31,109 nt of DNA from a virus. Lineage: Duplodnaviria; Caudoviricetes. The position numbers were made by a program, and so were the translations under genes. The notes below the pieces were generated by a model. That model did no database searches. It saw nothing but the letters and a program-made list of their open reading frames with translations, and was not told the origin of the DNA. Positions within the stretch are counted from its first letter, which is position 1; every line of letters begins with the position of its first letter. The stretch is from the IMG/VR virus record IMGVR_UViG_3300028629_000032, positions 1 through 31,109 of that record. One strand, written 5' to 3'. Below are positions 1 to 31,109 of the stretch, in pieces.

Positions 1-59
1 ATTTCATGGACAGTTGGAAGTTCACTCAATAGTTGCATCTCAAGTAAATAATTAGCCAT
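1..59 (-). CDS. 5' part of a CDS running off the window (MANYLLEMQLLSELPTVHE...)
   Basis: ATG at 59-57 preceded by AGGAGG (70-75); open to the window edge. Confidence 0.6.
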   Translation of the reverse strand, partial: MANYLLEMQLLSELPTVHE

Positions 60-155
60 GTTAATATTTCCTCCTATATTCTTTTTCTATGGTTAGTTCG
101 TTACATTTAAATTTTGTTCTAAAATTTTTTAGAAACATACGTTTGAGTTTGTTTC

Positions 156-989
156 TTATTTTGCAGAATCAGTTTTTAGTTTATTTTGACCTGCAATGTT
201 GTCCATGTGCCATTGAATATCTCTTTGAACTTTCTCAAGTTCTTTTCCGACTTTCTCTCTGCAGCTTTCTGGATTCTTTTGTTTCGGACAGCTTGCAGAT
301 ACTCTTTGTAAAACAGATCGTTTCTGTTTTAAAGCATTCATTTTTATTTTAGACATACAAATTTCTCTATCAGGCCCCTCTCTATATGTACCACATTTTC
401 TAACAGCAGAACTAAATAGGGCAGCAGCTGATCTCCACGCTGCAAATAATGCTTTATCCACCAACATTCCAATTATCATGAGTCTAGCAAATCCTGCTAG
501 ACCACCTGCTAATTTTGCACCACCCTTTGCAACTTTTGCTGCCATCTCTGCAGCAGCTTCATCTAAAGATACTTGTTCACTGACAGTGTCTCGCAATCTT
601 TTTTGGTATAACAAAATCTTATTATTAATTTTATCATTTTCAATTTGAAGTGATTTTGCACAATCTTCTGGATTTTTAGTTTTAGAGCATCCAATTCTAG
701 CTCTACTTAAAATATTTTGTTTTTGTTTTAGAGCTTTTAATTTCTCTCTAGCTATACATGCTTGTTTTCCGGGACCTCCACGAAAAGCACCACATTTTCT
801 ATGAGCAGAACTAAACATTGCTGTTGCTGCTCTCCAAGCTGCTGTAAGTCCAAGGAAACCAAGAGACCAAACCAAACTTACTCTTATATCACCTTTAACC
901 ATTTTTTTAATAGCTGCTCCTGTAATTGGAGCTTCAGAAACAGAGTCCTCTTGTATATATGCTAAATAAGTCTCTAAGATATTTTTCAT
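156..989 (-). CDS. Hypothetical protein with two tandem 4-Cys repeats, possibly a virion/internal head protein
   Basis: 277 aa; repeats AAWRAATAMFSSAHRKCG..C..CSKTKNPEDC and AAWRSAAALFSSAVRKCG..C..CPKQKNPESC. Confidence 0.7.
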   Translation of the reverse strand: MKNILETYLAYIQEDSVSEAPITGAAIKKMVKGDIRVSLVWSLGFLGLTAAWRAATAMFSSAHRKCGAFRGGPGKQACIAREKLKALKQKQNILSRARIGCSKTKNPEDCAKSLQIENDKINNKILLYQKRLRDTVSEQVSLDEAAAEMAAKVAKGGAKLAGGLAGFARLMIIGMLVDKALFAAWRSAAALFSSAVRKCGTYREGPDREICMSKIKMNALKQKRSVLQRVSASCPKQKNPESCREKVGKELEKVQRDIQWHMDNIAGQNKLKTDSAK

Positions 990-1423
990 GTTTTAGGTTC
1001 CTCGACATCTTTAGACATTAAGTCTGATGTAGATGTCTTGTAAATTTCATCCTGTTCGTATCTATTGTTAAAATATTCTGCAATTACAAAATAAAGAGTT
1101 TCCTTGTTTCCATATAAAAACTCAAATTCTTCAGATAGATTTGGACCAAGAAGTTTCAAAGTTAAAGTGATAAAATCTCTACTAACAACATTAAATTGAC
1201 TTTGGTCTAACCTTGTAGCCTCTATAGAATATATTAGAATTCTCTCCTTATAGATAATATCGAAAGCTTTTTTCATATGATATTCAAGAGTTATAGCATA
1301 TGATTCAAAGCTCTTTATAAACGTGTGTTTTCTACTAGCCTTATACTCCAAATATCTTATATATAAAAAAGTAAAAGATATTAAGACTATAGCTAAAAGA
1401 CATGAATAATAAAATAAAGTCAA
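986..1423 (-). CDS. Hypothetical protein with N-terminal TM segment
   Basis: Hydrophobic N-terminus, AGGAGG RBS, 4-nt overlap with the downstream gene. Confidence 0.65.
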   Translation of the reverse strand: MTLFYYSCLLAIVLISFTFLYIRYLEYKASRKHTFIKSFESYAITLEYHMKKAFDIIYKERILIYSIEATRLDQSQFNVVSRDFITLTLKLLGPNLSEEFEFLYGNKETLYFVIAEYFNNRYEQDEIYKTSTSDLMSKDVEEPKT

Positions 1424-1434
1424 AATGAAACCTC

Positions 1435-1680
1435 CTATTCATCTCTTATTACATCTTCTTCGATTCTATTTTCTATTTTCTCATTTGTTTCACTAACAGA
1501 AATTGAAACTATTTTAGATGATCTAGTTATAAGAACTTTATCTGTAGTTTGAATTGTAACAATTCTTTTCAAATCTAATATTTTAGAAAGATTTTCAACG
1601 TAAGAAGAAATATCAGTGTTATCATCATCGTTTAATATAATTGGTTCCATGTTTTCTTGATATATCACTATTCTCTTCAT
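1435..1680 (-). CDS. Hypothetical protein
   Basis: 81 aa ORF in tight operon packing. Confidence 0.6.
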   Translation of the reverse strand: MKRIVIYQENMEPIILNDDDNTDISSYVENLSKILDLKRIVTIQTTDKVLITRSSKIVSISVSETNEKIENRIEEDVIRDE

Positions 1681-1693
1681 CTACAGCTCTCTT

Positions 1694-2062
1694 TCATTTT
1701 GTAGATTTAATCATCTTATCAAGTAAAGTTTCATATTTAATACTCAATTCTTCAATATCAATTTGACTAGTGAAATTAAAATCCTCTTCTTTCTTACTTT
1801 TTTCTTCAATTTTTTCTTCTGCTGCTAGATTTTTTTTCTCTTTTTTTACTTCAACTTTCTCTTCTTTTTTAGGTGGAATTATTCCATTTTCAAATAACTC
1901 ATCTATTTTACAACCAGCACTATTAGTCTTAACTTGTAATTTAATCAAAGGAATCTCATCTTCTGTAGCAATTATAGTTACTGGAGTTCTAACAGTTTTT
2001 CCTTTCAAACTTATCAGTAATCCTGGAGTTTCTATCTTTACTATAAATTTTCTATGATTCAA
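1694..2062 (-). CDS. Hypothetical protein
   Basis: 122 aa, AAAGGAG RBS before a TTG start. Confidence 0.6.
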   Translation of the reverse strand: MNHRKFIVKIETPGLLISLKGKTVRTPVTIIATEDEIPLIKLQVKTNSAGCKIDELFENGIIPPKKEEKVEVKKEKKNLAAEEKIEEKSKKEEDFNFTSQIDIEELSIKYETLLDKMIKSTK

Positions 2063-2076
2063 GATTAGCTCCTTTC

Positions 2077-2116
2077 AAAAAAAGGTCAGGTGGAAAATTT
2101 AATCCACCTGACCTTT
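2077..2116 (-). terminator. Rho-independent terminator
   Basis: 14-bp stem AAAGGTCAGGTGGA/TCCACCTGACCTTT with U-tract on the minus strand, just after the 2127 stop. Confidence 0.85.
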
Positions 2117-2126
2117 CTAATCTATA

Positions 2127-3200
2127 TTATGAACTAACTTCTTCTGGTTTAACTTTTTCTTTCTTTTCTTCCTCTTCCTCTTCTTCCTCCTCTTTCTCTT
2201 CTCCAGCTTCTTCTTCATCCTCTTCTGCTAGAAAATCTTCACCTAGAAAATCTAAATCTTCTTCTAAGCTAAGATCTTCTTTTTGAAGTCCGAGATCATC
2301 TTTATCTAATTCATCTTCTACTGGTTTTTCTTTACCAGCTGCTCCAGCTTCTTCGTTTCCGGCAGGAGTTTCACCATCATCTTCTTCCATCATAATCTCT
2401 TCTTTGAAGATCTTGAATGCCTCTTCAATTTCTTCCTTTGCGGTTCTATCTGATTTTCCAGAAGCTTTTGAAAGTGGACCAATTGGGAAAGATTCCTTTG
2501 TAGCAACTTTCTTATCTACATCAAGTGGTTCTTCTTTTGCAGCATCTACATCACCTTGTTCCCCATCAGAAACACCAGCTTGGTCTGCCTTCTCTCCCTC
2601 TTTTTCATCTTCTTCATTTTCCATTTCTTCAATTAGTTTTTCTAAAATAGCACTTTCCATTGAAAGTTCTTCTGATTCATTATCTATAAATTTCTTTTGT
2701 GCCATATGACCTGCAGCAGCCCCACCAGTAACACCAGCAACACCAAGAGGTAATCCAAGACTACCACCAAGAACTGCTCCAGCAACACCTTCTTCTAGAT
2801 CATCTGCATCCCCAATATAATCTTCTTCACCAAGAAGATCTAAATCTTCAGATAGATCAAGTGCTTCTTCAATACTGGTTTCATCATCAAGAATTTCATC
2901 TTCAAAATCATCCATTGTTTCTTCAACATCATCTGGAGTATCGCCAGTTACGATCTCATTTTTTTCCTCTGGATCTGGTTCTTCTGCAGTCTGCTCCATT
3001 ACATTAACACCGGAGTCACTCTTTTCATTGAAATAATATCTTTCAAGAATAGAGGCTGCATCTTTATTTGTTTCCATTTCGCCATCACCAGTATAACCAA
3101 TAATAGGTTCGGTCATTGGGCCTTTGTAATCGAATGATTTAACATCATATTCAGAAATTGCTTCTTTCAGTAAATTTACATATGATACTTTCTTCTTCAT
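2127..3200 (-). CDS. Highly acidic protein, possible prohead scaffold/core protein
   Basis: ATG 3200 behind AGGGAGG (better than 3284); extreme E/D content, many LxE motifs, central Gly/Ala stretch; function is inference. Confidence 0.6.
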   Translation of the reverse strand: MKKKVSYVNLLKEAISEYDVKSFDYKGPMTEPIIGYTGDGEMETNKDAASILERYYFNEKSDSGVNVMEQTAEEPDPEEKNEIVTGDTPDDVEETMDDFEDEILDDETSIEEALDLSEDLDLLGEEDYIGDADDLEEGVAGAVLGGSLGLPLGVAGVTGGAAAGHMAQKKFIDNESEELSMESAILEKLIEEMENEEDEKEGEKADQAGVSDGEQGDVDAAKEEPLDVDKKVATKESFPIGPLSKASGKSDRTAKEEIEEAFKIFKEEIMMEEDDGETPAGNEEAGAAGKEKPVEDELDKDDLGLQKEDLSLEEDLDFLGEDFLAEEDEEEAGEEKEEEEEEEEEKKEKVKPEEVSS

Positions 3201-3271
3201 ATAAAAATTCCTCCCTAAGGTAATTTTCGTTGACTTTTTCCTCGATTTTGTTATTTGTTCTGAGAAATTTA

Positions 3272-3844
3272 CTAATCTCGGCAAGTTTGTTTCTTAGACT
3301 TTTTAACTTTAATAATCTCAAATGGTGGTTTTACTGCAGAAGAAAAAGAAGCAGAACACTCCAATGCAAGTCTTATTTTATCCTCAATTGAAAGATCAGA
3401 TTGATGTGTTGCATGTAAGTGTCCAAGTGCATAGTTTCTCCCAGCACCAATAGCCATATAATCAGTTTTATGTATTGCAACTTGAAAATCACACATTATA
3501 TGATATATTTTTCCATTAAATCCTATCAAGAATTCCATATCATCTAGTTCATTTTTGTCTCCAGGATCGAATCCTTTTGATTTTAAACATTTTGCTAATG
3601 AATCAATAAATGTCGAACACAGATAATCGTGATCTGACTGTTCATCTTTTTGTTTTGGAATTTTAAACACAGATTTAATTATTTGACCAATTCTAAACGA
3701 ACCAACAAAACCAAAAGCTATTCCATCTTTCATGAAAACTTTTGAGTCATTTCTGATAGTATAATCATGTCCATCAATACTTATTGAGTCACCTCCAAGA
3801 TAAAGGATTCCATTTCCAGAGTCATATCCTATTACACAAGACAT
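3272..3844 (-). CDS. Ntn-hydrolase, HslV/proteasome-subunit-like protease
   Basis: M-S-C-V-I-G...LGGDS N-terminus, K in DSKVF, AIGAG motif. Confidence 0.7.
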   Translation of the reverse strand: MSCVIGYDSGNGILYLGGDSISIDGHDYTIRNDSKVFMKDGIAFGFVGSFRIGQIIKSVFKIPKQKDEQSDHDYLCSTFIDSLAKCLKSKGFDPGDKNELDDMEFLIGFNGKIYHIMCDFQVAIHKTDYMAIGAGRNYALGHLHATHQSDLSIEDKIRLALECSASFSSAVKPPFEIIKVKKSKKQTCRD

Positions 3845-3853
3845 CTCATCCTC

Positions 3854-5353
3854 CTAAAATCCTTCAATTCCAAACCCAGTAAAACCACCTTTTTTATCAA
3901 ATGTTGATATCATAGTATCATCTGGTTTATCAGGATTGGTTACTCTATATCCATTTTCAAATTTAAAATATTTAAAGTTAGTTTTAAATTCTAGAGATTG
4001 ATCTGATTTTCCACTTCTATTTTTTCCAACTTTTACATATACTTTATTATCAACAGTTCCATCTTTTATTAATAAGAAAATACAATCTGAATGTTCAATT
4101 TTCTTAGCTGATTCTGAAACTTGATCTAAATTTAAGCTTTTAGAGTCCGCTGTTCTATATGCAGACTTATTTAATTGTGTAGCTGAAATGATTGGAATTC
4201 CATAATGAACTGCCAAGTTCTTTAAAGATAGTGTAATAAATCCGAGTTCCAATCTATATAAGTCATATTTAACATCTGTTTTAAGAAGATCCAAATAATC
4301 TACATACAATCCTTTAATGGACTCTTTTCCATACTCAAGAATAGCATCGTCTAAAACCATGGACAAATCTACTGTACTAATCGACATACCAGGAAAATAT
4401 TTTAGTATTAGTGTAGATTTTGTCTGTAGCAATTTAGCTTTTATTTGATCTTCAATATATTTTTTACCGTGTTTAACAACATCCCCAATAGCATCTTTAA
4501 TTACTTTATTAAATAACATTTGATATAATCTAATTAAAGTTTCGTCAACTGAGTTTTCAAGTGTTACATAAATAAATACATTTTCAACTTTCTTATCTTT
4601 ATCTTTTTCAGGAATTAATACTGTATTAGTACAATTTGCGATACAATTTAACATTAAAGTCGATTTTCCTGAACCACTACCACCAGCAAAGATGTATAAT
4701 CTAGAAGCTTCAAATCCTCCATTAAATATATCATTATCTAAAATTTGAAATCCTGTTGGTGTAGTATTTTTTCTTTCATATTTTTCTAATGCTCTAATTA
4801 ATGCATCTTCATAATCATCTTTAAATAAGTCGAGAGATTTTGATGCTTCTAATGCTGTGGATCTTCCAGCATCCATTAAACCTAAATACATTTCTCTGAC
4901 TATTTGCTCGTAATTTAGAACAACATCATCCATAGAATCGTAAGATCCATCTTTCCATGTATCTATAAAACTAGTTATTTTATCATAGTTGTGCAGCATG
5001 GAATTTAACTTTTTTCTAAGTCTTATTTGATTAACGTTATTCTCCAAAATATTATCTTTAACTTCTTCATTCATTTTAATATAAATGAAATCAATAACAT
5101 TTTTGAACTTCTCACTGAAAGAGAGACTGTCAATAATATTATCTATATCTTTATCATTTAATCTCATCTGACATACTTTAATTAAGCAGTCAACTTTATT
5201 TTTAATTGACATCGGAATACTTATCTTTTCCTTCTTTTTATAAAAATCAAGAATCTCCAGAATATCTCTATATAATGTATTATTCCTTCTGATTTTTGTA
5301 TTTTTATTAAAGATTAATGAAAAACATGAGTCAACAAAAGATTGGGTTATCAC
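3854..5353 (-). CDS. Replicative SF4 DNA helicase (DnaB/T4 gp41-like)
   Basis: Walker A GGSGSGKS, catalytic TLEN, Walker B YVDYLD, SATQLNK, KNRSG. Confidence 0.9.
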   Translation of the reverse strand: MITQSFVDSCFSLIFNKNTKIRRNNTLYRDILEILDFYKKKEKISIPMSIKNKVDCLIKVCQMRLNDKDIDNIIDSLSFSEKFKNVIDFIYIKMNEEVKDNILENNVNQIRLRKKLNSMLHNYDKITSFIDTWKDGSYDSMDDVVLNYEQIVREMYLGLMDAGRSTALEASKSLDLFKDDYEDALIRALEKYERKNTTPTGFQILDNDIFNGGFEASRLYIFAGGSGSGKSTLMLNCIANCTNTVLIPEKDKDKKVENVFIYVTLENSVDETLIRLYQMLFNKVIKDAIGDVVKHGKKYIEDQIKAKLLQTKSTLILKYFPGMSISTVDLSMVLDDAILEYGKESIKGLYVDYLDLLKTDVKYDLYRLELGFITLSLKNLAVHYGIPIISATQLNKSAYRTADSKSLNLDQVSESAKKIEHSDCIFLLIKDGTVDNKVYVKVGKNRSGKSDQSLEFKTNFKYFKFENGYRVTNPDKPDDTMISTFDKKGGFTGFGIEGF

Positions 5354-5354
5354 T

Positions 5355-5945
5355 CTATTCCCCCCAAATAAGTTTCTTTAATCCATTTACTAATTTGTTA
5401 CCAATAGTTTTTTCAGATTCCACACCTATGGTTTTAAATGAATTTCCATCATGAACTTTTAGCTGATTATCAAATGTATCATAAACAATAGTTCCTGTTG
5501 GAGGTTGTAGTGGAGTATGTGAATGACTGGGTGGAGAAGAGTAATATCCGGATACAAAACCAGATGTACCAACCACATATCCAGAAACTCCACTCACAGC
5601 TTGACCTAATCCCCAATATCCAGATGGTCCACCACTAGATCCAGACCAACCAGAAGAGTAGCTAGTACAACCAGAATAACCTGAATAGTCTGGTTCTTTC
5701 TTTCCTACTATCTTTTCAATCCAGTCCAGTTTTGCCATTCCTTGACATTTTTTACAAACCCTTCTTCCCCATGCTTCATCTGTAATATAACCATATCCTT
5801 TACATACATCACATAAAACTTCACCCTCTTCAAGTTCTTCTTCTTTAAGGGGATCTATTCTAAAACCATAATCATCATATATAGATTTTTGGTTTATAGT
5901 GTGTGTATGAGAAGGAAGGTTGTATGCATGACCAGCAAATGACAT
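5355..5945 (-). CDS. Protein with CxxCxGxG zinc finger and Gly/Ser/Tyr-rich low-complexity region
   Basis: CDVCKGYG...CKKCQG..LDWIEK. Confidence 0.65.
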   Translation of the reverse strand: MSFAGHAYNLPSHTHTINQKSIYDDYGFRIDPLKEEELEEGEVLCDVCKGYGYITDEAWGRRVCKKCQGMAKLDWIEKIVGKKEPDYSGYSGCTSYSSGWSGSSGGPSGYWGLGQAVSGVSGYVVGTSGFVSGYYSSPPSHSHTPLQPPTGTIVYDTFDNQLKVHDGNSFKTIGVESEKTIGNKLVNGLKKLIWGE

Positions 5946-5946
5946 T

Positions 5947-7326
5947 TTACCACCTCACAATTTTATTTCTATCATTTAGAAGTTCGATAAATTCATCTTT
6001 TGCTAAAAACTTTTCTACTATACTTTTACAATACTCTTCGTCAAGGTTACTCAACATATCTAAAGATCTAACTATACTATATGTTTTGTTTTGCTGTTTC
6101 CTGGTGATCTTTTCATTATTAATGTTTCTGGTTATTAGTTCTGCTTTATTATTAAATTCTTCTAGTTCTCCTGCTTCATATAAAGGATATAAACATTGCA
6201 CAACATCCTTCATCTTATCTTGGACTTTAGAATACATATAAAGAGAATACAACATAGTATAGATTTTTATATCTGTATGAAATGTTCCTGATTTTCCACA
6301 ATAAACATCAGATCTATTGATTCTCTTAAAATTAAATGTATCTGAAAATTCATCTAATGTTTCTAAATACTTTTCCATTATTTTCTTTTCTTCATTTCTA
6401 TATCTCAACCCAAGAGATGTAGTTCTAATATCAACTTTTTTGATTGCTTCACCATCCATTATATATACATATCTTCCTCTCATTAACCCTTTGAAAAGAC
6501 CAGAAGAATCATATGTAATTTCTAAATCTAATTTATGTTTCTTCATTATATGTAATTTAAATAACTCATAAAATAAAATTTCTCTAAAGTTAGATCCACC
6601 CAAAATATGAAAATGCAAAACAGATCTTTTATTTTTGAGAGCTTCGTTGATTAATGGAATCATTGGAAGGACATAAATGATACAAGGAATATCCATATCA
6701 GAAGATTGGTTAGCTACAATACCACCCGTAGCATGATAGTTAAAATATTTAAACATTTCTTCATCATGTAAAATCTTAGAGTATATTTCCCAAAGTTTTG
6801 GTGTTCTGAAATGGTGAACATATATCATTTTATTTCTAACATTATCAGGGAGATTTGCTGCATTTACATATGACTCATGGTTTAGTCTATAAACATCATC
6901 AAATGTATTAAATACTTTGCAATTTGGACCTGGTGGGACGTCAAGAATAAATGCTCTATTATAACTATCAACATACTCAGTCAAAAAGTCATAATACATA
7001 TTGAATAAAAGATCTGTTTGTCTTTTATCAAGAAGACCAATAGAAATCTGAAATCCTCCAGAATCTACAAAGAACTCAGAATCATTAAAGAAACCAAATC
7101 CTCTACATTTGGTAAATAATTCATTTTCTTTTTTAGAATACTTTTCATATTTTCTTGCATCCCTAAAATATTGTCCGTAAGAATGCAAAAATTTATTACA
7201 AGTGTTAGAAAAGAAATTATTTATATCCTGTCGGGTGAAATTCTGTTCGTATTCATCCCCTTTAATAAATCTATCTAAAATTCCTGCTACTGTTTCAAAT
7301 CCAGCGCATACATAGTTATTTCTCAC
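5947..7326 (-). CDS. TGT/DpdA-like guanine transglycosylase (candidate 7-deazaguanine DNA insertase)
   Basis: FVDSGGFQ (TGT catalytic Asp motif), ILDVPP, HFHILGG, TYDSS; queE 0.8 kb away and queC in the window. Confidence 0.7.
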   Translation of the reverse strand: MRNNYVCAGFETVAGILDRFIKGDEYEQNFTRQDINNFFSNTCNKFLHSYGQYFRDARKYEKYSKKENELFTKCRGFGFFNDSEFFVDSGGFQISIGLLDKRQTDLLFNMYYDFLTEYVDSYNRAFILDVPPGPNCKVFNTFDDVYRLNHESYVNAANLPDNVRNKMIYVHHFRTPKLWEIYSKILHDEEMFKYFNYHATGGIVANQSSDMDIPCIIYVLPMIPLINEALKNKRSVLHFHILGGSNFREILFYELFKLHIMKKHKLDLEITYDSSGLFKGLMRGRYVYIMDGEAIKKVDIRTTSLGLRYRNEEKKIMEKYLETLDEFSDTFNFKRINRSDVYCGKSGTFHTDIKIYTMLYSLYMYSKVQDKMKDVVQCLYPLYEAGELEEFNNKAELITRNINNEKITRKQQNKTYSIVRSLDMLSNLDEEYCKSIVEKFLAKDEFIELLNDRNKIVRW

Positions 7327-7406
7327 TTGTTCTTCTCCTAATTTTCATTACATAATTTATTCCCGACATAGGATATAGATATCCGATGAGAAAGAATCTG
7401 AAGTCA

Positions 7407-7598
7407 TTAAAAGATATGAACAAACAAAATATCAAGTTCCCACACATCACCTTGTTTCTCTAGACAAAATAGAGAAACCCCACTATTATCATCTTCTTCT
7501 GGTTCACCAACAACTCTAAGAATATCAAACCAAAATGAAATTTTACCATCGTTCCTATAAAAACCAAAGTCAAAAATTCCAACGTAGTAATTAGACAT
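7407..7598 (-). CDS. Hypothetical protein
   Basis: 63 aa, abuts the groES stop. Confidence 0.5.
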   Translation of the reverse strand: MSNYYVGIFDFGFYRNDGKISFWFDILRVVGEPEEDDNSGVSLFCLEKQGDVWELDILFVHIF

Positions 7599-7871
7599 TT
7601 AGACCTCTTTTAGAATACCATAGATTTCTGCTTCTCCCAGAACTTTATAAATAACATCATCAACGATAAAATCTTGGCCTCCACGTGGATGATAAAAAAT
7701 GGTATCTCCAATCTTTACATATTTTACATCTGTACCAATAGATTCAACAACACCTTGATTTTGAGGTTCTGCTTTAACGTTCTCTGGAATCACAATACCA
7801 CTCTCTCTAACATTTTGCTTGAATACAACTCTAACTACAACTTTATCGCAAATCGCTTCCACTTTCTTCAT
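7599..7871 (-). CDS. groES: Co-chaperonin GroES (Cpn10)
   Basis: DKVVV...SGIVIP mobile loop, GVVESIG, VKIGD, EAEIYGI; 90 aa. Confidence 0.88.
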   Translation of the reverse strand: MKKVEAICDKVVVRVVFKQNVRESGIVIPENVKAEPQNQGVVESIGTDVKYVKIGDTIFYHPRGGQDFIVDDVIYKVLGEAEIYGILKEV

Positions 7872-8127
7872 CTTTCTTGCTCCTTTTCTTTAGTCTATCT
7901 GAAACTCTAATATTTTTTAGTCTTTCTTTTTCATTTCGGCGCCTGGCATCAATACTCTTCTTTCTTTTAGAATCTCCAGGTTTCATATAATAAGATTTTT
8001 TCTTCAAGTCTTGAAGGATTCCTGATTTAGAAACTTTCTTTTTAAATCTTCTAATAAGAGTTTCTGTATCTTCCCCTTCTCTCTTCTCTACAAATATTCC
8101 TTTTATTTCATTTTGTTTTTCACTCAT
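7843..8127 (-). CDS. rpsU: Ribosomal protein bS21
   Basis: EDTETLIRRFKKKVSKSGILQDLKKKSYYMKPGDSKRKK; start reassigned to ATG 8127 behind GGGGGTGAG. Confidence 0.88.
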   Translation of the reverse strand: MSEKQNEIKGIFVEKREGEDTETLIRRFKKKVSKSGILQDLKKKSYYMKPGDSKRKKSIDARRRNEKERLKNIRVSDRLKKRSKKDEESGSDLR

Positions 8128-8146
8128 TGATGTACTCACCCCCGGT

Positions 8147-8806
8147 TTATACAAATCCATATATAATATGTTCTCTGGAAGAGAAGTTGAATTTGTATTT
8201 TTCACACATATCAAATACACAATGCTGATTCTGAAATAACTCGTCTCTTGTTTTTCCTTCTGGCATAATATAAACTCTTTCGTTTATATTAAAACTTGTT
8301 AGAAACTGTAAGTAATCATGTACAATCTTTCTATCCTCACCAACAACTTTTATATATATTTTTTCGTTTGATATAATTCTCTTAGTTAAATCAGTATAAA
8401 AATCAAAATCCTTTTCTGAAAATAACTTTGGTGATAAAATATACTTAACATTCTTTTTTGGATCTACATCTTTAATGAGTTTTATTAAACCATAACCATT
8501 TGTTTCTACATTATAATAGTTACAATTTACATAATTTATTAAGTCCAACGTTCCAGATAAATTTAGATTGAATGTTGGTTCTCCACCAGTGATAAGTAGA
8601 CCACACTTTTTATCATCTACTACATTTTGAATAGTTTGAATTTCATATTCTGACTCAACAGATATTCTCATTTTTACAGAAGTATCACACCAAGGACATG
8701 ATCTATTACATCTTTTAAATCTTACAATAAGCATTGATTTTCCAGTATCTGGACCCTCACCTTGATATGATTGAAAACACTCAATTAATCTAACTACTTT
8801 TGACAT
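8147..8806 (-). CDS. queE: 7-carboxy-7-deazaguanine synthase-like radical SAM enzyme
   Basis: SYQGEG..TG...VRFKRCNRSCPWCDT, ITGGEP, VETNG, LSPK. Confidence 0.85.
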   Translation of the reverse strand: MSKVVRLIECFQSYQGEGPDTGKSMLIVRFKRCNRSCPWCDTSVKMRISVESEYEIQTIQNVVDDKKCGLLITGGEPTFNLNLSGTLDLINYVNCNYYNVETNGYGLIKLIKDVDPKKNVKYILSPKLFSEKDFDFYTDLTKRIISNEKIYIKVVGEDRKIVHDYLQFLTSFNINERVYIMPEGKTRDELFQNQHCVFDMCEKYKFNFSSREHIIYGFV

Positions 8807-8816
8807 GACTCCCCCT

Positions 8817-11800
8817 TTAAAATTTTAATATTTTATCTTTTTCTTTTACTTCGTTTAGCGGACCAAGTAGAATTTTATATCTATCTTTCCATGAAAATTC
8901 TAACATCTCTTTCACATTTGGAATTAAGAAATTTGGCAAACTCTTTTCATCTTCTGGAACTGCCACAACTTCTAACTTTTTACCATTTCCTAAAAAATTC
9001 TTATTATAATTTTCTGCTATTTCTTTTGGAGCTCTATCAAGATCAATTCCCTGAACATGGAACAAATAACTTTTTGAACCAACATTATGTGTATTGTACA
9101 TCAGTTTGTTCCAGTTTTCCATTGCCCTGACTCCTTGTGGGATTGTTTTATAATCTTCTAATTTCTTTCCCCAAGATACTGGTCGAGCAATAGTTTTATC
9201 CCCTTTCTTAATCTTATCCATAAAATCCTTTTCTTTGTTTTTAACATATTCGTTAATTCTTGCAATAGATACTTTATCACTTTTCAATAAAATATCAAAT
9301 AACTCTTTCAAACATTCTTTAGTATAAGATGGATAATCAGACCGTTTTGTATCCAAGCCCATTGCTACAATTTCATCAGTTTTAACACCTTCTTGTGAAA
9401 TAACATTAACAGCATAATGTTTTTTAGAAATAAATAATCCTCGTTTGATTACTAACTCATTTTTAAGTTCAAGTTTACTCGTTTCAATATCTATATTATG
9501 TTTTTTAATTATTTCTGGAATTAATTCTTTATTTAAGAATATCTGAATCCTATTACAATAATCATAAATAATTTTAAGATCCTCAATCTTACCTTTACCA
9601 ACAATATCTTGAAGTGTAGCAAATAAGCTGTCTGTATCCCCAGTTATAATATATGGTGTTACTCTGGAAACATCACCAAACATTTCTTCTTTTGTTAATG
9701 GTTCTGGTCTTATATGCTTTCCTGTTTTAAGAGAATCAACAAAGTTATTTGCTTCAATAATTGCATTTTTAATCATTTCTTGGCCAGTTAAGGTAATTGT
9801 TCTAGCACAATCAACATTGAAGAATCTAAAGACCTTATTTCCAAGAATACCGTAGAGAGAGTTTGCAAGAACTTTATAAACTTGCTGTCTAATATCATAC
9901 AAACCCTTCTTCGCTTCATCTCCTGCTTCTTTTGCCTTAAACATCTTTCCTTTGTATACTTTTCTTGATTGTAAAATACCTTCAAGAATTTCACTATAAA
10001 ATGATGTTTCAGACTTCTTAAAAAAACATCCATTTATAGAATAGATAAGATTTGAATCTTCAATTTTTTTCAATAGTTGTTCTTTAGTTACTTCAACTTC
10101 TACTGGTTTCTGAATGGGATCTACAATTACTTTAATTTTTTCTGGAAGTGCTTCCCGGTTATAAACTAAATCATAACCAAGTTTATAGTCTTTCAGTTTC
10201 ATGCAAAACGTGTTGACACCTATATTTAGTGTCCTAATAATTGATGGATACAGAGATGTAAAGTCAAAGTCAACAATATAGTCATGCACACCAACTATCG
10301 GTTCTTTTACAAATGCTCCTTCAAACGCTTCATCTTTTTCTTGATGAATCGAATTTTTAGAAGCTAATCCTCTTTCTTTCAAAAATGAAACTAATAAAGA
10401 ATCCAACTGCCCCATCGAGCTTCTTGATCCTCTAAAACTAGATCTACAAATTCTTCTTAGTTCATCTTGTAACTGAATATGTTTTAGTTTATTATTTAAA
10501 TCTCTTAGGAGAGTAACATCCTTGATATTGTATTTAATTGATCTATTTATATCTTCTCGATACATTTTTGAAAACATTGAAGATGTTTCTAGTTTTCCCT
10601 CTTTTAACTCCGCCATTGCAATTGCATTTAATGAGTAACTTTCTTTTTTTGACGGAGTAAACGCTTTATACAAATCAATCATATCCAAACAAATAACACC
10701 AGCAACATCAACATATCCCTGATAAAAATCAAAACTGACCTGACTAAATTTAGATAATGTATTTGGATCTATCCCTAATTTCTTTGCCCTATTGATAATC
10801 ATAGGCATGTCAAAATAGTTACTATTCCAGCCAGTCATGATATCAGGATCTAATTTTCTCACAGCAGAAAAGAATTTTGTTAATAGTTCTTTTTCATTGT
10901 TACATATTATGATACTTGGATCTTTATCTATTACTTGTTTATTATCTTTTACGATAGCCTTGGGATCAACAACAAAAGTTGTAACATCGTCATGATAACA
11001 ATATGTTATCATAACAATTGGATCTTTTGCATCCTCAATATTTGAAAATTCAAGACCATATGCATATGTTTCAATATCTAAAAACATAATATTAAGAGGA
11101 ACATCTGGTTCGTCCTCTTTCTTTCTTAGATAATAATCTTGTGTGTGTTTAACTGTAATCTTCAAATCACCTTCATAAGTGATCTCAGGATCTAAGTTAA
11201 ACTTTTGAGAATAGGGAATTTTAACTTGTAATAAATCACTATACGATACTACTTTCTTCGCATCAATTCCATCTTTTACTTGATAACAAATATAATCGTC
11301 GTTTTCTCTGTGATATACTTTATTGTTATTCCTGTCTCTAAAGATATAGACAACTTCACCTGTTTTCCCGACGAACTGGGTATCAATGAGTTTATAGTCT
11401 GTTGTATAATACTTATCTGGAATTTTGTAATGATGTACACCGGATTTAGATGACGCAATAGATTTTTTAACTTCACTAAATTTAGCTCCTAGAAACTCTG
11501 CTGCCCTCTTTAAATCTCCATCAAATTTTGGTTCCATATTTTTATTTCTATTGACATAAGATGGATGAAGTGTTAAGAAGACAGTGTAATCTCTCCATTT
11601 GAAAAAGTTGCCTGCTTTATCTGGACTTGTAATACCACTTTCAGCGATACCAAATGCCTTCATAGGAGATGTTCCCATCAAGACAATTAGTTTTGGTTTG
11701 CATATATCAATTATCTTAAAACAATTCTCTTTACATTTGGATATAGTTTCATCATCAGGATTTCCTGTATTTCCTTCTTCATTCAGAGTTAAGCATAAAA

Positions 11801-12050
11801 CTGTATTTGTCAATAACCATTTGAAATTCTTTTTGAAATACTTATCAAAATACTTTCTAAACATTTGCCCCGCTCTTCCAATGAGGGGAACTCCTTTTTC
11901 TACTTCGTCTTTTCCTGGATTCTCTGAAATGAATATTACTTCTACTTTTGATAGATCATCTTCACTATTTGTTTCTAATATACAAGATGGTGCATTAAGC
12001 AGTTTGCAGGTAAGGCAATCTGCAAATGAGTTCTTAATGCTTATGGCCAT
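8817..12050 (-). CDS. Family B DNA polymerase with N-terminal family-4 uracil-DNA glycosylase domain
   Basis: UDG4: CLTCKL, SENPGKDE, PLIGRAG, TNTVLC, HPSY; Exo: DIETY, GWNSNYFD, YNIKDV; Pol: DFTSLYPSII, KVLANSLYG, GDTDS. Confidence 0.95.
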   Translation of the reverse strand: MAISIKNSFADCLTCKLLNAPSCILETNSEDDLSKVEVIFISENPGKDEVEKGVPLIGRAGQMFRKYFDKYFKKNFKWLLTNTVLCLTLNEEGNTGNPDDETISKCKENCFKIIDICKPKLIVLMGTSPMKAFGIAESGITSPDKAGNFFKWRDYTVFLTLHPSYVNRNKNMEPKFDGDLKRAAEFLGAKFSEVKKSIASSKSGVHHYKIPDKYYTTDYKLIDTQFVGKTGEVVYIFRDRNNNKVYHRENDDYICYQVKDGIDAKKVVSYSDLLQVKIPYSQKFNLDPEITYEGDLKITVKHTQDYYLRKKEDEPDVPLNIMFLDIETYAYGLEFSNIEDAKDPIVMITYCYHDDVTTFVVDPKAIVKDNKQVIDKDPSIIICNNEKELLTKFFSAVRKLDPDIMTGWNSNYFDMPMIINRAKKLGIDPNTLSKFSQVSFDFYQGYVDVAGVICLDMIDLYKAFTPSKKESYSLNAIAMAELKEGKLETSSMFSKMYREDINRSIKYNIKDVTLLRDLNNKLKHIQLQDELRRICRSSFRGSRSSMGQLDSLLVSFLKERGLASKNSIHQEKDEAFEGAFVKEPIVGVHDYIVDFDFTSLYPSIIRTLNIGVNTFCMKLKDYKLGYDLVYNREALPEKIKVIVDPIQKPVEVEVTKEQLLKKIEDSNLIYSINGCFFKKSETSFYSEILEGILQSRKVYKGKMFKAKEAGDEAKKGLYDIRQQVYKVLANSLYGILGNKVFRFFNVDCARTITLTGQEMIKNAIIEANNFVDSLKTGKHIRPEPLTKEEMFGDVSRVTPYIITGDTDSLFATLQDIVGKGKIEDLKIIYDYCNRIQIFLNKELIPEIIKKHNIDIETSKLELKNELVIKRGLFISKKHYAVNVISQEGVKTDEIVAMGLDTKRSDYPSYTKECLKELFDILLKSDKVSIARINEYVKNKEKDFMDKIKKGDKTIARPVSWGKKLEDYKTIPQGVRAMENWNKLMYNTHNVGSKSYLFHVQGIDLDRAPKEIAENYNKNFLGNGKKLEVVAVPEDEKSLPNFLIPNVKEMLEFSWKDRYKILLGPLNEVKEKDKILKF

Positions 12051-12058
12051 ATAATCTC

Positions 12059-12583
12059 CTATTTTTTAAATTCTACTTCCATAACTGAAAAATTTTCTTC
12101 GACTAGTTCTTTTAGTGAAATATTACTCTTGCTCTTTTTTGGTTCTTTCTTTGCTTTCTTTTTTTCTGATTTCTCAATTCCCAATGCTGTATAAATCGCT
12201 TCTTTTTCAGGATTCTTTTCTACTAGATTGCACAATAGGGTTACTTCATAACTTTTTATCGTTGGGAATCTACTACGAATTTCATTCCATATTTTATCTT
12301 TCTTCTTTGGATATGGAATATACGATAGTTGATTTCTTTGAATTTTAAAATCTTTAACACATTTCTTAATAAATTTAAATAGTTCTTCTCTATCCAAATA
12401 CCACAAACCAATATTATTGAACTGTTCATTCAAATAATAATTTAGTTTTCCTGATGCTAAAAACACATTGATTGCATACATTGAAGTAATTGGAGAATTA
12501 TATTTTAGAAGAACTTCTCTATTTGGAATTTCAGATTTGAGGTTACCATCAAATAACCAAGTGTTGAAAGTTTTAAATGGCAT
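12059..12583 (-). CDS. Hypothetical protein (weakly clamp-loader small subunit-like by size and context)
   Basis: 174 aa immediately upstream of polB; function not established. Confidence 0.5.
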   Translation of the reverse strand: MPFKTFNTWLFDGNLKSEIPNREVLLKYNSPITSMYAINVFLASGKLNYYLNEQFNNIGLWYLDREELFKFIKKCVKDFKIQRNQLSYIPYPKKKDKIWNEIRSRFPTIKSYEVTLLCNLVEKNPEKEAIYTALGIEKSEKKKAKKEPKKSKSNISLKELVEENFSVMEVEFKK

Positions 12584-12606
12584 ATATCACCTTTATATTA
12601 TGTTCC

Positions 12607-13626
12607 TTATAATGCTTTCATTTTCCCAATCAAATTTTCATAAAAATTGTATGCTAAATTATTAGTTTTCAATTCTGGTGCTCTATAATATTGAGGATCT
12701 TCTAATAGGTATGAATATAATAAATTTTTTAATTCTTCATAATTATTATATAAGCATCTTGGGGGAAGTAACTCTGGATACGAAAATGCGTTTGGCGCAA
12801 GAGGAATAGTATTATTCAAAATAGCATCAACTACTTGATACCCATATGTCTCTTCGCGAGAGCTTATAAGTAATACTCTTCCACTAGATACAAACTTATA
12901 ATACTCTTCCCAACTATTACATTCTTTTCTAACAATCTTTCCAAATTCTCTTTCAATTTTTTCTTCAATTTCTTGATTAACTTTTTGATATGATGGTCTT
13001 GCAACAGAGATTATATTATACTTCTTTTCTTCTTTAAATGTTGGCATTGGTGGATTTGGTAGTCCTATCACTTCTAGTTTTCTACCATTAAAACTTACTA
13101 TTAAACCAAGTTCAGTTAATTTATTATAATGATATTTACTTCCAATAAAAACTTTATCAAAAATAGATGACTGTCCACACTCGACTAACCATTTACTTCT
13201 TCTAACATTTTCAAAATAATCACCAACATTCAAACTTGTAGCATGACAATATGCATAACATTTCCGTGGTCTTCTATGATGTAACACATTTGCAAAGAAA
13301 CCTGGAAAACTTAAGTCAGACATGAATAATGTATCATCTAGTTTTATATCCAAATCTAAATACTCTTGTATCTGCTCAGTTTCAAATTTTATTGCAGCAT
13401 CAACTGGAGAAAACATATTTGCATCAGATTTGAGTGCATCGTTCCAAGAATTTTCATCATATATTTTTGAACTATATGGTTGATCCTTAAGTCCAAAATG
13501 AGTTCTGATTCCAAGAACAATTACATTATCATAATGTTTCCAAAAGTTTTTTGAAAACTCTGATAGCCACCAGGATTGATATCTGAGAGGAGTAGGATAT
13601 TGAGGAACAAAAATTAGTCTTCCCAT
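12607..13626 (-). CDS. GT-B (GT4-like) glycosyltransferase
   Basis: SREETYGYQVVDAILNNTIPLAPNAFSYPEL nucleotide-sugar motif; start reassigned to ATG 13626 behind GGAGG. Confidence 0.8.
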   Translation of the reverse strand: MGRLIFVPQYPTPLRYQSWWLSEFSKNFWKHYDNVIVLGIRTHFGLKDQPYSSKIYDENSWNDALKSDANMFSPVDAAIKFETEQIQEYLDLDIKLDDTLFMSDLSFPGFFANVLHHRRPRKCYAYCHATSLNVGDYFENVRRSKWLVECGQSSIFDKVFIGSKYHYNKLTELGLIVSFNGRKLEVIGLPNPPMPTFKEEKKYNIISVARPSYQKVNQEIEEKIEREFGKIVRKECNSWEEYYKFVSSGRVLLISSREETYGYQVVDAILNNTIPLAPNAFSYPELLPPRCLYNNYEELKNLLYSYLLEDPQYYRAPELKTNNLAYNFYENLIGKMKAL

Positions 13627-13654
13627 ATTCCCTCCAGGGAAAAAATTACTAGCT

Positions 13655-14134
13655 TCAGCTTTTGCACCCTTTACCATCAATACTGCATGCTACTGGATTT
13701 TGAGATTCATCTGTAACTACAGATTCAGCAGAACATCCACAAGAGGAATCTGGAATACTGTCCACACATCCAGTATTTATTGATAGTTCTACAAGTTCAT
13801 ATGCAATAATTCCATCTTTTATTTTCTGCCAAGTTTCTCTATTAAATGGCCCATCTGGAAGGTCATTTCCTCTAGTCCAATCCTCTCCAGCTCTTGGTTT
13901 TCTTGTAGACGCTTGACAACCCAAATAACCATCATCATTAACTTTATCAATTGCAACAATGCTATAATAATGAGAATCAGTATAAATATACAACACTACT
14001 CGTTCAAAATTCTCATCTGGATCAGTTGGGTTTCCTATTCCTTCTCTTTCAACAATTTGAACAAACTTATGTGTATCATATGGATACCTGGTTATTTCTT
14101 TTAACCATTCCATCAATTCTACAATCTTACTCAT
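13655..14134 (-). CDS. Hypothetical protein
   Basis: 159 aa with AGGAGG RBS. Confidence 0.65.
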   Translation of the reverse strand: MSKIVELMEWLKEITRYPYDTHKFVQIVEREGIGNPTDPDENFERVVLYIYTDSHYYSIVAIDKVNDDGYLGCQASTRKPRAGEDWTRGNDLPDGPFNRETWQKIKDGIIAYELVELSINTGCVDSIPDSSCGCSAESVVTDESQNPVACSIDGKGCKS

Positions 14135-14143
14135 AAAAACCTC

Positions 14144-14638
14144 CTATAATAACCACTTACAATATCCTTCAAAAATGTAATACTTACCATCATTATTCCA
14201 TAAATTCTTTTGAGATGGATATACATCATCAAGAAGTTTCTTTTTTTCATCTTTGTTTTTTACTTCAAAAATATATGGTGCTTGCATATTAACATTGTAA
14301 AAAATAACATTATATTTCATTTCTCTTAAAAAATTTTCTCCTATTGAACCAGACATTCTATGCGCAGGATGAAACTCATGAATGGGATCTGGAAAATAAT
14401 AGGTATTATAGGGAGAGAGAAGATGACCAGGAATAGATTTCTGAAACAACTGAACTTTTAGGTTTGGAACAAAATCTTTAAGTTTTAGGGCTTCTTCTCT
14501 TCTTTCATTTGATACATTTTCTGTATAAATAACAACTGGTGAAATATCTTTGTTTGTTAGAATAGAATAACAACCAATTATTTCGTCATCTGGATGTGGT
14601 GCAATAATAATAACTTCAGATTTTTTTCCGTTTTCCAT
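14144..14638 (-). CDS. PIG-L/LmbE-family N-acetylhexosamine deacetylase
   Basis: APHPDDEIIG, RREEA, HPAH, YPSQ. Confidence 0.85.
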   Translation of the reverse strand: MENGKKSEVIIIAPHPDDEIIGCYSILTNKDISPVVIYTENVSNERREEALKLKDFVPNLKVQLFQKSIPGHLLSPYNTYYFPDPIHEFHPAHRMSGSIGENFLREMKYNVIFYNVNMQAPYIFEVKNKDEKKKLLDDVYPSQKNLWNNDGKYYIFEGYCKWLL

Positions 14639-14640
14639 TT

Positions 14641-14898
14641 TTACCTCACAAAATCACTGGGAAATTTGTACTTTGCATTTTCAAGTTCTTCATCTAGGTT
14701 TACGTTTTCTGATTCACAGTAAAATTTAATTGCATGAAGAAGACTATCAAATTTCTTTACATAATGTGGTTTATCCCACCAAACTTCTGGAGGATAATGT
14801 TGTTTTTCAGAATACAAAAGGTCAACAGTATTATTTGTAGATCTAACTATTTTCGCATATCCCCACCAATTACAATCACCATATACACACCAATTCAT
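14641..14898 (-). CDS. Hypothetical protein
   Basis: 85 aa, operon packing. Confidence 0.55.
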   Translation of the reverse strand: MNWCVYGDCNWWGYAKIVRSTNNTVDLLYSEKQHYPPEVWWDKPHYVKKFDSLLHAIKFYCESENVNLDEELENAKYKFPSDFVR

Positions 14899-14901
14899 AT
14901 T

Positions 14902-15165
14902 TCACCTTAATGTAGGATTTGATAAAACTTCAAAGGTAGGATAAAACTCAAAATTTGGACATTCAAATATTGGAGTTACCAGATTAAACTTAACACAGTT
15001 CTCATATATTGATTTTGCTATTTCACAATTTCTTTCTTCACCAGGATAGAATTTTGAACATACATAACAAAGACATAACGAAGTATGTTTTCCCTTCAAA
15101 TCTTCTCTTACCCATACTTCTTTTCCATGATGTTCATACATCATGTACTTCAGTTTTTTTGGCAT
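14902..15165 (-). CDS. Cys-rich hypothetical protein
   Basis: CLCYVC..C..C..C pattern. Confidence 0.6.
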   Translation of the reverse strand: MPKKLKYMMYEHHGKEVWVREDLKGKHTSLCLCYVCSKFYPGEERNCEIAKSIYENCVKFNLVTPIFECPNFEFYPTFEVLSNPTLR

Positions 15166-15485
15166 TTCTCAATCCTTTCCCTACAATCTGGACAACGCCT
15201 ATATAACTCAACTATATTTTGTTCTGAATCAACACAACCACATTCCCATAATTGACAGTCATATAACTGTGGTTTATAGTTATGTTTATAACCTCTTCTC
15301 TTCATTTCTTCAGCAAGTTCATCATGTCTACGCAAGATATTATGAACTTCTACTAAACCACCATTGATATAACCATCAATCTTTTTTCCTTCTCGGAGAG
15401 TCCCCGCGAACATGTGCATTTCCAGGTGCTCCCCGAGAAGGTGTTTTCTGCATAGGAGCTTGGGATCCACTTTCCACATCCTCAT
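15150..15485 (-). CDS. Pyrimidine-dimer DNA glycosylase (DenV/endonuclease V family)
   Basis: MRMW..DPKLLCRKHLLGEHLEMH...EMKRRGYKH. Confidence 0.8.
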   Translation of the reverse strand: MRMWKVDPKLLCRKHLLGEHLEMHMFAGTLREGKKIDGYINGGLVEVHNILRRHDELAEEMKRRGYKHNYKPQLYDCQLWECGCVDSEQNIVELYRRCPDCRERIEKCQKN

Positions 15486-15555
15486 CGTTCACCTCACGAT
15501 AACCAACGATTTCAAATGACTCAACTATTTTATCCCAAAGCTCATCTTTAATCAA

Positions 15556-15756
15556 TTATTCTTTTCCCTCTTTAATTTTTTCCATGATTCTAATACGAAT
15601 TTCCTGAGCTACCTTCTTAAGAGCCTGCATGTCCTTCCTAACCCTACCAGCAGCAGACTTATTTCCCTTTTCTACATACTTGGTAAGATTAACTTCTGCT
15701 TCCGCTACTACACCCTTTACTTTCTCTAATAGTGCTTTCAGTTCGTCCATGTTCAC
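15556..15756 (-). CDS. Histone H1-like Hc1 family nucleoid protein
   Basis: KYVEKGNKSAAGRVRKDMQALKKVAQEIR. Confidence 0.75.
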   Translation of the reverse strand: MNMDELKALLEKVKGVVAEAEVNLTKYVEKGNKSAAGRVRKDMQALKKVAQEIRIRIMEKIKEGKE

Positions 15757-15810
15757 TTACTCCTTAAAATAGATTTATTGTATGTTCCCATACTTAAAAA
15801 AAGTTTCCCA

Positions 15811-16005
15811 TTATTTATTTCGTTTTTTCCAAGCTTCTTGATATAATCTAGAAATACTTAGAAATATTGCTAAAAAGAATAAACCAAGCATAAATGATGG
15901 TTCAGTTCCAAACTCACTATCTATCAAATAACCAATGTAAAAAAACAGTACAGAGGATATAACTATTACAAATCCCCATGTACTTAAGATTAGTATTTTA
16001 CCCAT
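15811..16005 (-). CDS. AtpZ/AtpI (ATP synthase gene 1)-like small membrane protein
   Basis: Two TM helices linked by IGYLIDSEFGTEP. Confidence 0.7.
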   Translation of the reverse strand: MGKILILSTWGFVIVISSVLFFYIGYLIDSEFGTEPSFMLGLFFLAIFLSISRLYQEAWKKRNK

Positions 16006-16041
16006 AGCATTTTAATATTTGTTCTTGGTTTATACATTAAG

Positions 16042-16057
16042 TTCTATATATATTAAT
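16042..16057 (+). promoter_or_regulatory. Conserved 16-mer TTCTATATATATTAAT, putative promoter (copy 1)
   Basis: Exact copy ahead of a plus-strand gene block. Confidence 0.75.
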
Positions 16058-16105
16058 TTTCAAGAAATGAGAAATTAACTTTTTAACCAACAAGGAGGAA
16101 TAATA

Positions 16106-16423
16106 ATGAAAAGATGTGATTTTTGTGGTACAGTGAAGAAGGCAATTGTAAAAAAAAGACAGTATAGTATTAAGATTTATGATCAAAAGAAAAAGAAGAG
16201 AAGCACCCTGAAGATATGCACGAGAAAAGAAACTGTAGTTTATTGCCCGGCATGTAAGGAGAGAATGAAGGCAGAGAGTATAAACAGGAATGACCCCCAA
16301 ACATGGATTAAATACATGGAGAAAAATCCAGAATACGAAAAAACAATATGTGCTGGGATTCCTGTGATGACACTCAAGAGGATGTTATTTACAGAGAAGA
16401 GGAAATTGGAGAAGATGATCTAG
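16106..16423 (+). CDS. Zinc-ribbon hypothetical protein
   Basis: CDFC...CPAC; AAGGAGG RBS. Confidence 0.65.
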   Translation: MKRCDFCGTVKKAIVKKRQYSIKIYDQKKKKRSTLKICTRKETVVYCPACKERMKAESINRNDPQTWIKYMEKNPEYEKTICAGIPVMTLKRMLFTEKRKLEKMI

Positions 16424-16451
16424 TTCCAATTTATAACAAGGAGGTAATTGG

Positions 16452-17129
16452 ATGGCACTTAATGTCAGAAAAATTTCAAATGATGTGTATGAAAGAGTCG
16501 GTTCGTATCTATGCAACTTTGGAGAAACACAATATCAAGTTCCAAAGTCTGAGTACGAGAGATTAGCATCTCTCTATAGCAGGGAACTTGGAAGAGAAAT
16601 TTCTCCAATTGAAGTTCGAGATGCAACTCGAAAATTCAAACACACAACTGGTGTTCCAACAGCTCGTGGGGCAAATTTCAGAGTTCAGTTGGTTGATGGT
16701 CAACTGATTACCAGAGAATTATCACAACGATACCAAGCAACTCTTGAAAGGCGAAATAGGGAAGGAAGCGGGAATGGTAGTCAACAGGAACATTCTGGTG
16801 ATACTACACCCCAGGAAACCCAGACGTTCAATATCCCACCACACCTCAGACCATTTGAGAGAGAGATCAACAAACAAGTAAAACTCCAAACATACAACCT
16901 GAGAAAGGAGTTGATGGAGTCGAAGAAGGAAATCAAGGATCTCAAAGAATTGGTCAAAGATCTTAGCTCTTCATGTGAGGCAGAAGCCGAAAGATACAAA
17001 AGACTTGTTATCGTACACGATACCAAGATGGCAGAAATGCGGCACATGATGAAAATCGTTGAAGCTGTTGATGAATACACAGCCTTTAAACGATCAACAG
17101 AGAAACGAAAAACAGATGTAATCATGTAG
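16452..17129 (+). CDS. Hypothetical protein with C-terminal coiled coil
   Basis: 225 aa; AAGGAGGT RBS. Confidence 0.7.
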   Translation: MALNVRKISNDVYERVGSYLCNFGETQYQVPKSEYERLASLYSRELGREISPIEVRDATRKFKHTTGVPTARGANFRVQLVDGQLITRELSQRYQATLERRNREGSGNGSQQEHSGDTTPQETQTFNIPPHLRPFEREINKQVKLQTYNLRKELMESKKEIKDLKELVKDLSSSCEAEAERYKRLVIVHDTKMAEMRHMMKIVEAVDEYTAFKRSTEKRKTDVIM

Positions 17130-17135
17130 GAAAAG

Positions 17136-17211
17136 GAGATCGTAGCTCAGTTGGTAGAGCATCGGACTTTTAATCCGGTGGCCGAGGGTTCAAATCCCTC
17201 CGGTCTCACCA
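17136..17211 (+). tRNA. tRNA-Lys(UUU)
   Basis: GAGATCG/CGGTCTC acceptor, loop CTTTTAA, GGTTCAAATCC, encoded CCA. Confidence 0.95.
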
Positions 17212-17218
17212 AATTAAA

Positions 17219-17313
17219 AAGTTGTAATAGATGGTTTGGTTCGATTCCAGAACCCGCACCAGTTTTATCCAGTCGGGTGAAACTCTATCAAGGACGGAGT
17301 ACTATTACAACTT
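17219..17313 (+). ncRNA. Permuted tRNA-like RNA with YrlA (Y RNA)-like topology
   Basis: 12-bp terminal helix AAGTTGTAATAG/CTATTACAACTT enclosing a T-arm (TTTGG-TTCGATT-CCAGA), a closed acceptor-like stem (ACCCG/CGGGT) and a D-arm (ACTC/GAGT, GG in loop). Confidence 0.7.
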
Positions 17314-17320
17314 AAAAAAA

Positions 17321-17443
17321 TAGCAGAGAGGTGTCGAAAGACCGGGAGATTCGTAGTAAAGTTCTCTTCGCCTTAGCCAGAGAACGAGCGTGCTTCAGGC
17401 CCGTCCCATTGCAGCTACGAGCATAATTGGGTCCTCTCTGCTA
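17321..17443 (+). ncRNA. Structured RNA of unknown class
   Basis: TAGCAGAGAGG/CCTCTCTGCTA terminal helix; internal TCGTAG/CTACGA and GTTCTCT/AGAGAAC helices; GC-rich, non-coding. Confidence 0.6.
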
Positions 17444-17457
17444 ATTTCTATCTTACT

Positions 17458-17679
17458 ATGGGGATAAGATATTTTATGCATAAAAGAAAATCATTGGAGA
17501 ATATGGCAACATCATTTTTGAGGAACAAGGGATACACTTGGGCAGGAAATAATAAATCAGATCCGGAATTCAAACAAATAGTTGAGAACAGAAGAGAGGA
17601 AAAATATTACCAGGTTGGTCCTCTTGGAATGTTGTCCAAGAAGAAAAGTGGTATAATTTCTCCAAGGAAAAGAAGATAG
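17458..17679 (+). CDS. Small basic hypothetical protein
   Basis: 73 aa ORF filling the gap in the tRNA cluster; true start may be 17476 or 17503. Confidence 0.45.
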   Translation: MGIRYFMHKRKSLENMATSFLRNKGYTWAGNNKSDPEFKQIVENRREEKYYQVGPLGMLSKKKSGIISPRKRR

Positions 17680-17689
17680 AACTGTGTGT

Positions 17690-17778
17690 GGGAGAGTGGC
17701 GGAACTGGTCTACGCAAGGGACTTAAAATTCCTCGGTATTTCAATACCTTAGGGGTTCAAATCCCCTCTCTCCCACCA
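17690..17778 (+). tRNA. tRNA-Leu(UAA)
   Basis: GGGAGAG/CTCTCCC acceptor, loop CTTAAAA, long variable arm, GTTCAAATC, ACCA. Confidence 0.93.
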
Positions 17779-17800
17779 TTTTTTATTTAAGGATATTTTT

Positions 17801-18448
17801 ATGTTATGTGAGTATGGTTGTGGAAAAAAAGCAAAATATAAACTAAGATGTGGTAAATGGTGCTGTGAAAATAGTTATAATAAATGTTCTATAATAAGAA
17901 AGAAAAATAGTGTTGCTGTAAAAAGTAGTTATAATAAATGGAAAAAAAGTTGGAATAATAGAAGTAAAGATGAGCTAAAACAAATTTATAATAAAATGGG
18001 AAAGAACTCACTACAAACTAAAAATAATATAGTTAAAAATCTACCTTGGAATGATGTTCCATTGGCAGAAAAATTAAGAAGAGTTTTAAAAGAACAACAA
18101 GGAAAATGTTTATTATGTAATTTAGACAAATGGTTAGAAAAACCATTAAAATTACATATAGATCATATTGATGGAAATGGACAAAACAACAATAGAAATA
18201 ATTTAAGATATCTTTGTCCAAACTGTCATAGTCAAACTGAAACTTATTGTAAAGTCAAAAAGAGAATTTCAGATGAAGAAATAATTGAGTCAATAGAAAC
18301 AACACAGACAACAAGACAAGCATTGTTAAAAGTTGGATTAACACCAAAAGGTGGAAATTATAAAAGAATAAAAAGATTGAAGGAAAAACACAAAAAAAAA
18401 GAATATCATAAAATAAAGGGAGATATATGTAACGGAAATGAGTTCTGA
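17801..18448 (+). CDS. HNH endonuclease (free-standing homing type)
   Basis: CLLC...HIDHIDGNGQNNNRNNLRYLCPNCH. Confidence 0.9.
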   Translation: MLCEYGCGKKAKYKLRCGKWCCENSYNKCSIIRKKNSVAVKSSYNKWKKSWNNRSKDELKQIYNKMGKNSLQTKNNIVKNLPWNDVPLAEKLRRVLKEQQGKCLLCNLDKWLEKPLKLHIDHIDGNGQNNNRNNLRYLCPNCHSQTETYCKVKKRISDEEIIESIETTQTTRQALLKVGLTPKGGNYKRIKRLKEKHKKKEYHKIKGDICNGNEF

Positions 18449-18917
18449 TGACTTTATTTTTATATGTTTGCTTGTGTCTGCAATGACATATGGACTTTAT
18501 TATTTAATTCGACTATTTGTATTTATGGAAAAACAATCTAAAGAAAAAAGACAAATGTTTGAAGAATCTTTAAAAAAGAGTGAACGTGAATACGAGGAAC
18601 TAAAAGAACGGCATAGACAAAGACATGAAGAATTCATGCGTTTTCAAGAAGAAATTCATAACCAATTTGAAGAAATGAGAAGAAGAACAGAAGAAGCACA
18701 TAGAAGGGCATATCAACAAGCAACAGAAGTAGGAAGAATTCTTAATAATGATATGAAACTTCTTGAAGTTAAATATCCATTTACAATTAAACAACTCTCA
18801 AGTCAACGAAGAAAACTCAGTTTGAAATATCATCCAGATGTAGAAGGTGGTTCAGAAAAGAAAATGAAAGAAATAAACGAGTCTTATGATAGACTAAAAA
18901 AGATAGCAAAACAATGA
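18438..18917 (+). CDS. Membrane-anchored J-domain protein
   Basis: N-terminal TM, coiled coil, C-terminal LSLKYHPD...MKEINESY. Confidence 0.85.
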   Translation: MSSDDFIFICLLVSAMTYGLYYLIRLFVFMEKQSKEKRQMFEESLKKSEREYEELKERHRQRHEEFMRFQEEIHNQFEEMRRRTEEAHRRAYQQATEVGRILNNDMKLLEVKYPFTIKQLSSQRRKLSLKYHPDVEGGSEKKMKEINESYDRLKKIAKQ

Positions 18918-19684
18918 GGGAAATAATGGATGAGTTAAAGAAAAATATTCATAGAGTTCTAAACTATGATGCTCTAGACGCGGCAGAGAAATTTACAGGA
19001 GCAAGATACGAAGATAATAAAGAAACAATGGCATTGGGTTTTGCGTTACATCTTTCCAGTACGAGACTTAAAAGAGATATGTTAAAATCCATGAACGACT
19101 CATACTTTGGTTGCCCAAAAGGTGAGTTTAAAATGATCGTTGAGAGGTTCGGTTTTGAAGAAATTTTCAAACTGGATTTTTATTCAGAATCATCCAAAAA
19201 AATGGAATCTCTGAATATAATGTGGTACAAAGGTATTCTTCTAGTATATGATACATATATTGGAAATGTTAATGGGGGAAAAGCTTATTTCAACTATCTT
19301 GTAACCTCTCCATATGATGTAGCTTGTAATGGTCACGCTTTTGATCACGTTAGTGGTGGTATGGATACCAAGGAAGAGATCTGGATGAATTATAAAGGAT
19401 TTAAGTTACCAGATACATTCTTTTGCGGATGGGATCATAAAGCAGATGATAGATGGGTAAAATTTGGTGATATAGATTGTCGTCAAGGACTCATCTTTCA
19501 TCTTACAACCATGTTACAATATGGTGAGTTTTTGGAGAAGTGGGTTCGTAAACCTTTCCTTTGGATTCTTCATCATATGGACACCAAAGAAGAAGGGTAC
19601 GATTATGAAGCAATAAACAAAGAACGGATTTCATTATTTCCAAAAGAAATAATTGAAGCAATTTCACCGAAGGAGGAATTTTAA
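18914..19684 (+). CDS. Hypothetical protein
   Basis: 256 aa, ATGA overlap with the upstream gene. Confidence 0.7.
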   Translation: MREIMDELKKNIHRVLNYDALDAAEKFTGARYEDNKETMALGFALHLSSTRLKRDMLKSMNDSYFGCPKGEFKMIVERFGFEEIFKLDFYSESSKKMESLNIMWYKGILLVYDTYIGNVNGGKAYFNYLVTSPYDVACNGHAFDHVSGGMDTKEEIWMNYKGFKLPDTFFCGWDHKADDRWVKFGDIDCRQGLIFHLTTMLQYGEFLEKWVRKPFLWILHHMDTKEEGYDYEAINKERISLFPKEIIEAISPKEEF

Positions 19685-19685
19685 G

Positions 19686-20003
19686 ATGGGAAAGAAAGTG
19701 GAAGAGTTTAATCTTACCGGAGCGCAGAAAAAACAGTTTATGGCACTGAAGAAGATCAAAGACAAAATTGAGAAACTGGAAGAGGAAAAGAAAGCTCTCC
19801 AAGCACCGTTGCTTAAATTTATTCATAGTGTTGGTTTGGAAAAAGCAACACTATATGCAGGCGATGTATCAGGAAAATATGGTACATCATCAAAGAAAAC
19901 CATTCTCAAAAATCTTCTTCTTGAACATGGCATTTCTTCTGACGTAATCAATGATTGTACAAAAGCGGGTAATACCTATGAGTACATCACATTCGGAAAG
20001 TAG
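19686..20003 (+). CDS. Hypothetical protein
   Basis: ATG 19686 behind AAGGAGG. Confidence 0.65.
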   Translation: MGKKVEEFNLTGAQKKQFMALKKIKDKIEKLEEEKKALQAPLLKFIHSVGLEKATLYAGDVSGKYGTSSKKTILKNLLLEHGISSDVINDCTKAGNTYEYITFGK

Positions 20004-20370
20004 GAATGGAGCTCTATTTCCAGAAATCATTGAAGTAGAGGTAAAGTTTGAACTTCCCGATTGGTTTCCACCAGAGAGACTGAACTATGATAAATGTATA
20101 CTTTATCCAAAGGGTCATATCTGGGCGGGACAGGTTGAAAAAACTTGTTATGAGAATACAGCTCTTGATTCCCTTATGAAATTGAAGGAAATCAAAGAAG
20201 TTTGTTTTGATCCATTTGGACCATGGTTAACGATTGAATTATCTCTCCATAACAACTTCTATCTTCAAATTGGAAGATTTCAATCTAAATTACAACGATT
20301 TTTAAATCGTTATAATGAAGCTCATGGGAAACCAGGAAGGAGGGGACGTGTTAAAAGAAAATGTTATTAA
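19951..20370 (+). CDS. Hypothetical protein (start uncertain)
   Basis: Only long ORF filling the interval. Confidence 0.5.
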   Translation: MIVQKRVIPMSTSHSESRNGALFPEIIEVEVKFELPDWFPPERLNYDKCILYPKGHIWAGQVEKTCYENTALDSLMKLKEIKEVCFDPFGPWLTIELSLHNNFYLQIGRFQSKLQRFLNRYNEAHGKPGRRGRVKRKCY

Positions 20371-20617
20371 AGCTTATGAAAAAGCTGAGGAAAAGTTTTC
20401 CAAAGGAAATATTCTCAAAACTTTTGAAATAATTGAGAAGTGGAGAAATTCCGGCAAATATTGTTGTATCAATATAAAAAGTGATTACAACTACTGCTGG
20501 AGAATTGAAATCTTAGAACATCTCTCAGAGAGACACGAACCCGCCTATATAGTAGACGGGTTCGAAGATCTCTATGAAGCAGTTCTTGAGATGGATAAAC
20601 AACTCAAAAACACTTAA
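20348..20617 (+). CDS. Hypothetical protein
   Basis: GTG 20348 behind AAGGAGGGG. Confidence 0.55.
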   Translation: MLKENVIKAYEKAEEKFSKGNILKTFEIIEKWRNSGKYCCINIKSDYNYCWRIEILEHLSERHEPAYIVDGFEDLYEAVLEMDKQLKNT

Positions 20618-20630
20618 GAAAGGAGAAGGG

Positions 20631-20834
20631 GTGTCAGAGTTTGATTTAATATCAGTAGAGTCTATTTGCAGTACGTGTGCCTTTTTTCATTTCAATATCC
20701 CATGCAACTCAAGCCCCGAGAGATGTGTCAAAAAAGCAAGGATGCAAGATTCATCCTTTCATGAAAGAAGTTTCGATGAAGATGAGGAAATAATGGGATT
20801 TAATTTCAAAAAAGGTATACGAAAAGATTATTAA
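20631..20834 (+). CDS. Small Cys-rich hypothetical protein
   Basis: GTG 20631 behind AAGGAG; CSTC..C..C. Confidence 0.45.
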   Translation: MSEFDLISVESICSTCAFFHFNIPCNSSPERCVKKARMQDSSFHERSFDEDEEIMGFNFKKGIRKDY

Positions 20835-21538
20835 TTTGCAAATATATCATCAAAAACCACAGGGATTCTTGATTGAATATCTTTTAGCAGGGGAACCATA
20901 ACTTCACTCATCTGAGGATGTGGTTTCCCTGCTACACCCTGTGCTCTCATCTTAAAAATATGTCTCCATTCTCTTAAATTAGCTGATGCAACAATTTCAG
21001 TTTTCAAGGAATTTGGTAATACTGATCTTGCTTGTTGTGGTGACCAACCAGAGTGTTCTACAAGATTCAAATAAGTCATTTCACTTTCAGCAATAGATGA
21101 TAACCAATTTCTTCCTGCAGGTGTTGGGCAAGTTTCTACATCATCTACATAAAATTTATTCTGATATGGATCTACTCTATAAATTCCTTCTTCAAGTTTC
21201 AACCAAGGTGGAATAATATATGTAACATGACCACCAAAACCATCACCAGAGTAATTACAAAATCTAGTTGATTCCTGACTATATGCAACTAGACGATGCC
21301 TCACAAGTTCATGTGTTACACCACGATCTACAATGAAACGAACACTTAAACTATAATGTTCAATTGTAGATTCATGACCACGTTTAATTAATCCTGTCAC
21401 AAATTTTTTTGTTTTTTCAAAATCTCCAATTTGATGCTCAGACTTATAACAGGTTCTGGCTGCTCGTTCTAAATGTTTAAGAATTACTTCACTATTAATT
21501 TCACTTTCAATTTCATAATAGGGCTTAATTAATCTCAC
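20831..21538 (-). CDS. thyX: Flavin-dependent thymidylate synthase
   Basis: GHESTIEH, HELVRHRLVAYSQESTRF, ARSVLP, NLREWRH. Confidence 0.95.
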   Translation of the reverse strand: MRLIKPYYEIESEINSEVILKHLERAARTCYKSEHQIGDFEKTKKFVTGLIKRGHESTIEHYSLSVRFIVDRGVTHELVRHRLVAYSQESTRFCNYSGDGFGGHVTYIIPPWLKLEEGIYRVDPYQNKFYVDDVETCPTPAGRNWLSSIAESEMTYLNLVEHSGWSPQQARSVLPNSLKTEIVASANLREWRHIFKMRAQGVAGKPHPQMSEVMVPLLKDIQSRIPVVFDDIFAN

Positions 21539-21789
21539 AATCCAACTCCTTTCTTTTTCCAGTTGTATAAACCAACAAAATTAAATGCAAGTAAAAAGAG
21601 AGCTTCAGATAAGAAGAAATATGTATCTTTTCCATATGCAAACATAGACCACAGAATTTGTGCAGCAACTAATATCCATAGTCCATATCGCTTAGGAATT
21701 GATATTACAACTACTCCCCATATGGTAAGGATAGTAGCAAGAAACTCTATTGTAATTAAAATATCATGGATTAAAAATTCTTTCATCAT
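21535..21789 (-). CDS. Small 3-TM membrane protein (PnuC-like half)
   Basis: Three hydrophobic segments ending GLYNWKK. Confidence 0.55.
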   Translation of the reverse strand: MMKEFLIHDILITIEFLATILTIWGVVVISIPKRYGLWILVAAQILWSMFAYGKDTYFFLSEALFLLAFNFVGLYNWKKKGVGL

Positions 21790-22016
21790 TCTTCATCATT
21801 CCCCATGTAATAATCAAACATTCCTATACCAAAATCTCTTTTTCTTTCTAGTGCATTTTCCATATTTCTTGCCATGTCATTAGCTACGTCTATTAATTCA
21901 AAAATATGCTTCTTAGTATCATCATTCATATCTGAGTTTAAAACTAAGTATCTTATTTTATTATGCACTCCACATATAACTCTATATTCTTCTCCCCTAA
22001 CAACATATATTTTCAT
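21786..22016 (-). CDS. Hypothetical protein
   Basis: 76 aa, GGGGG RBS. Confidence 0.55.
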   Translation of the reverse strand: MKIYVVRGEEYRVICGVHNKIRYLVLNSDMNDDTKKHIFELIDVANDMARNMENALERKRDFGIGMFDYYMGNDEE

Positions 22017-22050
22017 AGTACCCCCATTCGTTATTCACGAATAACAAATG

Positions 22051-22128
22051 TGGTGCCCCAGGTAGGATTCGAACCCACAGCGACGAGGATTTAGAGCCCT
22101 CCGCTCTTACCATTTGAGCTACTGGGAC
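22051..22128 (-). tRNA. Amber suppressor tRNA (anticodon CUA)
   Basis: GTCCCAG/CTGGGGC acceptor, GCTC/GAGC D-arm, GAGGG-CTCTAAA-TCCTC anticodon arm, GTGGG-TTCGAAT-CCTAC, A-CCA. Confidence 0.9.
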
Positions 22129-22134
22129 ACACTT

Positions 22135-22443
22135 TCACAATTCTAATATTTGAAGTTTTTTAAATAAATCTTCACTTCCTGTGACCGTTGCTAATGCAGT
22201 CATTTCATTATTCAAATCTGGTTCTCTAAACGATGCATGAGCAATTGATTTCTTATGGAGCTTATGATCCCACCATCCAAGTTCATTAACATCTTTAACA
22301 CCCAAATAAACTAGAATTCCATTATCCCAGCTATAAAGATGTTTATATGGGAACTTAAGAAGAAACTCCGCTATTGCATGACCCGCTTGAACTGCTTGCT
22401 GAATGTTCGTTAGATCTTTCCGAACTAGGACATACATTTTCAT
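22135..22443 (-). CDS. Peptidyl-tRNA hydrolase PTH2-like protein
   Basis: KMYVLVRKDL...QAVQAGHA...FREPDLNNEMTALA; start reassigned to ATG 22443. Confidence 0.8.
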   Translation of the reverse strand: MKMYVLVRKDLTNIQQAVQAGHAIAEFLLKFPYKHLYSWDNGILVYLGVKDVNELGWWDHKLHKKSIAHASFREPDLNNEMTALATVTGSEDLFKKLQILEL

Positions 22444-22717
22444 ATCGTTCTTTCCAGTATTGTTTTGTTTTGTCAATGAACTTTCTGTCTGGCTCATTTC
22501 CTTCGGAGGGACGTTCGATTTCATTATATTCTCTTCCCCTCAATTCACAGTAAGCGATGTGGTTGTGACGAAATTCCCATTTCAGCTTGAGAATTTCATA
22601 TTCTAGAAATGATAATGTATAATTTTCTCTTTTATCAAGTTTTCTATGATCTTTATAAAACCTGATCTCTTTTGCCCAATCTTTTAGTTGATTTTTTAAT
22701 TCAATGTATTTCTTCAT
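22355..22717 (-). CDS. Hypothetical protein overlapping the PTH2-like gene
   Basis: AGGAGG RBS; FRHNHIAYCELRGR; 89-nt overlap. Confidence 0.7.
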   Translation of the reverse strand: MKKYIELKNQLKDWAKEIRFYKDHRKLDKRENYTLSFLEYEILKLKWEFRHNHIAYCELRGREYNEIERPSEGNEPDRKFIDKTKQYWKERYENVCPSSERSNEHSASSSSGSCNSGVSS

Positions 22718-22735
22718 TACTCTATCCTCCTAGTT

Positions 22736-22804
22736 TTATTTACCTTTTTTAGTTGATAAATAAAAATATGGAGGAGCTCTTTGTTTATCAAAACCCTACG
22801 TCAT
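22736..22804 (-). CDS. Putative leader peptide with in-frame amber codon and RAPP motif
   Basis: GGGGGTG RBS; ATG ACG TAG GGT TTT GAT AAA CAA AGA GCT CCT CCA TAT...AAA TAA. Confidence 0.55.
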
Positions 22805-22816
22805 AATAATCACCCC

Positions 22817-23092
22817 CTATTTAGAAAATTTCCTCCGCTTCATTTCAGCAGAGATTTCAGCTCTAAGTCTTTGAATTTTATCATATTCTTTTATTGCTTT
22901 CGTTCTAAATCCCGTCCCAGTAAGATAATTGAGAATTATCTTCAATTTATATTCTGGTGTCGAACTAATTGGACCCATATAATTTCTAAGTTGCTGTAAA
23001 CACCATTCAGGTCTAACATTCCACTGACCAATTAACTGTTGCCTGGTTTTCTGCCATTCAGGATCTTTAACAATTTCTTTTATATTTTGCAT
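22817..23092 (-). CDS. Hypothetical protein
   Basis: 91 aa, GAGG RBS, TAG stop in frame with the leader ORF. Confidence 0.65.
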   Translation of the reverse strand: MQNIKEIVKDPEWQKTRQQLIGQWNVRPEWCLQQLRNYMGPISSTPEYKLKIILNYLTGTGFRTKAIKEYDKIQRLRAEISAEMKRRKFSK

Positions 23093-23925
23093 TTTATATC
23101 CCTCATTAATTCTTCCATAGATGGAATATAATCTCTATATCTTATAAATTTCCACCCCAAGTTTTCTAGATCATCCTGTCGTTTCTTATCTGAATCTTCG
23201 TTTTGATGCCAATAAGAACCATCATATTCAATTGCAATCATATGTTCTGGAATAGCAATATCAATACATCTATTTACTTCTTCAACTGGAAAATTTAATA
23301 TCGAATTTGAATATATGGATGCAATCAACTCATACAATTTTACTTGTGGTTTAGAAGGATTTTTAATAAACTTATTTAAATAAGCAGCTCCACCATTTAT
23401 CATCCACTCTCTATGTTCTTTATAAAAAGATATTCTATTTGGATGATTCTTCATTTTATTTATTGTTTCTGAAGAATGATGCTTTCCGTAAAATGGGTTA
23501 TCTGAGCCACAAAATTTTCCTTTCCTAGATTCACTAATATTCTTTCTATGTTCATCTGATTTTTTCTTTCCTGTTAACGCATTTTTTATATTAATAACTT
23601 GCTGAGGGGTTCTCTTTTTTCCTTTTAATCCTAATATTAGTTTTTGTTTAGATTCTTCAGATAAATAACCATGCTTACCTTTGTTCCATGGATCTTTTCC
23701 AATTTTAGAATCACTCATTCTTTTTCTTGATTCTTCAGTATGTTTTTTACCTTTATTTGATTTTGATATTCTACTTCGTCTTTCTTTTGAAAATTCTTTT
23801 CCTATATTTCCTAAACTATTTTTTAATCTTATATGTGGGCATTTTGTAAATATGTATTCACAACACAATTTTCCATTTTTAAGTTTAAATTTACCAATTT
23901 GACCGCATCCATAACTACATAACAT
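23080..23925 (-). CDS. Putative homing endonuclease: NUMOD3 repeats plus Vsr/DUF559-like nuclease
   Basis: GKKHTEESRKRMS, NPFYGKHHSSET, IDIAIPEHMIAIEYDGSYWH. Confidence 0.85.
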   Translation of the reverse strand: MLCSYGCGQIGKFKLKNGKLCCEYIFTKCPHIRLKNSLGNIGKEFSKERRSRISKSNKGKKHTEESRKRMSDSKIGKDPWNKGKHGYLSEESKQKLILGLKGKKRTPQQVINIKNALTGKKKSDEHRKNISESRKGKFCGSDNPFYGKHHSSETINKMKNHPNRISFYKEHREWMINGGAAYLNKFIKNPSKPQVKLYELIASIYSNSILNFPVEEVNRCIDIAIPEHMIAIEYDGSYWHQNEDSDKKRQDDLENLGWKFIRYRDYIPSMEELMRDIKCKI

Positions 23926-23933
23926 TATATTAT

Positions 23934-24266
23934 TTACTCCGGAGTATAAGTTTCAATTTTTAAATTTTTTTCTTCCATTTGTTTATCAAGTTCTTTTTCA
24001 ATATCATATATACCCTTGATAATCATGGAAGCTTTAAGCTTATGCCATACTTGAAACTCTTTTGTTTTAACCATTCTTTCAAATGCTACTTTTTTGTTTT
24101 GTAATTGATCTCTATGCTCCCTCGATTCTCCAACTGCACCAGATTCTCTATGAATGATTCTTACACCAGTCTCTCGTTTATTTTGATTTTGACCACCCTT
24201 TCCACCTGAGCGAAAAGTTTGAATTTCAAGATCTTTTTTAGTTACTGAAAACAATAGTTCTTTCAT
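23934..24266 (-). CDS. Class-I release factor GGQ-domain protein (ArfB/PrfH-like)
   Basis: RSGGKGGQNQNKRETGVRIIH...RDQLQNKKVA; 110 aa, no codon-recognition domain. Confidence 0.88.
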   Translation of the reverse strand: MKELLFSVTKKDLEIQTFRSGGKGGQNQNKRETGVRIIHRESGAVGESREHRDQLQNKKVAFERMVKTKEFQVWHKLKASMIIKGIYDIEKELDKQMEEKNLKIETYTPE

Positions 24267-24279
24267 ATATTTGTTCCAA

Positions 24280-24726
24280 TTAAATATGCGGAAGAGTATT
24301 AATAATCTGATACAGCTCCATCTTACATGACATATGTGTCATGAAATCTCCCCAAAGAGAACTAATAAATGTTTTATCTACATACCAAAGAACTGCCACA
24401 CCTTCAACACATCCTGGTTTGATAGAATCATAGTGAGCAATAATGTGATCGCTAAGAAGACCAGTAATATTTCTAATAGCTTGAATATCTTGTTTAATAA
24501 GACCTTCTGTTTCATATTTTTTCATCACTCCATTAACAACTTGATCCAAATCAGAAAGAGAAACATCACAAATAAGACCAATATACATTGGCCATCCCTT
24601 CATTTGATATTTTCTAACTATTAGTGGAGAATAATTCTTTTCTAATAATCTGGTTGATACCTGCGAGTCATCCATCGTTCCTACACGTTCTATTTTCTCT
24701 TTTTTACTCATAAATACACCTTTCAC
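24280..24726 (-). CDS. Hypothetical protein
   Basis: 148 aa; start may be 24711. Confidence 0.6.
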   Translation of the reverse strand: MKGVFMSKKEKIERVGTMDDSQVSTRLLEKNYSPLIVRKYQMKGWPMYIGLICDVSLSDLDQVVNGVMKKYETEGLIKQDIQAIRNITGLLSDHIIAHYDSIKPGCVEGVAVLWYVDKTFISSLWGDFMTHMSCKMELYQIINTLPHI

Positions 24727-24758
24727 TTTTATAGTTTATTCTCAGGAATAGTTTTAGA

Positions 24759-24774
24759 TTCTATATATATTAAT
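24759..24774 (+). promoter_or_regulatory. Conserved 16-mer, putative promoter (copy 2)
   Basis: Exact TTCTATATATATTAAT. Confidence 0.75.
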
Positions 24775-24780
24775 AACCAA

Positions 24781-24921
24781 TGGAAGTGATGAGTCTTATA
24801 TAAAAATATAAAATACCGACAAAAAGAGTGTACCTGGAAACTACACTCTACAAATCGGTGCCTTTTTCAGGAGAGGTAAGCGGCGGATAGCATGCAATCC
24901 TTCGCGGACTCCTCACTTCCA
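24781..24921 (+). ncRNA. Multi-branched structured RNA or 5' leader
   Basis: TGGAAGTGA-T-GAGTC pairs with GACTC-C-TCACTTCCA, enclosing up to four hairpins. Confidence 0.6.
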
Positions 24922-24957
24922 GGTTAAAACAATTTTACTACGGCAAGGAGAAAATAT

Positions 24958-25113
24958 ATGAGTGAGATAGAAAAGAGAATTGTGAGAATGAATATTCCAA
25001 AACCTTTTCTAGCAGAAATTTACTACAACAACAATGAAGAAGAAAGTAATTACGAGTTTCTATCGTTAACTGCGGTAATACACAAACTAATATTTTTCAG
25101 ATCTAATTCTTAG
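24958..25113 (+). CDS. Small hypothetical protein (51 aa, not in ORF track)
   Basis: GCAAGGAG RBS; MSEIEKRIVRMNIPKPFLAE... Confidence 0.5.
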   Translation: MSEIEKRIVRMNIPKPFLAEIYYNNNEEESNYEFLSLTAVIHKLIFFRSNS

Positions 25114-25126
25114 GCAAGGAGGTTTT

Positions 25127-25420
25127 ATGAGACAAAGATTCGACATTGAGTTAGATCATATGACTTCCAGTGTTCCTCTAACTGGAAGAATTGTGATCTT
25201 GGAGTGGAAGAGTGTTGATGATCCTCTTCCTAAAATATATAACACAAGATTTGAAATCAAGGAAGGTGTTTATTCTTTCTCTGCTGACAAAGAGAAAGGA
25301 ACAGATTCTATTCCTATGATTTCTGAATCTTTCTGTCAACACCTGCGAGATGTACTTCGTGCAATCTACGACACAATAAACTTCAAGTCAACCCACTACC
25401 TCTGGAATTTGGAGGATTGA
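25127..25420 (+). CDS. Hypothetical protein
   Basis: AAGGAGGT RBS. Confidence 0.65.
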   Translation: MRQRFDIELDHMTSSVPLTGRIVILEWKSVDDPLPKIYNTRFEIKEGVYSFSADKEKGTDSIPMISESFCQHLRDVLRAIYDTINFKSTHYLWNLED

Positions 25421-25421
25421 T

Positions 25422-25733
25422 ATGAATCCAGAAATCAATTACTTTGATCCAAATGTCTTGAAGGCTGAAGCAGATCTCCTTCTCAAGCTCCAGGAGAGAA
25501 AAAATGGGGGTCTGGGTGTGTCATGTGTCAAAACCATTGCAGCATATCTTCAACTTGAAAGATTCGATACTGCAAGGCAAGTTCGTCAACTCGAAGGTGA
25601 CAAAACCAGGCAATACGAAGATATTGAAAACGAACTTCGTAGATTCTTTGGTTGTCGGATTCATGGAAAACACGATTGTCAAGACTGGATATGTCAAACG
25701 AAGACTTATTATCCCCCAGTTCCGGAGAAGTAA
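25422..25733 (+). CDS. Hypothetical protein
   Basis: GGAGG RBS; C-terminal CxxH..HxCxxxxC. Confidence 0.65.
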   Translation: MNPEINYFDPNVLKAEADLLLKLQERKNGGLGVSCVKTIAAYLQLERFDTARQVRQLEGDKTRQYEDIENELRRFFGCRIHGKHDCQDWICQTKTYYPPVPEK

Positions 25734-25762
25734 ATAATTTACGAAGAAAGGAGGGCAGTTAC

Positions 25763-26215
25763 TTGATTGGATTAAGTCTTTCGTTTTGTGTCAGAGATAT
25801 CGCCAATGGTGTAGTCAACATTGACGACGTAGAAAAAATCATCACTGGTACTCGGTGCGATTCGGCTGAATCCTGGTCGTACCTCCTTGAGCAATACGGA
25901 GGTACATACTGGAATGGGATTGAAGCAAAAGCAGAAGCAATTCTCATAGTTCTTCTGAAGAACGAAAAAATCTTTCAACCCAGAACAATTGGAGAACTTC
26001 CTCCAAATGTTTCAAAAGGAATCTGGGTTGAAGATGAGAATTCTCTCGCAAAAAATCGAAACTGTTCAGACTGTTCAGTCTTCGAAGTTCCTGATTGTCC
26101 ACTTGAACTTCGAACTCAACGATATCCTGAAGAATATCGACAACCCCTAGTAACTACGTTCAGATCGGAGACCACGCCGTACCAACTGGGCTGCTTCTAC
26201 TTTCAAAAGAAGTAG
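25763..26215 (+). CDS. Hypothetical protein with C-terminal Cys cluster
   Basis: TTG 25763 behind AAGGAGG; IGLSLSFCVRDI...IITGT. Confidence 0.6.
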   Translation: MIGLSLSFCVRDIANGVVNIDDVEKIITGTRCDSAESWSYLLEQYGGTYWNGIEAKAEAILIVLLKNEKIFQPRTIGELPPNVSKGIWVEDENSLAKNRNCSDCSVFEVPDCPLELRTQRYPEEYRQPLVTTFRSETTPYQLGCFYFQKK

Positions 26216-26223
26216 AAGACCAG

Positions 26224-26259
26224 AATATGAGAGGGGGTATGCTCCCTCTCATATTTTTT
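26224..26259 (+). terminator. Rho-independent terminator between convergent genes
   Basis: AATATGAGAGGG/CCCTCTCATATT followed by T-tract. Confidence 0.8.
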
Positions 26260-26620
26260 GTAAAATTTCATCAAAACATTCAGAAATAGAATAATAGACC
26301 TTTGTAGCATGATATTTAATCCAGAAGTTACATTCATGCTTTTTATTTGGATTAATTATATAAACTGGTTTCCCCTGTTCATATGCATAAATAATTTCCA
26401 TCACTGTTCCAAATGATGGTTCTTCTACAAATGCAACCAAAACATCACATTCTCGAATGTATCTTTTATCTTCTTCTACTACTTGTGGAAATATTTGCTT
26501 CACAATTAGTAGTGGGTCAATTAACTCTAGTTTAGGGTTATCTCCATATACCTTATGTACGAACTCACGGTATGCTGTTTCTCTAACCGCTCCAGCAGTA
26601 TAAATTTTCAATCTTCTCAT
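26249..26620 (-). CDS. Nucleoside 2-deoxyribosyltransferase / dNMP hydrolase family
   Basis: IYTAG, D...IRECDVLVA, SFGTVMEIIYAYEQGKPVY. Confidence 0.82.
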   Translation of the reverse strand: MRRLKIYTAGAVRETAYREFVHKVYGDNPKLELIDPLLIVKQIFPQVVEEDKRYIRECDVLVAFVEEPSFGTVMEIIYAYEQGKPVYIINPNKKHECNFWIKYHATKVYYSISECFDEILQKI

Positions 26621-27135
26621 AATTCGTATGTTCTCACTTTCAGTTTGCTTTGTTCTATGAGATATTTTGACATCATGTCATAATGGTCAAAACCTGTTAC
26701 TACAATTTCTGAAATACCTGCATTTATAATTTCAACTAAACACGGCGAACAAGGAACTGCACAGTTCATATACATAATACAATCTTTTACAGATACACCA
26801 ACTCTTGCTGCATTAATAAGAGCATTTCGTTCTCCGTGACCAGCTACACACCATTCAAGACCTTCTCTGGATTTAAAATTAAGAATTCTTCTTGGGCAAT
26901 TTTTAATACCAGACCTATATGGAATATCTCTTTTAATAAACTCTTGAACTAATCCAGTATCTAACATATTATTATATCTTTCATCACAAGGAGGAACTCC
27001 ACGGGGAGGACCATTATATCCAGTTGAAATAATTGATTTATCTTTAACAATTATTGCTCCAACTTTTCTAGAATAACATTTACTATTATCAGAAATAGTA
27101 TCACATACATTCAAAAAATATTGATCCCAGTTCAT
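26617..27135 (-). CDS. dCMP deaminase
   Basis: SKC..RKVGA, STGYNG, HGERNA, PCSPC. Confidence 0.92.
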   Translation of the reverse strand: MNWDQYFLNVCDTISDNSKCYSRKVGAIIVKDKSIISTGYNGPPRGVPPCDERYNNMLDTGLVQEFIKRDIPYRSGIKNCPRRILNFKSREGLEWCVAGHGERNALINAARVGVSVKDCIMYMNCAVPCSPCLVEIINAGISEIVVTGFDHYDMMSKYLIEQSKLKVRTYEL

Positions 27136-27144
27136 ATCAACTCC

Positions 27145-27639
27145 CTATACTATAAACTGTAAAGAATCAGCTTGTTTAAATTGTCCAAAATTTAACAAAT
27201 AATTTGGTTTTTTAGTTTCATCGAGATTTCCTACTTTTACTCCTGCTTCTATAAATTGTGCCTTCTCAAAAACCTCATCTCTTGGTAGGTATCCAAGGAT
27301 CCAACCAATATTATTTTTTCTACTTATTCCACAAAACAAATAGTAATCACTGTTTTGTTTTCTAAGTTTTGGAAGAAGAAACTCTACATATGGAGATGGT
27401 CTTTTCTCTAGTGTTCTAGATTTTATTTCTATTGTTTTATTATTATAAATAATATCATATTCACTTGTATCTGCAAAAGTAGATCCTTTATAATATATTT
27501 CAGAAATAATTACACCCATCGCACCAATAATCTTGTCTTTCCCATTATTAAGAGAATCCTTATACTTAGGCATATTTTTACATCTTTTTTCTGCTAAATC
27601 CCACATTTCCTTTGTAAGTGTAATTGGTATATATTTCAT
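27145..27639 (-). CDS. Putative PD-(D/E)xK nuclease-fold protein
   Basis: YDIIYNNKTIEIKS motif. Confidence 0.55.
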   Translation of the reverse strand: MKYIPITLTKEMWDLAEKRCKNMPKYKDSLNNGKDKIIGAMGVIISEIYYKGSTFADTSEYDIIYNNKTIEIKSRTLEKRPSPYVEFLLPKLRKQNSDYYLFCGISRKNNIGWILGYLPRDEVFEKAQFIEAGVKVGNLDETKKPNYLLNFGQFKQADSLQFIV

Positions 27640-27992
27640 ACTAACACCAACTCTCCATTCTCTTTTAGTTTCTTGAATTTCTTAACAGTATCCTCCGTAC
27701 CACCTTTCCTATCTTCCGCAACACAAGCAATGAGTTTATCAGAAGTTTCAGCTATTGTTGTATTTCTTTTAAATCCAGCTGCTCTACCATATAAATCCCA
27801 TCTAGCTGGAAATATTTTGATAGGAACTTTAAATTTGATTGCAATCTGCTCTGCGAATCTATCTCCCCCTTTAGTACACCCACCAGAGCAGATTGTATCA
27901 CCAGGTTGGTAAACTTTTAAAAAAGCTTCTTCAACTTTTTGATAATCCTCTTTTGTGTTTCTTCTTCTGGATCCTACTATTCCTATAATCAT
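27636..27992 (-). CDS. SLOG/DprA-like (YspA-type) protein
   Basis: IGIVGSR, SGG..GGD..AE, AGFKRN, GGTEDT. Confidence 0.8.
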   Translation of the reverse strand: MIIGIVGSRRRNTKEDYQKVEEAFLKVYQPGDTICSGGCTKGGDRFAEQIAIKFKVPIKIFPARWDLYGRAAGFKRNTTIAETSDKLIACVAEDRKGGTEDTVKKFKKLKENGELVLV

Positions 27993-28195
27993 AATCCCCT
28001 TCTCATTTTCGTTATCCAGTCAATTGTTCCTGTTCCTTTACATTTATCACAAGGGTCGCCATCCATAAATCCAGGAACATTATATTTGAATTGACCACCC
28101 ATAACAGCAATAAATATTGGTTCAACTTGAAGATTTACATATCCTAAACCATAACATTTATCACAAGTAAATTCACCAAAATCTTTTGGTTCCAT
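27989..28195 (-). CDS. CxxCxGxG zinc-finger protein
   Basis: CDKCYGLG...CDKCKGTGTIDW. Confidence 0.65.
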   Translation of the reverse strand: MEPKDFGEFTCDKCYGLGYVNLQVEPIFIAVMGGQFKYNVPGFMDGDPCDKCKGTGTIDWITKMRRGL

Positions 28196-28202
28196 TATTC
28201 AC

Positions 28203-28289
28203 CTATTTTAAAAAACAAGGAATTAAAAGCATTATTATCCCTAAACCAGTCATCACTATTATTAAAAAATCTATCATTGTTTTACTCAT
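28203..28289 (-). CDS. 28-aa hydrophobic peptide (not in ORF track)
   Basis: AGAGGA RBS; MSKTMIDFLIIVMTGLGIIMLLIPCFLK fills the gap. Confidence 0.4.
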   Translation of the reverse strand: MSKTMIDFLIIVMTGLGIIMLLIPCFLK

Positions 28290-28297
28290 ATTCCTCT

Positions 28298-28876
28298 TTA
28301 TGTATACTGACCATACCCACTATAAAGTTGATCCTTACCAATACCGAAGTTCTCAAGAAGCTTCAGTACCATCTCTTTCGTTAATCCCAATGTAGGGGCG
28401 TATACTTTGATGGGATAGCTTCCAGCAATTGCAAATAGTTTATTAATCTCATAAACATAATCCTGGTAACAATCTGGAAAAAGTCCTTCTCGATCTGAGT
28501 AGTCTGGACCATACCAGATTTCCTGAATTCCTTGAGATTCTGCTTCACTAAGAGCAATTGATAGAAACATTGTATTTCTTCCAGGAACATAGTGTGGAGC
28601 AACTCCTTCATATCTCCCTTTTTCACCATCTCCTGTAAGACCACTTTGGGCAGATAATCCTGTTATGATAACTTTATTCCATTCGATTTTTTGAGCATTT
28701 AAGTATTTCTGAGCAAATTCCAATTCCTCCTTATGAAGTTGCCCGTAATCAATAAGAAGAGCATAAACACTTTTTCCCATTCTTTTGGCAATTTCTAATA
28801 GAAGAGTACTATCTGCTCCACCTGAATAAAGAATTAAAATCTGATCTTTATAAATTCTATTGTCTTTCATATACAC
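28298..28876 (-). CDS. queC: 7-cyano-7-deazaguanine synthase-like, lacking C-terminal Zn site
   Basis: LYSGGADST PP-loop, DYGQ, YVPGRNTMFLS, FPDC. Confidence 0.88.
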   Translation of the reverse strand: MYMKDNRIYKDQILILYSGGADSTLLLEIAKRMGKSVYALLIDYGQLHKEELEFAQKYLNAQKIEWNKVIITGLSAQSGLTGDGEKGRYEGVAPHYVPGRNTMFLSIALSEAESQGIQEIWYGPDYSDREGLFPDCYQDYVYEINKLFAIAGSYPIKVYAPTLGLTKEMVLKLLENFGIGKDQLYSGYGQYT

Positions 28877-28960
28877 TCCTTTTCGCTTTTCTTTATATTA
28901 ATTTATTCCCGTATTTTTAGAAAACTTCCCACTAAAAATAGTATCCATTTTATAGTTTGT

Positions 28961-28976
28961 TTCTATATATATTAAT
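28961..28976 (+). promoter_or_regulatory. Conserved 16-mer, putative promoter (copy 3)
   Basis: Exact TTCTATATATATTAAT. Confidence 0.75.
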
Positions 28977-29008
28977 TGGTAATAAATAAGGCAAGGAGAG
29001 TTTGTTTT

Positions 29009-29416
29009 ATGAATACCAAAAAGTTCCTCATGCTCACTGCGTTCTGCGTATGTTGCATTGTCATCGGACTTTGCATTGGGGTAATGACAAAGACAATCAT
29101 TAACGATCTACAGAGAGATGAGATCTCCAAGAGAGCAGATCTCGAAGCAAGGAAACAGGTTGCTTCTCTTTCTGAAACAACCAAAGAAATCTTCACAATC
29201 TCAATTCATGGGGAGGATGCAAGAATCATTAGATTCACTGCAGTTGATGGAGAAGATCCTGAACTCATTCTTGAAACAACTCTTGAGATGAAAGAACTTC
29301 TTAACCAGTTGATTTTAATTGGGTTCTGGGAACTTCAGGTTACATCTCCCGGAAACGAGAATATCATTTCAGTAGATTTCAAGAAAATGAAAATCTCAAA
29401 AAAGACAACAGTTTAG
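29009..29416 (+). CDS. Hypothetical membrane-anchored protein
   Basis: ATG 29009 behind GCAAGGAG; N-terminal TM. Confidence 0.65.
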   Translation: MNTKKFLMLTAFCVCCIVIGLCIGVMTKTIINDLQRDEISKRADLEARKQVASLSETTKEIFTISIHGEDARIIRFTAVDGEDPELILETTLEMKELLNQLILIGFWELQVTSPGNENIISVDFKKMKISKKTTV

Positions 29417-29464
29417 AACGGTTACCCTTAGGTAACTGAAATTTCACTAAGAGAGGAGTATTTT

Positions 29465-29752
29465 ATGGAAGAGTCGAGAAAGCCCATCAGAACCAAGATC
29501 ATTCAGAAGTATGATGATGGAACCAAGGTCGTGAAGCAGATTCCCGAACCGGAAACGGAAGTCATCGAAGCTCCCAAGCTCTACAAGGAGACCAGGATCG
29601 ACTATTATGGAGAACCGCCTGTCATGGACAAGTACATCCTGTGGGGAACCGCAGCCTTGTGTTTGATCGCCGCAATGGCTGCTGCCGCGTACATTCTGTA
29701 CAAGGAAGATGAAGCCCCTGCACCGGCACTGGCTGCTTCGGATCAGCTGTAG
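29465..29752 (+). CDS. Hypothetical protein with C-terminal TM
   Basis: GAGGAG RBS; visibly higher GC. Confidence 0.65.
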   Translation: MEESRKPIRTKIIQKYDDGTKVVKQIPEPETEVIEAPKLYKETRIDYYGEPPVMDKYILWGTAALCLIAAMAAAAYILYKEDEAPAPALAASDQL

Positions 29753-29779
29753 AAATTCAGAAGTCTGTGAAATCACAGG

Positions 29780-29812
29780 AAAATGGGAAGAGTTCGCTCC
29801 TCCCATTTTTTT
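29780..29812 (+). terminator. Rho-independent terminator
   Basis: AAAATGGGA-A-GAG TTCG CTC-C-TCCCATTTT plus T-tract. Confidence 0.8.
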
Positions 29813-29850
29813 ATCCCAACTATATTTTTTTGTTTATATATAGATCTAAA

Positions 29851-29866
29851 TTCTATATATATTAAT
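29851..29866 (+). promoter_or_regulatory. Conserved 16-mer, putative promoter (copy 4)
   Basis: Exact TTCTATATATATTAAT, right after a terminator. Confidence 0.75.
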
Positions 29867-29895
29867 ATCTAATAAAATAGCAAGGAGAAAATTTT

Positions 29896-30081
29896 ATGAC
29901 TATTAGATTAATTAAGTTAGATAAAAATAACTCTATTATGGAAATTGTAGAGATTCCTTCTTGTGAGTTGAGAAAGGATCAAAAAACATGCAATGGAAAT
30001 GCTAATACAATAATGAGAAACATTATGAGAATGTTAGCTGAAGAAGAAACCAGACATATTTCAGTAGAAAGGGTAGGGTGA
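29896..30081 (+). CDS. Hypothetical protein
   Basis: GCAAGGAG RBS. Confidence 0.55.
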   Translation: MTIRLIKLDKNNSIMEIVEIPSCELRKDQKTCNGNANTIMRNIMRMLAEEETRHISVERVG

Positions 30082-30530
30082 CAATCATGTCAGTTCGAAG
30101 AGCAGAATTTCCCCTTTTAGAAAACCTCATGGATACGATTCTTGCATTCAATAAAATTGAACAAAAAAAGATTCGTGAGTATGAGAAAAGAGTTCAGATT
30201 GCAAGAAGAATGTCAGGAGGAGATGAAGAAAAGTTTGAGGAGTTAAAATCCATGATTGATCTTTCCAGTTTAATTGATCATGACGTTGACTTTGCTGGAG
30301 TCAATCCTGAAGTGAAAAAGATTCTTCTCAATCCCAAGAACCGACCTGTTCTTCTCGCAGCATCCCACACCAAGGACCACCTCAGGCAGAAGAGACTTAA
30401 GAGAATGGAAAAGCCTGCGGAGTACACAAAGAAGAAGATCAAAAATATAAAAGACAGAACCAAATCGGATTTTGGAAAGACCATGTGTGATATAGCATGG
30501 ATGGGAATCAAAGCCAAGTTTGGTCTGTAA
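30078..30530 (+). CDS. Hypothetical protein
   Basis: 150 aa, GTGA overlap. Confidence 0.65.
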   Translation: MTIMSVRRAEFPLLENLMDTILAFNKIEQKKIREYEKRVQIARRMSGGDEEKFEELKSMIDLSSLIDHDVDFAGVNPEVKKILLNPKNRPVLLAASHTKDHLRQKRLKRMEKPAEYTKKKIKNIKDRTKSDFGKTMCDIAWMGIKAKFGL

Positions 30531-30536
30531 AGAAAG

Positions 30537-30572
30537 AAAAGATGAACTGGGAAAACCAGGTCATCTTTTTTT
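30537..30572. terminator. Bidirectional terminator
   Basis: AAAAGATGA-A-CTGG/CCAG-G-TCATCTTTT between convergent genes. Confidence 0.8.
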
Positions 30573-30828
30573 AAATCTTCTGTTTTATGATTTTTATTTT
30601 TTGTATTGAAATTCTTGGAATAGATAATAACATTCTTCCCATTCCTTCTTCAATTATATCTTGACATATAACAACACAATCTTCTGTTTCCCCAACCAGT
30701 ATTCCAACTGTAAATAATGTCTTTGGATTCACTATTGGAATATCTTCTCCTTCACAAATATAATCACATTTATAATATGTAGCATCAGTCCATTTGATAA
30801 TTGCTATTTTAATCTCTTTCATTAACAT
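30571..30828 (-). CDS. Hypothetical protein
   Basis: IKWTDA...TVGILV...IP, 85 aa. Confidence 0.6.
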   Translation of the reverse strand: MLMKEIKIAIIKWTDATYYKCDYICEGEDIPIVNPKTLFTVGILVGETEDCVVICQDIIEEGMGRMLLSIPRISIQKIKIIKQKI

Positions 30829-31108
30829 ACCCCCAAGAAGCCATATTCATTCCACAAATTGTATCCATAGAAAACATATGCATACATTTATCTAATTGCT
30901 CTTTTAGTTGATTATAATGAATCATAGCATAAGATACTGCTTCATTTAAACTTTTATCGTCAAATGAAATAACTCCTTTTTTTTTATAAAAATTTAAAAG
31001 TCTAGTTTGATTTCTAATTAATAATGGTGTTCCCGAACAAAGAATTTCAGTTGAAACTCTTGGACACCCATCTTCTTTATTGGATGTTACTATACCAAAT
31101 TTACTACA
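30809..31108 (-). CDS. C-terminal part of a second GT4-like glycosyltransferase (5' end outside window)
   Basis: Manual translation: CSKFGIVTSNKEDGCPRVSTEILCSGTPLLIR. Confidence 0.65.
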   Translation of the reverse strand, partial: CSKFGIVTSNKEDGCPRVSTEILCSGTPLLIRNQTRLLNFYKKKGVISFDDKSLNEAVSYAMIHYNQLKEQLDKCMHMFSMDTICGMNMASWGYVNERD

Positions 31109-31109
31109 A

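Follow-up and report, generated by a model that had tools for sequence, protein, structure and literature searches.

What use has a phage for a tRNA that reads a stop codon if that codon still ends its genes? According to the Lak phage study, 51 of 51 Lak genomes encode a TAA suppressor tRNA (anticodon UUA) with no sign of TAA recoding (PMC8346664), and the XacN1 report found no readthrough target for that phage's CUA tRNAs (PMC5852040). The question is raised anew by the sequence analyzed here (hereafter the window: 31,109 nucleotides of a Caudoviricetes virus, IMG/VR record IMGVR_UViG_3300028629_000032), on the minus strand of which a leader open reading frame (ORF) with an internal UAG is followed by two small genes and a tRNA with a CUA anticodon. 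We find that this module is real, conserved, and, as far as the literature was searched, undescribed, and that the two small genes are likely made only when the phage's stop-reading tRNA out-competes normal termination.

A leader ORF with an internal stop codon

The first-pass annotation, made from the sequence, had claimed a minus-strand leader with its own ribosome-binding site (RBS), an in-frame UAG, and an R-A-P-P motif ahead of the Shine-Dalgarno (SD) sequence of the next gene. The sequence bears this out: RBS, ATG, UAG, R-A-P-P, TAA, SD, and ATG are all present (all module coordinates below are on the minus strand). The purine-rich leader RBS (22811-22818) overlaps the TAG stop of an upstream ORF (23092-22817). 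The leader itself (22736-22804) reads Met-Thr-UAG-G-F-D-K-Q-R-A-P-P-Y-F-Y-L-S-T-K-K-G-K, beginning with ATG at 22804 and a Thr codon, ACG. Its UAG (22796-22798), which we refer to as the gate, has Thr before it and a purine after it, and matches the anticodon of the tRNA. The R-A-P-P codons, the predicted stall site, occupy 22769-22780, and the TAA at 22736 ends the leader 5 nt before the SD AGGAGG (22726-22731) of a gene for a helical protein (22355-22717; ATG at 22717). A gene for a Pth2-fold protein (22135-22443) overlaps the 3' end of the helical gene, and the CUA tRNA (22051-22128) begins 6 nt after the Pth2-fold gene ends.

The gate TAG is not an assembly error, because contigs from two other sequencing runs cover it: one (run X9) has 0 differences to the window over 22703-22853, and the other (run X6) has 1 difference over 22632-22809. 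Low-depth contigs over the region also occur in four RNA runs of three studies, from which neither transcription nor its level can be read. A promoter scan of the region performed at chance level, and an Rfam search of it returned the tRNA only. Incidentally, the TAG that closes the upstream ORF (22817-23092) shares the frame of the leader, and ribosomes reading through from there would meet two UAG gates; this in-frame upstream TAG is not shared by a close relative (L011).

Conservation of the leader

If the leader has a function, a stop codon followed by in-frame Pro-Pro should recur upstream of homologs of the helical gene. This gene belongs to a family of 1,475 representatives (E ≤ 0.001). 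The alignment of 110 homologs used for scans provided 132 loci besides the window; one locus had no profile hit, and the remaining 132 rows, window included, were reduced to 107 at 90% identity. Eight of these were dropped (six with <150 nt upstream and two weak Absconditabacterales hits), leaving 99 distinct loci. To pass our strict test, a locus had to have, ahead of the helical gene, a UAG, then 2-14 sense codons, then in-frame Pro-Pro.

The test was passed by 85 of the 99 distinct loci, compared with 1.75 in shuffled sequences; only three pass with TAA and four with TGA in place of UAG. The loci are related, so these counts are not independent events. A chance arrangement in AT-rich intergenic DNA might be suspected given that short motifs are common and that 20 of 473 control genes from these loci pass the TAG test. 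Both the 85 of 99 loci and the joint changes of gate codon and anticodon (see below) contradict such an origin, and we consider it vanishingly improbable.

What is conserved is the design rather than the exact motif. Arg stands two residues before Pro-Pro (R-x-P-P) in 38 of 85 loci, with RGPP commonest (23), then RSPP (8), and RAPP, the core on which the first-pass annotation had based its arrest claim, a minority form (3). Thus, the in-frame Pro-Pro end of that claim stands, and RAPP itself does not generalize. Leaders range from 5 to 25 codons; RGPP, RSPP, and KPP-stop dominate their ends, and 50 of 85 have a stop codon directly after Pro-Pro. The rest of the module is similarly persistent: the Pth2-fold gene adjoins the helical gene in 75 of 82 loci, and among the 77 loci that have 1.5 kb of sequence downstream, 66 have a CUA tRNA.

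The gate is not universal. The 14 of 99 loci that fail the strict test are mostly variants with one proline (RGSP, RASP, RGQP, RGP-stop) or a locus with UAA (L098), and 21 of 177 clusters in a broader pool (see below) had no gate by automated search. Leader, Pth2-fold gene, and tRNA are all absent from three loci (L030, L110, L139).

Two outlying loci deserve mention. In a distant relative (L002, 2740-2826), two short ATG-led frames end in TAG, and R-A-P-P is encoded in the +1 frame on an SD hairpin, with no tRNA called in the locus; this arrangement might be a frameshift form of the gate. In addition, a complete module (L138) lies on a 427-kb contig that is assigned to a Thermoplasmatota MAG and may be a binned phage.

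A predicted hairpin over the next ribosome-binding site

The Pro codons of the leader are complementary to the SD of the helical gene, as had been noticed at first reading, and they form the anti-SD strand of a predicted SD-hiding helix. In the dominant predicted fold (22725-22775, -17.6 kcal/mol), the Pro-Pro codons and following bases (22775-22755) pair with 22744-22725, which includes the SD, with pair probabilities of 0.8-1.0. The helix is therefore longer than the 6 bp originally seen. The alternative hairpin proposed at the same time, TTGATAAA/TTTATCAA, was rejected: its energy is weak (-2.5 kcal/mol), its pair probability is 0.0, and its 5' arm is altered in the six close relatives whose leaders were printed.

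Across loci, the predicted cost of opening the RBS has a median of 11.0 kcal/mol for 85 cassette loci, compared with 5.0 for 183 further genes led by an SD and 4.8 for 255 shuffled sequences. With a ribosome modeled at the UAG the median is 11.8, and with the ribosome at Pro-Pro it is 2.6 (11.5 and 1.8, respectively, in the window). Part of this drop is built in, as more sequence is masked and the ribosome footprint is assumed, so it is the controls that carry the weight. Likewise, the minimum gate-to-helix distance of 9 nt was imposed by a search constraint and has no evidential value. The leader end is thus predicted to lie on a hairpin that hides the next RBS, an arrangement of the kind seen in translational attenuators.

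Do ribosomes stall at the leader end, or merely pass through it? Readthrough ribosomes might melt the hairpin in passing or reinitiate, with Pro-Pro arising as a by-product of a CCUCC anti-SD; this would concern one step only and be compatible with any output of the module. The codon pair CCT CCT is indeed the commonest (32 of 85), the window's own leader runs through the hairpin to its end 5 nt before the SD, and the UGA-gated leaders described below end in R/K-G-P-D. Set against this, 14 different Pro-Pro codon pairs occur among the 85 loci and both Pro codons fall outside the predicted helix in 21 of them, which suggests selection at the peptide level. Moreover, 38 of 85 loci have the R-x-P-P form, and RGPP, its commonest version, is the strongest arrest core in PMC12992588. 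A point against a stall is that the nascent leader peptide would be only 11-12 residues, far shorter than the characterized RAPP peptides, and RAPP arrest depends on N-terminal context (PMC10951233). On balance, we think it fairly probable that ribosomes stall at the leader end, and a gate that works without stalling somewhat unlikely.

Stop codon context and other positions of the gate

The residue and base flanking the gate differ from those at true stops. Thr precedes 52 of 120 gate UAGs and 14 of 487 true stops, and Thr, Pro, or Gly together precede 70 of 120 gate UAGs and 7 of 66 true TAG stops. The next base is a purine at 116 of 120 gate UAGs, compared with 46 of 66 true TAG stops. Two UAGs are stacked in 36 of 84 leaders. 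As reported in PMC7246954, Thr is depleted before bacterial stops and release is slow after Pro and Gly; the same paper describes a Mycoplasma assay in which Thr or Pro before the stop had no effect on expression. Taken with the residue counts, the release data of the paper indicate that gate contexts disfavor release.

Gates are found not only in leaders, and overall we recognize three layouts (leader, internal to the Pth2-fold gene, and N-terminal). An in-frame TAG occurs inside the Pth2-fold gene in 20 of 89 loci, and in 19 of them it falls in one loop. In the cultured phages XacN1 (ORF364, locus L184), Xoo-sp13 (gp327, L185), ME3 (gp266, L187), pT24 (gp293, L188), and RAS14 (L190), the Pth2-fold gene begins Met-x(-x)-UAG, placing the gate at codon 3-4, and the annotated starts lie downstream from this ATG and its gate. 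The module thereby exposes genes that are misannotated where the true start precedes a stop. A CUA tRNA was confirmed in XacN1, pT24, RAS14, and ME3, and is a pattern match only in Xoo-sp13; in XacN1 and RAS14 it lies far from the Pth2-fold gene. No convincing gate, and by pattern search no CUA tRNA, was found in the T4-like phages phiAS5 (L186) and Ahp1 (L191), and one N-terminally gated record (W07) has no confirmed CUA tRNA among the two of three pattern matches that were checked. As a separate observation, at two loci (L120, L122) the stop codon of the helical gene is a TAG that shares its frame with the Pth2-fold gene.

The tRNA, and whether the stop codon is recoded

The tRNA of the window is of the canonical short-arm type (ARAGORN; Rfam RF00005, 55 bits). 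We rejected the identity tRNA-Pyl suggested by the ARAGORN "Pyl" label, which follows the anticodon only: the Pyl-type cloverleaf has a short variable loop and no TPsiC/GG, and the window tRNA has canonical D and T loops and the RF00005 score given above. Comparison of the discriminator base and acceptor pairs among the cassette tRNAs revealed no conserved amino acid identity elements. N73 is A in 40, G in 19, U in 15, and C in 2 of 77, and the 3:70 pair also varies widely. The identity of the tRNA is thus free, as expected if any residue will do. Five of 78 CUA tRNAs and two UCA tRNAs (L283, L329) have C in place of the near-universal U33, which may weaken decoding, and three loci (L408, L420, L262) have a tandem pair of CUA tRNAs.

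TAG remains in use as a stop. In the AT-rich window, 13 of 46 ORFs of ≥100 residues end in TAG, as do 41 of 226, 23 of 229, and 11 of 153 long ORFs in three large UAG-gated genomes (G002, G004, and G003, respectively). Clean extensions past TAG number 0 of 16 in the window and 4 of 73, 3 of 89, and 1 of 23 in large relatives, no more common than extensions past TGA. In the window and these three genomes we found no sign of TAG recoding and no TAG-specific gain in coding; the codon is not used as sense in many genes, as it would be for a recoding tRNA. The same is true of the codon of the Lak UUA tRNA (PMC8346664). A noisy per-locus flag for TAG-interrupted genes gave 24 flags against 19 control flags over 116 UAG-gated loci.

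Nor did we find other target genes for readthrough in the window and the three large relatives. A search of these for further UAG leaders returned only the cassette's own and one without a downstream gene, using a genome-wide pattern that missed the cassette leader of G002. The CUA tRNA of G003 and that of G004 accompany the module and do not belong to the tRNA arrays. It follows that a suppressor tRNA by itself is no evidence of recoding. The reason that many phages carry a stop-reading tRNA without recoding that stop would be that the genes of the module need it, and this offers a concrete, testable target for the unexplained suppressor tRNAs of Lak phages and XacN1 (PMC8346664 and PMC5852040).

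Gate codon and anticodon change together

If the tRNA serves the gate, the two should change together. We pooled 280 Pth2-fold loci (including the best 80 of 98 and the best 80 of 241 from two sets), clustered them at 85% into 177 clusters, and compared the stop in the leader with the nearest same-strand suppressor anticodon. The pairs are UAG/CUA in 114 clusters, UAA/UUA in 3, UGA/UCA in 3, and UAA/CUA in 2; the last are pattern mispicks, the loci concerned (L013, L204) having UAG leaders. The remaining clusters comprise 10 with UAG and no tRNA in the locus, 13 with N-terminal UAG, 2 with N-terminal UAA and 3 with UGA and no tRNA (both unconvincing matches), the 21 already mentioned in which the automated search found no gate, and 6 that are too short. 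In Lak B, A, and C, the leader has UAA and R-G-P or R-G-S-P, and a UUA tRNA immediately precedes it.

A tree of 56 rows and 87 columns, with many forks open, groups the UAA/UUA locus L098 with CUA loci in starred clades, separately from the Lak pair; a starred clade also unites the UGA loci with CUA loci. These placements indicate at least three separate joint switches of gate codon and anticodon. Internal TAGs occur in long frames flanking four non-UAG loci (the Lak loci L189 and L261, and L283 and L331), and one TAG in a fifth (L329); the gate there is another codon, in line with a gate that works as a true stop. L098, by contrast, looks standard-code, with TAG apparently still a stop, yet its gate has moved to UAA/UUA. 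Two further loci (L260, L284) have TGA at invariant Trp codons of the Pth2-fold gene together with a UAG gate and CUA tRNA, which suggests that UGA is read as Trp in these phages.

In another reading, the two proteins activate or charge the tRNA and, by positive feedback or as a timer, switch the infected cell to sense decoding of the stop, either to express late genes or to shut off the host. Stacked gates would give such a device a sharp threshold, and the module is present in code-15 Lak phages. The Lak gate and tRNA, however, concern UAA, which stays a stop (PMC8346664), UAG-gated genomes show no TAG-interrupted genes beyond background, and there is no conserved amino acid identity to insert. 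We judge this reading quite improbable.

The two proteins

The helical protein (120 residues; motif R-H-x-H-I-A-Y-C-E-x-R-G) belongs to no named family, and searches of Pfam, PHROG, and NCBIfam gave no hit. Its AF2 model (pLDDT 92) had no Foldseek hit at E ≤ 0.001 in BFVD or PDB and no usable match in the ESM Atlas, and the best VIA matches (Z 6.8) are generic helical hairpins.

The second protein had been called PTH2-like from the sequence. The fold is supported: its model (pLDDT 93.5) matches the archaeal Pth2 structure 2zv3 (E 2.5e-6, TM 0.75-0.80), and the family has invariant Q, H, E, and T residues. The other part of the claim, a peptidyl-tRNA recycler, is doubtful for an enzyme of the ordinary kind, given scores below the family cut-offs (PF01981, E 3e-4, 21.5 bits vs. 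23; NCBIfam, 13 vs. 126) and a changed active site. The catalytic residues of canonical Pth2 are Lys, Asp, and Thr; aligned to 2zv3, the phage family has Q/S/Y for Lys, an invariant Glu for Asp, and mostly Asn for Thr. With these changes, peptidyl-tRNA hydrolysis is a putative activity.

Natural fusions of the two proteins occur in L047, L080, and P0032; a complex prediction for the pair returned no answer (score 0.00) and counts neither way. The protein upstream in Lak shows no link to the helical family in a single-sequence profile comparison and joins it only via iterated profiles (29-sequence set), so we treat their homology as tentative. In XacN1, Xoo-sp13, RAS14, pT24, ME3, and L292, an HD-like domain, fused or adjacent, replaces the helical partner (HDIG E 3e-5 in ME3, weak elsewhere, with hits under the cut-off).

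The HD fold can act on RNA ends, and its presence in these six bears on a further possibility, that the gate reports the tRNA pool. Charging of a tRNA so poor in identity elements would have to await a free synthetase, such as might be left when a host anticodon nuclease or a 3'-end-modifying toxin has removed the cognate tRNAs. As a counter-defense, blocked tRNA 3' ends would be repaired by the Pth2-fold protein and its helical or HD partner. The absence of fixed identity elements in the tRNAs fits this. Selection for release-poor contexts before the gate points instead to competition with release factors, and the HD hits are under the cut-off; we find the idea unlikely.

A proposed sensor of weak termination

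How might these parts work together? We propose that translation of the leader would normally end at the UAG, leaving the next RBS paired. When the tRNA beats the release factor, ribosomes would run on to Arg-Ala-Pro-Pro and probably stall, and a ribosome at that position is predicted to open the hairpin and thereby to allow synthesis of the helical protein and of the Pth2-fold protein coupled to it. Taken as a whole (readthrough by the tRNA, stall, and switch-on), this gate mechanism is very probable in our estimation. Comparative evidence favors the switch originally suggested: support across loci extends to the gate, to an arrest-like end located on the arm that sequesters the SD, to activation by readthrough, and to a link with the tRNA of the module itself. 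As to the unit under control, the prediction extends to translation of the two proteins, and there was no sign that expression of the tRNA is switched.

The output is less certain. The module may sense weak termination, with a tRNA of its own as the comparator, following the logic of prfB. When termination falls short, the Pth2-fold enzyme and its partner would hydrolyze peptidyl- or aminoacyl-tRNA esters that accumulate or that promote readthrough, and their hydrolysis would pull readthrough back down. Our preference for such negative feedback has four grounds: the gate acts as a true stop wherever this could be tested, its context disfavors release, the inserted residue seems immaterial, and no other target was found. 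We infer it with about even confidence. Termination efficiency would then be a variable that is monitored in phage infection.

Stop-reading tRNA, peptidyl-tRNA-hydrolase fold, and stop-gated control travel together, which could also mean that the module is a substitute release factor: the tRNA would read the stop, the Pth2-fold enzyme would cut the peptide off, and termination would be restored, as RF2 does for prfB. It fits that the main tRNA arrays of G003 and G004 do not include the module, and that no other readthrough targets were found in the genomes tested or, according to PMC5852040, in XacN1. We found no precedent or structural support for such an activity, and the tRNA is far from the gene in XacN1 and RAS14, so this too seems a distinctly unlikely role. 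More broadly, it is possible, if doubtful, that large phages carry a termination system of their own, consisting of a tRNA for one true stop and a stop-gated Pth2-fold enzyme with a partner. Its task would be either peptide release at the stop (a tRNA-guided release factor) or a reset of readthrough after loss or hijack of the host release factors, with gate codon and anticodon swapped together as the phage code changes. Negative feedback on weak termination remains our preferred reading.

Comparison with known systems

The nearest parallel in logic is prfB, the gene for RF2, which is autoregulated by a frameshift at an internal UGA. As there, an internal stop in a release-poor context gates the product, which would be made only when termination is weak. 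The phage module differs in that the stop would be bypassed in frame by a dedicated cognate tRNA, with no frameshifting, in that the products are a Pth2-fold and a helical protein rather than a class I release factor, in that it is encoded by a phage, and in that there are three gate layouts. In ermC, cat, secM-secA, and mifM-yidC2, which are controlled by leader-peptide translational attenuation, a ribosome on the leader frees an SD held in a hairpin, as predicted for the phage leader. The inputs of those systems are an antibiotic, an amino acid, or pulling force; that of the phage module would be stop decoding by a co-encoded tRNA.

The leader also resembles the RAPP/RGPP arrest peptides (ApdA, ApdP, ApcA, CruR; PMC10951233 and PMC12992588), with which it shares an R-x-P-P ending and a position ahead of the gene that would be controlled; the R-A/G-P-P near the ORF end that marks such peptides is seen as RAPP in the window, within the R-x-P-P set of 38 loci. 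The known peptides are ~100-200 residues with an N-terminal sensing domain or localization signal (PMC12992588), whereas the phage leaders, at their 5-25 codons, have neither, reach the motif only by readthrough of an internal stop, and in the 50 of 85 noted above stop directly after Pro-Pro. A search of PMC12992588 for the terms phage, stop codon, readthrough, suppressor, and release factor gave no match. Recoding suppressor tRNAs of Lak and crAss-like phages (PMC8346664 and PMC13037316) share with the module a phage tRNA with a stop-codon anticodon. They differ from it in that the module's codon remains a stop in the genomes tested, and its tRNA lacks a fixed identity and has its own gates as the only conserved targets found. 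With Pth2 hydrolases (PF01981; 2zv3, 3erj, 1q7s) the phage protein shares the fold and a Q-x-x-H motif, and differs in sequence (only ~20% identity), in its scores below Pfam and NCBIfam cut-offs, and in the stop gate.

Taken by itself, the leader adds a fresh form to the known translational attenuators. No system that we found in the literature matches the combination of a gate, a dedicated tRNA, and a Pth2-fold effector, in three layouts and with three codons; our search covered titles and the openings of abstracts, and supplements might list such leaders. As a natural stop-gated switch, the module may also be of use in synthetic biology.

Neighboring genes

A gene with an RF-1 domain (ArfB-like, GGQ; 23934-24266, minus strand) lies ~1.1 kb upstream of the leader in the window. 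We rejected it as part of the module, as such a gene is near only 4 of 177 loci and in 0 of 5 related genomes. Between it and the module is a homing endonuclease gene of the NUMOD3/DUF559 type (23080-23925, minus strand), which is absent from this position in L001. Elsewhere in the window, three genes on the minus strand (3854-5353, 14144-14638, and 27145-27639) each have a terminal TAG that shares its frame with a following gene at a distance of 9 nt. Ribosomes that read through would make fusions of these three pairs; the TAG there probably reflects overlap of the stop codon with an SD.
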